Positions 1-64,000 of a DNA stretch of 64,000 nucleotides are shown here, piece after piece. Numbering within the stretch: position 1 is the first letter of the stretch; each line of letters opens with the position of its first letter. Both the position numbers and the translations under genes were made by a program. Source of the stretch: a virus (taxonomy: Duplodnaviria; Caudoviricetes); the IMG/VR virus record IMGVR_UViG_2061766007_000586, positions 192,001-256,000 of that record; one strand, given 5' to 3'. A model generated the notes under the pieces. That model saw nothing but the letters and a program-made list of their open reading frames with translations. It did not search any database and had not been told where the DNA came from.

Positions 1-764
1 TACTTCAGAATAGGTGTATTATATCCGTAAGTACAAAGAAGTTTGTGAGTCTCATCTTTGATAGGATCTAATACTTTCGAAGATGTGTTTCTCATATTGA
101 TTGCGACAGCAGGAATGTCAAAGATCTTTGTTTTGAATCCGTTATATTGACATAAGAGTTTATTTCTTACATCAATGTAACTCTCGATTCTCCTACCCAT
201 ATTAATAAGAGAATCAATAAATACATTGTCTTGAAAGAGCTTCTTGCATAAAGGTCCACTTGCATAAGAAGGAAGGATGTTGTATAAGCCTAATCCATAA
301 TTGAATGCAAGTGTTTCAGCATGCTTGAATTCCCAAATATCGTAATCTGAAACATATTCAACTAATCTTGGAACTGGTTCATTTGGGAATAAGTATTTCC
401 AAGTTAGATAACAACCAGCTCCTTCTGTACTACGATATCCCTCAAGCTCTTGAAATTCTGCATAGGCAGGATCTAAGTAGACTTGATGGTGGTCAATCCA
501 GATTACTGTATTAAAATCACACAGTTTTCTCATTTCTTCTACAGGAAGAGAAAAGTCTGTAATGAATACAATAGATCCTTTTGGGATTTGGAAGTAATTG
601 ATTTGCTTACCATGATTGGTTGCAATAGTCATAACGTCTCTGAAGAAACGTTTGCAGATAAGACCTGATACAGCTCCATCAGCATCAGCAGAATGGGTAA
701 TGTTTACAATTGGTTGTTCAGGTGATAAGATTAAATTTTTATGAAAATCGATACGGTCTGACAT
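1..764 (-). CDS. DHH-family phosphoesterase (partial, runs off window start)
   Basis: Not in the ORF track. Manual translation from ATG at 764 gives MSDRIDF...THSADADGAVS...ITDFS...IWIDHH...VSDYDIW, the DHH motifs. RBS AAGGAG and a TATATTAC motif lie upstream. Confidence 0.85.
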   Translation of the reverse strand, partial: MSDRIDFHKNLILSPEQPIVNITHSADADGAVSGLICKRFFRDVMTIATNHGKQINYFQIPKGSIVFITDFSLPVEEMRKLCDFNTVIWIDHHQVYLDPAYAEFQELEGYRSTEGAGCYLTWKYLFPNEPVPRLVEYVSDYDIWEFKHAETLAFNYGLGLYNILPSYASGPLCKKLFQDNVFIDSLINMGRRIESYIDVRNKLLCQYNGFKTKIFDIPAVAINMRNTSSKVLDPIKDETHKLLCTYGYNTPILK

Positions 765-810
765 AGTTTAACTCCTTGTAGTTTTTCAGCATTAAATACT
801 GTGTATAAAA

Positions 811-818
811 GTAATATA
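811..818 (-). promoter_or_regulatory. phiKZ-like early promoter motif TATATTAC
   Basis: gtaatata on + strand. Exact copies also at 22074, 31731, 32416, 36972, 41179 and 50221, always just upstream of minus-strand genes or RNAs. Confidence 0.65.
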
Positions 819-851
819 TGTACAAATAAAAAATGATATCATCACTGGAGT

Positions 852-1742
852 TTAAACTCCAGTGATGTCATTAATCGTCAAATCAATGTTCTTCTTATAA
901 ATAGAAGGACGTTTAGGGCAATTGATAAACTGTACGACAGGTGTCTCATCACATGTAATAAGACTAATACTATTTACTTCATGTCTCTGTTGCGGTGAAT
1001 GAATAAACTTGGGTTTGATTTCTTCATTACCAACAACAATCGTTCCATGAACGGCATTAGTATCTTTAAAATATGCTTTACCTTGTACAATTACAAGTGC
1101 ATCTTTTTCTACTACAATTGTTCTTGCGTTTCCTGCAACAGGAATGTAAAGAATTCCCCCACTCTTGACATAGATCTTAGATACATGTCCTAAGATCTTA
1201 CAGAATCCACCACGTTCAACCATGATTCTTTCACCAGAATCTATGATACCTACACCATTTGCACAAACGGTTATATTCCTTGCTTTAGTAAGGTGAGCAG
1301 TTCCATAGATTTTAGTTCTTTCACATTGACGTGCTGAAACATTTGTATTAATTGCTACAATTGCATCTTGCACTTTTCTATAAATGTATGTAGCATTATC
1401 TGGAAGCACTCCTGTAACTGGATCTGCTCCTGCTATCGCAACTAATGCATGATCGTTCATTGTGATATATCCTCCATTTTCATGGATGATAGCTGCACCA
1501 CCACAAACTTCAATACGACTAGTTGGTTTAGCATCGATAACATTCATTCCGCCAAAAACCTTTACCAGACCATGGTTGTCTACACAAATGTTTGATTCTC
1601 CGTCTCTGCAAAATACGGTGCCATGAGCAGTTACATAACCGGAGAATGTCCCTCCACAAACTTCGACTTCTGCATCTGCTGCTACTACGGCTTCATTGAA
1701 TCCTTTTCTGAAAATTGTACGACCTGCAACAAGTGTTTCCAT
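852..1742 (-). CDS. hypothetical protein, probable beta-helix/beta-solenoid
   Basis: 296 aa ORF with RBS; repetitive V/I/G-rich short beta segments. Confidence 0.6.
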   Translation of the reverse strand: METLVAGRTIFRKGFNEAVVAADAEVEVCGGTFSGYVTAHGTVFCRDGESNICVDNHGLVKVFGGMNVIDAKPTSRIEVCGGAAIIHENGGYITMNDHALVAIAGADPVTGVLPDNATYIYRKVQDAIVAINTNVSARQCERTKIYGTAHLTKARNITVCANGVGIIDSGERIMVERGGFCKILGHVSKIYVKSGGILYIPVAGNARTIVVEKDALVIVQGKAYFKDTNAVHGTIVVGNEEIKPKFIHSPQQRHEVNSISLITCDETPVVQFINCPKRPSIYKKNIDLTINDITGV

Positions 1743-1778
1743 ATATACTCCTTTTTTTAAAATTGTTAACAGAAAAAC

Positions 1779-1801
1779 AGGACCTCACTTTGTGAGGTCC
1801 T
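1779..1801. terminator. intrinsic terminator hairpin
   Basis: AGGACCTCAC-TTT-GTGAGGTCCT perfect inverted repeat flanked by A/T runs. Confidence 0.7.
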
Positions 1802-1948
1802 TTAGAAGAAAAATGAAAGAGTCATTGAAACAAACATGGAAAATCAATGACGCTTGCAATAATGATGTTTTTTAGAGAAACTAAAACTCTAACTTCTTTT
1901 CTTTCATCATTCTAACTATTATTTATATAATAGTTATATATGCATAAT

Positions 1949-2509
1949 TTATTTTTGATTTTCCAGATTAAGACGTTCCAGATGAATTTCCAAAACTTTA
2001 CAACCATGATGGAAGAAAGAGAACATTGTTGGATTCCATGGCCAACAATCTAATTTTTCTACTTCTCTCATAGTGATAGGTTTTTTATATTTTTTAATAT
2101 TGAATGCTCTATGATTCATAATAGCTTTTTTGTATCCTTGTAAGATAACCATGTTATCTAGTAAAGCTCCTTCATAGATATCATAAAGATCATTAAATTG
2201 TTTCAATGCTGTATCAACAGGATAATTAAAACCGATAAATACTAACATGGAAGTAGTAGCTACAATGTATTCTCTTACTTCACAAATATCGGTTAAATAT
2301 GTATTCATTTCATGCAGCTTTTTCATACCAGCTGCTGTCATTTTTCCATTCGGATCACCGTTCTTTTGAAAATAAATAATATTGTTAATTGGTTCAATCC
2401 ATGTATAAACCAATTTCGTATACTTTTGTAATAATGCTTTGTAATCTTTTTGGAGAGGCAATCTTTCTTGCCTTTTCATGAGTTGCATAAGTTTTTTCTT
2501 AACTGTCAT
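1949..2509 (-). CDS. hypothetical protein
   Basis: 186 aa ORF with AAGGA upstream. Confidence 0.65.
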   Translation of the reverse strand: MTVKKKLMQLMKRQERLPLQKDYKALLQKYTKLVYTWIEPINNIIYFQKNGDPNGKMTAAGMKKLHEMNTYLTDICEVREYIVATTSMLVFIGFNYPVDTALKQFNDLYDIYEGALLDNMVILQGYKKAIMNHRAFNIKKYKKPITMREVEKLDCWPWNPTMFSFFHHGCKVLEIHLERLNLENQK

Positions 2510-2538
2510 TTGAGCAAAATTCCTTATTGTTTGGCTAG

Positions 2539-2548
2539 CATTTTATGC
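2539..2548 (+). promoter_or_regulatory. putative late promoter motif CATTTTATGC
   Basis: Same 10-mer at 14058, 48224 and 56331 (minus), with a variant at 11416, each 20-50 nt upstream of structural-type genes. Contains the TATG core of phiKZ late promoters. Confidence 0.6.
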
Positions 2549-2586
2549 TTTGAACGCTTTTAATATTAATGTAAAGGACGATTTTT

Positions 2587-5478
2587 ATGGCTAATAGAAC
2601 ATCAATTAATGGTCCTACAAGAAATCCTTTTGGAGTATCATTTATCCAAACTGCGTCTGGAGCAACAATAACTGGTGAAATTAAACGTTATCTTACTTAC
2701 CAAGAAATGGTAAGTGATCCAGCACCAGCTCGTTTAGCTACAGTTGCAAACGGATCTCATGATGATCCTGAAGTTTATACGGTACCAGAAGAACACATCG
2801 GTGGTGTTCTTTATCAAAGAGATTTTGTCACCAATACTTGGGTACTTCTCTATACAGAGAAATCTCTTGCAGTTCCTACTTACATTGAATGGAATTATAT
2901 CCTCAATGTTCCACCATGGGTTGGTGGTGTAACTCACAATCGTAAGAAACTGGTTGAAGATACAGTAGCAGAACTTAGAACTACATATTATTCATTTGAT
3001 AATTTTAAACTTATTATTCCTCCTGCTTCGACCAAAGGTGTCGAACTGGGAGAAGAAATAGTTTTAGAGCAATATAGTGGATATGGTGCTATCATTATTC
3101 CGTATGAAGAGGGTGATATCACTACCACAACTGCTGAAATTATTACTGATAACGATACTGGTAAAACCTATCAGGTTATTTATACCTACGCTCCTGCGAC
3201 TGCTACAGATCTTGGAGATGACGAGCATTCTCTGTTATTAAATGGGCATGCTTATGTTTTTCATTTAATCTGCACAGAAGATGATGATGGACTTCGTTAT
3301 TGGTCTTTAATTACAACTGGTGATCAAGCTTGCGATATGGCTCAAGAGCTCCATAAAGAATATACTGATCACTTGTTAGATCCAAATCCTCATAACCAGT
3401 ATTTAAGAAGAGTAGAGCTTGGTAAATATATCACAGCTGCTACTCCTGAAATTCCTGGCTATATTCGTTTAGCTGTTGAAACAGATCTTGGCGGTGATAA
3501 TAATACAAAAGCTATCACTCCTTATCTGTTAACGCAATACGTATCTCAAGTTCTTACAGTTGATTCCGATTTATGGAAAGAATATGTGGATAATAAATTC
3601 AATATTCTTCGTGTTGATTTAGATGATCATATCAATAACACTGATATTCATGTGACATTGGATGATAAAAACAGATGGAATTCCTTAACTCAAATTGCAC
3701 ATGATGCAGGTGATATGTCATATCACCTTACAGATCCACTTGCTCATTATGATTTATTTGCTACAAAAGCAGATTTAAATCATAATCACATCCCATCAGA
3801 ACAAGAGCAAGCAAATCTTGCTGTAAATGTACACAATGATAGTGAAAACGCGCATACTGCTTTATTTGCTAAAAAGCAAGATGTATTAACATTTGTTCAA
3901 GGTGAAGGAATACAGATCAATACTGTTGGTAATAAAGTTACTATTAGTTGTACTGTTATTCCAACTGCTCCATCCGAACCAGATAAAGATACAACTTATT
4001 CTGCTGGAACTTACATTAACATTACAAATGATAATGTGATCAATAGCTCTTTAGTTGCAGGAAAGTATGTTATTATCGCACCAGCGTTTGATGAAGACGG
4101 TGATCCTATTTACGATCAGGTTGGTCCGGACGCAACTTACAAAATTACGGTTACAGAAGCATCAGCTACACAAAAAGGTGTAACACAGTTAGTTACTGCA
4201 ATTGATGATTCAAATAAAGATAATTTTGATTCAGCAGTGACTCCTGGCGCTTTAACAAATTTATTCTCTCTTTATGAGCATATCAGTGAACGTTTTGGAG
4301 CCAAGGACGCAAATGGTTTAAGAACTATAGATTCGTCTGGTTGGGTTAAATTTCCATCTATGTCAAGTCGTATTTATCCTGGTAAGTGTCTTGCTGTTGC
4401 CTGGGGTATTTCTCCAATTTATTATGATTCAGAATTAAATAGTCCACTTCAGTTTAGCTTAGAACTTGATGGATGCTGCAAATTCTATCGCCTTATTTAT
4501 CCTATATTTGACTTCGTTCCGCTAACTAACAAAAGTGGTAATAAGCTTATTGCCAAAAAATTTGACGGAACTGAAGAAGAATTTACTAGTGCTTACAAAT
4601 GGAGCGATGTGGATATGCATATCCATTACCCTGACGATGGTATATATGGTAAAGTAGCTTCTACTGATTCAGATAAGAATCCAGATGTTTCTGCTATAAC
4701 AAAAATCTTACTTTATATGCAAGATGATACTAATAAAAAACGTTTGTTTAGACTTCGTTGGATGATCATTGGATATACATCTGCATTTGCTGATGAAGTT
4801 TGGGACATTACTCCGACTGTAGCAGTAAAATGCAATCGTGATTGTAGCGGTAACAATGGTAATTATTGGTGGGAGAAAGCATTAACATCTAATTACAAAA
4901 TGTTCAGTTCAGATGACATTGATTATATTGCTCCAAAAGGTTGGATGCAAGCATATCGAGATGTCGGTGATCATTGGCAAATTGAAATAAGTGTTACTTG
5001 GACAATACAGCGTAAAGATAAGGATACTACAAGCGGTAAAAAATATCGAATCAATGGTAAAAACGGTATCCAAGTTGGTGCTATTGCTACTATAGAAAGT
5101 AGATATAAAGATTCGAAAAAAGCTCAAACAAAAGTTGCTATTATTCTAAATGGTGCTGTAATAGATATGGCAACTAAGAAAATCACAGGTATTCAAGTTC
5201 GTTTTATTAACGTTGCTCAAAGCAATACTAATGTTGCTAAAACATATACATCGATAGATATGGGTAACGTTAATGAAAGCAAGAAATTGATTAACATTAA
5301 TGCTTCAGCTGGTCAGATTGAACCAAAATCTAGAAGAACCAATGGATATATATCGACTTCTTATACAGACAATGCTATTCAACTCAAAATGTATATTGAA
5401 GGATGGTCGCAGCATGATGGGGTTACTTATCGCTGTTCGTATAGTCCTAATGATTTGATAACATTAACATATAGTTAA
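2587..5478 (+). CDS. tail fibre protein
   Basis: HLLDPNPHNQY motif, ATxxxxGxxRLA fibre repeats and AGTYINI repeats; 963 aa. Confidence 0.8.
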   Translation: MANRTSINGPTRNPFGVSFIQTASGATITGEIKRYLTYQEMVSDPAPARLATVANGSHDDPEVYTVPEEHIGGVLYQRDFVTNTWVLLYTEKSLAVPTYIEWNYILNVPPWVGGVTHNRKKLVEDTVAELRTTYYSFDNFKLIIPPASTKGVELGEEIVLEQYSGYGAIIIPYEEGDITTTTAEIITDNDTGKTYQVIYTYAPATATDLGDDEHSLLLNGHAYVFHLICTEDDDGLRYWSLITTGDQACDMAQELHKEYTDHLLDPNPHNQYLRRVELGKYITAATPEIPGYIRLAVETDLGGDNNTKAITPYLLTQYVSQVLTVDSDLWKEYVDNKFNILRVDLDDHINNTDIHVTLDDKNRWNSLTQIAHDAGDMSYHLTDPLAHYDLFATKADLNHNHIPSEQEQANLAVNVHNDSENAHTALFAKKQDVLTFVQGEGIQINTVGNKVTISCTVIPTAPSEPDKDTTYSAGTYINITNDNVINSSLVAGKYVIIAPAFDEDGDPIYDQVGPDATYKITVTEASATQKGVTQLVTAIDDSNKDNFDSAVTPGALTNLFSLYEHISERFGAKDANGLRTIDSSGWVKFPSMSSRIYPGKCLAVAWGISPIYYDSELNSPLQFSLELDGCCKFYRLIYPIFDFVPLTNKSGNKLIAKKFDGTEEEFTSAYKWSDVDMHIHYPDDGIYGKVASTDSDKNPDVSAITKILLYMQDDTNKKRLFRLRWMIIGYTSAFADEVWDITPTVAVKCNRDCSGNNGNYWWEKALTSNYKMFSSDDIDYIAPKGWMQAYRDVGDHWQIEISVTWTIQRKDKDTTSGKKYRINGKNGIQVGAIATIESRYKDSKKAQTKVAIILNGAVIDMATKKITGIQVRFINVAQSNTNVAKTYTSIDMGNVNESKKLININASAGQIEPKSRRTNGYISTSYTDNAIQLKMYIEGWSQHDGVTYRCSYSPNDLITLTYS

Positions 5479-5491
5479 GGGTTTAGTTACT

Positions 5492-8131
5492 ATGCCTTTT
5501 AGTAATCTTTCCAATATATCTAATTTGATGGTACCTCCAACTACAACCATGTCAGCACATGTAGAAGCAGCAAATCCGCATCCAATGTATCTGCTAACTT
5601 CAAGTCTAGTAGATGCAGTAAGTGCTAAGATCACTGTTGATTGTCTGAATGATGTTCATGTTGAAGATGTATCTATGTTAGATAGTACTGTACTATTTCA
5701 TAGTGCAGGTGTGTGGCAACCGCTTCCGGTTGCCACACTTCTTTCTGGTGTTAGAGTAGGTTATGCTACAACAGTTGAATCAGGTATTGTAAGACTAGCC
5801 ACTTATAATGACATCAGTGTTAAAAACAGCATTGCTGCTGTTACTCCTAATCTTCTTGTGGACTATGTCTCAGAAGCATTAGTTCCTGTTAATTCTACAA
5901 TCTCTTCTATCCAGTATGCAGTGGATCATTTATCTACTCCATATGCTACTACTGATGCAAGTGGTGTTGTGAAATTAGCAGTTTATCCTGATATTGCTGG
6001 TAATAATTCTTCTACAGTTATTACTCCTAATTTATTAAAAGAATATGTGACTTCTGCTATTATTAATTTTAATGGTACACTTGAAATTCCTACAGTGGCT
6101 AATGCGACAACTACTGAAAACGGTATTGTTCGCTTAGCTACATTAGACGATGTTTCAAATACAAATCTTACCATTGAAGATCCGATAGTAGTTACTCCAC
6201 CTATTCTTGATGCTTATGTTCAAACTAGTGTAAGTGTTATTAATAACAATATCGCTTTAAAGCAGGATAAGCTTTCTGCGGGTACTGGCATTGAAATTGT
6301 ATCTATGTCAAATGGTACACCTGTTTATCCTCAGGTTATCAATTGTACAGTTTCCTATCATCCTGGTACTGGTATTGATATTGATGGAAATAATAGTATT
6401 CATTGTACTATAACATCAAAAGAATATCATCCAGGAAGTAATATTGATATTGATTCCAATGATTCAATTCATTGTACATATGTACCTCCGAATGCTACTA
6501 CGACTATAGCTGGTATTGTAAAATTAATTGATAGTCTTCCGTGTAATGATTCTGATTTGCATACTGCTGCGATTACTCCTGGCGCTTTAGTTGATAGCAC
6601 TATAAGTGGAGTAATTAACAAAACATGGAGACCTGTTAGTGATGGAAAATTTCAATTAGGTCGTGGAGATGCTACTATTACAGATGGCTGTTTGAAATTT
6701 CCATTCTTACGTACCGGATCATTATGCTTAGCTATGGTTTGGGGAAGAACTGATCTGATACGAAATGAAAAAACATGCATGTATGACATTGATATTCGTA
6801 GCGTTGGACAAGATAAATTGTACGATGTTATTACAGTGAATTTTAATGTTGAGCCATATGGTGGTCCTGAAGCATATGTAAGAAGCAAGAGTGGAAATAT
6901 GTCAGGTACTATAAGTTATGGCGGTGTAAATTATGATCGTAATGATGCTTCATATTTCGCTACAGCCGATACTACAACTAGTAGTGTAAATACCATGGCA
7001 AGTGGCGTACACTTTATTGTAGATCCAAATGATATTGAATCACCTTATACTCCAATTGATTCTACAAGAATTAATATAACTGGTAGAGGTGATGCTGAGT
7101 ATCAACTCGGATCTAAGAATAATCAACAAAATTTTGAATTAGATAATGTAGTCGTACAGTACGCTGGTGCAATACATACTTCACGCGTAAATAGTTATGG
7201 TAAAGGTTATCTCATAAGAGGTATTGAAAGTATAAGTAATCCTGTTACACATCTTAGAACAGTTTTAAACCATATTAACACTAGCGCACATCGAACATGG
7301 TTTTACGCACATTGGTGGGTGCTTGGATTTACAACTGTTTCTGCTAGTGTATGGAATGCAAATGAAGTACCTTTACCTGATGTTTGGGAATATGTTGATC
7401 ACGTGAGTGATGTTACAACAACTCTTCGTCATGTACCTGGTGAATTGATTGCTAAAGCTTATGCTGCAGCTAATTTCAATGAATCAGTTTTAATTAATGT
7501 ATTTAATAATAGGGTAACTACTGATAATCCTGACGATCCTGAGTTACTATATAGATGCACTAATGAGAAAGCTGGTGATTATAATGAACTTGCTTTCTTA
7601 GCACCATATTGGTCTATTAAACGTGTTGTTGGTGATTATAAGTTAGGTGGTTATTATAAATGTCCAGGATTCCATTTGTATTTATATGCAGAAACGAATG
7701 CTAGAAAAGATTATTATCCTCCACCGACAACTACTATAGTGTTTGATGATAATACGCGAATTGACATGGCAACGTGTCAATTAATCGATGTTTTAGTTAA
7801 TAATGTTCGTAAAACATTTACATTCGGAAATGCTGGTCTTCATGTTGATGTTGCCGATTGGACTGCTGCATATTCATCAAATACTGCTGCAGTATTGAAC
7901 GAATATGCATATAACGGAGAAGCAACATTAGATTTTCAGCAAAACAGTGGTCCTGATTATGAAGGTAGAAACGTTGGATTGTATTTATCATACACTGGAG
8001 ATTACATTATATTCCGTGGAGCTGCTAAAGCATATGGTGAAGAAACAAATTATGCTCGAGTTGTTGTAGATTACCCCAAGAATATTAATTTCAAATATTA
8101 TTATTCTGAAAAAGTTAAAAAGACAACTTAA
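5492..8131 (+). CDS. tail fibre protein
   Basis: HVEAANPHPMY, several ATTxxxGIVRLA repeats and GTGIxI repeats; N-terminus paralogous to the next two genes. Confidence 0.85.
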   Translation: MPFSNLSNISNLMVPPTTTMSAHVEAANPHPMYLLTSSLVDAVSAKITVDCLNDVHVEDVSMLDSTVLFHSAGVWQPLPVATLLSGVRVGYATTVESGIVRLATYNDISVKNSIAAVTPNLLVDYVSEALVPVNSTISSIQYAVDHLSTPYATTDASGVVKLAVYPDIAGNNSSTVITPNLLKEYVTSAIINFNGTLEIPTVANATTTENGIVRLATLDDVSNTNLTIEDPIVVTPPILDAYVQTSVSVINNNIALKQDKLSAGTGIEIVSMSNGTPVYPQVINCTVSYHPGTGIDIDGNNSIHCTITSKEYHPGSNIDIDSNDSIHCTYVPPNATTTIAGIVKLIDSLPCNDSDLHTAAITPGALVDSTISGVINKTWRPVSDGKFQLGRGDATITDGCLKFPFLRTGSLCLAMVWGRTDLIRNEKTCMYDIDIRSVGQDKLYDVITVNFNVEPYGGPEAYVRSKSGNMSGTISYGGVNYDRNDASYFATADTTTSSVNTMASGVHFIVDPNDIESPYTPIDSTRINITGRGDAEYQLGSKNNQQNFELDNVVVQYAGAIHTSRVNSYGKGYLIRGIESISNPVTHLRTVLNHINTSAHRTWFYAHWWVLGFTTVSASVWNANEVPLPDVWEYVDHVSDVTTTLRHVPGELIAKAYAAANFNESVLINVFNNRVTTDNPDDPELLYRCTNEKAGDYNELAFLAPYWSIKRVVGDYKLGGYYKCPGFHLYLYAETNARKDYYPPPTTTIVFDDNTRIDMATCQLIDVLVNNVRKTFTFGNAGLHVDVADWTAAYSSNTAAVLNEYAYNGEATLDFQQNSGPDYEGRNVGLYLSYTGDYIIFRGAAKAYGEETNYARVVVDYPKNINFKYYYSEKVKKTT

Positions 8132-8146
8132 TTTAAGGTATAAATC

Positions 8147-11100
8147 ATGCCTAATATTTCGAATTTAACAATACCGCCGACGACTACAATGTCGGCACAT
8201 ATTGCTGCGAGTGATCCACATCCGATGTATGTGCTTACTGATCAGCTAAAAGCTGCTGCTAAAACACAGATTTCAGTAAGTGATTTACAGGATGTAGTCA
8301 TTGACAGTGATACAACTTTGAATCGAACTATTTTGATTCATAATGACGGTTGTTGGAAACCAATTTCAGTAGATGATTTATTGGATGGTATTTCTCTACC
8401 GGTTGCAACAACTACGAAATATGGTGTGGCAAAGTTAGCCACTTACCGCGATATCGCGGTAAGTGGCTCTTCTACTGTAGTCACACCTAACCTGTTAATC
8501 GAATATGTATCGAACGCATTATCCGATTATCAAGCACCTGCTAATTATTCATATGCTACTACAACTACAAGTGGCATTGTGAGATTAGCAACTAATACAG
8601 ATCTAACAAATCGTGATCAAAGTGCTGTTGTTACTCCTTATTTATTACGTCAGTATGTGGATACACTGCCTCGTGGTAGTGGTACTACAACTTCTGTTAT
8701 AGTTTCTGCTCCTCTTGCTACACACACTGTAGCTGGTGTTGCTAAATTAGCAGTAGCATCTGATATTGTAAATAGTGTAACATCTATGATTGTTACACCT
8801 GATTTAGTAGCATCAGTTAGTAACAATATTTCTAGAACAATTAGTGCAGCTAGTTCAACACTAAATGCATCTATTACAAATGCAAGTTCTGCGTTGAATG
8901 TATCTATTACAAATGCAAGCTCCGCACTGAATGTAGCAAAACAGAATGTATTGACAGCAAGTAATGCAGGAACAGGTATCTCTATTTCTTCTACTACAGA
9001 AGGTGTCAAGATCAATTGTACTGTACAACCTGGAAGTGGTGGAAAAACTTATTTCGATGGTAGTTACACTTCTATTAATACTAATAATAATACAATCAAT
9101 TGTATTTTAACTGGTGATGGTAGTACAATTGAAATTGTAAATAGTTCTCAAATTCATGCTCTTATTTCTGGTGGTAGTAGTAATGTTCCAATATTGTCTC
9201 ATTTGTACGCTATGCATGCTACTAATAAAACGCATGCAGTTGCTCCTATGGCAATTGTTGGTAGTTTTATTAATGCTACAATGATGGGTTTTAATGTTGG
9301 TGCAATTAAGCCATTCTTAAAATCAATTGGTGTTACTTGCTGTAGTTTACCTAATGTATTTTGTACAACTGGTATGACAACTACAACGGTAGCAGATCCA
9401 ACAGCTAAAAGTAATCTGGAACATGTAGCTTCTAATAGGCATAGCACGACTGGTGGTTTCTATGTTGTACCATCAACAAGCTTATGCTCTAAATATAGAG
9501 AAATGCTTACTAGTTCACAGTACACTTACATTGAAGATTATCTTACAAGTGGAATTCCTCACAGTACTATTCTTGCTTGGGATAATACAGCTGTTATGTT
9601 ACCATTAGGCTCTGAAACTACATCTTCTATTAATCGACTTGTTATAGAATTTGGACGTACTAGACCTATTGTGGCTGGTGATGATTTTCCCCATGAACAC
9701 TACTTAATGAAACCATTTGGTAAGCTGTTATATTGTGGACTAACCATGATTAATCATGGTAGTGATTACTATAATCAGCCTTATGATTTAGCTCCACAGC
9801 TTATGGGTGAAATTTATGATTCACATACTTCTATTGTAGCTGAAGGTCAATCTTACGTAAAAGGTTTCTCTTATATGGCACAAAGAATGTGGGCTGTTGG
9901 AACTGGTGCTCCTATTCAGTTCGCATATGTAGCGATTGGTACAGAAGTAAAACCCGTGAATAAAAATGTATCAGCTGAGTATTACGAATGGCCAGGTGGT
10001 GGTGTTCTTTCTCATACATCAATTGTTTCAGACACTGACGGACTTCGCTTAGTTACGTTAACTCCTGAAGAAGAAGAAGCAATAAAATCTAGTTCTGATA
10101 ATGGAATTGATGCGAAATTCACAGAAGTTGTTTCAACTATGTGGGGTTGGCAAGGGCTAGGTGTGTACTGGAGCGCTCATGCAAATTCAACAGGTGCAAC
10201 AGGTGCAACAACTAATCAAATTGCCATATCAAGCGATACATGGTATCAGTGTGATGACATGTGGAGTGGTTGTGGTAATGTATACAAAGCTACAGAACCT
10301 GGTTATTCCATGGGTGAAACTGATCCGTCAAGTTCTGGTGTAAATCCGACCACTCGTACAATTAAGAATGAAACAGTTATATTAAGTAATCGCCCTGGAA
10401 TGGAACAGAGTGTTGCTGCTGTTGCAATAGGATCCAGTGGTATTCTTGAAGTTATGAGTGGCTGTGTTGCCGATTACCCGACAGTAAACGATAGTGGTCT
10501 TCTCAAGATTTCTAATGGTGGTACTGTCACATGGCCAATTGTTAATTCTAACGGATCTGTAATTGTATTTACTGGTGGAACAGTTACTGATCTTCTCATG
10601 AATTCATACGGATATGTTTATGTATCTACAGGTGGATATATTTCTAATGTAGAAGTCAATGAATCTGGTTCTTTATTCATTGGTAATACATATCCTGAAA
10701 TGGCAGGTGGTAGTTGTGATAGTGTAATCCTTAGTGGTGGTGTGAGAATTTGCTCCGGCGGACAAGCGACATATGTAGATGTCAGACAATCTGGATCTAT
10801 ATATGTTGAATCTGGACAATTAACAAGTGCTGTTGTCGGTTCTAATGGATCAATGACACTAGAATCATCAGCAAGTGTAAATTGTGTTAGTGTCAACTCT
10901 AGTGGTTATGTTACCGTATCCGATAATGCATCTGTCTCTAACCTTAAGGTGAATATAGGTGGAGAGGTTTGGATAGCAGAATCTGCTACAGATGTATCTA
11001 TTATTGAAAATGGTGGCTATGTGTCTGAAGAAAATAGTTCTGTTGTTACATTTATATCAAATGTATTTACAGGAACTTATTCTTCTGGATTATCAGCAAC

Positions 11101-11362
11101 TGTGCATTCAGGTACTTCAGCCAGTGATGTAACACTTGAATATGGTGCAGAAATGTCGGTTTATTCCGGTGGTGCACTTATTAATCCACAAATCGAAGAA
11201 GGCGCGTATGTGTGTATTCGTAGTGGTGGTACACTTGTCATTTCTGATACTACAAATATAGCCAGTATACATATGTCTTCTGGTGCTATTAAAGTAAGTG
11301 GAGAAGATACAAGTGTTGTAACTGGTGGTGAGTATTCGTGTATTAATGGTGAATTTAGTTAA
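8147..11362 (+). CDS. tail fibre protein with C-terminal AIDA/autotransporter-like beta-helix repeats
   Basis: Fibre N-terminus (HIAASDPHPMY, ATTTxxGxxxLA); last ~330 aa are VxSGG/NxxG adhesin-type repeats. Confidence 0.8.
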   Translation: MPNISNLTIPPTTTMSAHIAASDPHPMYVLTDQLKAAAKTQISVSDLQDVVIDSDTTLNRTILIHNDGCWKPISVDDLLDGISLPVATTTKYGVAKLATYRDIAVSGSSTVVTPNLLIEYVSNALSDYQAPANYSYATTTTSGIVRLATNTDLTNRDQSAVVTPYLLRQYVDTLPRGSGTTTSVIVSAPLATHTVAGVAKLAVASDIVNSVTSMIVTPDLVASVSNNISRTISAASSTLNASITNASSALNVSITNASSALNVAKQNVLTASNAGTGISISSTTEGVKINCTVQPGSGGKTYFDGSYTSINTNNNTINCILTGDGSTIEIVNSSQIHALISGGSSNVPILSHLYAMHATNKTHAVAPMAIVGSFINATMMGFNVGAIKPFLKSIGVTCCSLPNVFCTTGMTTTTVADPTAKSNLEHVASNRHSTTGGFYVVPSTSLCSKYREMLTSSQYTYIEDYLTSGIPHSTILAWDNTAVMLPLGSETTSSINRLVIEFGRTRPIVAGDDFPHEHYLMKPFGKLLYCGLTMINHGSDYYNQPYDLAPQLMGEIYDSHTSIVAEGQSYVKGFSYMAQRMWAVGTGAPIQFAYVAIGTEVKPVNKNVSAEYYEWPGGGVLSHTSIVSDTDGLRLVTLTPEEEEAIKSSSDNGIDAKFTEVVSTMWGWQGLGVYWSAHANSTGATGATTNQIAISSDTWYQCDDMWSGCGNVYKATEPGYSMGETDPSSSGVNPTTRTIKNETVILSNRPGMEQSVAAVAIGSSGILEVMSGCVADYPTVNDSGLLKISNGGTVTWPIVNSNGSVIVFTGGTVTDLLMNSYGYVYVSTGGYISNVEVNESGSLFIGNTYPEMAGGSCDSVILSGGVRICSGGQATYVDVRQSGSIYVESGQLTSAVVGSNGSMTLESSASVNCVSVNSSGYVTVSDNASVSNLKVNIGGEVWIAESATDVSIIENGGYVSEENSSVVTFISNVFTGTYSSGLSATVHSGTSASDVTLEYGAEMSVYSGGALINPQIEEGAYVCIRSGGTLVISDTTNIASIHMSSGAIKVSGEDTSVVTGGEYSCINGEFS
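8864..8935 (+). repeat. 33-nt in-frame tandem repeat (NxSITNASSAL, about 2 copies)
   Basis: AATG(C/T)ATCTATTACAAATGCAAG(T/C)TC repeated within the fibre coiled coil. Confidence 0.7.
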
Positions 11363-11373
11363 TATTAATTCCT

Positions 11374-11410
11374 AACTATCTCTGCCTAGAAATAGGCAGA
11401 GATAGTTTTT
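11374..11410 (+). terminator. intrinsic terminator
   Basis: AACTATCTCTGCCTA-GAAA-TAGGCAGAGATAGTT followed by Ts. Confidence 0.8.
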
Positions 11411-11466
11411 CAAAGCATTTTATTGAACGGGCTTTTTTTATTTTAACATTTATAAAGGAGAGCATT

Positions 11467-14001
11467 ATGCCTGTATTTAGTACAAACTTAAATGCTTCGA
11501 ATCTGACTATTCCTCCTACTACAACAATGGAAGCTCACATAGCAGCAAATAATCCACATCCAAATTATTTACTTGTTTCTGATTTAAAATCAGCTGTAAA
11601 TACACAGATTACAGTAAGTGAATTAAAAGATGTTGTAGTAGGTAGTTCAGCATTACAAGGAACAATATTACAATTTAAAGGTGCTGCTTATGTCCCTGTC
11701 ACTATGAACGAGGCTTTAAGCGGATTTGAACTTCCAATCGCTACTGAACAAAGTCGTGGCATTATACAGTTAGCAGTTTATAATGATATTATATCTAAGA
11801 ATAGAGTTAAAGCAGTTACACCTTATCTTTTAGATACTTACGTATCAACAAGAATAGCGATAGAAGATAACGATATTCGTAATTACATTGATAGTAAAAT
11901 ATTTAACATCAATGTATCAGTTGATTCTGCTACAACACAAAGATATGGTATTACGAAACTTGCCACGCAAGCTGATGTTGTTGCAAAAGTTGCATCCACT
12001 GTTATTACACCAAACTTAATGGTTAATTATGTAAACAGTGTGTTATCTTCAGGATTACCTCCTGAAGTAATTCGTGCAACAACGATTGACTATGGTATTG
12101 TTCGTTTAGCAGCAGAAGCCGACACAATTAATCCTACTGAAGATCCTGATGCTGTAGTTACTGTTGGTAATTACGCAGATAAAATTAATGTTGGTGTTGT
12201 TAGATTAGCGCAATCAAATGATATTATTGCTGCAGTTACATCTACAGCAGTTACACCAGATTTAGTATCAACTTATGTTTCAGCTGTACATTCTACAATT
12301 AACACCAGTATCGTGAATGTCAGTTCAAGCTTAGAAACATCTATTACTAATGTTAATACAACTCTCAATACATCAATTGTAAATGTTAGTTCTGCATTAG
12401 AAGCAAGCAAACAAGACAGATTATTCCCATTAGGTTTACACACAAGTGTTGTTTCAACAGTTGATGGTGATAAAGTTGATTGCTTATTAAAAGATGGAAC
12501 AAATATTGTAATTGATCAAGCTACCCATAAAATCAATTGTACACTTGATACAGATTCAATCCTTAATACTTTTGCAGAAGGTATGTTAAAAGGATTAATT
12601 GATTGTACAGTTAAGAAACAAACATATACAAAGAATAGTACAAAAACGGCTTGTATGGGAACGTATATGGATAAAGGATATATTAAATTTCCTTTCTTAA
12701 AATATACATATACAGATCCCAACAATGCTAATATTAAAAAAGAATATTGTTTAGCTTTGATATGGGGTCAACATGTATCCACTTATGGTAAAGCAACAAA
12801 TCATTATGATACAATTGAAATCAATATAGCTGGTTATTATAAATTGATACGAGTAATAATGCCTGTTTTACATTATGTAGGAACAGCAGTATATGATACT
12901 AGTTATATTCCTCTAAATATATTACAAGCAGCAACTACCGGTACAGCACATGATGTACTCAATACTCATGATAATTGGGTTCATTATGTACGAGCAAATC
13001 ATGTAAAAAATATAGGTGAAAGTGTATCAGACGTAGATGATTATGCTCCAATAGAATCATTTACATATTACATGAACTGTGATGATGAAACAGCATCAGG
13101 TTCGTATACAATTACATGGTTCTTATTAGGTTTAACAAGTATTGAAGATGATTGTTGGACTGCAGTTGAACAATCTACTCCTATTTTATATCCTATGAAT
13201 TTTACAGCTGGTACTTATTATGATGCAAATTTAATACGAGAAATAACATATAAATACAGAGATAATGATAGTTCAACTGATTATTATTCGGGTGATGATG
13301 TATCATATCCTGTAGCGTATACAATTAATGAACCGGATGCTAATTCTAATTGGGTACCAACAATGAATATAGCATTACCTGTAAAATATAGAGATAGATT
13401 CCTTAGAGGTGTTGGAGATCATCCTAGATCACAATTATCAGTAAGATATACATTTAATCGACAAGTGAGTTATGAAGACACATATGAATACTATATTCAA
13501 AATCTAGCTTTTGTATGTCAGATTAGTAAAGGTACAGCATTCGGTATTGTGTTCAACGAATTATATATCACTAAAGATGAAAATGGTAATTTAGTTATTG
13601 ATCCTCTTAGAAGTGATATAGTGTATATTGATAATTTTGATAGATATACACAAACATACGGGGATGTTATAAAGTACAATATTAACAATAGTACATTAAC
13701 TAAGTTTGTTCCAGGTACAGCATTAACCTATGGTGATGGTTCTCCTGATTTTACTTCTTGGAATCTATCTGAATGGGGCGGTGCAAAGAATAATCCACCT
13801 ACTGGAGCTGTCATACATTGGTATTATACAGATCATGATAATTATTGTCACCGATTACATTTTGTTATGGGATATACTGATTCACAAATTATATTCCAAG
13901 CTGTGGCTGCTTCATATTATCAGCACGGAAGTGCTGAAGCAACTAGAGTCTTATACAGTTTACCTGAGGCAGTTATATTCCAAGGTTTACCAAAAGAATA
14001 A
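11467..14001 (+). CDS. tail fibre protein
   Basis: HIAANNPHPNY and ATxxxxGIxxLA repeats; shares the KFP...CLAxxWG module with 2587 and 5492. Confidence 0.85.
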   Translation: MPVFSTNLNASNLTIPPTTTMEAHIAANNPHPNYLLVSDLKSAVNTQITVSELKDVVVGSSALQGTILQFKGAAYVPVTMNEALSGFELPIATEQSRGIIQLAVYNDIISKNRVKAVTPYLLDTYVSTRIAIEDNDIRNYIDSKIFNINVSVDSATTQRYGITKLATQADVVAKVASTVITPNLMVNYVNSVLSSGLPPEVIRATTIDYGIVRLAAEADTINPTEDPDAVVTVGNYADKINVGVVRLAQSNDIIAAVTSTAVTPDLVSTYVSAVHSTINTSIVNVSSSLETSITNVNTTLNTSIVNVSSALEASKQDRLFPLGLHTSVVSTVDGDKVDCLLKDGTNIVIDQATHKINCTLDTDSILNTFAEGMLKGLIDCTVKKQTYTKNSTKTACMGTYMDKGYIKFPFLKYTYTDPNNANIKKEYCLALIWGQHVSTYGKATNHYDTIEINIAGYYKLIRVIMPVLHYVGTAVYDTSYIPLNILQAATTGTAHDVLNTHDNWVHYVRANHVKNIGESVSDVDDYAPIESFTYYMNCDDETASGSYTITWFLLGLTSIEDDCWTAVEQSTPILYPMNFTAGTYYDANLIREITYKYRDNDSSTDYYSGDDVSYPVAYTINEPDANSNWVPTMNIALPVKYRDRFLRGVGDHPRSQLSVRYTFNRQVSYEDTYEYYIQNLAFVCQISKGTAFGIVFNELYITKDENGNLVIDPLRSDIVYIDNFDRYTQTYGDVIKYNINNSTLTKFVPGTALTYGDGSPDFTSWNLSEWGGAKNNPPTGAVIHWYYTDHDNYCHRLHFVMGYTDSQIIFQAVAASYYQHGSAEATRVLYSLPEAVIFQGLPKE

Positions 14002-14014
14002 TTTTACTATGTTA

Positions 14015-14046
14015 GTAGAGTCCCTTAATTGGGACTCTACTTTTTT
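14015..14046 (+). terminator. intrinsic terminator
   Basis: GTAGAGTCCC-TTAATT-GGGACTCTAC-TTTTTT. Confidence 0.8.
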
Positions 14047-14089
14047 GTTTGTTTTTGCATTTTATGCTTAATTAACAAGGAGTTTTATT

Positions 14090-15331
14090 ATGGGTGATGA
14101 TCCGATTATAGAACAAAGATATTCTATTCATACTGACGATCCTCATGTTCGTTTTCATTTAAAGCGTCTCATGGATCAACAGATGGGTATTCCAATTCGA
14201 GTGTCTAAAACGTATCCAAAACGTGGTACAGATATCATGATGAAAGTAAGAGTTATGGTTAGTGAAAAAGGACCAAATGAAGTCATGGAATATGACTCAC
14301 CTTTAGAAGACCAAACTTTTCTTCCAGAGATGCAATTAGTTGTGTGTTCTTGGGGTAATGATCTTTATAGAATCAGAGCAACAAAGAATGCATTCGATCG
14401 TATTATTCGTATGAATCCACTTCCTGAGATTATGTTTGTGGAAGGAAGTACAGATGGTAAATTTTATTTTGAATATGTAAAAGAATATAAGCATGTTAAT
14501 TATCTTCCAGTAGATTTAACAGCACCTATGTTCCATAATTTATTCATGAAAGAAATCCTCTGGAATTATGGAGTTTCTTATATTCTGGAGATAGCACCAG
14601 AAACCAAAAAAATATGTTATCTGGATGCTGATTGTTCCTTTGTAGACATGTATAGTTTTAAAGTAATCAGTGAAGCATTAGATAAATATGAAGTTATATC
14701 ACCGTTCCAAATAACGTATTACGAAACAAGAAAAGAAGATGATATTAATTATGGAATTATGCATTCGACTGGTTATCAGTTTACATTACAAAACGGATTA
14801 CCTGGATGGTTTGGTTTTGGTGTAGCGATGACTACAGAAGCATTAAAGAAATATTTTAATAATGAGCTTCCTTGTTCTTGCGCTGGTTTAGGTGACATAT
14901 TTTTATGGTATATGCTAGCAGGTTATCGTAACTTGAGAAATTATCACGCTATTCCGTTCTATAAACATATTTTACAAAATTATAGAATTAAGGATGCTAA
15001 GGTAGGATTTGCTCCTACTGTCCTAGTACATCACTATCATGGTAAGATGTCTCAAAGACAGTATACTGCTAAATATCATATTTTAAGAAGATGTGTTCCT
15101 CAACCATTTGGAGAATTAGCACGTGTTGGTAATTCTTCTCTTATGTGTTGGAACGACAAACCTGAAGTACAAAGATATCGTTATTTCTTAGATAATCTTG
15201 TTTATTTCAAAAATAAAGGTTTAAGAAGATTATCTGTACAAGAAGCAACTGAATTCTTTGAGTGGTTAATGAAAAGAAGAAATGAACCACCTACTGTAAT
15301 TAAACAGTTATTACCAGTTCGTCCTTTGTAA
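14090..15331 (+). CDS. putative GT-A fold glycosyltransferase
   Basis: KEILWNYG, ICYLDADC (DxD), GLGD and HHYHG motifs, as in viral GT2-like enzymes. Confidence 0.6.
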   Translation: MGDDPIIEQRYSIHTDDPHVRFHLKRLMDQQMGIPIRVSKTYPKRGTDIMMKVRVMVSEKGPNEVMEYDSPLEDQTFLPEMQLVVCSWGNDLYRIRATKNAFDRIIRMNPLPEIMFVEGSTDGKFYFEYVKEYKHVNYLPVDLTAPMFHNLFMKEILWNYGVSYILEIAPETKKICYLDADCSFVDMYSFKVISEALDKYEVISPFQITYYETRKEDDINYGIMHSTGYQFTLQNGLPGWFGFGVAMTTEALKKYFNNELPCSCAGLGDIFLWYMLAGYRNLRNYHAIPFYKHILQNYRIKDAKVGFAPTVLVHHYHGKMSQRQYTAKYHILRRCVPQPFGELARVGNSSLMCWNDKPEVQRYRYFLDNLVYFKNKGLRRLSVQEATEFFEWLMKRRNEPPTVIKQLLPVRPL

Positions 15332-15355
15332 AAAAGAAAAAGATCTCTTCGCCTA

Positions 15356-15592
15356 TTAAGGCGAAGAGATCTTATGTTTTTTCAGATAAAATTTACGATT
15401 GATAATTTTTCGGTCCTCTGGATCAGGCGGGTTTTTGATTTGATAGAGTTTAGCATATGCAATACGCTCTTCTCTATGTTCCTGATAATACTTTTTTCTC
15501 TTTTCGAGAATTTTTTCTCGATGGGATAAATAGTATCGTCTGGAATATTCTTGCATTTTGGTAAGCATAAGAAAATTTATCCTGTGATACAA
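15356..15592 (-). CDS. small basic hypothetical protein
   Basis: K/R/Y-rich (YYLSHREKILEKRKKYYQEH), like the N-terminal extensions of phage endonucleases. Confidence 0.55.
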   Translation of the reverse strand: MYHRINFLMLTKMQEYSRRYYLSHREKILEKRKKYYQEHREERIAYAKLYQIKNPPDPEDRKIINRKFYLKKHKISSP

Positions 15593-16039
15593 TTAAGAGC
15601 ATATCTTAAGAATATCTGTATTGCTAAGGACTGATTTTTTATTAATTGCAATTATTGCTTTGAATACATCTTTAGAATAATTTTCAGATTGTGGATTTTC
15701 TTTTCTGAAATTTCTCTCTCTTTTCCTATCTTCTGATAATCTTCTGATTTGCTTCTTTTTATTTTGTAATTCTTTAAATTCTTCAAAATTAGTTTGTTTT
15801 AATGCATTCATCTTTTCTTTTTGCTTAGCAAGATATCTATCCTGGTATTGTTTTACTTTAGTTGGATTTTTGAGAGCCCAACATCTACTCTTGATATACA
15901 TTTTTTTTCGAATTTCAGAATTTGTACGACAAGCGTATGTTCCTGCAGCACTATAATGACGAGTGTGTATACTGCAACCTATCAAACGAAAAGCTTCTCG
16001 TGCAGTTTTTTCCAATTTAGTTTGCATAAACTTGTCCAT
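15593..16039 (-). CDS. basic hypothetical protein
   Basis: 148 aa with RBS AAGGAG. Confidence 0.65.
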   Translation of the reverse strand: MDKFMQTKLEKTAREAFRLIGCSIHTRHYSAAGTYACRTNSEIRKKMYIKSRCWALKNPTKVKQYQDRYLAKQKEKMNALKQTNFEEFKELQNKKKQIRRLSEDRKRERNFRKENPQSENYSKDVFKAIIAINKKSVLSNTDILKICS

Positions 16040-16145
16040 TGTTATTCTCCTTGTATTGGTTTTGGATTTCTATTAAAGTCATATATACTTTCATTTTAAA
16101 TCAAAAAAGAAACACACCTGCTTCATATGAAGCAGGTGCGATAAA

Positions 16146-16736
16146 TTAAGATTTAGATTTTTTTGTTTGTTTTTCTATGTGGTGTTGCTTCCAGATTTCA
16201 GCCCGCATAATATCTTTTTCAGGAAGAATATCTCCAGTCTGTCTTTCGACTTCAACGCCTTTTTCTTCAAGAGCTTTGTTAAGTTCTTCATAGAACTTAT
16301 CCCAGTCTTCTTGAGTTTCAAGAGGATTATTCGCCCATGGCCAATCTTCTTGTTTAAGGTATTTGCATTTCATAATACCTTTACTAGCATTGACTGTGAG
16401 TGTTCCTTTAAGGCAGCATCCGCATTCTTCATAATCAATAGTGATTGCTGTATCAACACCATGGCCATGAAGATATTCAGCTAATGCTCTTGCGTCAAAA
16501 TCAGAAATACTCCATTTGACTTCGCCACTGATTAGCATGTCACAACTACCTTTATCTTTATCGATTTCATCTTCGATAGCGATATGGCAGTCTCTAATCC
16601 AAACGCCACCAATACAAGCCATTTCATTTAATTGATTATGGGCATCAACAACGGATTCTAATCCTTTCTGAAGCCATTTAGCTTTTTCATTGGAAGGTGC
16701 TTTGAATTTCACATCAATATAACACCAATTAGCCAT
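16146..16736 (-). CDS. hypothetical protein, MxNWC-type (DUF1281/YubB-like ferredoxin fold)
   Basis: Likely start MANWCY after AAGGAG; GEVKWS and YEECG motifs. Confidence 0.55.
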   Translation of the reverse strand: MANWCYIDVKFKAPSNEKAKWLQKGLESVVDAHNQLNEMACIGGVWIRDCHIAIEDEIDKDKGSCDMLISGEVKWSISDFDARALAEYLHGHGVDTAITIDYEECGCCLKGTLTVNASKGIMKCKYLKQEDWPWANNPLETQEDWDKFYEELNKALEEKGVEVERQTGDILPEKDIMRAEIWKQHHIEKQTKKSKS

Positions 16737-17118
16737 TATTGGTCTCCTTTGCTTCAGAATGTTCGTGATCAATCTGAACAATGGTGTATTTCGTGGTATC
16801 AACATCACCTTCAAAGATGATTTGCTTTTCTTTCTGGTTGACATGTTTGTTGATACGACCAATTTCAGAACCAGGATAGATGTGAAGAATACCTTGGAAC
16901 AGATCTATGACTTTTACTTTACCTTCCACATAGCATTGACCATTATTCTGAATAATAGAAACGACATCTCCTTCCTCTCTAATATTCACAGAGCCATCAC
17001 CATCAAGTGAAATAAGTAAATTGGTCTTTGTATTCACAGTTAAACAAGATTCATGTTTGACTGAAATCACATCATCATTTTCCATGTGAGTGATATTGAG
17101 TTTACCTTTTAGTTCCAT
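16729..17118 (-). CDS. hypothetical protein (beta-rich)
   Basis: 129 aa with RBS; coupled to neighbouring genes. Confidence 0.6.
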   Translation of the reverse strand: MELKGKLNITHMENDDVISVKHESCLTVNTKTNLLISLDGDGSVNIREEGDVVSIIQNNGQCYVEGKVKVIDLFQGILHIYPGSEIGRINKHVNQKEKQIIFEGDVDTTKYTIVQIDHEHSEAKETNNG

Positions 17119-17527
17119 GTTTTTTCTCCTTAAAAATTTTAATAAGACGAATTGTTATAAAAGTGATGAGTGCACCTATACCTACATAAAGATCATAGAT
17201 ACTAGGATGACAATCATCTAACGTGTTGTTTGGAGCTAATACTACACACATATATTTACATGCGAGTAATACGATTATGATGCAAGTTATGAAACTTATT
17301 AAGAAATCAAAGAGTCGATTCATCTCATTAAGGGGATCAAATGGCTCTGATTCTATTGAATCTTTTGACTCAGCTTTTCTTTTGATAGGTTTGATGAGTG
17401 GTTCAAGATTTTCCTTAACAGGACCTGAGGATCCATCAGGATTAGAATGCATCATAATTCTCATGATGTTTTCTTCACTCGGCGCTTTATCAGCAGGACC
17501 TGAATACGTAAATTGTGTGTATCCCAT
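17102..17527 (-). CDS. membrane protein, 2 TM
   Basis: Two hydrophobic segments; likely start MGYTQF. Confidence 0.6.
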   Translation of the reverse strand: MGYTQFTYSGPADKAPSEENIMRIMMHSNPDGSSGPVKENLEPLIKPIKRKAESKDSIESEPFDPLNEMNRLFDFLISFITCIIIVLLACKYMCVVLAPNNTLDDCHPSIYDLYVGIGALITFITIRLIKIFKEKKHGTKR

Positions 17528-17528
17528 T

Positions 17529-18089
17529 TTAATTCTCCCATTGTTCAAGAATTTCATCAAAATGATGAACTTGTACGTGAGCCATTAAAAGGAGATTGGT
17601 TGCAACATCTGCCTTATATTTCAATCTGTATTTGTAGATGATAGGATCTTCTCCTTCAGGAATAGTATCAAGTGAAACAACAGGTTCATTGTACCAATTA
17701 CTAAAGAAGACTTTCTTGAGTCCTGCGTTGATAATCATCTTAGCGCAGTGAATACAAGGTGAAATAGTACAGTAGATAGTACCACCTTCGATTGTAACGC
17801 CATGTCGTGCTGCCTGCACGATGGCGTTTTCTTCTGCATGTGAGCAGATACATTCGTTCAAAGAAGTTCCAGAAGGTGCATTACCTGCACACCGAGGACA
17901 ACCACCTTCATTACAATTTTTGATACCACTTGGGGTACCATTGTACCCAGTGGCAAGAAGATGATTGTCTTTAGCAATGACTGCACCTACCTGACGTCTG
18001 GAACAACTGCTACGTGTCGCTACAACTGCAGCAATGTTGAGAAAATATTTATCCCATGGCACGGCAGGAAGAGTACGTTCTAATCCCAT
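17529..18089 (-). CDS. dCMP deaminase
   Basis: RSSCSRRQVGAVI, GYNG, HAEENA and PCIHC zinc motifs. Confidence 0.93.
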   Translation of the reverse strand: MGLERTLPAVPWDKYFLNIAAVVATRSSCSRRQVGAVIAKDNHLLATGYNGTPSGIKNCNEGGCPRCAGNAPSGTSLNECICSHAEENAIVQAARHGVTIEGGTIYCTISPCIHCAKMIINAGLKKVFFSNWYNEPVVSLDTIPEGEDPIIYKYRLKYKADVATNLLLMAHVQVHHFDEILEQWEN

Positions 18090-18099
18090 ATTGTTCTCC

Positions 18100-19086
18100 T
18101 TATTTGTTCACAACAATTCTAAAAAGTTGTTGTGATTGTTTGAGTTTAGCATTCTCTTTTCTAAGATCACTAAGTTCATCATAAGTATCTTCAAACTTAT
18201 GTTTTAACTCAGTATGTTCGTTATAAAGAGATGCGAATTTATCCTTCCATGTATTAAGATATCCACGTAACCAATTATTTTCTTTACGGACATCTGCAGG
18301 AAGTCTTTTTATTGCTTGAAGTTCGTTATTTTTCTTAATAAGCGCTTTGTTTTCTTTTTCCAATTCTGATATTTTTTTACGAATAGGATCTATCTTTAAC
18401 TTATGTAATTCCATTTTCCTTTCAAGAGCCAAATCTTTAGTTTTTGATAAATCGGTTTGAAGCGAGTTAATTGTGATTTCACGTGTCTTAATAAGATTTA
18501 AAAGTTTCTTATTTTCTCTCTTGAGTATAATGCTTTCATATTCTGCATCGGTATTCTTACATTTTGTAAGTTCAAATTGAAGAGAAAGAATTTGACTATC
18601 TTTCGAATCAAGTTGACGTTTTAAACCAGTGCATAATTGCATGAGATTTTCTTTAGTTAGTTCAGTTTCCTGAATTTTTCTATGCAAAGAATTCAAATCA
18701 ACATGATATTCAAATCCATCATAATAAGCTTGGGTTTTTGGTTCAGGAAAATTACCTTTCACAGCATCAACTTCTTCTTGTGAGAGATGCATCTTCTCAA
18801 CAAAATTGTCGAGAATTTCTTGCATGTGGAATCGTTCAGAAAAACGAGGATATGCTTCCATGAAACCTTTGATAACAGCTACATGATGCATGATCTGCAT
18901 TTTTGGAACATAGTTAGGAAATACAGCATTAGTAGTAATGATATTTCCTGCTACACGAGTCATACAAATATGTTGAATAACTCGTTCGTTTCTGAGATCA
19001 AACTTTTTCAGTTTAAGATACTCAGGAAAAATACGACGCATGTCTTCATACGAATAGATGAAAGTGGGGATGTCGTCGAGGACCAT
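18100..19086 (-). CDS. coiled-coil hypothetical protein
   Basis: 328 aa with a long heptad-rich C-terminal half. Confidence 0.7.
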   Translation of the reverse strand: MVLDDIPTFIYSYEDMRRIFPEYLKLKKFDLRNERVIQHICMTRVAGNIITTNAVFPNYVPKMQIMHHVAVIKGFMEAYPRFSERFHMQEILDNFVEKMHLSQEEVDAVKGNFPEPKTQAYYDGFEYHVDLNSLHRKIQETELTKENLMQLCTGLKRQLDSKDSQILSLQFELTKCKNTDAEYESIILKRENKKLLNLIKTREITINSLQTDLSKTKDLALERKMELHKLKIDPIRKKISELEKENKALIKKNNELQAIKRLPADVRKENNWLRGYLNTWKDKFASLYNEHTELKHKFEDTYDELSDLRKENAKLKQSQQLFRIVVNK

Positions 19087-19127
19087 AATGAATTCTCCTT
19101 ATATAAAGTTAAAATAAAAGGCAAAGA

Positions 19128-19366
19128 GGCATCTTTACTATACTGCTAAGTGATAAAAGCAATAAAAGTTTAGCAACTAAATTTTGCATCGCAACGTCAT
19201 CGAAAGGTTTAAACGATCAAGCTTGTTCCATATTCTTTATCGCTGCAGAATACGGACAGCGGTTGAGATTTCCTCAGCAGCATTAACTGGGTTAACAAAA
19301 AGTAGCATAGTGCTTTTAAGGTAATGACTGTGACCTTTGAAAGCACTTAAATATAGTAAAGATACC
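19128..19366 (-). ncRNA. ~240-nt structured RNA or leader of unknown family
   Basis: 15-bp terminal helix GGTATCTTTACTATA/TATAGTAAAGATGCC (G-U on minus strand), several internal hairpins, and a promoter-like motif at ~19420. Confidence 0.6.
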
Positions 19367-19490
19367 ATAGAAAAAGGCGCAGTTGTGGCCAAAATCAACA
19401 AAGTCACAACTACATTTTAGGAATATATAGTTAAAGATATATTGAAAAAAATAACCTGCTCTCCATATGGAGAGCAGGTTACAAGATGGC

Positions 19491-20159
19491 TTAACCGAAA
19501 TACCAGAAGCCACCATCTCTGGCTTTCTGAATCAAAACATTTCCTCTCATTCCGACAAAGCGGGGAATATCATCGTCTTTTTCGATATTCCATACCCTGA
19601 TTCGACCTCCTGGATAGAGTTCGATATGTCTGAACGGTATTAATCCGTTGAGATGAAGAGTGCCGAAGACTCGGCACATATCGAGCTTGCTTCCATGTGT
19701 TCCATCAATGGTGATCTCCCCTGAAGCTTGGACGGTCAACTTTTCGATTTCTGCATTGTGAACATTTGCCACTCCACTGATTTCGACCTCATCAAGGAGC
19801 AGATCGCTGTGGACGAATGCTTTGCCGTCTTCAGCATCATCGTGAAACCAGTTCGCGATAACATTGCTGAAACGAGGAGTTTTCAGCTTTTTGATATGAG
19901 TTCCATATAGCCGAATGAGTTGAACAGAGCGCCATTCGTCTTTTTCGTTTCCTTCGATTTCGTTGGTGTCCATAAGCCAAGCTTCCTGGGAGAATTCGAT
20001 TTCTTCGAATTCGCCACGGAAAATCGTAGCATCTCTGCGATTTATTTCAATTTTTTCTGCAGATTTGCAATCGACAAAGTCGAAGGACGTGATCAGTTTA
20101 CCGTTTCGATTGATTTCGGCCTGATCAATATTTCTGTTTTCATAGGCTTGAGTATACAT
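19491..20159 (-). CDS. hypothetical protein
   Basis: 222 aa with RBS AAGGAG. Confidence 0.7.
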   Translation of the reverse strand: MYTQAYENRNIDQAEINRNGKLITSFDFVDCKSAEKIEINRRDATIFRGEFEEIEFSQEAWLMDTNEIEGNEKDEWRSVQLIRLYGTHIKKLKTPRFSNVIANWFHDDAEDGKAFVHSDLLLDEVEISGVANVHNAEIEKLTVQASGEITIDGTHGSKLDMCRVFGTLHLNGLIPFRHIELYPGGRIRVWNIEKDDDIPRFVGMRGNVLIQKARDGGFWYFG

Positions 20160-20172
20160 GATTTCTCCTTTG

Positions 20173-20613
20173 TTAGAGTACGATCATTGAATTTGTAAAC
20201 TCTTTCAGCAGATTGATCTTCTCCTGAAGAGGTTTTCCGTCGAAGTAACGACCGGAACATTTGAGATCCGGAATCCTTGCAACGAGATCTTTCAAAGTTG
20301 AGACATAGTCCTGACTGGCTGTTGGATCCATTGTGGTTCTGATTTTGTTTGCATAGCCTTCTGCGTAAAAGAGCATATAAGTGATTTGGTGTTCTATCAC
20401 CTTCTGCTCTAACGTCAAAAGAGGATTGTGAGGATCTTTCCACGCCGGTCCAAAATAGGCCGACGGGGATTTGAAATTTACAGGAATCATTTCCAGAATT
20501 CTGTTGTAATACTCACAGAGTTTCGCTTTTTCCGATATTTCATGTGTGGTGATGATCTCGCTTTTAAGGTTGTCGAGAACCTCAACCATGGTGTGAACGG
20601 TCGAGTCTAACAT
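20173..20613 (-). CDS. hypothetical protein
   Basis: 146 aa with RBS. Confidence 0.65.
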   Translation of the reverse strand: MLDSTVHTMVEVLDNLKSEIITTHEISEKAKLCEYYNRILEMIPVNFKSPSAYFGPAWKDPHNPLLTLEQKVIEHQITYMLFYAEGYANKIRTTMDPTASQDYVSTLKDLVARIPDLKCSGRYFDGKPLQEKINLLKEFTNSMIVL

Positions 20614-20617
20614 AGGT

Positions 20618-20758
20618 TTACTCCTTATTATATTTGTTTAAAATTTCTTGGCAACGAAGATCACAACCAACGCAGTTATATGCGTAGCAGTAGTTTTCGT
20701 AAAGCTGCCGAAGTTCTTTACTTTGAAGTTCATCCGCTTGATTTTCAGAAGATTTCAT
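20618..20758 (-). CDS. small Cys-rich protein
   Basis: Probable start MKSSEN; CxxxxCxxCxxxC near the C-terminus. Confidence 0.4.
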   Translation of the reverse strand: MKSSENQADELQSKELRQLYENYCYAYNCVGCDLRCQEILNKYNKE

Positions 20759-21203
20759 CTTCGTAATTCTGAGGATTATCCTCAGAATAATCTGCTTGAG
20801 ATTCATAGTAATCCTCCATTCGGTCAAAATCATCATCGGGCAAATCCAGATCATCGAATGTATCCATGACTAGAGAAAGGATGTTGATTTTGGTTTTTTC
20901 TTTGACTTCGCTAAGCCAAGCTTCCTGACATCGACCTCTGAGAAGATTTAATTCTCTTCTTTGAGGACGAGACATATGCCTACCAGCATGAGCTAAGGCG
21001 AACATAATGGGTTTGAGTTTTTTCTCATACTTGTGGCAGATGTCAGCTTGTTCTTTTACGATCTTACCCAGTCTGTCTTGTTCGTCTGGAGTCTTGGCGT
21101 TGAAATGATGTACACACATATTGTTGTAAACACGACTACTTATTTCATAGCCATGCATGTACATTTTTGCGATGGCGAGTTTATAAGAGATTTGGTTTTT
21201 CAT
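20745..21203 (-). CDS. hypothetical protein with acidic tail
   Basis: 152 aa with RBS AGGAG. Confidence 0.65.
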   Translation of the reverse strand: MKNQISYKLAIAKMYMHGYEISSRVYNNMCVHHFNAKTPDEQDRLGKIVKEQADICHKYEKKLKPIMFALAHAGRHMSRPQRRELNLLRGRCQEAWLSEVKEKTKINILSLVMDTFDDLDLPDDDFDRMEDYYESQADYSEDNPQNYEDEIF

Positions 21204-21218
21204 TGTTGTTCTCCTAGA

Positions 21219-21476
21219 TTACATGATGAATTCCCAATCAGATCTGCACTTATATTCTGCAGATTCTCTGATTTCTTCCCAACCGTCCCAACTTATTGGG
21301 GTGTTATTCTTTTTCTGGTTAATCTCCCAAAGGAGTCCTCCTTCCAGAGCATATTTGCATTTTCGAATTACCGGATGGGGAGTTTTCGATACACGAACAG
21401 TTGTGCGTTTAAATTTCAAATAAGCGTACATATGTTCGTGGTTAAGAATGGCCTTTCTTACTTGAACAAATGTCAT
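21219..21476 (-). CDS. hypothetical protein
   Basis: 85 aa with RBS AAGGAGG. Confidence 0.65.
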   Translation of the reverse strand: MTFVQVRKAILNHEHMYAYLKFKRTTVRVSKTPHPVIRKCKYALEGGLLWEINQKKNNTPISWDGWEEIRESAEYKCRSDWEFIM

Positions 21477-21486
21477 AATGACCTCC

Positions 21487-21621
21487 TTAATCGTTACGTA
21501 CGATGTTGCGGCAAACTTTTAAAAAGCTTGCCCAAGGTTTTCTACATGCACGGCAAATGATGCAGATTATAAGTTCATTAGGAGTAAGAAATCCGTTTTC
21601 AATTCGTTCATGATTATGCAT
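21487..21621 (-). CDS. small hypothetical protein (44 aa)
   Basis: Not in the ORF track. MHNHERIENGFLTPNELIICIICRACRKPW...; RBS AAGGAG and promoter motif at ~21660. Confidence 0.55.
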   Translation of the reverse strand: MHNHERIENGFLTPNELIICIICRACRKPWASFLKVCRNIVRND

Positions 21622-21695
21622 AATAAATCTCCTTATATTGGTTTTGGGTTTCTATTAATGTTATATATATTTCAAACAAAAAGAAAAACAAAGGT

Positions 21696-21727
21696 GATCT
21701 CCTTGGGTATTGCTACCCAAGGAGATC
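21696..21727 (-). terminator. intrinsic terminator hairpin
   Basis: GATCTCCTTGGGTA/TACCCAAGGAGATC inverted repeat. Confidence 0.7.
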
Positions 21728-21981
21728 GGTGAAGATGAGTTTCTCATACGGGAAAGAACTTTGAACCGCATGAAAGCCTTTTTGTAGAGGATGCATCATA
21801 ACGTCACATAGGAGTATAGTCTAGCTTCATATCAATATTCAATAAGTGTGAGGAACATATTGAATACGGTGGAATGGTCAAAAACCACAAAATACAAAGC
21901 GGTCATGATTGGAACATACTCTACGCATGTCTACTTATGCTACCAGTACCAACCAAACTCGGACTGGAACAAAAGATCAAA

Positions 21982-22056
21982 TGGAGCCAGCTCTCGGATT
22001 CGAACCGAGGACCGATGGTTTACAAAACCATTGCTCTACCACTGAGCTAAGCTGGC
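21982..22056 (-). tRNA. tRNA-Thr(TGT)
   Basis: Cloverleaf GCCAGCT..., anticodon loop TT-TGT-AA, TTCGAAT T-loop, encoded CCA. Confidence 0.95.
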
Positions 22057-22084
22057 ATATCTTAACTATAAACGTAATATATAG

Positions 22085-22483
22085 TTAAAGTTGTATTGAA
22101 TATGTTTTCTTGTATTTCCATAAGCAGAGACCAAGAAAACATGAAATTAGCAGAGTCATAGTTGTAGAAGTAGATGGTTCACCAACTACCCATACTTCGA
22201 TTAATCCATCAAATGGATCTTCTGCAAAATCTACATTGTAAAAACTTTCAGTAGCATATCCAGCGTAGACTTCGTTTTCCGAATTAACCTTGAAAGTCTT
22301 TAATGAAAACTCTTTATTAAGTGCAAATGATTTAGAGAAGTCGTTTAATTTTGCTACATTAGGAATTACTATTCCTTGAGTTAAATCAATCTTATTATAT
22401 TTCGATAAAGCTTCTGTTAAATCAATTCCAAAAGAAGAAAAAGAAATAAATAAAAACAAAAAGAGAAATAATACTTTTTTCAT
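22085..22483 (-). CDS. secreted protein with PEP-CTERM-like C-terminal anchor
   Basis: Signal peptide MKKVLFLFLFLF; C-terminal GEPS...TLLISCFLGLCLWKYKK. Confidence 0.6.
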   Translation of the reverse strand: MKKVLFLFLFLFISFSSFGIDLTEALSKYNKIDLTQGIVIPNVAKLNDFSKSFALNKEFSLKTFKVNSENEVYAGYATESFYNVDFAEDPFDGLIEVWVVGEPSTSTTMTLLISCFLGLCLWKYKKTYSIQL

Positions 22484-22512
22484 AATAGCCCCTCTTATTA
22501 AAATAAAAAAAA

Positions 22513-23325
22513 TCAAGCTAGGTGAGGCTTGACTAGTGTGTATTCACCAATAAGAGTTCATGACGCTCTTACCACACCTTTGTAATCATTCCATGAGCTT
22601 TCAGGTTTGATTACCGTTATCTACCACACAAAGGGACGACAATGTGGTATTGGTTGACTCCTTCCCTGTGGCAGCTGCTTTAACAGCTTTCTCGTCAACT
22701 TTTGAATTCATGCTCGTTTATCAAGGTGTTACCAGAACATAAACGAATGGAGAATTCCTTAGCCATTAATATTGGTGATTACACGTAGGCACTGTAATCA
22801 ATAGTTATTTTAACCCGCAGGTATGTTACTTCGATCCGGACCACGGATTTACTGAACACACAATCGCGACTATCTTTGCACAGGGATCTTAGTCCTGTAC
22901 CTAAGCTCTAGAAAACTGACCGTTCAAGCCCTGAATCGATCAATGGCAACTTATAGGACTTCAGCTTCAAGCAGGATAATTCGTTGGCAATTTCAATCTG
23001 AGCTGCAGCTAACAGCTTAGCCAATATATCTCGAAACCCATCTGCCTTTGCACAGATCCTGATAATGATCTATGCCATCTAGAAGTTCACCATGTTAGGG
23101 TGACATGATGGATGCTGTATGATCCCGTACCGTAGCCTTGCTAGTGGCCAAACGATACACAGCTTTGCTTATTTGCAGCTAATCCTAGGTATAAGCCAGA
23201 CCCAGGTCTACACTTTCTGAGTTGCAATCTCTAAGCGTAGAAATAATGAGTACAGTGATCAAATCGATATTGATCATTTGCATGGAGCAAGTTTTACAGG
23301 CCATTTAAACTAACTGTACTCCTCT
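22513..23325 (-). ncRNA. ~810-nt ornate ncRNA (GOLLD/ROOL-class candidate)
   Basis: No ORF of 60 aa or more, raised GC, dense hairpins with GCAA/GAAA-type loops; ends in TCAAGC...GCTTGA-T7; lies in a phage tRNA region. Confidence 0.7.
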
Positions 23326-23330
23326 AGTTC

Positions 23331-23420
23331 GGTCGCATAGTAGGATTCTTAGTTTAACCCACATCTGAAGTGCGTTCGCTTCATGTCTTCGCCCGTCGGT
23401 TACTTAGACGATATGCAACC
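23331..23420 (-). ncRNA. tRNA-like RNA E1 (expanded D and T loops, non-canonical anticodon loop)
   Basis: Terminal helix GGTTGCATA/TATGCGACC, D-arm TCGTCTAA...AAGAC, stem TGAAG/CTTCA, T-stem GTGGG/CCTAC. Confidence 0.65.
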
Positions 23421-23428
23421 ATTTTTTG

Positions 23429-23514
23429 TTGCTGATGAATATTCACAGGGATTCCAACCCTGGTTTCCGTGCTCGGCGTCCTGGCATTAGACGATGAGAT
23501 ATCCATTTCAGCAA
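23429..23514 (-). ncRNA. tRNA-like RNA E2 (miniature anticodon arm, extended acceptor stem)
   Basis: TCGTCTAATGCCAGGAC, CCG-AGCA-CGG, CAGGG-TTGGAAT-CCCTG, outer helix TTGCTGA/TCAGCAA. Confidence 0.7.
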
Positions 23515-23600
23515 TGTCTACGAATATGGCGGGGCTGCTAGTCCCGATTTCCTGCTAAGGTGTCCTCGCTTTAGACGACATCATATCCGTTTTTGACATT
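23513..23600 (-). ncRNA. tRNA-like RNA E3 (miniature anticodon arm, extended acceptor stem)
   Basis: TCGTCTAAAGCGAGGAC, CCT-TAGC-AGG, CGGG/CCCG T-stem, outer AATGTC..ACGGATATG/CATATTCGT.GACATT. Confidence 0.7.
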
Positions 23601-23620
23601 ATAGGAATATATACTTGAAA

Positions 23621-24223
23621 TTAGAATGAATATGGCCACTCGCCAAGCCATGTGATAAATCCAGTACGTTCAAATGCAGGACTGTCATGAACCAATACGC
23701 CAGTCGATGCATCAACGAAAATCAATCCTTGATTATTTCCGTAAATGTACTGAGGATTTGTATCATTCGGACCGAGTTGTTTTCTTAAGATAACTCGTTT
23801 CGTATGTGGCTTAGGATTCTGAGTCAACACTTTCAGATAAGACTCTTTAAATGTAATCGTGACCTTTTCCTTGATGATCGGAACATCTTCTTCAACAATT
23901 AAAGATGGGATCACAAGAACTTCATCCTTCTCTAAAGTATGACGTATCATTACAATATTTACATCATGACTCGTATTACCATCAGAGAGGACTTGAAATA
24001 CATTCGTAATTTCAGCTACATCACTTCCACCACCAATATCGATGTAATTTGCAAGAAGAATACCGCATTCATACCAGCGATAATTCTTGTAAACATCATT
24101 CATGTACTGGAGGTCTTCCTTATTGATGTCTTCAACATTTAAGATACGAGTTGTATCTTGCATTGAAGTGCATGCTGAAGTGAGAAGCATGAGTAATGAA
24201 GCAAGCAATAATAATTTCTTCAT
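23621..24223 (-). CDS. lipoprotein (paralog of 24243..24935)
   Basis: Lipobox LTSAC; NPQYIYGN, FVDASTG and LGEWP shared with the neighbour. Confidence 0.75.
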   Translation of the reverse strand: MKKLLLLASLLMLLTSACTSMQDTTRILNVEDINKEDLQYMNDVYKNYRWYECGILLANYIDIGGGSDVAEITNVFQVLSDGNTSHDVNIVMIRHTLEKDEVLVIPSLIVEEDVPIIKEKVTITFKESYLKVLTQNPKPHTKRVILRKQLGPNDTNPQYIYGNNQGLIFVDASTGVLVHDSPAFERTGFITWLGEWPYSF

Positions 24224-24242
24224 TGCTTAATTCCTTGAAGAA

Positions 24243-24935
24243 TTATGGCCATTCGCCAAGTGGAGCACCGAGCTTAATTGCTTGACCGAAAGCTGGATTG
24301 ATAGCAGAAACATCACCAGTTACAGCATCAACATAAACCTGAGCACGACTGTTACCAAAAATCCACTGCGGATTAGCGTCCTTAGGACCAACTTCCTTAC
24401 GAAGAGTGCACTTGCGAGAATGCGGCTTAACAATATTGGCCTTCATCATCTTGTCAAATGCTTGCTCAAATGTAACCTTAATAGCTTCATCGTTAAGAGG
24501 ATAATCTTCCATCCAGAAACTATGAATTACAGTTGTTTCAGTCTTTTCGCCAACATGGTTAAACATAACCACATGCACGTCTGCAGATTTCTGGTCTTCT
24601 GCAATATCAACAACCTGGAAGACATTGTTGATTTCGGCTACTTCAGCTGAAGCATTCTCACCATCCATGAAATTCTTGAGGGTGATCTGCGATTCAAAGT
24701 AGCGATAGTCTTTGTTGAACTGAGTAAACATGGCCTGCTTATCAGTAGCAACGACATGCTCGACGTTGAGTGTACCCTTGGGAGCGCCAAGCGGCCAAAG
24801 CGGATCTGGCTTATGACCAAGAGCAGCGTTTTCAGTTGTGGTTTCAGTAGCAGCTGGTGCTGCTTCTTTCTTTTCCTTTTCACATGCGGTGAAAATGAGT
24901 GTAGCTGCGACTGCAGCCATGAGTAATTTCTTCAT
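24243..24935 (-). CDS. lipoprotein, PepSY-like C-terminus
   Basis: Lipobox FTAC; VTFEQA...YVDAVTG; ends LGEWP. Confidence 0.75.
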   Translation of the reverse strand: MKKLLMAAVAATLIFTACEKEKKEAAPAATETTTENAALGHKPDPLWPLGAPKGTLNVEHVVATDKQAMFTQFNKDYRYFESQITLKNFMDGENASAEVAEINNVFQVVDIAEDQKSADVHVVMFNHVGEKTETTVIHSFWMEDYPLNDEAIKVTFEQAFDKMMKANIVKPHSRKCTLRKEVGPKDANPQWIFGNSRAQVYVDAVTGDVSAINPAFGQAIKLGAPLGEWP

Positions 24936-24968
24936 AACGTATTCCTTTCATAAGTTAGGTTAGAAGAT

Positions 24969-25199
24969 TTAGGATTTATTATTTTCTTTTTTCCAGGCTA
25001 TGTAACCCCATATGGCTAATAAGAGTTGTATGATATCTAGTAGACTTCTACTATATACTTTATTATACAGATCTAATATAAGCCACAGAAAATTTCCGAT
25101 AGTCCATAAAATAAAACAAAATTGGATCTTTTTTACATTCAGGATCGTACCGACTAAACAAATGAGTGTAACGATCCATCCATATACAAGAAGAAACAT
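24969..25199 (-). CDS. small PnuC-like membrane protein
   Basis: Three TM segments; FILWTIGNFLW and AIWGYIAWKK resemble a half-PnuC. Confidence 0.6.
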   Translation of the reverse strand: MFLLVYGWIVTLICLVGTILNVKKIQFCFILWTIGNFLWLILDLYNKVYSRSLLDIIQLLLAIWGYIAWKKENNKS

Positions 25200-25202
25200 G
25201 TA

Positions 25203-25934
25203 TTATCTTTCTCTGATAAGTTGTTTCTTTTTCCAGGTCATGAATAATCCACCTAATCCGCAAGCAATGAGAAGAGTTGTAATAGGAGCTGGAAGAGGTG
25301 AACCCATTGTTCCACCACCACCTTCTTGAATGATTGGGAGATCGGATGCAGCAGTGAGAAGACCAAAGTTAACTTGATAACCTGTTGAAGCATACATAGT
25401 TAGCTGAGCAACACCAATATTAGGATTCAACTTATCTTCTCTGCCTAACCATCTACTTGTATATTCACCTTCCACAGGTGTCCATGTACCAACAGTCGTA
25501 GTACCATCACTCATCCAAATTTCAATTTCAGAACCTTTACTGAAATCACCAAGGTAATAAGCATTACGATTGTAAGTATGTTTACCTTCATCATCATAGT
25601 AAGTATAACTATCAAATGAAGTTACATTATCACCTAAATCAGTGACGTGATTATTAGTCATATCACCGTTGAGATAATATCCATATTGAGTAATACCATG
25701 ATGAGATAATGTTTCATTTTGGTCACCAGAATAAATGGTGTTTAAGTAATCAGTAAGGTAAATTTTACTATTAGAACTTAACACAAATTTATAGTAACTT
25801 CCTTGGCCCATTCCTTGATTCTGGTCATTTGTGTACCACTTTTGTTCAAGATCATAAGAATCATAAACTTCAGCGGCAGATAAGCTCAGAGTTAATGCTC
25901 CGAGCAATATTGCAAGTAACTTTTTCATATACAT
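25203..25934 (-). CDS. secreted protein with PEP-CTERM-like (GxPLPAP) sorting signal
   Basis: Signal peptide MKKLLAILLGAL; C-terminal GSPLPAPITTLLIACGLGGLFMTWKKK. Confidence 0.75.
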   Translation of the reverse strand: MYMKKLLAILLGALTLSLSAAEVYDSYDLEQKWYTNDQNQGMGQGSYYKFVLSSNSKIYLTDYLNTIYSGDQNETLSHHGITQYGYYLNGDMTNNHVTDLGDNVTSFDSYTYYDDEGKHTYNRNAYYLGDFSKGSEIEIWMSDGTTTVGTWTPVEGEYTSRWLGREDKLNPNIGVAQLTMYASTGYQVNFGLLTAASDLPIIQEGGGGTMGSPLPAPITTLLIACGLGGLFMTWKKKQLIRER

Positions 25935-25956
25935 TCCTTTAATTTAAAATTAAAAA

Positions 25957-26033
25957 TGGCGAAGGCGAGGAGACTCGAACTCCCAACACCTACCGTGACA
26001 GGGTAGTGCCCTAACCGATTGAGCGACGCCTTC
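25957..26033 (-). tRNA. tRNA-Asp(GTC)
   Basis: Cloverleaf, CT-GTC-AC loop, GCCA end. Confidence 0.93.
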
Positions 26034-26038
26034 GCAAA

Positions 26039-26114
26039 TGGCTCCCCAACTAGGACTCGAACCTAGGACATACAGATTAACAGTCTGCCGTTCTACCAAC
26101 TGAACTATTGGGGA
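26039..26114 (-). tRNA. tRNA-Asn(GTT)
   Basis: Cloverleaf, CT-GTT-AA loop, GCCA end. Confidence 0.95.
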
Positions 26115-26200
26115 GTATGTATAAGATAATCGTACTGTCACATACTATTAATATATGAATACAAAAAAAGAAATGGGGCTATTTAAATAGCCCCAGTGTG

Positions 26201-26380
26201 TTAGTCGATTTTTTCAACTCTCACAAATTTAAGATCATATCGCTCTTGAAACTTACACTTGCATTGTTTACAAGTGTAGATACGAGAAATAGGAGCTTTT
26301 GTTCCTTCTCCACTGTCTTCAGTTTTTACATGTTTTGTATCCCATGATGAACATGAAGGGCAAAGAACAGCTCTACTCAT
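26201..26380 (-). CDS. zinc-ribbon protein (59 aa)
   Basis: Not in the ORF track. MSRAVLCPSCSSWDT...RIYTCKQCKCKFQE; AAGGAG RBS; ATGA overlap with the upstream gene. Confidence 0.75.
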   Translation of the reverse strand: MSRAVLCPSCSSWDTKHVKTEDSGEGTKAPISRIYTCKQCKCKFQERYDLKFVRVEKID

Positions 26381-26628
26381 GCTGTAACTCCTTTCTGTTT
26401 CATACGACGCCTGCTCAGTTCTTCTGCAAAAACGTTATTGGTTGTTCCACAATTCTTGCAGGCAAGCATAGCTTGCACCAATTTCCAATCAGGAGCAGTA
26501 TGAATATTTTCAATGAGATTTTCAACATAAGGATCCTGCGGTATAGCAGGATCCTTATCATTGATGTCCTTACGAGGACCGAATTTAGAAAATAGTTTCG
26601 TCAGAATCGACATTATTTTCTTCTCCAA
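26377..26628 (-). CDS. hypothetical protein
   Basis: ORF within an operon; likely start MSILTK. Confidence 0.55.
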   Translation of the reverse strand: MEKKIMSILTKLFSKFGPRKDINDKDPAIPQDPYVENLIENIHTAPDWKLVQAMLACKNCGTTNNVFAEELSRRRMKQKGVTA

Positions 26629-27340
26629 TTGAATACTCAGAAATATCCTTGGGCATCTCAGTAGGAAGTGCTAAATAATTGGATATGCTTTCTATGAACG
26701 AAAGATTAGGATCTACACCTTCCGGAACTATAGATGAGAGACGCAACTTGCCACCTAAACCATAATTATTCAAAATACGATTAACATATTTCTGTGTTAA
26801 AGGATCTTTGAATTGAATGGATGCTAACTGCCCTAAGAAGTGAATATTGTTGTTAAGTAACAAATTCAAAAGCCCAACATCTATTCGCATACTTGTAAGA
26901 GGCATGCGAATGGTAGATACATCAGCAGAAGTAATCTTTCTGGAGAATCTAGTTCCGTTAGGCATATTGTATTCTACTTTTAGAGTAATATCTGTTCCGA
27001 GCAGTTCAGAAAGAGATGGTGCAGACGCTCTATGAGGTGGAAATCCAACAGTTGGCGGAGACATCGGCGTTCCGAAGAATGGCATTCCAATGTTTCCTGG
27101 AAAAGTCCATCCACCAGGAGGTGTACCAAATGGAGATGTTGTGGGTTTAAGTACGGAAATGAGTGTACGAAGATCTCGTGCGATGCATTTCAACGACACA
27201 ATAAGTTCTTCAAACATTTTCCGATCAACTTCGATAGTGGAAGATTTTTCAGAATGACAACAACATTTCTTTGTTGAGTCTAACAGTTCACTCGGTTCTT
27301 TACGAGTACGTTTTGTTTCATCAACGGTTTTCTTAGGCAT
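26585..27340 (-). CDS. hypothetical protein with RNAP alpha-CTD-like segment
   Basis: IRMPLTSMRIDVGLLNLLLNNNIHFLGQLAS...ILNNYGL resembles the alpha-CTD pattern; Pro-rich linker. Confidence 0.5.
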   Translation of the reverse strand: MPKKTVDETKRTRKEPSELLDSTKKCCCHSEKSSTIEVDRKMFEELIVSLKCIARDLRTLISVLKPTTSPFGTPPGGWTFPGNIGMPFFGTPMSPPTVGFPPHRASAPSLSELLGTDITLKVEYNMPNGTRFSRKITSADVSTIRMPLTSMRIDVGLLNLLLNNNIHFLGQLASIQFKDPLTQKYVNRILNNYGLGGKLRLSSIVPEGVDPNLSFIESISNYLALPTEMPKDISEYSIGEENNVDSDETIF

Positions 27341-27353
27341 AAATGTGTATTCC

Positions 27354-27854
27354 TTATTCTGGTTTGTTGTTGGAAGATGGATTAACATTTACTCCAGCTT
27401 CTTTTAAAAATTCTTTGTCTTTACTCTCCCAGTACTTATGGACTTTATTCCATTTTTCCCAGAATTTATCATCCAAAGTCTGGAGAGATTCGACACTGTT
27501 AGCTTCTTTTAGCTCATCAGTAGAGATATTGTTAAGACGTTCAAAAGAACAGCATTTATCAAAATCTCTTTGATTTGCTTCAGTCACTTTATTAAGGGAC
27601 TGAATCAATGCTTCGAAAGTTTCGATAACAGATTGACATTTCAGATTTGCTGTACCTTCAGAAAGTTTTTGAATTTCTTTGAGTTCAGTAATCTGAGTTT
27701 GAAGAATACTAACTACCATATTTCTTGCTTGAATTGTGGTGTTAGTAAATCCCATATCTCCGGTAAGAAATTGACGAACAATATCTCTATCGCGAAGATA
27801 GAAAGGTTTGAGTAATTTCACCAATTCTTCTTCAGTAAATCTGGCTTCTTTCAT
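27354..27854 (-). CDS. hypothetical helical protein
   Basis: 166 aa with RBS. Confidence 0.65.
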   Translation of the reverse strand: MKEARFTEEELVKLLKPFYLRDRDIVRQFLTGDMGFTNTTIQARNMVVSILQTQITELKEIQKLSEGTANLKCQSVIETFEALIQSLNKVTEANQRDFDKCCSFERLNNISTDELKEANSVESLQTLDDKFWEKWNKVHKYWESKDKEFLKEAGVNVNPSSNNKPE

Positions 27855-28459
27855 GGTCTATCTCCTTTTGAAGGAGTTTCATATACAGGATCAGGTTTAC
27901 GAGTATGAGGATAGCGAGGATCTTCATCAGGAGGATTATCTTCCTTCCCAACTAAACTGCTAAACATACCACGCATTGTAGATATGGGATTTTTATTCCC
28001 ATATAACGCTTTATCTGCAGCGTTTTGAGACAGGATAGCTTTCTTGAGTTCTTCCTCATGCTTGGCTTTTTCTCTTGCAAGCTCATTTTGATCCGTGTAA
28101 TAATGCTCCATAATGTTCTGAAGATCAACCCAGCAGTGATTGAGGCAAATGTGCCAGTGACCTGCTTCAAAGAGATACCACCATTCGAGCATATCCCATG
28201 GAGACATGTGAATCATTGCTTCTTTGTTAGGAAATATCATTATCGGACTATCGTCATCATCACTGATAGCGCATTGTTCCGGAGTACATCCGATACGATC
28301 AAAATTTGCTCTTTCAAGTAATTTTTGAACACTATCTTCTGATTTATAATACATTAGAAGATAGTCGCCTGTACCATGCATGGGATGAGCCCATTGACAA
28401 TACCTGGCTGCAATAGTTCCGTCTTTCAGCCTGAGGCCAATAAGTGCACGTTCTCCCAT
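27851..28459 (-). CDS. conserved phage hypothetical protein
   Basis: N-terminal RxxIG...YCxW pattern and WWYLFEAGHW, typical of a widespread phage family. Confidence 0.65.
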   Translation of the reverse strand: MGERALIGLRLKDGTIAARYCQWAHPMHGTGDYLLMYYKSEDSVQKLLERANFDRIGCTPEQCAISDDDDSPIMIFPNKEAMIHMSPWDMLEWWYLFEAGHWHICLNHCWVDLQNIMEHYYTDQNELAREKAKHEEELKKAILSQNAADKALYGNKNPISTMRGMFSSLVGKEDNPPDEDPRYPHTRKPDPVYETPSKGDRP

Positions 28460-28461
28460 AA

Positions 28462-29049
28462 TTACTTTTCCTTATTCGGTTTTTGTTTCGATCTGGATTT
28501 GTATTCCTTTTCTGCAGCGACTAATTCACTCGTATTTTTTGCACGAGTTAAATCGCCAATAAGGATAGATCGATTTTGAATTTTTGACTGATTACGAGTA
28601 ATGAAGTTTCGGCAAGATTTTTCTTCTTTTTCTACTGATGCAATGAGCACCTCAAGTGCTTTCTTTGCATCATGGTTGGCAGTAGTACTGATATAGTTAC
28701 TGAGAACCTTGAGCTGAGATTTTCTTGTCCGAATTAATTCAAGTTGAGATCTGATAAATGTGACGTTGTCGTTAAGTGCGGAAATCATTGCATTATGACT
28801 TCCGATGAGATGATATTTCTTTTTCAGAAATTCTTCCCTATCCAGAGCCATCTTAGTTAAATCAGTAAGTGGTTCAAATGGTTCTGGATCTACGACGTTA
28901 GAAGTGTCGATAGTTGCTAATTTTTGTTTAGCAAAATCTGACATTGCTGGATCTACTTTTTTACAACTGAAGTTTTCTTCTTTTGTAAACAGATTTTTGA
29001 GCCGGGTAAAGAAACCCGGCCTATACTCTTTACCATCAAAGGTTACCAT
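28462..29049 (-). CDS. hypothetical helical protein
   Basis: 195 aa with RBS. Confidence 0.65.
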   Translation of the reverse strand: MVTFDGKEYRPGFFTRLKNLFTKEENFSCKKVDPAMSDFAKQKLATIDTSNVVDPEPFEPLTDLTKMALDREEFLKKKYHLIGSHNAMISALNDNVTFIRSQLELIRTRKSQLKVLSNYISTTANHDAKKALEVLIASVEKEEKSCRNFITRNQSKIQNRSILIGDLTRAKNTSELVAAEKEYKSRSKQKPNKEK

Positions 29050-29052
29050 TTG

Positions 29053-29265
29053 TTACTCCTCCTTGATTCGGATCTCGTGCCCACAGCAAGGACAGTGGAT
29101 ACAAGTTGTTGCTCGTGTAATGGAAATAACTTTATGATTTCCATCTATTTTACTTAAGAGTCTATCTAATTCCTCCAATTCTTCTTTAGTTAAATTGTTG
29201 AGAGTATCTTTAGCGTCTTGTTTTACCATTTCATCAAGATATTCTTGCTTCCGTTTACGTTTCAT
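29053..29265 (-). CDS. small protein with CPCCG motif
   Basis: 70 aa ending CIHCPCCGHEI. Confidence 0.6.
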   Translation of the reverse strand: MKRKRKQEYLDEMVKQDAKDTLNNLTKEELEELDRLLSKIDGNHKVISITRATTCIHCPCCGHEIRIKEE

Positions 29266-29785
29266 CTTCTTTCCTTTTATTGTGCTTGTTTACTATTTCA
29301 TTAGAATCACCAAAGCAACTAGGAAAATTCTTAGCAAGATTATACTGAAGGGTTGAATGAAGTTTGTCAATACGAGTAAAGTAATCTTGACCGATATCAT
29401 GAAGAGCTTGTAAACTCTTAGCGACTTTTGTATCGTTTTGTGCTTTTGCTGAATAACGAATGACATCTCGCAAGAATTCTGCATGATACTTATCAATCTC
29501 TTGGATATTGGTAAGACCTTTTTTCATCTGACCTAATACTTTAAGAGAAGATTTTGCCAAATCTTTCACGTTGTCAGGAACTTTGTCATGTTCTGAAATA
29601 GCAGCTAATGCACCATTAAGTGCATCTATTTGTTGCTGCATTGTTTCGAACTCTTCAGTATTCATGCCCTGATACAACCAACCTGTTGCCATGAATTTGG
29701 CACCAGAAAATTCCTGTCTTGTAAGAGTTCTCACAAGTTCAAGAATAATAGGCGAATAGAACCCATCTCCGTGCATTCCAGGCAT
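29255..29785 (-). CDS. hypothetical helical protein
   Basis: 176 aa with RBS AAGGAG. Confidence 0.65.
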   Translation of the reverse strand: MPGMHGDGFYSPIILELVRTLTRQEFSGAKFMATGWLYQGMNTEEFETMQQQIDALNGALAAISEHDKVPDNVKDLAKSSLKVLGQMKKGLTNIQEIDKYHAEFLRDVIRYSAKAQNDTKVAKSLQALHDIGQDYFTRIDKLHSTLQYNLAKNFPSCFGDSNEIVNKHNKRKEDET

Positions 29786-29798
29786 ATATATTCTCCTT

Positions 29799-30215
29799 TC
29801 ACATGATATAACGAGTTGTAATGAACCAGAAGATCATAGTAGCTACAATTTGAAGAAAGTGAGCCATCTGATCCTGATTCAAGTTGAAAATACCGAGATT
29901 TGCTTTCATGTGATCTACGATCGCATGGATAAAAGCATTGCCGAGTACAAGAATACTCCAAACAATAGGACAAAGTGTAAAAGCCATAGGAAGGAATGTG
30001 ATAATACTCCATTCAATTGAATGAATAATAAGAGCAGATATCCAGTCTTTCCAATATTTGTTTGGCGTTGGGTTGTCAGGAATGTTCCAATAATCCTTAC
30101 ATTTGTAACTTGATAAAATTCCTTGAATATTAAAATCTGAATAAATGTGAAGGATAAGACATGCTGCAAACATGTAGATTGGGTTGTGAAGAATGTTGAT
30201 AATGAGATCTTTCAT
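29799..30215 (-). CDS. DUF3307-like membrane protein
   Basis: HxxxDFxxQ, H, HxxxD and DQxxH motifs with TM segments. Confidence 0.75.
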   Translation of the reverse strand: MKDLIINILHNPIYMFAACLILHIYSDFNIQGILSSYKCKDYWNIPDNPTPNKYWKDWISALIIHSIEWSIITFLPMAFTLCPIVWSILVLGNAFIHAIVDHMKANLGIFNLNQDQMAHFLQIVATMIFWFITTRYIM

Positions 30216-30706
30216 TTTATTTTTCCTTGTTCGTGTTTGCGTACAACATAAGTGTTGAATGATATTTTCATTGTGTTAGCATGATCGATAGCTTGAGCAC
30301 AAAGTTGCTCTACCTTCTGTATAGCAGGATAGTTATTATGATCTGGATCATAATGTTCCAAATACCAATTCACATGAACGTGAAGTTGCATTCTAGTAAG
30401 GTTGAATATTTGTCTATCATAGTTTCTGATTTTATTTAGAAACTCATCATCTATGGGTAATTGATCTGTGTTAATATTGCAGATATTTTCAAAAGTTCTT
30501 TTTCTTATATCTTCTTTTGTATGAAGATATCTCTCTATGATTTTGCTGATATTTTGTTTATAATCTTGAAGTATTTCGCAAATAGTATTTGTGAATTCAG
30601 ATTTAGAATCTTTTGCTAATTCACACATACCATCGACAAAGTTAATTTCACTAGCGATATATTTGAGATCGCAATCAGCTATGTTGAAAAGGGAAGTAAT
30701 GTTCAT
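30212..30706 (-). CDS. hypothetical protein (paralog of 30703..31236)
   Basis: Similar spacing and motifs (DLxxxxxE...EF...IL; LCxx...ANxMxxSF). Confidence 0.65.
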   Translation of the reverse strand: MNITSLFNIADCDLKYIASEINFVDGMCELAKDSKSEFTNTICEILQDYKQNISKIIERYLHTKEDIRKRTFENICNINTDQLPIDDEFLNKIRNYDRQIFNLTRMQLHVHVNWYLEHYDPDHNNYPAIQKVEQLCAQAIDHANTMKISFNTYVVRKHEQGKIK

Positions 30707-37678: not shown

Positions 37679-39160
37679 TTAACCAACCGTGATCTTTGCA
37701 TAACGTTCTGCGTTCAGAACGTTAAGCATCATCTCGATTGGCGTATCGGTGATGGCTCTCATCACATTCTTGAAGGATGAAACGGCTTGGCCCGAGCAGC
37801 AGATAGCACCCTTCCTGTCTTTATCGACGTGGAAGGTATCGTGCCTTGACTCTACGTTCCAGAATACGATACCAGGAATCTGGTATCCTTCTTCTTCGAA
37901 ACGTTTCTTGAGAGAATCATAGAACACCCAGTCAGTGTAGCGAGTACCTTCATCGATTTCCATATCGGAAATGATGATGATAGCCTTCGGCATATCTTCT
38001 GGAGCAACATGATGCTCTGTTGCGATCTTGAGAATCTTCTCAAACGCAGCTTCCAGATTTGTCGAACCACCCCAATCATTAGTATTGATACTTTGGAGTT
38101 TCTGAGCGAGCGTCTGACCCTTCAGGTGATGAAGAGTACAGTTCGAAGAGAACGACATCCACAGGTCCTTATAAGGACCTACGTTACGTTCGGCAAAGTA
38201 AATTGCCAAACCAACTGCAGATGCCATAGGACGACCAGCCATACTTCCCGAAGTATCGGCGATTACGATTGCAGACGAATTGCCTACAACGTAGTTCGGA
38301 AGGGACTTCCACTGACCTTCGACGATAGGATCTTCTTCGAAAGTGACCCCATTCCAATCCCATCTTCTTCCTATGTACTTTTCCACAAGATTGTACGGAT
38401 ACAGAGTACCAGCATTGATCTTGGCAGTACCGGCTGTGAGATTCTTGAGATAATCGAAGAAACGATCTCCATCGTGTTTCGGAAATGCCATCTTGTAGCG
38501 AAGCATGGCATGACTCGGAACAGCTTCGTAGTTGATTTCGTTCCAAGTACCATTCGACATGTGTGTTTCCACAATGTTGATGTACTTCCTCAAGCCACGA
38601 AGAAGACGCTTGAACATGCGTACTTCCATTCCGAACTTCAGGGCAGTCATGATGCCAAGTTTACGGGTCTCTTTGGAAGATCCGTCTGGAGTTTTAATCC
38701 ACTTGGCAAGAAGACTTACCGGCTTGTTCTGTCCCATGGCTTCAAGATCAGCCACGAACTGCTTCTTCATCGAAACCCACATATCGTCCTCTAAAGGAGT
38801 TCCGATCAGTGTGTATAAGTCGTCATAACGACCATACTCACCAATCAGATCGATATTGGGTCTGATACATTCCGGGTAGTGCTGGGCAGCATACTTCAGA
38901 ATCTGACGGAATGATTTCCTCTCACCGAGGCCTTCTCTTACATCACGACTGTAAAAGAGGCATCTCGTGGCGAGAAGTTTGTCCTCTGCATAGGCGTCAG
39001 AGAACAGACGTTCGATGCGGGTCTGCTCCGTGTTACGAAGAGCACCGCAGACACTGAAAAAGTCCAGAACTTTACTACCTGTCGTGTTAAGACAGGTAGC
39101 TCCATTTTCGGTGCGAGAGTGGGTTGCTTCCTTTGCGAAAGCGTTTGCAAATGTTGTCAT
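37679..39160 (-). CDS. DUF2828-family Ro60/TROVE-like protein with C-terminal vWA domain
   Basis: TENGA, LDFF, RDVREGLGER, YGRYDDL and LLAKW helical region; vWA MIDAS DTSGSM, WGGSTN, ISDMEID and IVFWNV. Start MTTFANAF after AAAGGAG. Confidence 0.85.
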   Translation of the reverse strand: MTTFANAFAKEATHSRTENGATCLNTTGSKVLDFFSVCGALRNTEQTRIERLFSDAYAEDKLLATRCLFYSRDVREGLGERKSFRQILKYAAQHYPECIRPNIDLIGEYGRYDDLYTLIGTPLEDDMWVSMKKQFVADLEAMGQNKPVSLLAKWIKTPDGSSKETRKLGIMTALKFGMEVRMFKRLLRGLRKYINIVETHMSNGTWNEINYEAVPSHAMLRYKMAFPKHDGDRFFDYLKNLTAGTAKINAGTLYPYNLVEKYIGRRWDWNGVTFEEDPIVEGQWKSLPNYVVGNSSAIVIADTSGSMAGRPMASAVGLAIYFAERNVGPYKDLWMSFSSNCTLHHLKGQTLAQKLQSINTNDWGGSTNLEAAFEKILKIATEHHVAPEDMPKAIIIISDMEIDEGTRYTDWVFYDSLKKRFEEEGYQIPGIVFWNVESRHDTFHVDKDRKGAICCSGQAVSSFKNVMRAITDTPIEMMLNVLNAERYAKITVG

Positions 39161-39174
39161 AATAAAGCTCCTTT

Positions 39175-39234
39175 CATGACACGTTAAATGCATAAATTTG
39201 CAGTTTATGAAATTGGGTTTGCTGTTAGCGTCAC
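39175..39234 (-). ncRNA. ACAGCAA-module element a (abuts the DUF2828 RBS)
   Basis: TGACGC-TAACAGCAAA...CATAAA-CTGCAAA-TTTATG...GTGTCATG. Confidence 0.7.
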
Positions 39235-39244
39235 ATTCACTAAA

Positions 39245-39302
39245 CAGGACACGGAATAATAACTAAAAAGTAATTATTTGATTGATTTGCTGGATGTGCC
39301 CC
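39245..39302 (-). ncRNA. ACAGCAA-module element b
   Basis: GGGCAC-ATCCAGCAAA...AT-rich hairpin...GTGTCCTG. Confidence 0.65.
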
Positions 39303-39327
39303 AATGGTGATAAAGGATCTAAAGAAA

Positions 39328-39579
39328 TAGAAAGAGTAGGATTGGATACCTACATTTCAGCTTGAGGATTGCTTTTTGTTCGAAGTTGCAATCTTACTTC
39401 ACCTAGTTAATCTTCTTGGCGATGGCGCAATACTTACTTTCGCGTAAGCATGCAGTTACACTAGAATTTAATAATAGATAAAGTTTTGTTTGCTGTAAAT
39501 GCCACATACATGACATTCTTCCAAACTTTGTTCTAGTTGATTTACATCTCTATAAATCAACTTATTGAACTATCTTTCT
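39328..39579 (-). ncRNA. 252-nt tRNA-derived RNA c with D-loop, anticodon-arm (ACAGCAA module) and variable-arm insertions
   Basis: Acceptor AGAAAGA/TCTTTCT, D-stem GTTC/GAAC, stem AAAGTTT/AAACTTT enclosing AATGTCAT..GTGGCATT-TACAGCAAA, T-stem GTAGG/CCTAC. Confidence 0.7.
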
Positions 39580-39593
39580 AAAATACGAAAAGA

Positions 39594-39707
39594 TGAGCAG
39601 AGTAGGACTCGAACCTACATTCCGAGATTACTAATCTAAGTATCTTGCAGTTAATGACCTGAGAAGGACATATTTTTACGTGTTCTCTCCTGTTGAACTA
39701 TCTGCTC
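39594..39707 (-). ncRNA. tRNA-like RNA d (AGT anticodon) with a 41-nt module insertion (39638-39678)
   Basis: Removing the insert restores CGAGA-TTAGTAA-TCTCG and a 73-nt cloverleaf with TTCGAGT T-loop; no encoded CCA. Confidence 0.75.
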
Positions 39708-39718
39708 GTAAAGTGAAA

Positions 39719-39766
39719 CAGGACGCATTGATCATTTATTGATGATAAATTGCTGTGAGCGTCCCA
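39719..39766 (-). ncRNA. ACAGCAA-module element e
   Basis: GGGACGC-TCACAGCAA-TTT-ATCAT/ATGAT-CAAT-GCGTCCTG. Confidence 0.7.
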
Positions 39767-39771
39767 GAAAA

Positions 39772-39906
39772 TGGTGGAGAGGGTAGGATTTTCACCTACA
39801 CATAGAAGTCCATTGATCTATTTAATTAAAAATAAATTTGCGGCGAGTGTCACACTGCAACATGACACCACATAAATACTTCTTGCTCTAATTGAGCTAC
39901 CTCTCC
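39772..39906 (-). ncRNA. tRNA-like RNA f with the module replacing the anticodon loop
   Basis: GGAGAGG/CCTCTCC-ACCA, D-arm GCTC/GAGC, AGAAGT/ACTTCT enclosing GTGTCATG..TGTGACAC-TCGCCGCAAA. Confidence 0.75.
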
Positions 39907-39954
39907 AAAAGGTACAGTAGAGATATATATAATCGTAATTTATTTGAGTTAAAA

Positions 39955-40031
39955 TGGTACACCAGACGGGGTTCGAACCCATGACCCTCTGCTTAGAAGG
40001 CAGATGCTCTATCCTACTGAGCTACTGGTGC
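39955..40031 (-). tRNA. tRNA-Arg(TCT)
   Basis: CT-TCT-AA loop, ACCA end. Confidence 0.95.
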
Positions 40032-40513
40032 ACATTATCTGATTCTAATGGAGACCTTACGGTTTGTTCAAGTTTAGTGAAAAACAATACTTCAAAACCT
40101 ATTATACCATTTGCGTTTAACCAATCTGCTACTAAATGTCTATGACAAAATTCCATAGGTTTTTCATAGCAAATTAAACATGGTTGTTTTCCGTCAGTTT
40201 TTTCAAGCAATTCTGACATAACTTGTTTTGGATCTAGTTTACCTAAAATTTCTTCATTGAAGCGTTTTGTGTAAATTTCATTATCGTGGTGGTTGAATTT
40301 CCAATCACTGTAAATACTCCAGGAAGGTGCTAGTTTTTTATACTGAATCCCAGAATACCAATCAGGTGCTTTACCACAGATAGAGACAGGAACTATAGAA
40401 CCAGGCATGTTTAGAATATCATTAAGTTTAGCAAAATATGAAGTTCTAAACTCTTGCCATTGAATTTCTTTCCCATTTATAGTAAGTGGCCATATAGGTT
40501 GTAAGTTTGACAT
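40022..40513 (-). CDS. DUF488-family protein
   Basis: TSYFAK, LAPSW and CLICYEKPMEFCHRHLVADWL; likely start MSNLQ; stop codon lies within the 5' end of tRNA-Arg. Confidence 0.8.
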   Translation of the reverse strand: MSNLQPIWPLTINGKEIQWQEFRTSYFAKLNDILNMPGSIVPVSICGKAPDWYSGIQYKKLAPSWSIYSDWKFNHHDNEIYTKRFNEEILGKLDPKQVMSELLEKTDGKQPCLICYEKPMEFCHRHLVADWLNANGIIGFEVLFFTKLEQTVRSPLESDNVHQ

Positions 40514-40530
40514 TTTGATTTTCCTTAAAA

Positions 40531-40604
40531 TGGTAGTCCCGTCGGGATTTGAACCCAAACTAACTGGACCAAAACCAGTTGTGCTGCCATTACACCACAG
40601 GACT
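40531..40604 (-). tRNA. tRNA-Gln(TTG)
   Basis: TT-TTG-GT loop, ACCA end. Confidence 0.92.
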
Positions 40605-40680
40605 ATTTATACTTTCGTATACAATATCAAATATACACAAAAATATATTGTGGATGCAGGATAAAACCTGCATCCGTTTG

Positions 40681-41091
40681 TTACTTATTTTTAAAGTAGT
40701 TGATACAGTTTTGCATAAACCAAATAAATGGATTAAGCAAAAATCTGTATGCACGAAGTTCTTCTGTATCTTGTACGGTTGGATTTACTAATGCATTATC
40801 AATTGCATTTTGTATAGCTTTTTTGGGAGTAAGCCCAGTAGCTATAATCCAATCTTTAGAAGAATTAAACTCAATAGTCCTGGCAAAGATAATTTCACCA
40901 TGCCCAGCGGACTTATTGATGTAGCAGACATATTGATCGTTGAAATGAAGTCTATTGTCAGTAGGGTCTAATTTCCTGACATAAATGCACTTTTTACCAT
41001 ACATGTTTCCGTAAAAATTATGATTATTAATACATGCAGGTCTAAAGTCGTGTTCAAGTAACCAATATATCTCGTTAAAGTCTGCAGTCAT
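40681..41091 (-). CDS. hypothetical protein
   Basis: 136 aa downstream of a TATATTAC motif at 41179. Confidence 0.65.
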   Translation of the reverse strand: MTADFNEIYWLLEHDFRPACINNHNFYGNMYGKKCIYVRKLDPTDNRLHFNDQYVCYINKSAGHGEIIFARTIEFNSSKDWIIATGLTPKKAIQNAIDNALVNPTVQDTEELRAYRFLLNPFIWFMQNCINYFKNK

Positions 41092-41261
41092 AAATTTTCC
41101 CTATGGTTAGTTAATCTTCAACTGCGAATATATAAACTACACGAGGTAGAGAGATGTTACATGACCCATAACATAATAGTAATATATGTATTAAATAAAA
41201 ATGAAAGAAAAAAGAACCCAGGATTGCTCCTGGGTTTTTCGCCGTTAGGCAGTCGTTTCAG

Positions 41262-41423
41262 TTAGGCAGTGGCTTCAGCCGACTCGTCAGCTTCAGCATT
41301 TTTCTCTGCGTCAGCTGCTTTGTTGGCATCATGTTCCCACTTTTTGCCGATGGCGTAGCAGGTACCAAAGGTACCGATGACTCCGAGGACGACTCCGGCG
41401 GCGAGAATGGCGATGACTTTCAT
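41262..41423 (-). CDS. small membrane protein
   Basis: Start MKVIAIL after AAGGAG; N-terminal TM and acidic tail. Confidence 0.65.
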   Translation of the reverse strand: MKVIAILAAGVVLGVIGTFGTCYAIGKKWEHDANKAADAEKNAEADESAEATA

Positions 41424-41466
41424 AGTTGAACTCCTTATGTTGAGTTGGTTGTTAAAGGCATTTGCC

Positions 41467-41886
41467 TTAGGATTTGTGAATGGCGAGATCAATTCCGACA
41501 GCAGCCGATGCAATCAGAATACCGATCGAGACGAAACCGACTTTGGTCCAGAACGATGTTTTCTTCGGCTGGGCTTCGACAGCAGTCCATATTTCCCAAC
41601 GGAATTTGGCACCGTCGGGAAGCTTGTCAGCACCGAGAGGAAGTCTGGGCCCATCGTACTGGGCCACACAAACCACATCGCCGGGCTTGACTGCCGTAGA
41701 GACACGATTGAAATCCACCTGCTTTCCGAGAAGATCAGAAAGGATCTTGGCGGTGTCTTCGTGGCCGACCACAGAAGTGGCATCTTTCGCCTGAGCTTTG
41801 AAGGTTTCAAGATCAACGATCTTGACGTCGAAGTGCATGTCGTTATGGACCATGCCGGAACTGAAAACGTTGTTGAGGTACTTCAT
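41467..41886 (-). CDS. DUF1874 (STIV B116/YddF-like) protein with C-terminal TM
   Basis: YLNNVFS, SVVGHEDTAKILS, FNRV, GD, PRLPLG. Confidence 0.8.
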   Translation of the reverse strand: MKYLNNVFSSGMVHNDMHFDVKIVDLETFKAQAKDATSVVGHEDTAKILSDLLGKQVDFNRVSTAVKPGDVVCVAQYDGPRLPLGADKLPDGAKFRWEIWTAVEAQPKKTSFWTKVGFVSIGILIASAAVGIDLAIHKS

Positions 41887-41910
41887 ATTCGAATCTCCTT
41901 ATGTTGTTTG

Positions 41911-42276
41911 TTAAACCGAGTAGAAACACTGATGTATGAGACTTGCGAGATTCCAGTACTTATGGTCTTTGGCAAGTTGTTCTTCGTACTTCAGCTGTTG
42001 ACATTTCTCTGTACGAGAAAGGTTGTTGTTGTGAGTAATTTCCGTTACACGGTTTCTGATCGCTTCTTCGCTGTAGTAATTATCAGCAGTAGAGTTGGTT
42101 TTGCTGTTGGCCGTGATTCCTTTTTCCGCAAGAATACGTTCAACTTCTTCATGAACGAGCTGCTGAAGCATATTTGCAAACTCTTCCTGCTTGCGACGTT
42201 CTTTCATAGTTTCAGCATAATTGTCAAGCTGCTGACCGACTGCGGTGAGGAAAGCATTTGCGAAAGTGTTGTTCAT
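41911..42276 (-). CDS. hypothetical protein
   Basis: 121 aa with RBS AAGGAG. Confidence 0.7.
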   Translation of the reverse strand: MNNTFANAFLTAVGQQLDNYAETMKERRKQEEFANMLQQLVHEEVERILAEKGITANSKTNSTADNYYSEEAIRNRVTEITHNNNLSRTEKCQQLKYEEQLAKDHKYWNLASLIHQCFYSV

Positions 42277-42296
42277 AATCGATACTCCTTATTGAG

Positions 42297-42590
42297 TTAG
42301 TTTTTGGCGATGAAAATTCCACCAGCTATTGCTGCGACTGCGCCGATGACTGCAGTAACACCGAGGGCTGGAAGAACGACGTAGTGAAAAGGATCTTCTT
42401 TACGAAGACGAGCTTTCAAAGTTTTGAGCCTTCTTTTATATATTGCAACATTTTCCATGTAACCAAGAGCAAATTCTTGATCACGGAAACGTTCACAATC
42501 CCGAATGCATTCTTTGATTTTTTCGACTTTGTTAGGAGCGAAGAAGATCTCATTGTCTTCACGAAAGAACTGATCTTTGAAGAATTCCAT
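42297..42590 (-). CDS. tail-anchored membrane protein
   Basis: C-terminal hydrophobic helix; RBS. Confidence 0.7.
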   Translation of the reverse strand: MEFFKDQFFREDNEIFFAPNKVEKIKECIRDCERFRDQEFALGYMENVAIYKRRLKTLKARLRKEDPFHYVVLPALGVTAVIGAVAAIAGGIFIAKN

Positions 42591-42605
42591 AAGTGTTCTC
42601 CTTAC

Positions 42606-42854
42606 TTAAGTGTTGTAAGTAATTCCTAAAGCAATAGCACCGATGGCTCCAACAATTGCTAAAACTGTGAGAGCAGAAATGACGTGCTTGGAATGTTCTT
42701 TCAATTCCTTTTCAGCTTTCTGCTTAGCAGCTTCAGCGTCCTGACGAGCAGCTTCGGCTTCTTGAATCAGCTCATTCATAAGATCAGTTGTCCCATTAGG
42801 ATACATCCGATTGATGAGCTCTAACTGGCGTTTACGTCTGTGAGGATTAGCCAT
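42606..42854 (-). CDS. tail-anchored membrane protein
   Basis: Coiled coil plus C-terminal TM; RBS; promoter variant at 42898. Confidence 0.7.
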   Translation of the reverse strand: MANPHRRKRQLELINRMYPNGTTDLMNELIQEAEAARQDAEAAKQKAEKELKEHSKHVISALTVLAIVGAIGAIALGITYNT

Positions 42855-42968
42855 GATGATTCTCCTTATTAGAAGTTTTTATTCATAGTTCACTGTAGCA
42901 ATATATACGTGACGGATTTTGATCTACATTCTATAGTCTTATCCTATTTAATATAAGGAGATAACATT

Positions 42969-43901
42969 ATGCCTAAAAACGGAAAGTACAAGGTTCTCTG
43001 CCTGGTTGGTGGAGGAAAGTTCGGAGCAATCCCTGCTAAATTCTTATCCTACGTTTCTAAGCCAACGGATGATGGGAAAGAAGGTGCTCTGTCTGAAGTT
43101 GACTTCTTATCAGGAACTTCAATTGGTGGTATTTTAGCAGCAGGTTATTCTGCTGGTCATACCTTCAAAGAAGTATCTGAAATGTTCAACAAGAGAGCAA
43201 AAGATTGCTTTGTGAAAAGATGGCAAGCAAAAATTTCACCACTTGCTTGTCCTACTTATAAAGGTGAAGCCTTACGTGAAGTAATTCACGACATTATTGG
43301 TGATCTTACTTTAGGTCAAACCAAAGAAGTTTATCCACATCTTTCTACAGTAATTCCTGCATTGGATCTTACTGCTGACGATTATCTGGTTTTCCAGACA
43401 ATTAAGAAGAATGATAATTGGGATGTTCCTTTGGTTGACGTTGCACAAATGACATCTGCTGCTCAGACATATTTCCCCGGAGTTAACTTCCGAGGTCATT
43501 GTATAGTAGATGCAGGTGTGATCGATGTTCCTTCATTAATCACATGTTCTACATCTGTACGTGGAAAAGGTGGTATTCACTTTGAAGACATGGATGTACT
43601 CTTAGTGGGTATTGGTGATGATAGTAATGCCGCTCATTGCGATCCTATTACACCTGAAAAGTACAACAAGTATACAGTTGTTGAAGTCTTATTAAAGGTA
43701 ATTAGACCTTACCTGACTTTTGGCAATAAACTTGCAACCCTTTATTGGGGAAGACATATGGAATTCAATTCCTTTACGTACTTTAATCCTATTAAAATTT
43801 CCGGTGATCTTGACGATCCGACAGACGTACCGCAACTCATGGATGAGTGTGAAAAATACAAAGACGAGTTTATTCAAACTTGGAATAGCTGGTTAGCTTA
43901 A
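42969..43901 (+). CDS. patatin-like phospholipase
   Basis: LVGGG oxyanion motif, GTSIG nucleophile elbow, SAAQTYF and VDAG. Confidence 0.88.
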   Translation: MPKNGKYKVLCLVGGGKFGAIPAKFLSYVSKPTDDGKEGALSEVDFLSGTSIGGILAAGYSAGHTFKEVSEMFNKRAKDCFVKRWQAKISPLACPTYKGEALREVIHDIIGDLTLGQTKEVYPHLSTVIPALDLTADDYLVFQTIKKNDNWDVPLVDVAQMTSAAQTYFPGVNFRGHCIVDAGVIDVPSLITCSTSVRGKGGIHFEDMDVLLVGIGDDSNAAHCDPITPEKYNKYTVVEVLLKVIRPYLTFGNKLATLYWGRHMEFNSFTYFNPIKISGDLDDPTDVPQLMDECEKYKDEFIQTWNSWLA

Positions 43902-43939
43902 AGTACTATGGCCGTAAGGCAACAGTATCATAATAGTGT

Positions 43940-43969
43940 GATGGTAGACGGGAATTCCCGTCTACCATC
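43940..43969 (+). terminator. intrinsic terminator hairpin
   Basis: GATGGTAGACGGG-AATT-CCCGTCTACCATC. Confidence 0.7.
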
Positions 43970-44021
43970 CTTTGTAGTTTTTAACAAAAAAACAACCCGT
44001 CTTACGACGGGTTGTTAAGTG

Positions 44022-44318
44022 TCACTGTTCTTCGGTAAAGCGAACAGATTTGATTGGAGCCTGTTTCGGATCAAACTCTCCAATTTGGGTACAGGTCAAG
44101 TTGCTGTCCAGAAGACCTTCGATTTCGAAATCATCGATCAGCCCGCCATCACCGTCATACTCACCGACAACGACTGATGCTTTCTCAGTATTGAAGTTAA
44201 GTTCGATTGTGTGATGATTTTCGTTGTTTTCGAAGCTGATAGAATCGATATTGTTTTCCTGCATGATCTTTCTGAGATCGTTCAGAAAATTCGTGACGCT
44301 TTCTTTTACGGTTTTCAT
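44022..44318 (-). CDS. hypothetical protein (paralog of 45195..45410)
   Basis: FLxDLRKIMxxNxI shared with 45195. Confidence 0.65.
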   Translation of the reverse strand: MKTVKESVTNFLNDLRKIMQENNIDSISFENNENHHTIELNFNTEKASVVVGEYDGDGGLIDDFEIEGLLDSNLTCTQIGEFDPKQAPIKSVRFTEEQ

Positions 44319-44326
44319 TTTTCTCC

Positions 44327-44563
44327 TTATTGAGCTTTATATTTTGTTGGTTCAATCTCAATGGGATGTCTCCAGAGATCGAAATATTTGTCAGAGAGTA
44401 CTTTGAGAAATTCCGGCGCTTCTACAGTATATTTTTCCTCAAATCCTTCTATTGCTGCGAGTTCCGCAACAAGGTATGCGTATTTTTCTTCCACCGGAAT
44501 ATTTGACGTTATTACACGAAGTACCCGGTCGTACAGTTTGTCACTTAGGGTTTTTTCTTCCAT
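44327..44563 (-). CDS. hypothetical protein
   Basis: 78 aa with RBS. Confidence 0.65.
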   Translation of the reverse strand: MEEKTLSDKLYDRVLRVITSNIPVEEKYAYLVAELAAIEGFEEKYTVEAPEFLKVLSDKYFDLWRHPIEIEPTKYKAQ

Positions 44564-44579
44564 AGAAAACTCCTTAATG

Positions 44580-44903
44580 TTATTTCCAGTCCTTCATTTT
44601 GTGTTCTGAAAAGACCTCAGGAAGTTGAACTTCGTCAAGTGAATTGACGAAACGGATTTTACGAATTTCTCCCGAAAATTCCAGTTGTTTTCCGGCTTGA
44701 TTTCCGACGATAATAAGTTCATCAATCGGAAGACCGAAGAAATAGTTTTCGAGTTCATCAATGTTATCGATGACACACTGGATAGGTTCACTGTCAAGTT
44801 CCTCGAATCTGGTTTTGTATCTTAATGAATTAAGATCCAGATCGAAATAAACGTCCATCTTGTTTAAGATGAAACGATCTCTTCCACATTGAATAAAGTT
44901 CAT
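44580..44903 (-). CDS. hypothetical protein
   Basis: 107 aa with RBS and ATGA coupling. Confidence 0.65.
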   Translation of the reverse strand: MNFIQCGRDRFILNKMDVYFDLDLNSLRYKTRFEELDSEPIQCVIDNIDELENYFFGLPIDELIIVGNQAGKQLEFSGEIRKIRFVNSLDEVQLPEVFSEHKMKDWK

Positions 44904-45181
44904 GAGATGCTCCTTTTGCTCAGTTCTTCTTGGATTTCGATAAGCTTTGCTTCGAGTTGGTCAAAAGTGAGATATCCTTCGACACCACCACCGGATAAGC
45001 AATCGAGATCGACTGTTTTGTTTCCGCTAAAAACACCAACTTCCCACAGTCCAAGCTCTCCTCCATATGAACCTTGTTTCATGATAATGGAGATTTCTAA
45101 CCCATTTTCGAGTTGGATTTTTCCGTCGATTCCGGCCGGGAACGTCGTGACTGCAAATTTTGCATCAGAGAATTTCTTCAT
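44900..45181 (-). CDS. conserved phage hypothetical protein
   Basis: NGLEISII...SYGGELGLWEVGV...VEGYLT pattern. Confidence 0.7.
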   Translation of the reverse strand: MKKFSDAKFAVTTFPAGIDGKIQLENGLEISIIMKQGSYGGELGLWEVGVFSGNKTVDLDCLSGGGVEGYLTFDQLEAKLIEIQEELSKRSIS

Positions 45182-45194
45182 AGTAACCTCCTGA

Positions 45195-45410
45195 TTAGTT
45201 TTTGAGTTTGGAAATCATCTGATCGATTTCTTTTTCTCCGATGATGCATTCTTTCATAGGAGAACTCATGATTGTGAATTCTTTGCCTTCTTTCGGTTTG
45301 ATACCAAGAAAAGCGTAATCGTCACTCACGAAGCCGAGAGTGATATCGTTGTCGTGCATGATCTTACGAAGGTCTTTCAGGAATTTGATCATTTTGATTT
45401 CGTTTTTCAT
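45195..45410 (-). CDS. hypothetical protein
   Basis: 71 aa with RBS and promoter variant at 45455. Confidence 0.65.
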   Translation of the reverse strand: MKNEIKMIKFLKDLRKIMHDNDITLGFVSDDYAFLGIKPKEGKEFTIMSSPMKECIIGEKEIDQMISKLKN

Positions 45411-45514
45411 AAGAACGTCTCCTATAATAGTTAGAGTTAAGTTAGATTATAATAGTTATATATAAATTAAAAAAATTCATATACATTATCTAATGAACTT
45501 AACTGGAGGTACTT

Positions 45515-46522
45515 ATGTTCCCTTATCGAATTTATGTTGATGGAGATAAGACATTTAATAATTATTTTCTTTTCTCCTATTATCTTAGCAGTTACATTAG
45601 TGATTCTTCGGTGTTGTATTCTGCTAAACCTTCTAATATCCACCATATGACAGAAGTTTTTGCATCAGGTCATAACCTATTTCATTTAAGCTGTGATATG
45701 GACAAAGTATTGCAGCATACTGATAAAAATATACTGTTTAAGAAGATAGCACAGGAAACTAATTTTGCATTAATCTTTAGAGACCCAAACAAGGCAGATG
45801 AGTATCATGATTTACTCTATGCTTTTACTTTACAGAATAAAGAATTTAGAATCATTGATGTATTTCCTGAAGATATTATTGTTCCTACAAAAACTAAATC
45901 AAATGAGTCAGTTGTATTCTCAGAAATTTATAAAGAATACATGGAACAATTAAAAGGTATGGATCATTTATCTTGCTACAAATTCTTAGCAATTATGTTA
46001 GCAAATCCATATTTATTAGATTTGGTTCTGCAAAACAAAGATAAGATTTATATCACAAATAACCAGATTGAACAGCAGATTGTTGATAATCTGAATTGGA
46101 TTTTAACTTATCATACAACTACTCTCCATGATATTTTGAAATCATTAAAAGGAGAAGTAGAAGAAATTAAACCAGAATATAAAGAAACAGAAAAGTATGA
46201 TTGGTCTGAGACTGGAGAAAATATTCCAGTGTATACTGGAACAGGTTTACTCTTAGCTAATGGATATCATTCAGTTGTGTACGATGGTAAAGAATCGTAT
46301 ATTGAAATAGAGTATAATAGATTAGTCCGGTCTCATATTCATCAATCACTTTATTCTATCATGTATGAAGAAAATACAGAAGATGACACAGATCGAATTA
46401 ATTATCATACTTCTGATACAGAAGCTTATCCTATTTTCTATCAATCTGTTATGTTTGCAGGTTCTCCCTTTAGAGCAAAATATTGGTATATCAATTCCAA
46501 GTATGTTACAGTGAAAGAATAA
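45515..46522 (+). CDS. hypothetical protein
   Basis: 335 aa with RBS GGAGG. Confidence 0.7.
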   Translation: MFPYRIYVDGDKTFNNYFLFSYYLSSYISDSSVLYSAKPSNIHHMTEVFASGHNLFHLSCDMDKVLQHTDKNILFKKIAQETNFALIFRDPNKADEYHDLLYAFTLQNKEFRIIDVFPEDIIVPTKTKSNESVVFSEIYKEYMEQLKGMDHLSCYKFLAIMLANPYLLDLVLQNKDKIYITNNQIEQQIVDNLNWILTYHTTTLHDILKSLKGEVEEIKPEYKETEKYDWSETGENIPVYTGTGLLLANGYHSVVYDGKESYIEIEYNRLVRSHIHQSLYSIMYEENTEDDTDRINYHTSDTEAYPIFYQSVMFAGSPFRAKYWYINSKYVTVKE

Positions 46523-46638
46523 AAATAAAACAGATCCTCTGTGCACATTACGTGCACAGAGGATCTTCAGTTTGAGCCCAAAACACAATTCGGGAAGACG
46601 AATCATGTTTAAAAGGAGATGTCAATTATGGTAACAAA

Positions 46639-47778
46639 TTATTTCAGGGGCTTTGCATTAGCAAGTGCCTGTTCAAATTCGTTCCCACCCATAGGATTAT
46701 AAGAGACCTGTTCTTTTTCTGTAGTTGAAGAAGTCTGATCTTTACGAACTTTCTTCTTAAACTTCTTGAACGGTTTCTTCTTAAATTCGTTTGTTTTTTC
46801 CATCGGTTTCTCGACAGGAGCTGTGATGATAGTTGTTGCCGGAATAGCATCACTTTCTTCAGCAGCTTTCATCTGGTTAAATTTTTCACGTTTCGCTCTA
46901 CGGGCATCACGAGCAGCTTTCAACTCAGCAATTCTGTAATTTACAGATTCGCCAGTGACACTCTCGAAATACCTTGCTAAGCCTTCCAGAACATAACACA
47001 TTGTTACATCACTATTACCGCAGGTATTATAGATATTTCTAATAATATCTTTGGCGTGACGAACAAATTTCGGAAGTCTTATAGTTTCAGGGAGAACAGT
47101 TCTCTTCTCCACGCTCATGGTAGGAATTTTATTATCCCCATGAACATTGGTAATCTTGATATTCAGAAGTTCGCAAACTTCGTTATAAAGAGCACTCTGT
47201 TCCGTTACAGTGTTGTTGAAATCGCAATACTCTTTGCTGGTGATGTCTCGAGCAAACGATTCCAGTACTTTGAAGAATGCCTCAATTCTTGGCATCATCT
47301 TACTGTTCCGAGATTTCGTATTTTCGGCATACTTGATAAACTTATCAATTTCGCCTTCATTATAAAATCCTGTTGCAGTTAATGACTGTCTCCATACATC
47401 AGCGCAGATACTCCAAATTGCATTGAGATGATCTACGTTTCTGGCAGTGACAGCAGCCTCATGAGACGCGTAATTTGGATCCATCGCACGGATCATAGCG
47501 ATGTATTCAGCCGTGGCAGGGAACCTAGAAAGCTTCTCAGGAAATGCCACATTACGCTGTACGTCTAATACGGTGATACGCTTGAAGTACGTCTCCGGTC
47601 GGTCGACGTCGATACCGATCGAATTGTTGACGGATTTAATCGTCAGTTCAAGGTGTTTACCCATAAACTTCAGCACGGATTTCTGGAATGTGATACTTCC
47701 ATCAGGAAGTCTCGTTTTCTCCAGAATCTTCTGCTGGCTACAGGCTTCGTTCCATGCGTTTTGTAATTTTGCGAGCAT
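46639..47778 (-). CDS. hypothetical protein with basic C-terminal tail
   Basis: 379 aa preceded by a ~400-nt non-coding leader. Confidence 0.7.
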   Translation of the reverse strand: MLAKLQNAWNEACSQQKILEKTRLPDGSITFQKSVLKFMGKHLELTIKSVNNSIGIDVDRPETYFKRITVLDVQRNVAFPEKLSRFPATAEYIAMIRAMDPNYASHEAAVTARNVDHLNAIWSICADVWRQSLTATGFYNEGEIDKFIKYAENTKSRNSKMMPRIEAFFKVLESFARDITSKEYCDFNNTVTEQSALYNEVCELLNIKITNVHGDNKIPTMSVEKRTVLPETIRLPKFVRHAKDIIRNIYNTCGNSDVTMCYVLEGLARYFESVTGESVNYRIAELKAARDARRAKREKFNQMKAAEESDAIPATTIITAPVEKPMEKTNEFKKKPFKKFKKKVRKDQTSSTTEKEQVSYNPMGGNEFEQALANAKPLK

Positions 47779-48271
47779 GTGTTAATGCGTCCTTATAATG
47801 TTTGTGAGTTACGATTTGCGAGACCATCAATCCAGAGATGATAAGCAAAACTCACGACACTCACTCCATCGTGCGTCCTACTTAAACATTTCACACAGAT
47901 GCTTAACAAGTCCTTTATCATTATAACTTAATATAACATTTGTTCATTCTTATCTTTAAAGTTCGTTAAACCGCGTAGAACTCTGCCATCATTATTTATA
48001 CTTTACTGAGTCAGTTGGGTTTGTGTTATGTGATATCACTGTGAGGTTAACTACCCAGAATCTGATAAACAATAATAGCGAAAAGATTTGAATGTTCAAA
48101 TGCACATCAAGCTAGAAATCAAAATTCCTTGCTAGACGTTCTCAATTTTACGTGAAATGATAGAAAATCTACCATCTATATAGTGATATATAGACAAATA
48201 AATTTTGATGTGTAAAAATCTTTCATTTTATGCCGTTAGACAATTAATAACATGAACGGAGAATATGAGTT

Positions 48272-50014
48272 ATGTTTGGTGATATGTTATTTAGCAATAC
48301 ACATAGTGTTGAGCAATTAGTTGATATTAAAAAGAAGAAGAAAGTTGATCGTGTTCTTCTTAAGGTTTTAAAAACTGTACGTTCTAGAGGGAACATTACT
48401 TCTTGGATTAAACCTGAATCTGATTTAAGAAAAGAATTTAATATATCTGATAAAGCAATGAATTCTATTTGTGAAAGCTTGAGTGATTATTATCAGGTGT
48501 CATTAGAATCAGCTTCCTTACGTTCTGTAAAAGACATGGTTCAGTTTATTAAGGCTCATGTAGCGACAGCAGCTGATTCAATTTTCTTAATAGATTCTTC
48601 TACTCTTGATGTTGATGAAGATGGGATAACAGAAGATCCAAATGGACCAAAAGAAAATTTAGAAGTTGATCCTGAAATTGTTAAATCTTCAGAACCAAGT
48701 AATCCTACAGAAGAAAAAGTTCCAGAAGGAACAGAAGTAAGTACTGAAACAACAGACAAAGAAGAATCTACAGAAACACCGAGTCAAGAAATCGCTGATG
48801 TGATTATCGGTGGAGTTGCTTTAGCTGGTATTATTGCATCTGGCATCAAGTTATATAAAGAAAAGAAAATGGCAGATCTTTGTGCTTGGGTAAATGAACA
48901 TTATTCAGAAGTATGTTCTTATATCAAAAGCAAAATGCAAGGATGTGATGCGTTTTATAAAAAGCGTGAGACTCTTTGGAGAGTACAAGATGCAATTGAT
49001 GCAAGTGAATCTAGAATAGATCAGTTAAATAAAATTAAGAGTATGCCTGAACCTCATGCAGGTGAACCACCGAATCTCTATAAAGATCGTTTAAAATCTC
49101 ATTTTGGAGATAAGATGGAAAACCGTATCATGCCAAAGAATCCTGCATATTTAACAATTGATGAAGCTGGTTATTTAGATGCGAGTACTACAAAAGAATA
49201 TGTCAGATCTTTATCGAAAGCTTTTGATTTACAAGATGAAGTTGATCAGAAGATTGATAAAATTCGTCATATCCCTGGTGGAGATAGTATTCGTTATATC
49301 AATGTATTAAGTGATATGAATGTCATGCCTTTCTTACATGCAATGTACAAAGAACAATGGACTGATAATTTCAATGAACATGTTCTGAAAGTTATTGCAG
49401 AAAATGTGAAGAAAGAAGATGTCACAAAATCAGGTGATTCTAGCCAAGAAGCTTATTCAGTTGAAGATATTTCTGTTCCAAAAGAAAAATACAACCTGTA
49501 TAAGAAAATGGAAACACCAGAATCTATTGCTGCAGCTGAAAAGAAAATAGGTTTTACATTTGGAAAACAAACGAAAAACTTATTTCTTCATTTCAATGGT
49601 ATCTATTATGGCACATGGGAATTTATGGATCTTGAAGAAGCTGATGGAAATACACATGCAACATATGAAGCTGATGATCGCTTAAAAGGAAAAACGATTG
49701 ATAAGCTTTTTGTTGCAAGAGATGGTTTTGGAAATTATCTCAGTGTAGATACCAATGATAGAGTCCACATTTATCAGCATGATGCTGAACCTGCTTTTAA
49801 ATCGGAATCAAAACTTCTTGATAATTTCATTAATGAAGATTATAAGAAATATGAGAAGTATAAGAGCAGTAAAAATAAAGATGTTGTTGAAGATCGTGGA
49901 CGTCTTAAAGAAACAAATAAGCTTGGTGCTAAATCTGTTGAATCATTTAGTATGGAGAATTTACAGACTTCTCAGCCTTCTGGAGATTGGGGAAGTATGT
50001 TGAATTCATTCTAA
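48272..50014 (+). CDS. probable virion/head-internal protein with ACP-like N-terminal and SMI1/KNR4-like C-terminal domains
   Basis: IKPESDLRKEF...LRSVKDMVQFI; ESIAAAEKKIGFTFG...DGFGNYL; multiple S-x-E sites; CATTTTATGC upstream. Confidence 0.6.
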   Translation: MFGDMLFSNTHSVEQLVDIKKKKKVDRVLLKVLKTVRSRGNITSWIKPESDLRKEFNISDKAMNSICESLSDYYQVSLESASLRSVKDMVQFIKAHVATAADSIFLIDSSTLDVDEDGITEDPNGPKENLEVDPEIVKSSEPSNPTEEKVPEGTEVSTETTDKEESTETPSQEIADVIIGGVALAGIIASGIKLYKEKKMADLCAWVNEHYSEVCSYIKSKMQGCDAFYKKRETLWRVQDAIDASESRIDQLNKIKSMPEPHAGEPPNLYKDRLKSHFGDKMENRIMPKNPAYLTIDEAGYLDASTTKEYVRSLSKAFDLQDEVDQKIDKIRHIPGGDSIRYINVLSDMNVMPFLHAMYKEQWTDNFNEHVLKVIAENVKKEDVTKSGDSSQEAYSVEDISVPKEKYNLYKKMETPESIAAAEKKIGFTFGKQTKNLFLHFNGIYYGTWEFMDLEEADGNTHATYEADDRLKGKTIDKLFVARDGFGNYLSVDTNDRVHIYQHDAEPAFKSESKLLDNFINEDYKKYEKYKSSKNKDVVEDRGRLKETNKLGAKSVESFSMENLQTSQPSGDWGSMLNSF

Positions 50015-50051
50015 GAAAAAAGCTTACTTGCGTAAGCTCTTTTCCGTTTGA

Positions 50052-50180
50052 TTAGACCGCGAGAATGGATAAGATCCGATCGACTTGTTCATCGGTCGGG
50101 TCTTCTTTCTCAAAGGTCCACTTCGTCAGGGGTTTGTTTTCCGTGGTTTCTTCTTCGTTCTGATTACGATTCTGATTCAT
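50052..50180 (-). CDS. small acidic protein (42 aa)
   Basis: MNQNRNQ...; GGAGG RBS and its own TATATTAC at 50221. Confidence 0.55.
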   Translation of the reverse strand: MNQNRNQNEEETTENKPLTKWTFEKEDPTDEQVDRILSILAV

Positions 50181-50256
50181 AAGAACCTCCCGTGATTGAA
50201 GTTTAAACTTTATCATTAATGTAATATATATTCTAAATGTTTCCAAAAACATATAG

Positions 50257-50288
50257 TACTACACGTCGGGATATCCCGACGTGTAGTA
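50257..50288 (-). terminator. terminator after the ClpP-like pair
   Basis: TACTACACGTCGGG-ATAT-CCCGACGTGTAGTA. Confidence 0.65.
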
Positions 50289-50292
50289 TCTT

Positions 50293-51123
50293 TTAATTTT
50301 GTATAGGAGCTACTTGTGTAGGTTGTGTTGGTTGAGAAGTTTGTGCAGTTGGATATTGAGAAGGATTGGTAGATGCAACTTGTTCCTGAGGAGATTTCTT
50401 CAAACGATTATAATTCATAACCGCATTACGATAAGCCTCACCGTATAAAGTATAACTACCTTGCTTTTCAAAGATATGCTTTAAATTTTCTTCTGGTAAG
50501 AATCCAGCTTCATTTGCTACATTAAGCAAATGCTGTTTTCTACCAAGATCAAATTCATAAGCATTCTTAGCATCGATATGACCAACACCACCAGCTCTAA
50601 CTGAGCAAGCATCAAATCTTACTAAACCAAATTTACATGGCATAATAAAATCACATGCTAATGCAGGATAGAATGCAGCAGTATTTAACGCATATGGAAT
50701 ACAAGCTATTTTTGTTTTTGCATGACATCCACGAATAGCATTATGAAGAATATAACTATCGTCAACTTCTAAAATACTATTCAAATGCACAAATACAACA
50801 TCAGTAGGTTTCACTAATAACTCTAAGAACATAATGAACTGATTTACAAGTCTACTTGTTAATTCAGGAACATTAAGATAGAATGTTACCATTTTTCCTG
50901 TACCACTTGGTAAAGGACTGATTGTATATTGTACAATCGGCGGAGCTTTAGCAGAAGGCGGAACAGGTGGCTGTACATCAGTATCAATTAACGTAGAAGA
51001 AGGTATAGCAAAGGCTTCTAAACTAGCTTCTGTTTCTTTCAGATCTTCAGTAGAAATTTCTACATCTTTTAAATCTGAAATATCAGTTAAGATAGCTTCA
51101 TCAAACAGTGTGAACTTGCCCAT
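50293..51123 (-). CDS. ClpP-fold protein, probably catalytically inactive
   Basis: VFVHLNS...ALNTAAFYPALAC...VRFDAC aligns with ClpP but lacks the catalytic Ser and His. Confidence 0.6.
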   Translation of the reverse strand: MGKFTLFDEAILTDISDLKDVEISTEDLKETEASLEAFAIPSSTLIDTDVQPPVPPSAKAPPIVQYTISPLPSGTGKMVTFYLNVPELTSRLVNQFIMFLELLVKPTDVVFVHLNSILEVDDSYILHNAIRGCHAKTKIACIPYALNTAAFYPALACDFIMPCKFGLVRFDACSVRAGGVGHIDAKNAYEFDLGRKQHLLNVANEAGFLPEENLKHIFEKQGSYTLYGEAYRNAVMNYNRLKKSPQEQVASTNPSQYPTAQTSQPTQPTQVAPIQN

Positions 51124-51766
51124 CAGTTACCTCCTTTCCTTGCAATTGATTTACGATTCTACTATTAATTACTGTAGCAGGTAAGAAGAAGTCTTCACGG
51201 TTTTCAAGAACACGTGTTAATTCTTCTGGTGTTAAAACACCTTGTGTAAGTTTTGTAACCATTTCTTTAAAATAACTATTAATCTGCTCACATTCTTCCA
51301 CAATATCAGATACTTTACCTGCTTGTAATCCGGATGGACCATGCACCATAAGAGTAGATCCAGGTTGCATGATTCTCTGATGACCTGCTAACCAAATAAT
51401 AGCAGCAATACTAGCAACTAATCCCAATGCTTCTGTCGTAACTTCAGCTTGAGTATTTTCTATTGCAGTAAGGATGGCTACACCTGTTTCTACCATACCA
51501 CCAGGAGAAGCTATTTTAATTGTAACATGATCACCTTTCTTAGCATGATAAAGAGTATCAAGAAGTTGAATATATTTTCCAGGGAATAAAACTTCACCTG
51601 AAATAATTGCAACATAATTCTTGTGTCCACTTTCGTCTGTTGTAGATACAACAGTTCCAGAATCTCCTAAGATAGGTGGCATGACAGTTGTAGGTGGTGG
51701 AGAAGGCGGCGTAGCAGGAGGTGGAGTAGGCATTGGTTTTGCCTCTTCATTTACAATTTCTGCCAT
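51101..51766 (-). CDS. ClpP-like serine protease
   Basis: IASPGG, GLVASIAA (Ser), LMVHGP (His) and EDFFL. Confidence 0.85.
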   Translation of the reverse strand: MAEIVNEEAKPMPTPPPATPPSPPPTTVMPPILGDSGTVVSTTDESGHKNYVAIISGEVLFPGKYIQLLDTLYHAKKGDHVTIKIASPGGMVETGVAILTAIENTQAEVTTEALGLVASIAAIIWLAGHQRIMQPGSTLMVHGPSGLQAGKVSDIVEECEQINSYFKEMVTKLTQGVLTPEELTRVLENREDFFLPATVINSRIVNQLQGKEVTDGQVHTV

Positions 51767-51777
51767 GATAAAATTCC

Positions 51778-52572
51778 TTATTTGAAGATTTCATGGAAAG
51801 GATCAACAGGTTTTCCGCTATCAGTGATAGTACCTTTATCAGATAAACGATAAGTACGATTGAATACTTTAACCTGATCTACACCAAGAATATCTTCTAA
51901 TTGGTGATCGTTTAAAATCTCCTGCGAAACTAACTCTTGAATCGTATCAGTTTTCTTAATTGGAATATTGATTGATTCAATAGAAGGATCGTATACTTTT
52001 GCTGCTTGTGCATAACCTCCAAGAGGTACTGCATCAATAGTTACTAAGCAAGATACTTTTTGAATCACATTACCTTTTCCATCTTCACCAATTCGTTCTA
52101 CTAAAGAGCGAAGAGAGAAGCAAGTATTCTGCGTAGCATCTTCAAACGATTCTTTTAAGTATTTGCCATAGACACCAGTTGGTTTAATCCAGCCATAGAC
52201 AACAGTGTTTTCTTGTTCTGTTGATCCTTTGGTATAAACTTTACCAACTTGGTGAGAAATGGATTTCATATCGATTTGAGCAATATCTGCTAAATCAGCT
52301 TCACTCTTTACAACTGGATGACCATAGCAACCATAGAGAGCAGAAGCACGAAGATGTTTTACAAAGTAACTAGAAGGATCAGTAAGTGCCTTCATCATAC
52401 TTTCTACTGTATAAATTTTGCCATTACGAGATGGCTTACCTAATACAAGTAAAGGTACATCTTCATAAAAACCTTGATCATTTGGATGCATGGCTTTTGC
52501 CTTGCCTTCCAGCATGATCCCGCTTATTTCAAAACTAATATTTTTCATAGACAATTCCTTGTAGGTTTTCAT
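51778..52572 (-). CDS. prohead protease (peptidase S80, phiKZ gp175-like)
   Basis: SRNGKIY, LYGCYGHP, SHQV, IKPTGVYG and CFSLRS. Confidence 0.85.
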   Translation of the reverse strand: MKTYKELSMKNISFEISGIMLEGKAKAMHPNDQGFYEDVPLLVLGKPSRNGKIYTVESMMKALTDPSSYFVKHLRASALYGCYGHPVVKSEADLADIAQIDMKSISHQVGKVYTKGSTEQENTVVYGWIKPTGVYGKYLKESFEDATQNTCFSLRSLVERIGEDGKGNVIQKVSCLVTIDAVPLGGYAQAAKVYDPSIESINIPIKKTDTIQELVSQEILNDHQLEDILGVDQVKVFNRTYRLSDKGTITDSGKPVDPFHEIFK

Positions 52573-53267
52573 TGACGTAAAATATCTTCGAGTGGTGAAT
52601 CGTTTTCGATATCAGTATTAATTGCTGTTACGATACTAGATTTCAGATAACCCGAGATTAATTTCGAAGTAAGAGAAGAAGTGATATTCGGCATATCACT
52701 TAATTTAATATGGAATGGTGGATCCTTCAAGTCTGTTAAACGATATGGAATCTGCACATTCTTTCTACAACGAGAAGTATGAGCAAATAGCAATTCGAAT
52801 GCAACATTATTGAAGTTACCAATAGCACTTCCAGTAATTTTTGCTACTGTATGAAATAAAAATGCGTAATCATCGTATTTGATTGTAGAAGGCAGATGGT
52901 TACCTGCGAGATAAGCATCGAAGACGGCAAAAGCAATATTCTGCGTTTTAACAATATGTGAACTCTTCATGAAGATATCACCTTTGTGGAAAATACAGTA
53001 TATGTACTCTTGCCCTTCGATTACTTTAAATACAATTGTACTCGGCTGCATCTTGAGGATAGCAGGTAAGAAGAATTGACCCTTTTCTTCCTCATTATAC
53101 CAAAAAGTAAAAATACCTAATGTTGTTACATCCGATTCAACTTTAACCATCTGATACTTCTCATAAAACCTAGGAATTAAAACATGAAGTTCTTGATCTC
53201 CGACATAACGGATACTTTTATCATCTTCAAATTTTAAATTAGGATCAATTGAGAGTCGTTTCGTCAT
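52569..53267 (-). CDS. conserved phiKZ-like hypothetical protein adjacent to the head protease
   Basis: IPRFY, TLGIF, PYR, SKLISGY and SPLEDILR; synteny with the protease. Confidence 0.6.
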   Translation of the reverse strand: MTKRLSIDPNLKFEDDKSIRYVGDQELHVLIPRFYEKYQMVKVESDVTTLGIFTFWYNEEEKGQFFLPAILKMQPSTIVFKVIEGQEYIYCIFHKGDIFMKSSHIVKTQNIAFAVFDAYLAGNHLPSTIKYDDYAFLFHTVAKITGSAIGNFNNVAFELLFAHTSRCRKNVQIPYRLTDLKDPPFHIKLSDMPNITSSLTSKLISGYLKSSIVTAINTDIENDSPLEDILRQ

Positions 53268-53277
53268 AAGTTATCCT

Positions 53278-56200
53278 TTATGGAATATCATCAATTGTTG
53301 TATCACCGAGTGTAGAACCGTTATCTGCTATGAGATCATCAACGGAATCATCGGAGCCTGATTGACCTGAATTACCTGGTTCATTTGTACCACTACCAGA
53401 ATCATCGGGTTCATCGTCAATATAATCATACTGATCTTCACCCATGACGCCGTCATCACCAAGTACTACGCCACCACCAGAAGGAGTTGGTATTGGAGTA
53501 GGTTCAGGTGTTGGTTCATCATCATCGATGTAATCAAATTGATCATCACCTAATACACCATCATCTCCAATTACAACACCACCACCTGAGCTAGGATCTG
53601 GTGGAGTTGGAGTAGGATTATCATCGATCTCGTAATAGAATCCAGGATCCAGATATCCATCATCACCGATTACAAGACTACCATCGCCACTGGGTTGTGT
53701 ATTACCGCCACCTTCATCATCAATTTCATAATAGAAATTAGGATCAAGATAACCGTCATCGCCAATAACTAAGTTACCATCATGATCAACAACATTAGTA
53801 TTATTGTCTATGATAACATCAGTACTATTATTTGCAACCCATGTTAAAGTAGGATCATAAGGTTCTGTTATGGTAGTATTATTGGACCAAACAACTTCAA
53901 TAGCTGGATCACTTAAAAGAACAAGTTCCCATCTACCTTTTGTTGTGTTGTACTGAATACTAGCAACTGTATTGTTAATTAGTTTTGACCAAGTTGTACC
54001 GGATTTTGTGTAATATCCGTTACATCCTTCCAAATTACCAGTTAATCCGATTACTCTAAGATAATCAGTTGATACAGTAGGTCCATTATCTCCCATTACA
54101 ATGGTGGTTGTAACAAGAATTGGTTTAATAAACTTCTTAGGTTTATTTGTAACCTTTTCATATTCGATTGTATAGACAGGTTCTTCAGGCTCTTCATCAT
54201 CTGGTTTAATAATAGAAGGATCATCTTCTATCGTAGCAGGAGTGAGAGGAGCATAGAGAATATCTACAATATCAAAAGCTTGAATATCTTTTAGCAATTC
54301 ACCAGGATGATACTGATTGAATTGATCAATAAACACAATTGGATCTTGCTTCCAGATATATTGTTCATATCGTAATGAATCTGGAATCTCAAGAGGAGTT
54401 GTATAAACTTCCCATTGAAGTGAGGAACTATCAATATCTAAAACTTTCCACCAAGTTAATGTAGTTGGATCTGCATTTTCTGACGCATTGATTGCAATAT
54501 AAGTTGGATGTTCTTTTTCACCAAGATACATTGTGTTAGCACCAACAAAGAATTGACAATCTTCTACATTAGCGTTTAATGAACTCCATGTATAAGCAAC
54601 ATTGTTTCCTAAACCATCCTTTTGGACAGGACTTGAAACAGTTTTACCATAGATCTTTCCTGTAACATTAGAACGTGCTATATAGCAGTTCTTTAACATA
54701 AATGAAAATTCAAATACTGATTCAGATGGGAAAACATTCAATCTTGCTTGTGTACTTAATGCACCAAGATTTGTTGTAGTACTACCATCGATATTGATAT
54801 GTGCTACAGCTCCTTCTTTCTTTGAGATATAAAGAGGATCTCTTGGTGTAATAGAAACGATAGTATCATTTCTTCTTACAAGTCTTGTATAATCAATAAT
54901 CTCTTTTGTTTTACGATTGAATAAAATACCTTGAGTATTTCTTGGGAATCTTAAAACATTTGGTTTTATAATTGAGATTGGAGATACTTTATTAAAGGAA
55001 ACGTATTTATCAGTCTGAACAACGGTTACAAACGGAATATCAAATTGTGTTGCATATTCAATTGCTCTCCATTCAGAAGAACTATGCTTCCAGTTAAAAC
55101 TCTTATCAGTGTAAACATTAGAAATAATGTATCCTACAGCAGCACGATAAAGTGTACTTAATCCGTAGAAAATACCTGCATGTTGTAAATTAGATGCAAG
55201 GATATTAACAATCTGTGGAATGGTTGCTGATAATTCAACTACCATGTATTTGACGTCTTCTTCCTTGATAAAGTAATAATTCAAATTATCAATACCAGGG
55301 ATGAACATACGACCACCAAAGCAAAGAACAGGGAACTGACTATATTCAGTTTCTTCTACTTTAACTGCAAATGTTAAAGTAAAACTGAATTGTCTCCAAA
55401 ACTCTACATCATGATTTAAGAATGTTTCTAATGTATTTTTAGCCCATAAGTAGGATTTGGTTGTTCCGTCAGAATTAGTTCTTACAAGTCCACCATTTGT
55501 TAAAATAACTTTATCATCTTTTCTGATTACAACATCAGGATGACAATCTGATAATTTCCAATGTTTAATTTCAGTAGAAGATTCTTCAGGAAGAATTTTA
55601 CTAAAATCTAAAAAAACAATATTCTGATCATCGTCTCTAACATCACGAAGCATATGAGCACCATTCTTAACAAAAAGTTCATTTGACTTTTTGTCATAGA
55701 TTGGATATCCTACAACTCCGTTTACAGATACTAAAGTATTCTTTAGATCTGTTAAACTTCCAGGAAGATTTTTAAAGACTAAATCAGGAAGAGTTGTTTT
55801 ACGATTCTTTTTGTTACGTATTCTTGGAGCATTGATATTAACGTAACCAGCTGAAACGTAGTTATTATAATTGTAACTAAAAATAAAAGGACGATCTGTA
55901 ATATTAGAATCAAATGGAGTAGGTTTCGTATACACGTATGATTTAACTACACCATCTTTGACTACAGAACGCTTAAAGTACTGAACGCTAGGAACAGGAG
56001 AATAAGTATAGACTTGTCTAATACGAGGATCAGTTAAGCGTAGCTTAATCTCGTCTAACAGATTAATCCAGGATACAACACATAATTGGAATACTGTTAA
56101 GAATTTGGCTAAGTCGATAAAGATATAGCTTGTCTTAGTTGTTTTGCGTTCACATACAACAATGAGATTAAGATTGGGAGTACTACGGCGCATCGCTTCA

Positions 56201-56292
56201 GAATATGTTTTATAAGAAGTATCGAAACAAATCGTTTCTTGCTTCTCACGCTGAATGATACCCACAATCTTAAACGAGGTACTTATAGCCAT
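53278..56292 (-). CDS. large virion structural protein with acidic Gly/Asp repeat tail
   Basis: Likely start MAISTS after AAGGAGG; late motif at 56331; VIGDDG repeats. Confidence 0.65.
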   Translation of the reverse strand: MAISTSFKIVGIIQREKQETICFDTSYKTYSEAMRRSTPNLNLIVVCERKTTKTSYIFIDLAKFLTVFQLCVVSWINLLDEIKLRLTDPRIRQVYTYSPVPSVQYFKRSVVKDGVVKSYVYTKPTPFDSNITDRPFIFSYNYNNYVSAGYVNINAPRIRNKKNRKTTLPDLVFKNLPGSLTDLKNTLVSVNGVVGYPIYDKKSNELFVKNGAHMLRDVRDDDQNIVFLDFSKILPEESSTEIKHWKLSDCHPDVVIRKDDKVILTNGGLVRTNSDGTTKSYLWAKNTLETFLNHDVEFWRQFSFTLTFAVKVEETEYSQFPVLCFGGRMFIPGIDNLNYYFIKEEDVKYMVVELSATIPQIVNILASNLQHAGIFYGLSTLYRAAVGYIISNVYTDKSFNWKHSSSEWRAIEYATQFDIPFVTVVQTDKYVSFNKVSPISIIKPNVLRFPRNTQGILFNRKTKEIIDYTRLVRRNDTIVSITPRDPLYISKKEGAVAHINIDGSTTTNLGALSTQARLNVFPSESVFEFSFMLKNCYIARSNVTGKIYGKTVSSPVQKDGLGNNVAYTWSSLNANVEDCQFFVGANTMYLGEKEHPTYIAINASENADPTTLTWWKVLDIDSSSLQWEVYTTPLEIPDSLRYEQYIWKQDPIVFIDQFNQYHPGELLKDIQAFDIVDILYAPLTPATIEDDPSIIKPDDEEPEEPVYTIEYEKVTNKPKKFIKPILVTTTIVMGDNGPTVSTDYLRVIGLTGNLEGCNGYYTKSGTTWSKLINNTVASIQYNTTKGRWELVLLSDPAIEVVWSNNTTITEPYDPTLTWVANNSTDVIIDNNTNVVDHDGNLVIGDDGYLDPNFYYEIDDEGGGNTQPSGDGSLVIGDDGYLDPGFYYEIDDNPTPTPPDPSSGGGVVIGDDGVLGDDQFDYIDDDEPTPEPTPIPTPSGGGVVLGDDGVMGEDQYDYIDDEPDDSGSGTNEPGNSGQSGSDDSVDDLIADNGSTLGDTTIDDIP
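53410..53785 (-). repeat. four imperfect peptide repeats (V/L)V(I/L)GDDGx(L/M)...Y(E/Y)IDD
   Basis: Seen in the translation of 53278..56292. Confidence 0.75.
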
Positions 56293-56363
56293 AAATATGT
56301 GCCTCCTTAATATTAATGTATAGAACATTCGCATAAAATGAGATCTGAAGCAAAAAAGAAGAG

Positions 56364-56399
56364 ATCCCTCTCCTGAGCTTTTCAGCTCAGGAGAGGGAT
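56364..56399 (-). terminator. intrinsic terminator
   Basis: ATCCCTCTCCTGAGCT/AGCTCAGGAGAGGGAT plus a T-run on the minus strand. Confidence 0.75.
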
Positions 56400-56412
56400 G
56401 ATGCCTATCGTA

Positions 56413-56934
56413 TTACGGACGATAACGATAGACATACGGATTGACGTGAGGGCTTGGCCCAACACGATGAGCCGGGTCGACCGGAACTACGATATTGGTT
56501 CTGGGAGGATACTGCGGGATGACTCTTTCATAGCCGGAGGTAGGACGCGTGACGGTCGTAGTAACCGTCCCTCCGTACCCGACAGTTGTTGTAGTGATAG
56601 TCGTAGTAGAAACCGGAAGACGAGGCGGAGGAACGACCACAGGGGCAGGCACCACTTCTGTAACGATAGGAGCAGTCATCACAACAGGTGTCGTGACCAC
56701 AGTCTGGGTCTGCGGTACAACGTATACATTTGTCGTTCCATGCAACAAGGCTCCGGTGGCTTCAGCAGCACCGGTAACGATTCCCTCTGCAGCGATAACA
56801 GGAGCAGCAACAAGTGCACCTGCAACACCAGCGAGGTCAGTGAGAAGTCCAGGACGCTGGACAACAACGGTTGTCTGCGCATGAGCGAAAGTGGCGCAGA
56901 TTGCGAGAGTGAGGATGAGTGTAAGTTTCTTCAT
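56413..56934 (-). CDS. secreted Pro/Val/Thr-rich protein
   Basis: Signal peptide MKKLTLILTLAICATFAHA; visibly higher GC than its flanks. Confidence 0.7.
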   Translation of the reverse strand: MKKLTLILTLAICATFAHAQTTVVVQRPGLLTDLAGVAGALVAAPVIAAEGIVTGAAEATGALLHGTTNVYVVPQTQTVVTTPVVMTAPIVTEVVPAPVVVPPPRLPVSTTTITTTTVGYGGTVTTTVTRPTSGYERVIPQYPPRTNIVVPVDPAHRVGPSPHVNPYVYRYRP

Positions 56935-56944
56935 GATATTCTCC

Positions 56945-57640
56945 TTATATTGTTGTTAAAAGTTGTTTTATGTCTTTTCGTTGTTTGTATGAAAGGAATT
57001 GAATTTCTGATTTTATTTGCTCTTTGAGATCTTTTCTCTCTTGATGGAGCATCTTAATCAGATCTTCACGAACTTGAATTAATTCCTGTATGGACTTTGC
57101 CATGTAATCAGCACCTTTGTAGGTGTGTTCATTTTCCCAAACAGGAATCAATTTTCCAATCCATTCGATTGATATGTTGTCGAGAACATTAATCCAATCT
57201 TCAACTTCTGTTACAAGACCATCTGCATTGTATTTATAAGTAATAAACAGTTTGCACCATTTACTCTTTTTCATACATTCAAATTTTCTTTCAGAAGTAA
57301 GTTGAATGATTTGAGGTTTTATCGTCTCAACCATTTTGTTAAAGAACGCAGGATCAATTTCTTTGTCACCGTAATGGTTAACTCTCGGGAAGCAATATTC
57401 AAGATCAATATCTTTGAATTTTTCCTGATGGTCTCGATAAACACTAAGTAATCCTTTTGTGTATGTTTCAGAATCACTTTTATCAATCAAGGCCTCAAGA
57501 ATTCTTTTACTGTCATGAAATTGTTTTACTAAATCTCGAATATAAAGACAGAGCTTTGTATCGAAACGTGTCACGAGAGTTAATCGAAATCGAATCGGAA
57601 TAGGAAGATGAAAATAAATCCATGCCCATATTTTACCCAT
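56945..57640 (-). CDS. hypothetical protein
   Basis: 231 aa with RBS and promoter variant at 57672. Confidence 0.7.
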   Translation of the reverse strand: MGKIWAWIYFHLPIPIRFRLTLVTRFDTKLCLYIRDLVKQFHDSKRILEALIDKSDSETYTKGLLSVYRDHQEKFKDIDLEYCFPRVNHYGDKEIDPAFFNKMVETIKPQIIQLTSERKFECMKKSKWCKLFITYKYNADGLVTEVEDWINVLDNISIEWIGKLIPVWENEHTYKGADYMAKSIQELIQVREDLIKMLHQERKDLKEQIKSEIQFLSYKQRKDIKQLLTTI

Positions 57641-57712
57641 TTTACAATCTCCTTATAGTTTTTGCATTAAAGACATATATACTTTCAATGGGTTTGAAAA
57701 ACACTTTTGAGA

Positions 57713-57744
57713 ACTATGGTGAGGGCGAGAACCCTCACCATAGT
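57713..57744 (-). terminator. terminator hairpin
   Basis: ACTATGGTGAGGG/CCCTCACCATAGT. Confidence 0.7.
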
Positions 57745-57756
57745 ATTTATATTTCA

Positions 57757-60700
57757 TCAATCTAAATAATCCCAACTGGTTTCACCCATGGAATCATAAT
57801 CATAATCCATTAAGTCGTCATCACCGCCGCCTGGATTTGGATCATCTCCTCCACCAGGATTCGGATCATCGCCACCACCCGGATTAGGATCGTCACCACC
57901 GCCTGGATTTGGATCATCAGGCTCAACTGGTTCAACATATTTACTTAATACCATAGTAACACCTACAATAGCAAGTTTATATTTAGTTCCAGATGTGTTT
58001 GTTGTAACGAAATAACCATCTTCTTTATACTCAGTAGAAATACCATTGATTTTAACAGTAGTCTTATCAAAGTTTTCAAATGCTTCCAAATTACTATTGC
58101 TAATAATCACCCAATCAGTTGAAAGATTGGTTGGTACATATTCTAAGACAAGACTATGATAAGTCCAGTCACAAGCAAAATTACCGTTTCTAATTTCAGA
58201 ACCATACGAGATCTTCCATGAATAAACATGAGTCAGATCTTCTGTAGCAGGCAGATTGAATTTAGAATTACTCGTAATTTCGATATTCTGGAAGAACTGA
58301 ATATTTCTTACTTCTAATGTACCGGTAAATGCACTGATCTGTAAACTACGAGTTCCAGAAACACCAGAAGATGTTTCATCTGGACCCATACCAGTAACCT
58401 GATATTGGTCTCCAGCAGATCCACCCATAAAGCCTTTACCTTGATCTGTATAAGCAGTCTGTTGGATTAATCCATTACCTGTAATAATTAATACAGTATT
58501 ACCTGTAACATCACCATGTCCATTTGCACCAAGTACAAGACCAGCTAGTTTAATTGTACCATTATTCGATACGTCTAAGGTAGCTTTAACATTACCAATC
58601 AAATGTGTTCTATTAGTTGCAGTATTAGCTGCAGCATAACCTGCACAAATAATTGGTTTATCAAATATACCACCAGTAATCGTTAACTCAATATTACCGT
58701 TTAACTGATGATTGATACTACTTGTACTACCTTCATAAGCTGGACCAATAATTGTTTCTTGATGATAACGACCATCTTTGATTGTTACAAAGATATTGCC
58801 ATAACGTATAATGGCAGAGACGGTAGAATAATCGGAACCGCATAAATGATCATTGAATGTACCTCCATATACGGTTAAATTAATATTGGAAGGACTACTA
58901 CTTGATCCTCTATCAGGAATAGCTTGTCCTTGTCCTGTATGAATTGTACCAGCAGCTGTAATACGACGGAAATTACCATCTTGAATTACAGAAGGAACAT
59001 TTTCAAAAACTACATCACTGGAATAATCACCATCTTGAATTATGATACGTTCAGGATTGACTGCTAATGCTGCAGGAACAGTTGCAAAGTAAGGACTGTT
59101 AGGAACAGCTGATTGATCATCACCGTTCAGTGAAACATAAACAGTTCTCCAGATATTATCAAGAAGACGATTTACAATAACATCGACCCCAACACCATAG
59201 ATGGTTTTGAATTCTGTTGCATATGGAGATTCTTTTAGTAAGAATTCTACAATAGCCGTGGGTGGCTGTAATGCATTTTCAGAACGAAGATCCAGATTAA
59301 TAGTTGTGTTAAATGCTCTTCTAGATGAATTGAAATATTCATCAATAGAAATAGGACCATATGTCACAACAGGAATTGTACTGATTTCATTCTGCTGTTC
59401 CATGAACTTAGCAGGATCTACAGCACGAATCTGGAAGTGTGTTGGTACAACTTGTGTTGTCTGTCCATAAGGAACAGGTGGACATGCGTTGTAATAATAA
59501 GTCTTTAAGAACCAAGCTTTTTCATCCGTCTCTGTACTATCAACCATAGTGTACAGTTTATAGTAATTCTTACTCTCTACATTTTCATATAGAGGTTCAT
59601 TACTTGGTGGAATACTTCCAGTATAAATATTGTAAACGTCGTTTTCTGAATCATACGTATAATACGTCTTAGAAGCATCAAGGACATCGTCGGTTGTTTG
59701 TATAAAGGATAGTTGAATTAGCTTGGGTCTAGGGATGTCTCCAAATCGTATCGTTTGTGAAGAATCATAGTCCCTGTAAGTATACCAGACACCGTTGTTG
59801 TCTGGACCAGAATAGAATCTGATTTTGTATCTATTTTCAAATACACCATCAGCTTGTTCATTCCAACACTGAAGAGAAATTGCTTGTTCAGAATTCAGAT
59901 TATTGACGTTAAATTGCGATACATTGTAATCGTAATATGAAATCTGAGGTTCTTCCATATTAGCAAAGTAAACAAGCGGAATAATCTGATAACCATAATC
60001 CGCACTCTTAAATGTAAAGATCGGAGAAATCTTAGCAATACCGGTAAGAGAGGAATCATAGATCTTGATATCAATCGTTTTAGTAATATAACGTTTGGTA
60101 GGACCAATGTCATAATTACGACCAGATGAATTATTCACTTGTTCAAATGCAGGAATAAAGTATTTGAAAGTGATAGGATAAACAGATCCAACAATATTGG
60201 TATCAACTTCATCCAAACCATAAGCAAAGAACTGTTCATGATCAAGTTGAAGTCTATTGATTTCACCATCTGCATAAGTGATCCAAGCATAGAAGATAAG
60301 TTCTTCTGGATTCTGACCACGAACCAGATAGCAAGTTCCGGTTGTTGTATCATACTGATTTGCTGTAATATCAAATTTGGTAATAGAACGATGTGTTGCG
60401 TTAAGTTCCGCAAGTTCCATCATTGGTTGTCCTTCAAGTACAACTTGAGCGATTGCTTTGTTGTTATTGAACGCAACAAATACATATCGATCACCTTGTG
60501 TAGGACAATCTGCTGTATAGAACACTTTCGGATAATACGCAGTTTTTATATTCGTTTCACCAATCTCATCTGTCATAGGAACTTGTAAATGTTCCAAAGG
60601 AATAAGAATAGATTCTACATAATTATTATCATCATCTTTGTAGAATTGACTAACCACAGGTGTTGCTGCTTCAATGGTATTCAGAGCAGCTGTTTTATAA

Positions 60701-61209
60701 ACAGCAAAGGAAGTAGCATCACTGCTGAAAATACTGATACGACTATCGACTGCTACTTCATAAAGAAGACGGAGTTCATAGTACTCAATACCATTCGCAA
60801 ATGATTCACCAGTATAGAGGATATAATTATCAGAAGAATCTTTAATGTAATAGCGTTTGGTTTTGTCTAAGGAATGATCTTTTGTTTTATAGTAGAACGG
60901 AGTAGGCTCGTCCTTATAAAACAGCATGTAACCTTCGTTACCATACGCTACTGTTGAACTAACACCATCTGTGGTATCAAGAATACTAGCATTGACAAGT
61001 GTTGAACGGTGAGTTACTGCATCAACACTATACACAACATAAATCGTGTTGTGATTCCCGACTGTGTCATCTACGACAAGACTACCAATAGCAGGGATTA
61101 CTTTGTTAATATTCTGCACAGACGATTTAACATCATCAGGATTGTAAATCTCAGATAAGAGATAGACGCCTGCACGTCTTTGTCCGAAGACAGCTACTTT
61201 ATTGTTCAT
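57757..61209 (-). CDS. phiKZ-like virion structural (baseplate/tail) protein with appended beta-helix domain
   Basis: N-terminal IYNPD...IPAIGSLVVD; PTHFQI; C-terminal Gly-rich parallel beta repeats. Confidence 0.65.
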   Translation of the reverse strand: MNNKVAVFGQRRAGVYLLSEIYNPDDVKSSVQNINKVIPAIGSLVVDDTVGNHNTIYVVYSVDAVTHRSTLVNASILDTTDGVSSTVAYGNEGYMLFYKDEPTPFYYKTKDHSLDKTKRYYIKDSSDNYILYTGESFANGIEYYELRLLYEVAVDSRISIFSSDATSFAVYKTAALNTIEAATPVVSQFYKDDDNNYVESILIPLEHLQVPMTDEIGETNIKTAYYPKVFYTADCPTQGDRYVFVAFNNNKAIAQVVLEGQPMMELAELNATHRSITKFDITANQYDTTTGTCYLVRGQNPEELIFYAWITYADGEINRLQLDHEQFFAYGLDEVDTNIVGSVYPITFKYFIPAFEQVNNSSGRNYDIGPTKRYITKTIDIKIYDSSLTGIAKISPIFTFKSADYGYQIIPLVYFANMEEPQISYYDYNVSQFNVNNLNSEQAISLQCWNEQADGVFENRYKIRFYSGPDNNGVWYTYRDYDSSQTIRFGDIPRPKLIQLSFIQTTDDVLDASKTYYTYDSENDVYNIYTGSIPPSNEPLYENVESKNYYKLYTMVDSTETDEKAWFLKTYYYNACPPVPYGQTTQVVPTHFQIRAVDPAKFMEQQNEISTIPVVTYGPISIDEYFNSSRRAFNTTINLDLRSENALQPPTAIVEFLLKESPYATEFKTIYGVGVDVIVNRLLDNIWRTVYVSLNGDDQSAVPNSPYFATVPAALAVNPERIIIQDGDYSSDVVFENVPSVIQDGNFRRITAAGTIHTGQGQAIPDRGSSSSPSNINLTVYGGTFNDHLCGSDYSTVSAIIRYGNIFVTIKDGRYHQETIIGPAYEGSTSSINHQLNGNIELTITGGIFDKPIICAGYAAANTATNRTHLIGNVKATLDVSNNGTIKLAGLVLGANGHGDVTGNTVLIITGNGLIQQTAYTDQGKGFMGGSAGDQYQVTGMGPDETSSGVSGTRSLQISAFTGTLEVRNIQFFQNIEITSNSKFNLPATEDLTHVYSWKISYGSEIRNGNFACDWTYHSLVLEYVPTNLSTDWVIISNSNLEAFENFDKTTVKINGISTEYKEDGYFVTTNTSGTKYKLAIVGVTMVLSKYVEPVEPDDPNPGGGDDPNPGGGDDPNPGGGDDPNPGGGDDDLMDYDYDSMGETSWDYLD
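57817..57918 (-). repeat. 24-nt tandem repeat encoding DDPNPGGG x4
   Basis: Synonymously diverged tandem copies at the 3' end of the gene. Confidence 0.85.
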
Positions 61210-64000
61210 GTAATGTTAACCCCATCTTGTACTAAATCCTTCTTAAGATAAAGTTTAGCTACTTTTTCTAAGAAGTTTATATCATTTACATCTGTCGTGT
61301 AAGAAAGACGTCTAGCCGGAAACTCTCCAGCAGTATACGTTTCGATATCAAATATTTTCATTTTGATATCTAGATCAGATCCATCAATTTTTTCCCACTT
61401 AAGATCCCAGATTGATTCTACACCAACAGGATCATAAGCTTGATATCTTGGTACATCGTCACTATCATACATGACCCACATCATATCGTGGTTTTCACCT
61501 GGATATCTATTATAATGTTTTATAACAGCACCAGTTGAATTTTGCCAGATACGTCTCATAATATCGTTGTATTGACCTTCTGTGTAAGGTAAATGCTGAT
61601 ATCTTTCTCCAGGCCGAATGAATGATAGATCAGGATTCATGCAAATGTAAACACCATTAATCGATTCAATATCAGATTTAGAAACACGGATGATAGGACA
61701 TTCATCTTTAACTACTAAATCTGGTTCATTGTTAATTAATCGATAAGTTGGTAATACATCTACAAAACGATAATCAAGTCCAGAAACAGGAGGTTTGATA
61801 AAAGTATCAGGATCAGTTACTTCAATATTCTTATCATCAAGACCAATGTCGTATAACTTCATTGATTCGTACTTTTGCAAAGCTAATTTGATTTCTTCAT
61901 CAGACCACTTTGTATTGTACGCAATCTTTTTACGTAAGACAAGTTCAATGATAGTTTGTAAGAAAGTAGAATAGATGTGATGAGACTTTTCTATGATTGC
62001 AGGAGCTTCTAAATCATATTCATTTTCTTCCATGTAGTGAACAACTGATTCTAATTCTTCTTTTTCTTCTTTCTGCATTACATAATACTTCTGGATAATT
62101 CTAGATAATTCTCTAGGAGCAAGTGCACGAAGTTTAACAGATGCACCTTTTCGAATTGTATTGTGTAGGTCTGTGCTGTAAGCACCAATTACTTGTGCTG
62201 CTTCATGATCGTACGCTTTACCATCAGTGAATAACATTCCACTATTTGGAAAGAGAGAATAATAGCTCTCAAACGTAGGACGACCTTCTGTAATAAATCC
62301 GTAAGTTCCAAGTGTTGGCTGTTCTACAACAGAATAAACTTCGAAAGTATTACCAGCAACATTTAAGTAATCATAGTTTTGTGAAATCACAAACTGACCA
62401 CAAATGCAACCTGTTTTTGTCTTGGCTTGATAGACACGATAATCTAATCCTTCTGTTAATTCTCTATGATTAAGATAAACAAGAAGTTGATTATCTGTAT
62501 TTAAATATGGAACACGAATACGTTCCGATGGTTCTGTTAAAATAATCTGACCATTTACTTCTCTGTAAGTTGTCCATTGTTTTGCATTTACTGTTAAAAG
62601 ATGTGAACAGAAAATATCATAGTTCATTTCTTTTAATTGTAATTCGACTCCATACAGTTTATTATAAGCATGAGCTGAAACAACTAAGAATTTACAATGC
62701 ATATCTGTATTTTTAATCAGATTAGTCAAAGTAATTTTTTTCAGATTTGTACCTTCAATATCTTCCGAAGATACCATCTTCATATATTCTCCAGCATGTA
62801 ACTCACACCAGGCTGTATTCAGTCTAAACCTATTAAAGATGTAATGATCAGGAAGTTTATTTCTATCATTGAACTCAGTAGTTCTGAAGATACGAATATC
62901 TTGATCAACACAGAATGTGATTGAATTATAGATCTCTAAATCATAAAGACCTGCACGATATTCAGTAGCATCAAAAAGCTCTACAGTGAAGTAAGGCTTT
63001 TTGTCATAGTGCTGAGCAATGAGATAATTCTCTAATGATACTGGTTGATTATTGGTGAAATCATCACTGATAATCAAAGTAGGATCTAATTTAATATGTA
63101 AGAATTGTTCTTGAACAAAACAACCAACATAATCAGGATCCAAAAGAATCCCGTTTAAATAAACATGTGCTGTAACATTCTTTCCTATATAGAGAGGAGA
63201 GAGTGGTACAAAGAACGAATGTAGAAGATCAGGAGTTGCTAAAACATGAAGAACACGTCTACTTGAAACATCAGCTACAGTGGCATAACCTAAGCAAGCT
63301 AACCAATCTTTCACGTTGTTTTTCTTTTCAGCATCCAAACAATCATCTACAATATTTCGATAAGGAGAAGTTTCTTCTAGTTCATTTGCAGACCAAAGAT
63401 TTAAACCATGTCCAAATAAATTAGAAGTGATTTTTTCATCACTTAATCTGTAAAGACAAGCAATAAATTTACTATCTCGATCTAAGATTAATCCTGCTTT
63501 TTTGTGATTACGAATAATAACTTGAATTGTTTTGATATCTTCTTCACATTTTTGACTATAAACAGTGACTAAAGATTCGTTAATACTAAAGTCATTATGA
63601 GTCAATGTGTGGAACTGATCATCTGTATTTGCTCGATTGACATAACGTCCTACAGTCGTATTATCTGTAGCCATAATAACGTCGCAAACTCTATGATTCA
63701 AGATATCATTATCAGGATTAATGTCTTTTGGTATATGGATCAAAATTCGTCTATCATTATTTTTATTACGGTATTCAACCTTAGAAGGATCAGAAATATT
63801 AAGATTATAGATTCCAACAATACTATCGTCTACAACAACTTCTGCATAATCATGTGGATTAATTGTGTCGATAGAACTTGTTGCAATTTCACCGTTGATG
63901 AAAATAAGTGATTGATCAATGTTGGTGTTTCTTAAAAATCTGTTTCTATCTACAGTTAAATCAGTTGAATAATGAGTAACACGGAAATTAGATTCTAAAT
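61206..64000 (-). CDS. phiKZ-like virion structural protein (partial, extends beyond the window end)
   Basis: The frame stays open from 63743 to the window end (...LIFINGE...DYAEVVVDDSI...ILIHIPK). Confidence 0.65.
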   Translation of the reverse strand, partial: LESNFRVTHYSTDLTVDRNRFLRNTNIDQSLIFINGEIATSSIDTINPHDYAEVVVDDSIVGIYNLNISDPSKVEYRNKNNDRRILIHIPKDINPDNDILNHRVCDVIMATDNTTVGRYVNRANTDDQFHTLTHNDFSINESLVTVYSQKCEEDIKTIQVIIRNHKKAGLILDRDSKFIACLYRLSDEKITSNLFGHGLNLWSANELEETSPYRNIVDDCLDAEKKNNVKDWLACLGYATVADVSSRRVLHVLATPDLLHSFFVPLSPLYIGKNVTAHVYLNGILLDPDYVGCFVQEQFLHIKLDPTLIISDDFTNNQPVSLENYLIAQHYDKKPYFTVELFDATEYRAGLYDLEIYNSITFCVDQDIRIFRTTEFNDRNKLPDHYIFNRFRLNTAWCELHAGEYMKMVSSEDIEGTNLKKITLTNLIKNTDMHCKFLVVSAHAYNKLYGVELQLKEMNYDIFCSHLLTVNAKQWTTYREVNGQIILTEPSERIRVPYLNTDNQLLVYLNHRELTEGLDYRVYQAKTKTGCICGQFVISQNYDYLNVAGNTFEVYSVVEQPTLGTYGFITEGRPTFESYYSLFPNSGMLFTDGKAYDHEAAQVIGAYSTDLHNTIRKGASVKLRALAPRELSRIIQKYYVMQKEEKEELESVVHYMEENEYDLEAPAIIEKSHHIYSTFLQTIIELVLRKKIAYNTKWSDEEIKLALQKYESMKLYDIGLDDKNIEVTDPDTFIKPPVSGLDYRFVDVLPTYRLINNEPDLVVKDECPIIRVSKSDIESINGVYICMNPDLSFIRPGERYQHLPYTEGQYNDIMRRIWQNSTGAVIKHYNRYPGENHDMMWVMYDSDDVPRYQAYDPVGVESIWDLKWEKIDGSDLDIKMKIFDIETYTAGEFPARRLSYTTDVNDINFLEKVAKLYLKKDLVQDGVNIT

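Follow-up and report, generated by a model that had tools for sequence, protein, structure and literature searches.

Mimicry of tRNA is a known principle, with examples in mascRNA, YrlA, tmRNA and the tRNA-like structures of viruses. tRNA-like elements can also define or protect the ends of other RNAs, as in MALAT1/mascRNA and at the ends of plant mitochondrial mRNAs, and the t-elements of plant mitochondria act as RNase P/Z signals beside other transcripts. In YrlA, a loop seals the acceptor and the anticodon stem opens into a helix that binds Ro60. Phage T4 makes two stable RNAs, species 1 and 2 (rnaC and rnaD), which are encoded in a tRNA cluster or are tRNA-like and do not decode. RNAs of the mascRNA type are characterized by two conserved D-loop guanines and a UUCRA T loop (PMC11693755). 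A survey of structured RNAs in phages mentions 'tRNA or tRNA-like' candidates and does not describe the design reported below (PMC10690425), and our literature search found no account of modules that are tandem, glutamate-type and stub-anticodon and are joined to a large phage RNA.

We analyzed a window of 64,000 nucleotides, bases 192001-256000 of a 318.6-kb IMG/VR phage record (a giant rumen phage). A preliminary description of this window had named three tandem tRNA mimics, E3, E2 and E1, that directly follow a promoter variant and lead into a giant RNA. These three were found as described, but the count was one short, as a fourth module, E0 (23248-23321), follows E1. E0 to E3 are conserved, independently folding, non-decoding modules derived from tRNA.

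The locus and its predicted transcription unit

The features of the locus, in window coordinates, are as follows.

~23598-23613, minus strand: promoter-like motif, an exact match to a pattern enriched in the window, with a TATAAT-like -10 element at 23603-23598
23516-23597, minus strand: module E3 with its outer helix (core 23520-23590), supported by its fold, by orthologues in eight other loci and by covariation
23431-23512, minus strand: module E2 with its outer helix (core 23435-23506, 72 nt), by alignment a tandem paralogue of E3; of all the modules, the one most like a tRNA
23331-23420, minus strand: module E1, a 90-nt cloverleaf without CCA, supported by pairing and by compensatory changes in relatives
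23248-23321, minus strand: module E0, of the same design, directly after E1; also the first part of the ~250-nt short forms
22535-23247, minus strand: body of the large non-coding RNA; ORFs of 39 aa at most, and no Rfam match
22511-22534, minus strand: hairpin resembling an intrinsic terminator, then a U-run; likely 3' end of the transcript
37027-37101, minus strand: real tRNA-Glu(UUC), the one genuine tRNA of the genome with a resemblance to E2 and E3

All 16 tRNAs called by ARAGORN in the window lie on the minus strand. The ~1.1 kb between the genes at 23621-24223 and 22085-22516 contains no ORF longer than 41 aa and has a slightly raised G+C content. The promoter-like pattern occurs at 23 sites in the window relative to ~6 expected, frequently just 5' of tRNA genes. 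Its copy ahead of E3, on the minus strand, is kept in all long-form relatives, and in short-form relatives the same motif stands immediately before E0. No further promoter-like or terminator-like site was found in the ~1.1-kb region between this motif and the 3' hairpin. Because such a motif stands at the start, such a hairpin at the end and neither in between, E3, E2, E1, E0 and the body probably form a single transcription unit, which agrees with the earlier statement that the modules lead into a giant RNA. The conserved G-U pairs of the stems would be A-C mismatches on the opposite strand, which indicates that the minus strand is the sense strand.

Based on the usual spacing from a -10 element, transcription is predicted to start near 23591, the first base of the E3 closing helix. 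In the short forms the predicted start is likewise the first base of the E0 closing helix, and the first module would therefore probably have no 5' leader. One possible, though rather doubtful, role for the modules is as processing or stability elements that set the ends of the large RNA and shield them, either by recruiting the host enzymes of tRNA maturation (RNase P, RNase Z and, in the A-rich linkers, RNase E) or simply as a 5' cap. Such a role would suit modules that lie between promoter and body with no other signal in between and are joined by short, A-rich linkers, and the predicted start in both long and short forms would sequester the 5' end in the closing helix. Mimicry of the elbow is also sufficient for RNase P and RNase Z in the case of mascRNA (PMC11693755). 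The over-long closed stems and the predicted start at the first base of the E3 stem nevertheless argue against a classical RNase P substrate in E3, which probably has no leader at all. Leader and trailer are held in helices of 9-14 bp with no single-stranded 3' tail, and three or four tandem copies would be redundant for the definition of one end.

Fold, anticodon-side arms and descent of the modules

The preliminary description had noted a tRNA-Glu-type D arm in all three of its modules. This motif, UCGUCUAA(N4-12)GAC, occurs four times in the 64 kb (in E1, E2, E3 and tRNA-Glu) compared to 0.16 expected, and the longer pattern of E2 and E3 (D arm, stub and GGAAA) occurs twice in the window compared to 0.00 expected. 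E3, E2 and E1 each form a closed four-way junction, both when folded alone and within the minimum-energy fold of the whole 1.1-kb RNA (fold z-scores of -2.2, -0.9 and -2.1, respectively).

E3 has a 9-bp closing helix with an outer GUC/GAC helix, a tRNA-Glu-type D arm and a 4-bp T-like stem with a 9-nt loop, and no CCA. Its anticodon side is a stub of 3 bp and a 4-nt loop, CCU-UAGC-AGG (23551-23560). In E2, a 10-bp closing helix with one bulge and an outer helix encloses the D arm, again without CCA. The E2 stub is CCG-AGCA-CGG (23467-23476), and both stubs are exactly those given earlier. The T loop of E2, UUGGAAU (23451-23457), is the only one of tRNA type among E1-E3. The variable region is four nucleotides long in both modules, which align collinearly. 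In a joint alignment 97.5% of cells are paired and five of 20 pairs have changed on both sides, relative to 29-51% of cells paired in slid controls. A covariance model built from E2 and E3, termed R1, scores them at 92 and 85 bits, and a search for extra copies in the phage's own 318-kb genome with this model recovered only E2, E3 and, as a weak match (E about 0.01-0.02), tRNA-Glu. By these alignments, E2 and E3 are tandem duplicates.

When compared with the real tRNAs of the window, E2 is closest to tRNA-Glu in D arm and T arm alike, and so is the D arm of E3. The two modules clearly descend from a glutamate tRNA. In these arms E2 differs from tRNA-Glu chiefly by GC in place of GG in the D loop and by G in place of C at position 56 of the T loop; from a reading of these two sequences, it is possible that the elbow pair has been swapped to C19:G56. 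Complementarity between D loop and T loop was rejected as a class-wide trait. Most units allow such pairing to be drawn, but the register is so free that chance would often produce it, and it is used here for E2 alone, where the comparison with tRNA-Glu fixes the positions.

E1 has only the start of the D arm in common with E2 and E3 and gives no match to R1. Its closing helix has 9 bp, and its D stem, GUCU/AGRC, switches between U-G and U-A among relatives, with a small hairpin nested inside the D loop. The 8-nt loop reported for its anticodon-like arm was found (7-8 nt, 23371-23378), but the arm is not shrunken and retains an invariant stem of the full 5 bp. Nearly every relative has a loop of its own, in which almost all positions differ and only a central CG is constant, while the loci are otherwise 85-91% identical. 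The T stem has 5 bp and an invariant 13-nt loop. Across relatives 99% of cells are paired, and two pairs are compensatory, both in the closing helix. A covarying complement of the variable loop was not found elsewhere in the RNA, and pairing of this loop with another part of the RNA was rejected, as matches within the same RNA were no longer than matches to the RNAs of other loci.

E0 has an 8-bp closing helix, a tRNA-Gly-like D arm, a stub arm and a T-like stem of 6-7 bp with a 7-nt loop, and nine of its 19 pairs are compensatory when long and short forms are compared. Its anticodon-like arm varies in size, from 5 bp and an 8-nt loop in the short-form loci L004 and L005 to 3-4 bp and a 4-5-nt loop in the window and L002. 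A real tRNA-Gly(UCC) is located upstream in short-form phages (L004:5633-5706 and L005:5642-5715), where it stands in place of E1-E3. The D arm of E0 resembles that of this tRNA at the equivalent place, which suggests that E0 was derived from a glycine tRNA. The arm on the anticodon side is the least constrained in each of the four modules, which keep their closing helix, D arm and T arm.

ARAGORN made no tRNA call at E1, E2 or E3. On the modules' strand, an Rfam search of E1-E3 and the body gave no match at the gathering score or at E<=10, and this includes the canonical tRNA family (RF00005) for E1-E3. The closing helices of 9-10 bp, extended by outer helices of 3-5 bp, exceed the 7 bp of a tRNA acceptor. 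No CCA follows them, whereas 15 of the 16 window tRNAs called by ARAGORN encode it. A 5-bp/7-nt anticodon arm with a conserved anticodon was found in none of the three, and the usual D-loop GG is present in no module; the register of E3 and E1 was assigned by eye only. The over-long, CCA-less acceptor stems of the preliminary description were thus borne out, and so was its view that the modules, which have a stub or a hypervariable loop, cannot decode. It was only partly right on two other points. T stems occur in all three modules, but a tRNA-type T loop is restricted to E2. Likewise, the term 'elbow-only mimic' suits E2, with its T-loop motif and possible C19:G56 swap, and does not suit E3 or E1, with their non-canonical T loops. 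The same features weigh on the processing role, since the D-loop guanines of the mascRNA type are missing and two of the three T loops are non-canonical, and RNase P would have no need of the glutamate-type D-arm start that three modules have kept.

Elsewhere in the window, two over-long Rfam tRNA matches without an ARAGORN call lie on the minus strand at 39775-39906 (132 nt, 42 bits) and 31440-31551 (112 nt, 47 bits). They look like tRNA bodies with large inserts.

Relatives of the locus and similar modules in unrelated phages

Close kin of the phage were not found in public phage records or IMG/VR by blastn, two protein-seeded scans and two exact DNA patterns. The relatives are metagenome contigs only, reached through homologues of the upstream lipoprotein and one DNA pattern, a conserved motif of the body that found four JGI contigs. 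The long form is present in eight more distinct loci of rumen phages (L002, L003, which is the L016 contig, L009, L013, L014, L015, L017, and L018). When the window was compared with L002, L009, L017, and L018, DNA identity was 63-67% in the flanking genes, 90-95% in the body, and 76-93%, 93-98%, and 85-91% in E3, E2, and E1, respectively. The pattern is one of strong purifying selection on the modules together with the body, or of their recent joint spread.

The mini-arm architecture was found to be conserved in these related phages. The T-like stem of the E3 orthologues shows two compensated changes and two imperfect variants, and in L017 this stem has two mismatches. Their stub stem has U-A or U-G, or is extended to 4 bp, and the stub loop changes freely; in L013 and L018 the stub has 4 bp and a 6-nt loop, and the D loop is larger. 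E2 retains 27 pairs across relatives. The preliminary description had proposed a look at covariation among homologues, and compensatory changes do support the stems of E1, E2, and E3. It is highly improbable that the modules are functionless tRNA pseudogenes in decay after duplications within the tRNA island. Derivation from tRNA, loss of decoding and escape from tRNA finders would all be expected of such remnants, as would the mismatches in the E3 T-like stem of L017. However, conservation far above that of the flanking genes argues against decay, and compensatory changes, stub hairpins that are clean instead of randomly damaged, and a design common to unrelated phages all point the same way.

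The relatives also differ in which modules they carry. In L009, E2 with its outer helix is precisely missing and all else is present. Five loci (L004-L008) have a form of ~250 nt that begins with E0 right after the promoter motif and is without E1-E3. The smallest form, a core of ~110 nt directly 3' of the lipoprotein gene in L050 (1726-1830, plus strand), has no tRNA-like module and no Rfam match. These cases identify the modules as add-ons, gained and lost as cassettes, and the series of ~110-nt, ~250-nt, and ~1.1-kb forms shows growth by accretion of modules at the 5' side. That E2 can be lost without any other change is a further difficulty for a role in processing.

Nested RNA sizes with modules added at the 5' side might also be expected if tRNA genes captured from the island were reused as four-way-junction blocks, or structural arms, of the giant RNA, where they would shape or multimerize it or display tRNA-like cargo, a role that has been suggested for the tRNAs embedded in GOLLD. 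GOLLD and ROOL RNAs do occur near tRNA islands, and some GOLLD RNAs have a covalently linked tRNA (10.1101/2024.12.08.627333; PMC12990946); the GOLLD RNA of L031 has an internal tRNA match, and the modules described here are as conserved as the body. We consider such a structural role unlikely, as the folds are local and the modules showed no long-range pairing with the body, they come and go like cassettes, the body matches neither GOLLD nor ROOL, and the same design is seen in free small RNAs with no large RNA nearby.

The latter were recovered from IMG/VR with a relaxed pattern (glutamate-type D arm, short stub, and GGAAA), which matched 18 loci not related to the window phage. The working class (R1) was defined by a UCGUCUAA...GGAC D arm, a CC...GG stub, a 4-nt AAAY variable region, a T-type hairpin and the lack of CCA, all of which are found in E2 and E3. 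The R1 model scores 20-37 bits (E 2e-6 to 0.06) on many unrelated IMG/VR loci. The pattern demanded the glutamate-type D arm and CC...GGAAA, so their invariance across phages is by construction and not evidence of constraint. In an alignment of 17 units that was fitted to the model, 94.7% of cells are paired and 16 of 20 pairs change on both sides. On the basis of these comparisons, the stub-anticodon, glutamate-type modules are a wider phage class. Its loci include the following.

L048:9861-9918, minus strand: single unit, a weak tRNA in Rfam (37 bits)
L045:7575-7634, plus strand: single unit, then a U-run
L034:7227-7277, minus strand: single unit, then a U-run
L035:6035-6105, minus strand: two-unit arrangement
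L047:300-369, plus strand: two-unit arrangement
L036:351-500, plus strand: two units beneath one closing helix
L041:1385-1509, minus strand: two units beneath one closing helix
L031:7696-7830, plus strand: two units beneath one closing helix

Single units, such as that of L048, have a closing stem of 5-6 bp, a stub of 3-4 bp, and canonical D and T loops. In L035 and L047 the 5' GGG and 3' CC ends could pair as a second stub, an arrangement that we parse by eye as a circular permutation. Stand-alone members occur with no large RNA nearby. Some modules of unrelated phages lie 10-20 nt 3' of a stop codon and end in a U-run, which would be consistent with processing or stability elements. Eleven pattern matches in bacterial genomes are about what chance would give by a rough estimate and were not counted as class members; where their flanks were read, a T-type hairpin is possible in L022 and L029 and absent in the rest.

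A gene for a YqeY-like protein (PF09424, 32.6 bits) lies immediately 3' of the twin stub-tRNA RNA of L036 (501-872, plus strand), and the record behind L031 also has a YqeY-like family. The YqeY/GatB tail domain binds the D loop and elbow of tRNA, which makes the YqeY-like protein a candidate partner of the class. No YqeY-like gene was found in the window phage, nor, among genes for tRNA repair or binding partners, were genes for RtcB, a CCA-adding enzyme, or an Rnl-type ligase. L031 also encodes a GOLLD RNA (4731-5193, plus strand; Rfam, 167 bits) with an Rfam tRNA match inside it (4793-4864), 2.5 kb 5' of that phage's stub-tRNA unit.

Proposed role and comparison with known systems

We tentatively favor a role in which the modules are autonomous, functional mimics of the tRNA body that occupy a tRNA-binding factor. 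One phage promoter would drive E3, E2, E1, and E0 as the 5' part of the ~1.1-kb RNA. The D arm and T-type arm would be held under a long, CCA-less helix, with the anticodon arm reduced to a dispensable stub or a freely varying loop. Each module would then be recognized by a factor specific for the core or elbow of tRNA instead of the anticodon or 3' end, and this factor would be occupied or titrated, with several copies per highly expressed transcript raising the dose. The comparisons show the structure of the modules, purifying selection on them, the affinity of E2 and E3 to tRNA-Glu, their behavior as cassettes and the occurrence of this design in other, unrelated phages. The binding of a factor and its nature are inferred, as is whether the modules remain attached to the large RNA.

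Mimicry of the tRNA body is favored because the unit recurs free-standing in other phages, because copies are additive and dispensable one by one, because three modules retain an identical D-arm start, and because the part that was discarded is what a decoder or an anticodon nuclease would need. Free variation of the stub loops and the E1 loop, next to stems and D arms that are held, is consistent with this role, and so is the persistence of the local folds in the full-length fold. The same can be said of module identity at 76-98% where flanking genes reach 63-67%, of the compensatory pairs in E0-E3, of the closeness of E2 to tRNA-Glu in both D arm and T arm with differences compatible with a swapped 19:56 elbow pair, and of cassette-like loss in L009 and in the ~250-nt and ~110-nt forms. 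Stand-alone and twin small RNAs of the same design in unrelated phages also fit, as does the YqeY-like gene next to a class unit in one lineage, although the window phage is without such a gene. A tRNA-like elbow is plausible for E2 only, as E3 and E1 are without a canonical T loop and the D-loop GG is found nowhere. Furthermore, the cross-phage class was found by a biased pattern and its alignment was fitted to the model, and the stop-codon and U-run context of some stand-alone relatives equally fits a processing or terminator role.

A more specific possibility, which we judge improbable, is that the modules are uncleavable pseudo-substrates that act as an RNA sponge, binding a host factor which recognizes the core of tRNA, and thus as an RNA-based counter-defense. 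The target could be a tRNA-targeting immune nuclease, for example, or a protein that reads the D helix of glutamate tRNA, and a giant phage RNA, highly expressed, would display the several copies or release them. Defenses that cleave tRNA are known in large number, and one of them is resisted by phage tRNAs whose anticodon stem is shortened (PMC12445682; PMC13096335), which makes a competing, uncleavable body plausible but unproven. If the sponge were real, unrelated phages would have the same device in their stub-tRNA small RNAs.

Phage tRNA islands are read mainly as a codon supply or as replacement for tRNAs destroyed by defense. Conserved non-decoding tRNA bodies point to a second use of tRNA shape by phages. 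To this the present case adds clear descent from glutamate tRNA with a possibly compensated elbow swap, and cassette-like gain and loss. E2, at 72 nt, offers a small, defined bait for a binding partner, and the covariance model can be used to map the class.

Some of these traits set the modules apart from other non-decoding tRNA relatives. To our knowledge, neither the tandem glutamate-type stub design nor the fusion to a 1.1-kb RNA is a feature of the T4 stable RNAs or of t-elements. Phage decoder tRNAs share with the modules a shortened or altered anticodon stem, which in their case resists a host tRNA-recognizing nuclease, but they decode and replace lost host tRNA, whereas E1-E3 could at most compete for the nuclease (PMC12445682). 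The YrlA-type Y RNAs of bacteria and phages are likewise non-decoding tRNA mimics without a free CCA end (RF02553; PMC4201824). Their topology is the opposite one: in E1-E3 it is the acceptor side that is closed and the anticodon side that carries a cap. E1-E3 have no Ro60-binding helix and gave no Rfam match to RF02553. The same phage does encode a Ro60-like RNA-binding protein (37679-39193, minus strand; phrog_850, E 3e-124), 14 kb from the modules.

The mascRNA and menRNA of MALAT1 and MEN-beta are also tRNA look-alikes with an altered anticodon arm, are co-transcribed with a long non-coding RNA, are not aminoacylated and act by mimicry of the tRNA body (PMC11693755). They differ in being eukaryotic, single-copy elements at the 3' end, with a long stem in place of the anticodon arm and two conserved D-loop guanines that form the elbow, and in being cleaved by RNase P/Z and receiving CCA. 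The modules of the window stand in tandem at the 5' end and have stub arms, long closed stems and no D-loop GG; they gave no Rfam match to the mascRNA-menRNA family (RF01684), whose D-loop guanines are missing and whose T-loop-like sequence is seen in E2 only.

Neither GOLLD (RF02032) nor ROOL was matched in the window at the gathering score, or in 22300-23800 at E<=10, by the same Rfam search that detects GOLLD in L031. The likeness to them lies in the arrangement, as GOLLD and ROOL are large, ornate phage non-coding RNAs in tRNA islands, covalently joined to tRNA-shaped units, with a conserved core and a 5' part that varies (10.1101/2024.12.08.627333; PMC12990946). The tRNA within GOLLD is a real one, placed in an internal linker; here, tandem non-decoding mimics stand at the 5' end, and their predicted covalent link to a new 1.1-kb RNA would be a parallel to the unexplained link between GOLLD/ROOL and tRNA.

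What the first reader, a model, noticed from the sequence alone, without database searches (positions are those of the whole stretch)
37679..39930. Candidate new ribonucleoprotein system: Ro60/TROVE-like DUF2828 gene preceded by six tRNA-derived RNAs sharing a 'helix + ACAGCAA' module
Seen: six elements lie between a promoter-like motif (~39920) and the DUF2828-vWA start codon: f 39772-39906, e 39719-39766, d 39594-39707, c 39328-39579, b 39245-39302, a 39175-39234. Each has a 6-8 bp helix (GGACGC/GCGTCC, TGACAC/GTGTCA, GGGCAC/GTGTCC and so on, with compensatory changes) followed directly by TAACAGCAA, TCACAGCAA, TTACAGCAA, ATCCAGCAA, TAACTGCAA or TCGCCGCAA. In a, b and e the helix closes a ~50-60-nt mini-RNA. 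In c, d and f it is circularly permuted into a hairpin inside a tRNA anticodon arm. In five of the six (not c) a stem-loop follows the motif within ~10 nt; it is an anticodon-type 7-nt loop in d (TTAGTAA) and a (CTGCAAA). Established: Ro60/Rsr rings bind Y RNAs, some of which (YrlA) mimic tRNA, and they are linked to RNA repair and decay. Inference: these are a distinct class of Y-RNA analogues for the DUF2828 clade. They differ from YrlA in keeping normal tRNA polarity and lacking the GGUCCGA/bulged-C stem. They may present anticodon loops as decoys for host anticodon nucleases, or tether damaged RNA for repair.
Basis: partly seen in the sequence, partly recalled or inferred. Interest (0 to 1): 0.95.

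Follow-up and report, generated by a model that had tools for sequence, protein, structure and literature searches.

The report
Phage Ro60-like protein with partner RNAs
A giant rumen phage encodes a ring protein that folds like the RNA-binding autoantigen Ro60, preceded by six small RNAs (a seventh lies 8 kb away) that share one "handle"; the same pairing recurs in many phages and gut bacteria, is in no RNA catalogue, and probably forms a new kind of Y-RNA-like particle.

Summary
On the minus strand, six ORF-free elements lie between a promoter-like box (39922-39932) and the DUF2828-vWA gene (37679-39160). A seventh lies at 31437-31551. All carry a 7-bp helix, 2 nt, then ACAGCAA or a one- or two-base variant. 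Covariance models built only from other genomes recover a, b, e and c strongly and f and g moderately. Element d is not significant. There are no further hits in the whole 318.6-kb phage genome.

The hairpin form inside the tRNA-like elements c, d, f and g is an exact circular permutation of the end-closing form in a, b and e. The protein model aligns with Ro60 over its full length (Z 20.5) but has no TROVE Pfam match.

The handle lies upstream of DUF2828 genes, on the same strand, in rumen and gut phages and in Lachnospiraceae. It also lies beside them in Bacillus, Listeria, Staphylococcus, Enterococcus, Campylobacter and mycobacterial phages. It is absent beside canonical TROVE genes.

Metatranscriptome contigs cover the array. 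Binding and function are inferred, not shown. No Rfam family or paper describes these RNAs. One preprint guesses that Y RNAs exist near a Felix O1-type homologue. Earlier runs of this scan reported the same family on other DNA.

The parts
39922..39932 (-). Promoter-like box TTATATATATC, 16 nt upstream of element f
   Evidence: The pattern KTATATATWWC occurs 4 times in the window, all on the minus strand, against 0.73 expected. One copy lies 10 nt upstream of tRNA-Cys. The same TATATAT box sits at the same place in the orthologous arrays L102 and L104. An RNA-library contig begins at 39912, which is a weak hint of a start site. The sigma-70 scan finds nothing here.
39772..39906 (-). Element f: tRNA-shaped RNA (acceptor stem, D arm, T arm, encoded CCA). 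Its anticodon loop is replaced by a 69-nt insert holding a hairpin handle (39837-39869; motif variant GCCGCAA) and an AU hairpin.
   Evidence: Rfam tRNA scores 42.3 bits with a 69-nt insert in the anticodon loop. R2 scores 23.0 bits, E 0.004. The orthologue in L102 carries the canonical handle GUGUCAU-GUUU-GUGACAU-UU-ACAGCAA.
39719..39766 (-). Element e: 48-nt closed mini-RNA (7-bp end-closing helix, UC, ACAGCAA, small hairpin, 3' ..CCUG)
   Evidence: R1 scores 41.8 bits, E 1.3e-9. There is a weak RF01414 match of 19.6 bits. Orthologues in L102 and L104 show a compensatory G-C to A-U change.
39594..39707 (-). Element d: tRNA-shaped RNA (acceptor GAGCAGA/UCUGCUC, T arm GUAGG-UUCGAGU-CCUAC) with a degenerate hairpin handle (39644-39672; one U.U mismatch; ACUGCAA), followed by a 3-bp arm with loop UUAGUAA
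   Evidence: Sequence and fold. R2 scores only 8.4 bits, E 5.8, which is not significant. It is not called by ARAGORN or Rfam. It is the weakest member, and no counterpart is seen at this position in L102 or L104.
39328..39579 (-). Element c: 252-nt tRNA-shaped RNA with a hairpin inserted in the D loop, a canonical hairpin handle (39489-39517) and a ~130-nt further insert
   Evidence: R2 scores 38.2 bits, E 2e-6. The whole unit is conserved, with compensatory changes in the D-loop hairpin, the T stem and an inner hairpin, in L102 and L104. The fold closes through AGAAAGA/UCUUUCU.
39245..39303 (-). Element b: 59-nt closed mini-RNA (GGGGCAC/GUGUCCU, AU, CCAGCAA)
   Evidence: R1 scores 32.5 bits, E 6e-7. 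RF01414 scores 19.8 bits. An RNA contig of a related strain changes the G.U pair to A-U (39299 C>T).
39175..39235 (-). Element a: 61-nt closed mini-RNA carrying an anticodon-arm mimic (6-bp stem, loop CUGCAAA, 'anticodon' GCA). Its 3' strand abuts the ribosome-binding site of the gene.
   Evidence: R1 scores 40.6 bits, E 2.9e-9. The anticodon-arm scan is and the sequence.
37679..39160 (-). Gene for a 493-aa DUF2828 + DUF7788 (vWA) protein, a Ro60-like ring with an intact MIDAS motif (DTSGS...T...D)
   Evidence: Pfam PF11443 at 3e-38 and PF25043 at 4e-39, with no TROVE hit. PHROG 850 'RNA-binding protein' at 2.7e-124. AlphaFold model pLDDT 83.5. Ro60 is the top structural match: Foldseek E 1.9e-7 and VIA-align Z 20.5 over 408 residues. 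MIDAS residues are invariant in 23 homologues.
37637..37668 (-). Intrinsic-terminator-like hairpin (13 bp followed by UCUUUUAUUU), 11 nt after the stop codon
   Evidence: The X4 RNA contig nevertheless runs on through it.
31437..31551 (-). Element g: seventh copy, 8 kb away in the tRNA array. It is a tRNA-shaped RNA with encoded CCA whose anticodon arm is replaced by a 54-nt insert. The insert holds the hairpin handle GUAUCCG-UCU-CGGAUAC-UA-ACAGCAA and a 3-bp arm with loop CUGAUAA.
   Evidence: Rfam tRNA scores 47.2 bits with a 54-nt insert. R2 scores 21.9 bits, E 0.007. Sequence.

Best explanation
The six upstream RNAs, and the seventh in the tRNA array, are most likely the cognate RNA partners of the Ro60-like DUF2828 ring protein. 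Together they would form a phage ribonucleoprotein analogous to Ro60/Rsr with Y RNAs.

Proposed working, with each step marked:
1. A phage promoter (TTATATATATC) drives one transcript: f-e-d-c-b-a-DUF2828 mRNA. This is inferred, with weak support from an RNA contig spanning 39912 to about 37030.
2. The tRNA-shaped units f, d and c are cut out by the host tRNA-processing enzymes RNase P and RNase Z. This also frees the short RNAs e, b and a that lie between them. This is inferred from their acceptor stems, T arms and encoded CCA.
3. The ring binds the shared handle. The handle is a 7-bp helix with an invariant G.U pair at its far end, 2 nt, then single-stranded ACNGCAA. This is inferred from strict co-location, covariation and the Ro60 fold.
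4. The variable part of each RNA is displayed to host factors. These parts are an anticodon-arm mimic, a T-arm mimic or a whole tRNA-like body.
5. The likely purpose is to engage host enzymes that act on tRNA or RNA, as decoy or tether, during infection. This is speculative. The only functional datum is that the likely Felix O1-type homologue Bas63 gp130 counters the 'ppl' defence system.
For: Protein. The model has a full-length Ro60 fold (Z 20.5, rmsd 4.1 A, 408 residues aligned to 2i91_A). It also matches phage phiLo Ro60 and Deinococcus Rsr. The MIDAS motif is intact.

RNA family. R1 and R2, both built without window sequences, pick out a, b, e, c, f and g and nothing else in the 318.6-kb genome. 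In the seed alignments the helix is 100% paired by construction, but 5 of 7 and 6 of 7 pairs change on both sides. Covariation scores are 0.51 and 0.70, against 0.16 and 0.23 in shuffles. In a test anchored only on the conserved ends, 45 of 58 modules pair at all three variable positions, against 16.7 expected. Orthologous arrays in L102 and L104 keep the order f-e-x-c-b-a and show compensatory changes.

Linkage.
- In 72 IMG/VR loci, ACAGCAA occurs 141 times in the 250 nt before the gene, on the plus strand only. Background is about 2-4 per bin.
- In 45 bacterial loci there are 67 closed and 21 hairpin modules in the 500 nt upstream.
- In an even sample of Lachnospiraceae genomes, all 13 R1 hits in 91 kb around 15 DUF2828 genes lie 50-450 nt upstream on the gene's strand, in 11 loci.
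- In a 6.1-Mb genome, all 4 genome-wide hits lie within 1.2 kb upstream of the gene.
- There are also hits beside the gene in Bacillus, mycobacterial, Campylobacter, Staphylococcus, Listeria and Enterococcus phages.

Specificity. There are 0 hits in 50 kb around 7 canonical TROVE genes, two of which have YrlA-like hits instead. Fisher p = 0.004.

tRNA mimicry. Of 380 closed-form interiors, 168 hold a hairpin with a tRNA-type 7-nt loop, against 37 in shuffles. The main anticodon types are GUU, UUU, GCU and GCA, alongside T loops.

Expression. Contigs from four metatranscriptome studies cover the array.

Precedent. Phage phiLo Ro60 binds two upstream Y-like RNAs and host PNPase (PMC12135203). 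Bas63 gp130 is Ro60-like and counters ppl.
Against: - No binding, processing or RNA-end data exist for any member.
- RNA-library contigs can come from contaminating DNA and show neither ends nor strand.
- Element d fails the model.
- Most loci used are related to one another (rumen and gut Bacillota phages and hosts), so counts overstate the number of independent events.
- The handle is not always next to the gene. There was no hit within 3 kb in Vibrio phage K575, Sinorhizobium phage phiN3, Roseburia hominis or one Sarcina locus, and only weak hits in E. coli phage HY02.
- The last element abuts the ribosome-binding site, which would also fit a leader or autoregulatory role.
- This phage has no RtcB, so an RNA-repair setting is not evident here.
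Confidence: 0.7

Rival explanations
1. The elements are mainly cis-acting leader structures of the DUF2828 mRNA. The protein, or a host factor, binds the handle in its own 5' UTR to control translation or stability. On this reading they are regulatory sites, not stand-alone partner RNAs.
For: In most loci the modules sit within 500 nt upstream on the same strand. The last one ends directly at the ribosome-binding site, here and in L001, L002, L102 and L104. One RNA contig joins the array and the gene.
Against: In Staphylococcus phage S-CoN_Ph1 and in LeBron the RNAs lie downstream of the gene. In Sarcina sp. they sit in tRNA arrays on contigs other than those carrying the DUF2828 genes. Element g lies 8 kb away. 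Multiple diversified copies with tRNA bodies, CCA ends and anticodon or T-arm mimics are not needed for a leader. The two roles do not exclude each other.
Confidence: 0.12
2. The RNAs act on their own as tRNA-derived decoys, processing punctuation or regulators within phage tRNA arrays. On this reading their closeness to DUF2828 reflects shared residence in one tRNA or RNA-metabolism module, not binding.
For: The elements are tRNA-derived and lie in or next to tRNA arrays here and in Bacillus phage Nate, Enterococcus phage VRE9_1, Campylobacter phage F352 and Sarcina. Binding has not been tested.
Against: In a 6.1-Mb bacterial genome the only four hits lie within 1.2 kb upstream of the DUF2828 gene. 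In 11 of 15 sampled Lachnospiraceae loci the only hits in about 6 kb lie 50-450 nt upstream on the gene's strand. A conserved single-stranded heptamer beside a helix with an invariant G.U pair looks like a protein-recognition site. Ro60-fold proteins are known to bind exactly this kind of stem-plus-strand element.
Confidence: 0.12
3. c, d, f and g are working (decoding) tRNAs with introns, or decaying tRNA pseudogenes, and a, b and e are unrelated spacers.
For: f and g pass Rfam's tRNA threshold at 42.3 and 47.2 bits, and both encode CCA.
Against: The inserts replace the whole anticodon arm (69 and 54 nt), so no standard anticodon stem remains. There is no intron-family hit. The inserts carry the same conserved, covarying handle as the non-tRNA minis. 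The long element c is conserved with compensatory changes, so it is not decaying.
Confidence: 0.04

Closest known systems
Ro60/Rsr (TROVE + vWA) with Y RNAs: bacterial and mycobacteriophage YrlA (Rfam RF02553; Chen et al. 2014, PMC4201824) and Thermus phage phiLo Ro60 with Yrl1/Yrl2 (PMC12135203)
   Same: The protein is a ring of helical repeats plus a vWA domain with a MIDAS motif. Small structured RNAs are encoded beside the gene on the same strand. The RNAs are tRNA-derived or tRNA-mimicking. A helix plus a conserved short strand serves as the presumed protein site.
   Different: There is no TROVE Pfam match (10-16% identity to solved Ro60s). The RNA signature is a 7-bp helix, 2 nt and ACNGCAA, not GNCGAA, CGAA or the bulged GGUCCGA helix. 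There is no RF02553 or RF00019 hit in the window. tRNA parts keep their normal order here. The handle exists in two circularly permuted forms. Arrays hold up to six or seven diversified copies. R1 finds nothing beside canonical TROVE genes.
Class I RNAs of dictyostelid social amoebae (Rfam RF01414; Kjellin et al. 2021, PMC7919456)
   Same: They are 42-65-nt RNAs. A short covarying stem joins the 5' and 3' ends. The motif ..CUUACAGCAA follows directly after the 5' strand, the interior is variable, and the 3' end reads ..CUG(U). RF01414 is the only non-tRNA Rfam family that keeps matching the closed minis (19.6-23.7 bits).
   Different: Scores are about half of the gathering score of 41.5. The stem register differs by one nucleotide (6 bp + 3 nt against 7 bp + 2 nt). 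Class I RNAs are eukaryotic genes with their own DUSE promoter. Their named protein partner is an RRM protein (Rnp1A). They are reported as unique to Dictyostelia. Whether dictyostelids encode a DUF2828 protein was not tested.
Bas63 gp130 (Felix O1-type coliphage), a Ro60-like counter-defence protein (PhageMaP preprint, 10.1101/2024.10.10.617714)
   Same: It is a phage protein with a Ro60 fold next to a tRNA gene cluster. The authors suggest that some of the 'tRNA genes' are Y RNAs. Felixounavirus homologues of the window's protein exist at about 31% identity.
   Different: No RNA motif, family or structure is described there. I did not verify by sequence that gp130 is the DUF2828 homologue. 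In the one Felixounavirus tested (HY02), R1 hits are weak (E 0.2-0.4).

Membership tests
Ro60 / TROVE protein family | Ring of HEAT-like helical repeats followed by a vWA domain (Ro60 fold) | tested here: met
   AlphaFold model pLDDT 83.5. VIA-align Z 20.5, 408 residues, rmsd 4.1 A to 2i91_A. All top full-length hits are Ro60.
Ro60 / TROVE protein family | Sequence match to Pfam TROVE (PF05731) | tested here: not met
   No TROVE hit at E<=0.01. The protein matches PF11443 (DUF2828) and PF25043 instead. A profile search against PDB sequences found no Ro60.
Ro60 / TROVE protein family | MIDAS motif DxSxS...T...D in the vWA domain | tested here: met
   DTSGS at 302-306, T367 and D399, all invariant in 23 homologues.
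Ro60 / TROVE protein family | Binds Y RNA on the outer surface and misfolded RNA in the central hole | not testable with these tools
   No protein-RNA modelling or assay is available here.
YrlA (Rfam RF02553) | Covariance-model score at or above the gathering score (69 bits) | tested here: not met
   No RF02553 hit at E<=10 in 39050-40100 or at gathering score in the window. A related RNA in LeBron reaches 39.8 bits.
YrlA (Rfam RF02553) | GNCGAAN0-1G motif near the 5' end (Chen et al. 2014) | tested here: not met
   No GNCGAA or GGTCCGA anywhere in 39161-39935 or in element g.
YrlA (Rfam RF02553) | Permuted tRNA-like domain (T arm, acceptor-like stem-loop, D arm) enclosed by the protein-binding stem | tested here: not met
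   c, d, f and g keep the normal order of acceptor, D arm, insert, T arm, acceptor.
Dictyostelium Class I RNA (Rfam RF01414) | Covariance-model score at or above the gathering score (41.5 bits) | tested here: not met
   b scores 19.8 bits and e scores 19.6 bits. Relatives in L002 score 23.7 and 23.6 bits.
Dictyostelium Class I RNA (Rfam RF01414) | Short stem joining the 5' and 3' ends, conserved 11-nt motif CCUUACAGCAA after the 5' strand, length 42-65 nt, 3' end CUGU | tested here: inconclusive
   The stem, the length (48-61 nt), the ACAGCAA core and the ..CCUG-U ends are present in e and b. The four motif positions before ACAGCAA differ, and the register is shifted by 1 nt.
Dictyostelium Class I RNA (Rfam RF01414) | Dictyostelid gene with an upstream DUSE promoter | tested here: not met
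   This is a phage of rumen bacteria.
tRNA (Rfam RF00005) | Cloverleaf with an anticodon stem and a 7-nt anticodon loop | tested here: not met
   f and g pass the score threshold (42.3 and 47.2 bits), but the anticodon arm is replaced by 69- and 54-nt inserts. c and d are not called.
ACAGCAA-handle RNAs (uncatalogued; defined here by models R1 and R2) | 7-bp covarying helix with a distal G.U pair, 2 nt, then ACNGCAA, in closed or hairpin form | tested here: met
   a, b and e by R1. c, f and g by R2. d fails the R2 score (8.4 bits) and is assigned only by its anatomy.
ACAGCAA-handle RNAs (uncatalogued; defined here by models R1 and R2) | Encoded beside, and on the strand of, a DUF2828 gene | tested here: met
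   Six copies lie within 750 nt upstream. There is one DUF2828 gene over the cut-off in the genome.

The most novel reading that the evidence does not exclude
The phage and bacterial ACAGCAA-handle RNAs and the 'Class I' RNAs of dictyostelid amoebae are one family. Class I RNAs are currently thought unique to Dictyostelia, and their molecular function is not known. If the two are one family, Class I RNAs would be Y-RNA-like partners of a Ro60-like (DUF2828-type) protein. The system would then span viruses, bacteria and eukaryotes, possibly spread by viruses.
Probability: 0.1. Interest if true: 0.9.

Novelty: new variant of a known kind. Interest (0 to 1): 0.8.

Why it matters
Ro60 with Y RNA is a classic RNA-surveillance particle and a human autoantigen. 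Its bacterial and phage versions are known only for the TROVE clade, with YrlA-type RNAs.

This finding points to a second, much larger clade. The protein has homologues in 710 phage records and more than 7,000 clustered homologues. That clade has its own RNA class, which is in no catalogue. The RNA has a simple, searchable signature and modular displays of tRNA parts.

It gives a concrete, testable partner for a widespread 'domain of unknown function'. It explains many unannotated spacers in phage tRNA arrays. It offers a mechanism to test for a reported counter-defence phenotype (Bas63 gp130 against ppl). It also gives a lead on the unexplained Class I RNAs of Dictyostelium.

Tried and rejected
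- A single-protein scan of viral contigs found nothing. The alignment-based scan worked.
- A profile search of PDB sequences gave no Ro60. Only the fold comparison did.
- Avesson et al. 2011, which lists the four Class I-binding proteins, and the supplement of Chen et al. 2014, which lists the phages, are not held. So I could not check whether a vWA or DUF2828 protein binds Class I RNA, or whether LeBron-type phages were in the 2014 set.
- I found no way with these tools to test whether dictyostelid genomes encode DUF2828.
- The whole-genome R1 search of 151 Lachnospiraceae genomes was insensitive: only 34 candidates per genome were scored, under strict filters. It found hits in 2 of 19 DUF2828-positive and 1 of 132 DUF2828-negative genomes. 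I replaced it with unfiltered searches of the flanks.
- R1 found nothing significant within 3 kb of the gene in Vibrio phage K575, Sinorhizobium phage phiN3, Roseburia hominis An869 or the Sarcina L174 locus. It found only weak hits in E. coli phage HY02. Four of the 15 sampled Lachnospiraceae loci had no hit.
- There is no RtcB in this phage.
- The sigma-70 promoter scan showed nothing above chance and nothing at 39920.
- In the RNA runs, parts of the stretch have no contig cover in some runs, and contig ends other than 39912 do not coincide between studies. No conclusion is drawn from these.
- Bare ACAGCAA is not enriched across the window.


Full report
**Setting.** The window is bases 192001-256000 of a 318,604-bp virus record that CheckV rates complete. 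It has 36% G+C. DNA and RNA runs from bovine and sheep gut hold it. The closest protein relatives (52-57% identity) lie in Lachnospiraceae genomes from rumen and gut. It is therefore a giant phage, probably of rumen Bacillota. The minus strand from about 21.9 to 40.6 kb is a tRNA array with 16 ARAGORN tRNAs, interspersed with small genes.

**The observation.** The region between tRNA-Arg (39955-40031) and the start codon at 39160 has no credible ORF, and it contains the six elements exactly as described. Three are closed mini-RNAs:
- e (39719-39766): helix GGGACGC/GCGUCCU, then UC-ACAGCAA.
- b (39245-39303): helix GGGGCAC/GUGUCCU, then AU-CCAGCAA.
- a (39175-39235): helix GUGACGC/GUGUCAU, then UA-ACAGCAA.

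Three are tRNA-shaped: f (39772-39906), d (39594-39707) and c (39328-39579). Each has an acceptor stem, a D arm and a GUAGG...CCUAC T arm. In each, a hairpin followed by the motif sits where the anticodon arm should be. Rfam calls f a tRNA (42.3 bits) with a 69-nt insert in the anticodon loop. It calls a seventh element, g (31437-31551), a tRNA (47.2 bits) with a 54-nt insert that carries GUAUCCG-UCU-CGGAUAC-UA-ACAGCAA. The bare heptamer is not enriched across the window (17 found against 10 expected). The evidence therefore rests on the whole module.

**Is it more than chance?** I collected DUF2828 loci from elsewhere: 5 phage records, 80 IMG/VR loci and 80 bacterial loci. Across 72 full-length IMG/VR loci, ACAGCAA occurs 141 times in the 250 nt before the gene and 60 times in the 250 nt before that. 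It occurs there only on the gene's strand, against about 2-4 per bin elsewhere.

From these foreign sequences I built two covariance models. R1 covers the closed form (41 sequences). R2 covers the hairpin form (36 sequences). Neither contains window sequence.
- R1 scores e at 41.8 bits, a at 40.6 and b at 32.5. Nothing else has E<0.01 in the window or the whole genome.
- R2 scores c at 38.2 bits, f at 23.0 and g at 21.9, again with nothing else genome-wide.
- d reaches only 8.4 bits. Its helix has a U.U mismatch and its motif reads ACUGCAA. I keep it as a degenerate member on anatomy alone.

**Anatomy of the handle.** The consensus is a 7-bp helix, 2 nt, then A-C-N-G-C-A-A, where N is mostly A. 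The base pair farthest from the motif is G.U in 41 of 41 closed and 36 of 36 hairpin seeds. The next pair alternates between U-A and G-C. The inner pairs vary freely with compensation. The seeds were chosen for pairing, so I also ran a test anchored only on the conserved ends. There, 45 of 58 unique modules pair at all three variable positions. Shuffles gave a mean of 16.7 and a maximum of 26.

The hairpin form reads ..RUCAU-GUUU-GUGAY..NN-ACAGCAA. This is the closed form with its 3' end (..UCAUG) and its 5' end (UGUGA..) joined by a small loop. R2 even scores the junction between b's 3' strand and a's 5' strand (17.4 bits), which shows the same symmetry.

**Conserved array.** The two closest retrievable relatives are L102 and L104, at 62% and 65% protein identity. 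They have the same layout: a TATATAT box, f, e, an unrelated stretch, c, b, a, then the gene. Their closed elements score 38-51 bits with R1.

Stems differ from the window's by compensatory changes. One example is GGGGCAC/GUGUCCU against GGGAUAC/GUAUCCU. The odd 252-nt element c is conserved as a whole, and compensatory changes are seen in its D-loop hairpin, its T stem and an inner hairpin. f has the canonical ACAGCAA handle in L102, so the window's GCCGCAA is a drifted copy. In L104, f is truncated and fused to the e-type handle.

**The protein.** It has 493 residues and matches Pfam DUF2828 and DUF7788, with weak vWA hits and no TROVE hit. It belongs to PHROG 850, 'RNA-binding protein'. The AlphaFold model (pLDDT 83.5) matches Ro60 over its whole length. 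Foldseek gives E 1.9e-7 to 1yvr. VIA-align gives Z 20.5 with 408 aligned residues and rmsd 4.1 A to 2i91_A. Human Ro60, phage phiLo Ro60 and Deinococcus Rsr follow. The next unrelated hits cover only the vWA domain (Z 11.7 or lower). The MIDAS residues are invariant. The protein works like Ro60 by fold, but by sequence it is not a TROVE family member.

**Linkage and specificity.** R1 hits lie beside the gene, on its strand, in these phages:
- Bacillus phage Nate, with five hits in and after the tRNA array.
- Mycobacteriophage LeBron, with three hits downstream. The middle one also gives a sub-threshold YrlA hit of 39.8 bits.
- Campylobacter phage F352.
- Staphylococcus phage S-CoN_Ph1, downstream of the gene.
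- Listeria phage WIL-1.
- Enterococcus phage VRE9_1.

In 45 bacterial loci, the 500 nt upstream of the gene hold 67 closed and 21 hairpin modules. Other bins hold 0-8.

In an even sample of 151 Lachnospiraceae genomes, 19 carry DUF2828. Unfiltered R1 searches of 91 kb around 15 of these genes gave 13 hits with E<=0.05. All 13 lie 50-450 nt upstream on the gene's strand, in 11 loci.

In the 6.1-Mb genome of Diplocloster hominis, the only four hits genome-wide lie within 1.2 kb upstream of the gene. The last one ends 19 nt before the gene.

As a control, 50 kb around seven canonical TROVE genes of Bacillota gave no R1 hit at E<=1. Two of those loci have YrlA-like hits instead. Fisher p = 0.004.

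There are exceptions. In Sarcina sp. DSM 11001, seven hits sit in large tRNA arrays on contigs other than the two that carry DUF2828 genes. Several phages have no hit within 3 kb of the gene.

**What the RNAs display.** Of 380 distinct closed-form interiors, 168 hold a hairpin with a tRNA-type 7-nt loop, against 37 in shuffles. These are either T loops (UUCGAAU, UUCAAAU) or anticodon-like loops. The latter are dominated by GUU (Asn), UUU/CUU (Lys), GCU/GGA (Ser) and GCA (Cys). Relatedness of the loci inflates these counts. In the window, a carries a 6-bp arm with loop CUGCAAA (GCA). g and d carry 3-bp arms with loops CUGAUAA and UUAGUAA.

**Expression.** Contigs from four metatranscriptome studies cover the array, for example 39178-39561, 39243-39592 and 39156-39686. 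One 2,883-nt contig runs from 39912 to about 37030. Its start lies 6 nt before f and 10 nt after the TATATAT box. Its end is my own extrapolation from the contig's length and falls at the 3' end of tRNA-Glu. Contigs cannot prove transcription, ends or strand, so this is supporting evidence only. The box TTATATATATC belongs to a motif found four times in the window, all on the minus strand, against 0.73 expected. A strong terminator-like hairpin follows the stop codon.

**Comparison with what is known.** Chen et al. 2014 found YrlA RNAs beside TROVE-annotated genes, including those of 22 phages. The motif there is GNCGAAN0-1G, and the tRNA domain is permuted. Phage phiLo Ro60 binds two upstream CGAA-motif RNAs and host PNPase. 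None of this describes the ACAGCAA handle.

'DUF2828' occurs in only five held papers, and none is relevant. A 2024 preprint reports that Bas63 gp130 has the Ro60 fold, counters the ppl defence and may use neighbouring 'tRNA genes' as Y RNAs. I did not confirm by sequence that gp130 is the DUF2828 homologue, but Felixounaviruses carry one.

The only non-tRNA Rfam family that keeps matching the closed minis is the Dictyostelium Class I RNA. Scores are 19.6-23.7 bits against a gathering score of 41.5. Its published definition is strikingly similar: a terminal stem, CCUUACAGCAA, a variable interior, a CUGU end and a length of 42-65 nt. I treat this as a resemblance, not as membership.

**Earlier scan notes.** Earlier runs of this scan reported the same protein-RNA pairing on many other genomes. 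Those notes are not independent evidence. I saw the Class I match and the cross-phage recurrence before I consulted them.

**Verdict.** This is a real, conserved and probably expressed RNA family tied to a Ro60-fold protein clade. The ribonucleoprotein reading is well supported by comparative evidence, but no experiment has tested it. The biological role is open.

Noticed in passing
window 31731-31741, 32416-32426, 39922-39932, 45455-45465 (all minus strand): A recurring box KTATATATWWC occurs 4 times against 0.73 expected. It lies 10-16 nt upstream of RNA genes (tRNA-Cys, element f). It is probably a phage-specific promoter. The same box precedes the arrays in L102 and L104.
   Followed up: partly
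G000:C1:287517-287729 (outside the window, minus strand): A second, weak DUF2828-like match (26.6 bits, below the cut-off) lies in a 363-aa open frame elsewhere in the same phage genome. It may be a divergent paralogue.
   Followed up: no
L185-L187 (Sarcina sp. DSM 11001; G003 contigs C21, C58, C69): Very large tRNA gene arrays (about 12-29 tRNAs per 7-8.5 kb) contain seven strong handle RNAs (33-44 bits). They lie on contigs other than those carrying the genome's two DUF2828 genes, whose own flanks have no hit.
   Followed up: partly
L102 2528-2545; L104 1978-1998: In both relatives, the place where d lies in the window holds a ribosome-binding site followed by a two-codon frame (ATG ACG TAG), conserved between the two.
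   Followed up: no
L104 1890-1976: The f orthologue is truncated after its D arm and fused directly to an e-type closed handle, as if the handles of the two elements had recombined.
   Followed up: no
window 40022-40558 (-), 37106-37642 (-), 36461-36934 (-), 35628-36206 (-): Genes interleaved with the tRNAs around the locus: a DUF488-N3a 'active subclade' protein, a cytidylyltransferase-like protein (PHROG: heptose-phosphate adenylyltransferase type), an HNH endonuclease and a Methyltransf_24 methyltransferase. No RtcB was found anywhere in the phage.
   Followed up: partly
window 32500-32589 (-): ARAGORN calls a tRNA-Ser with the unusual anticodon ACT (A at the wobble position).
   Followed up: no
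L005 4544-4652 (Mycobacterium phage LeBron): This handle-bearing RNA (stem GGACUC/GAGUCC, then UAGCAGCAA) encloses a YrlA-like permuted tRNA domain (RF02553, 39.8 bits, below the cut-off). It bridges the two RNA classes.
   Followed up: partly
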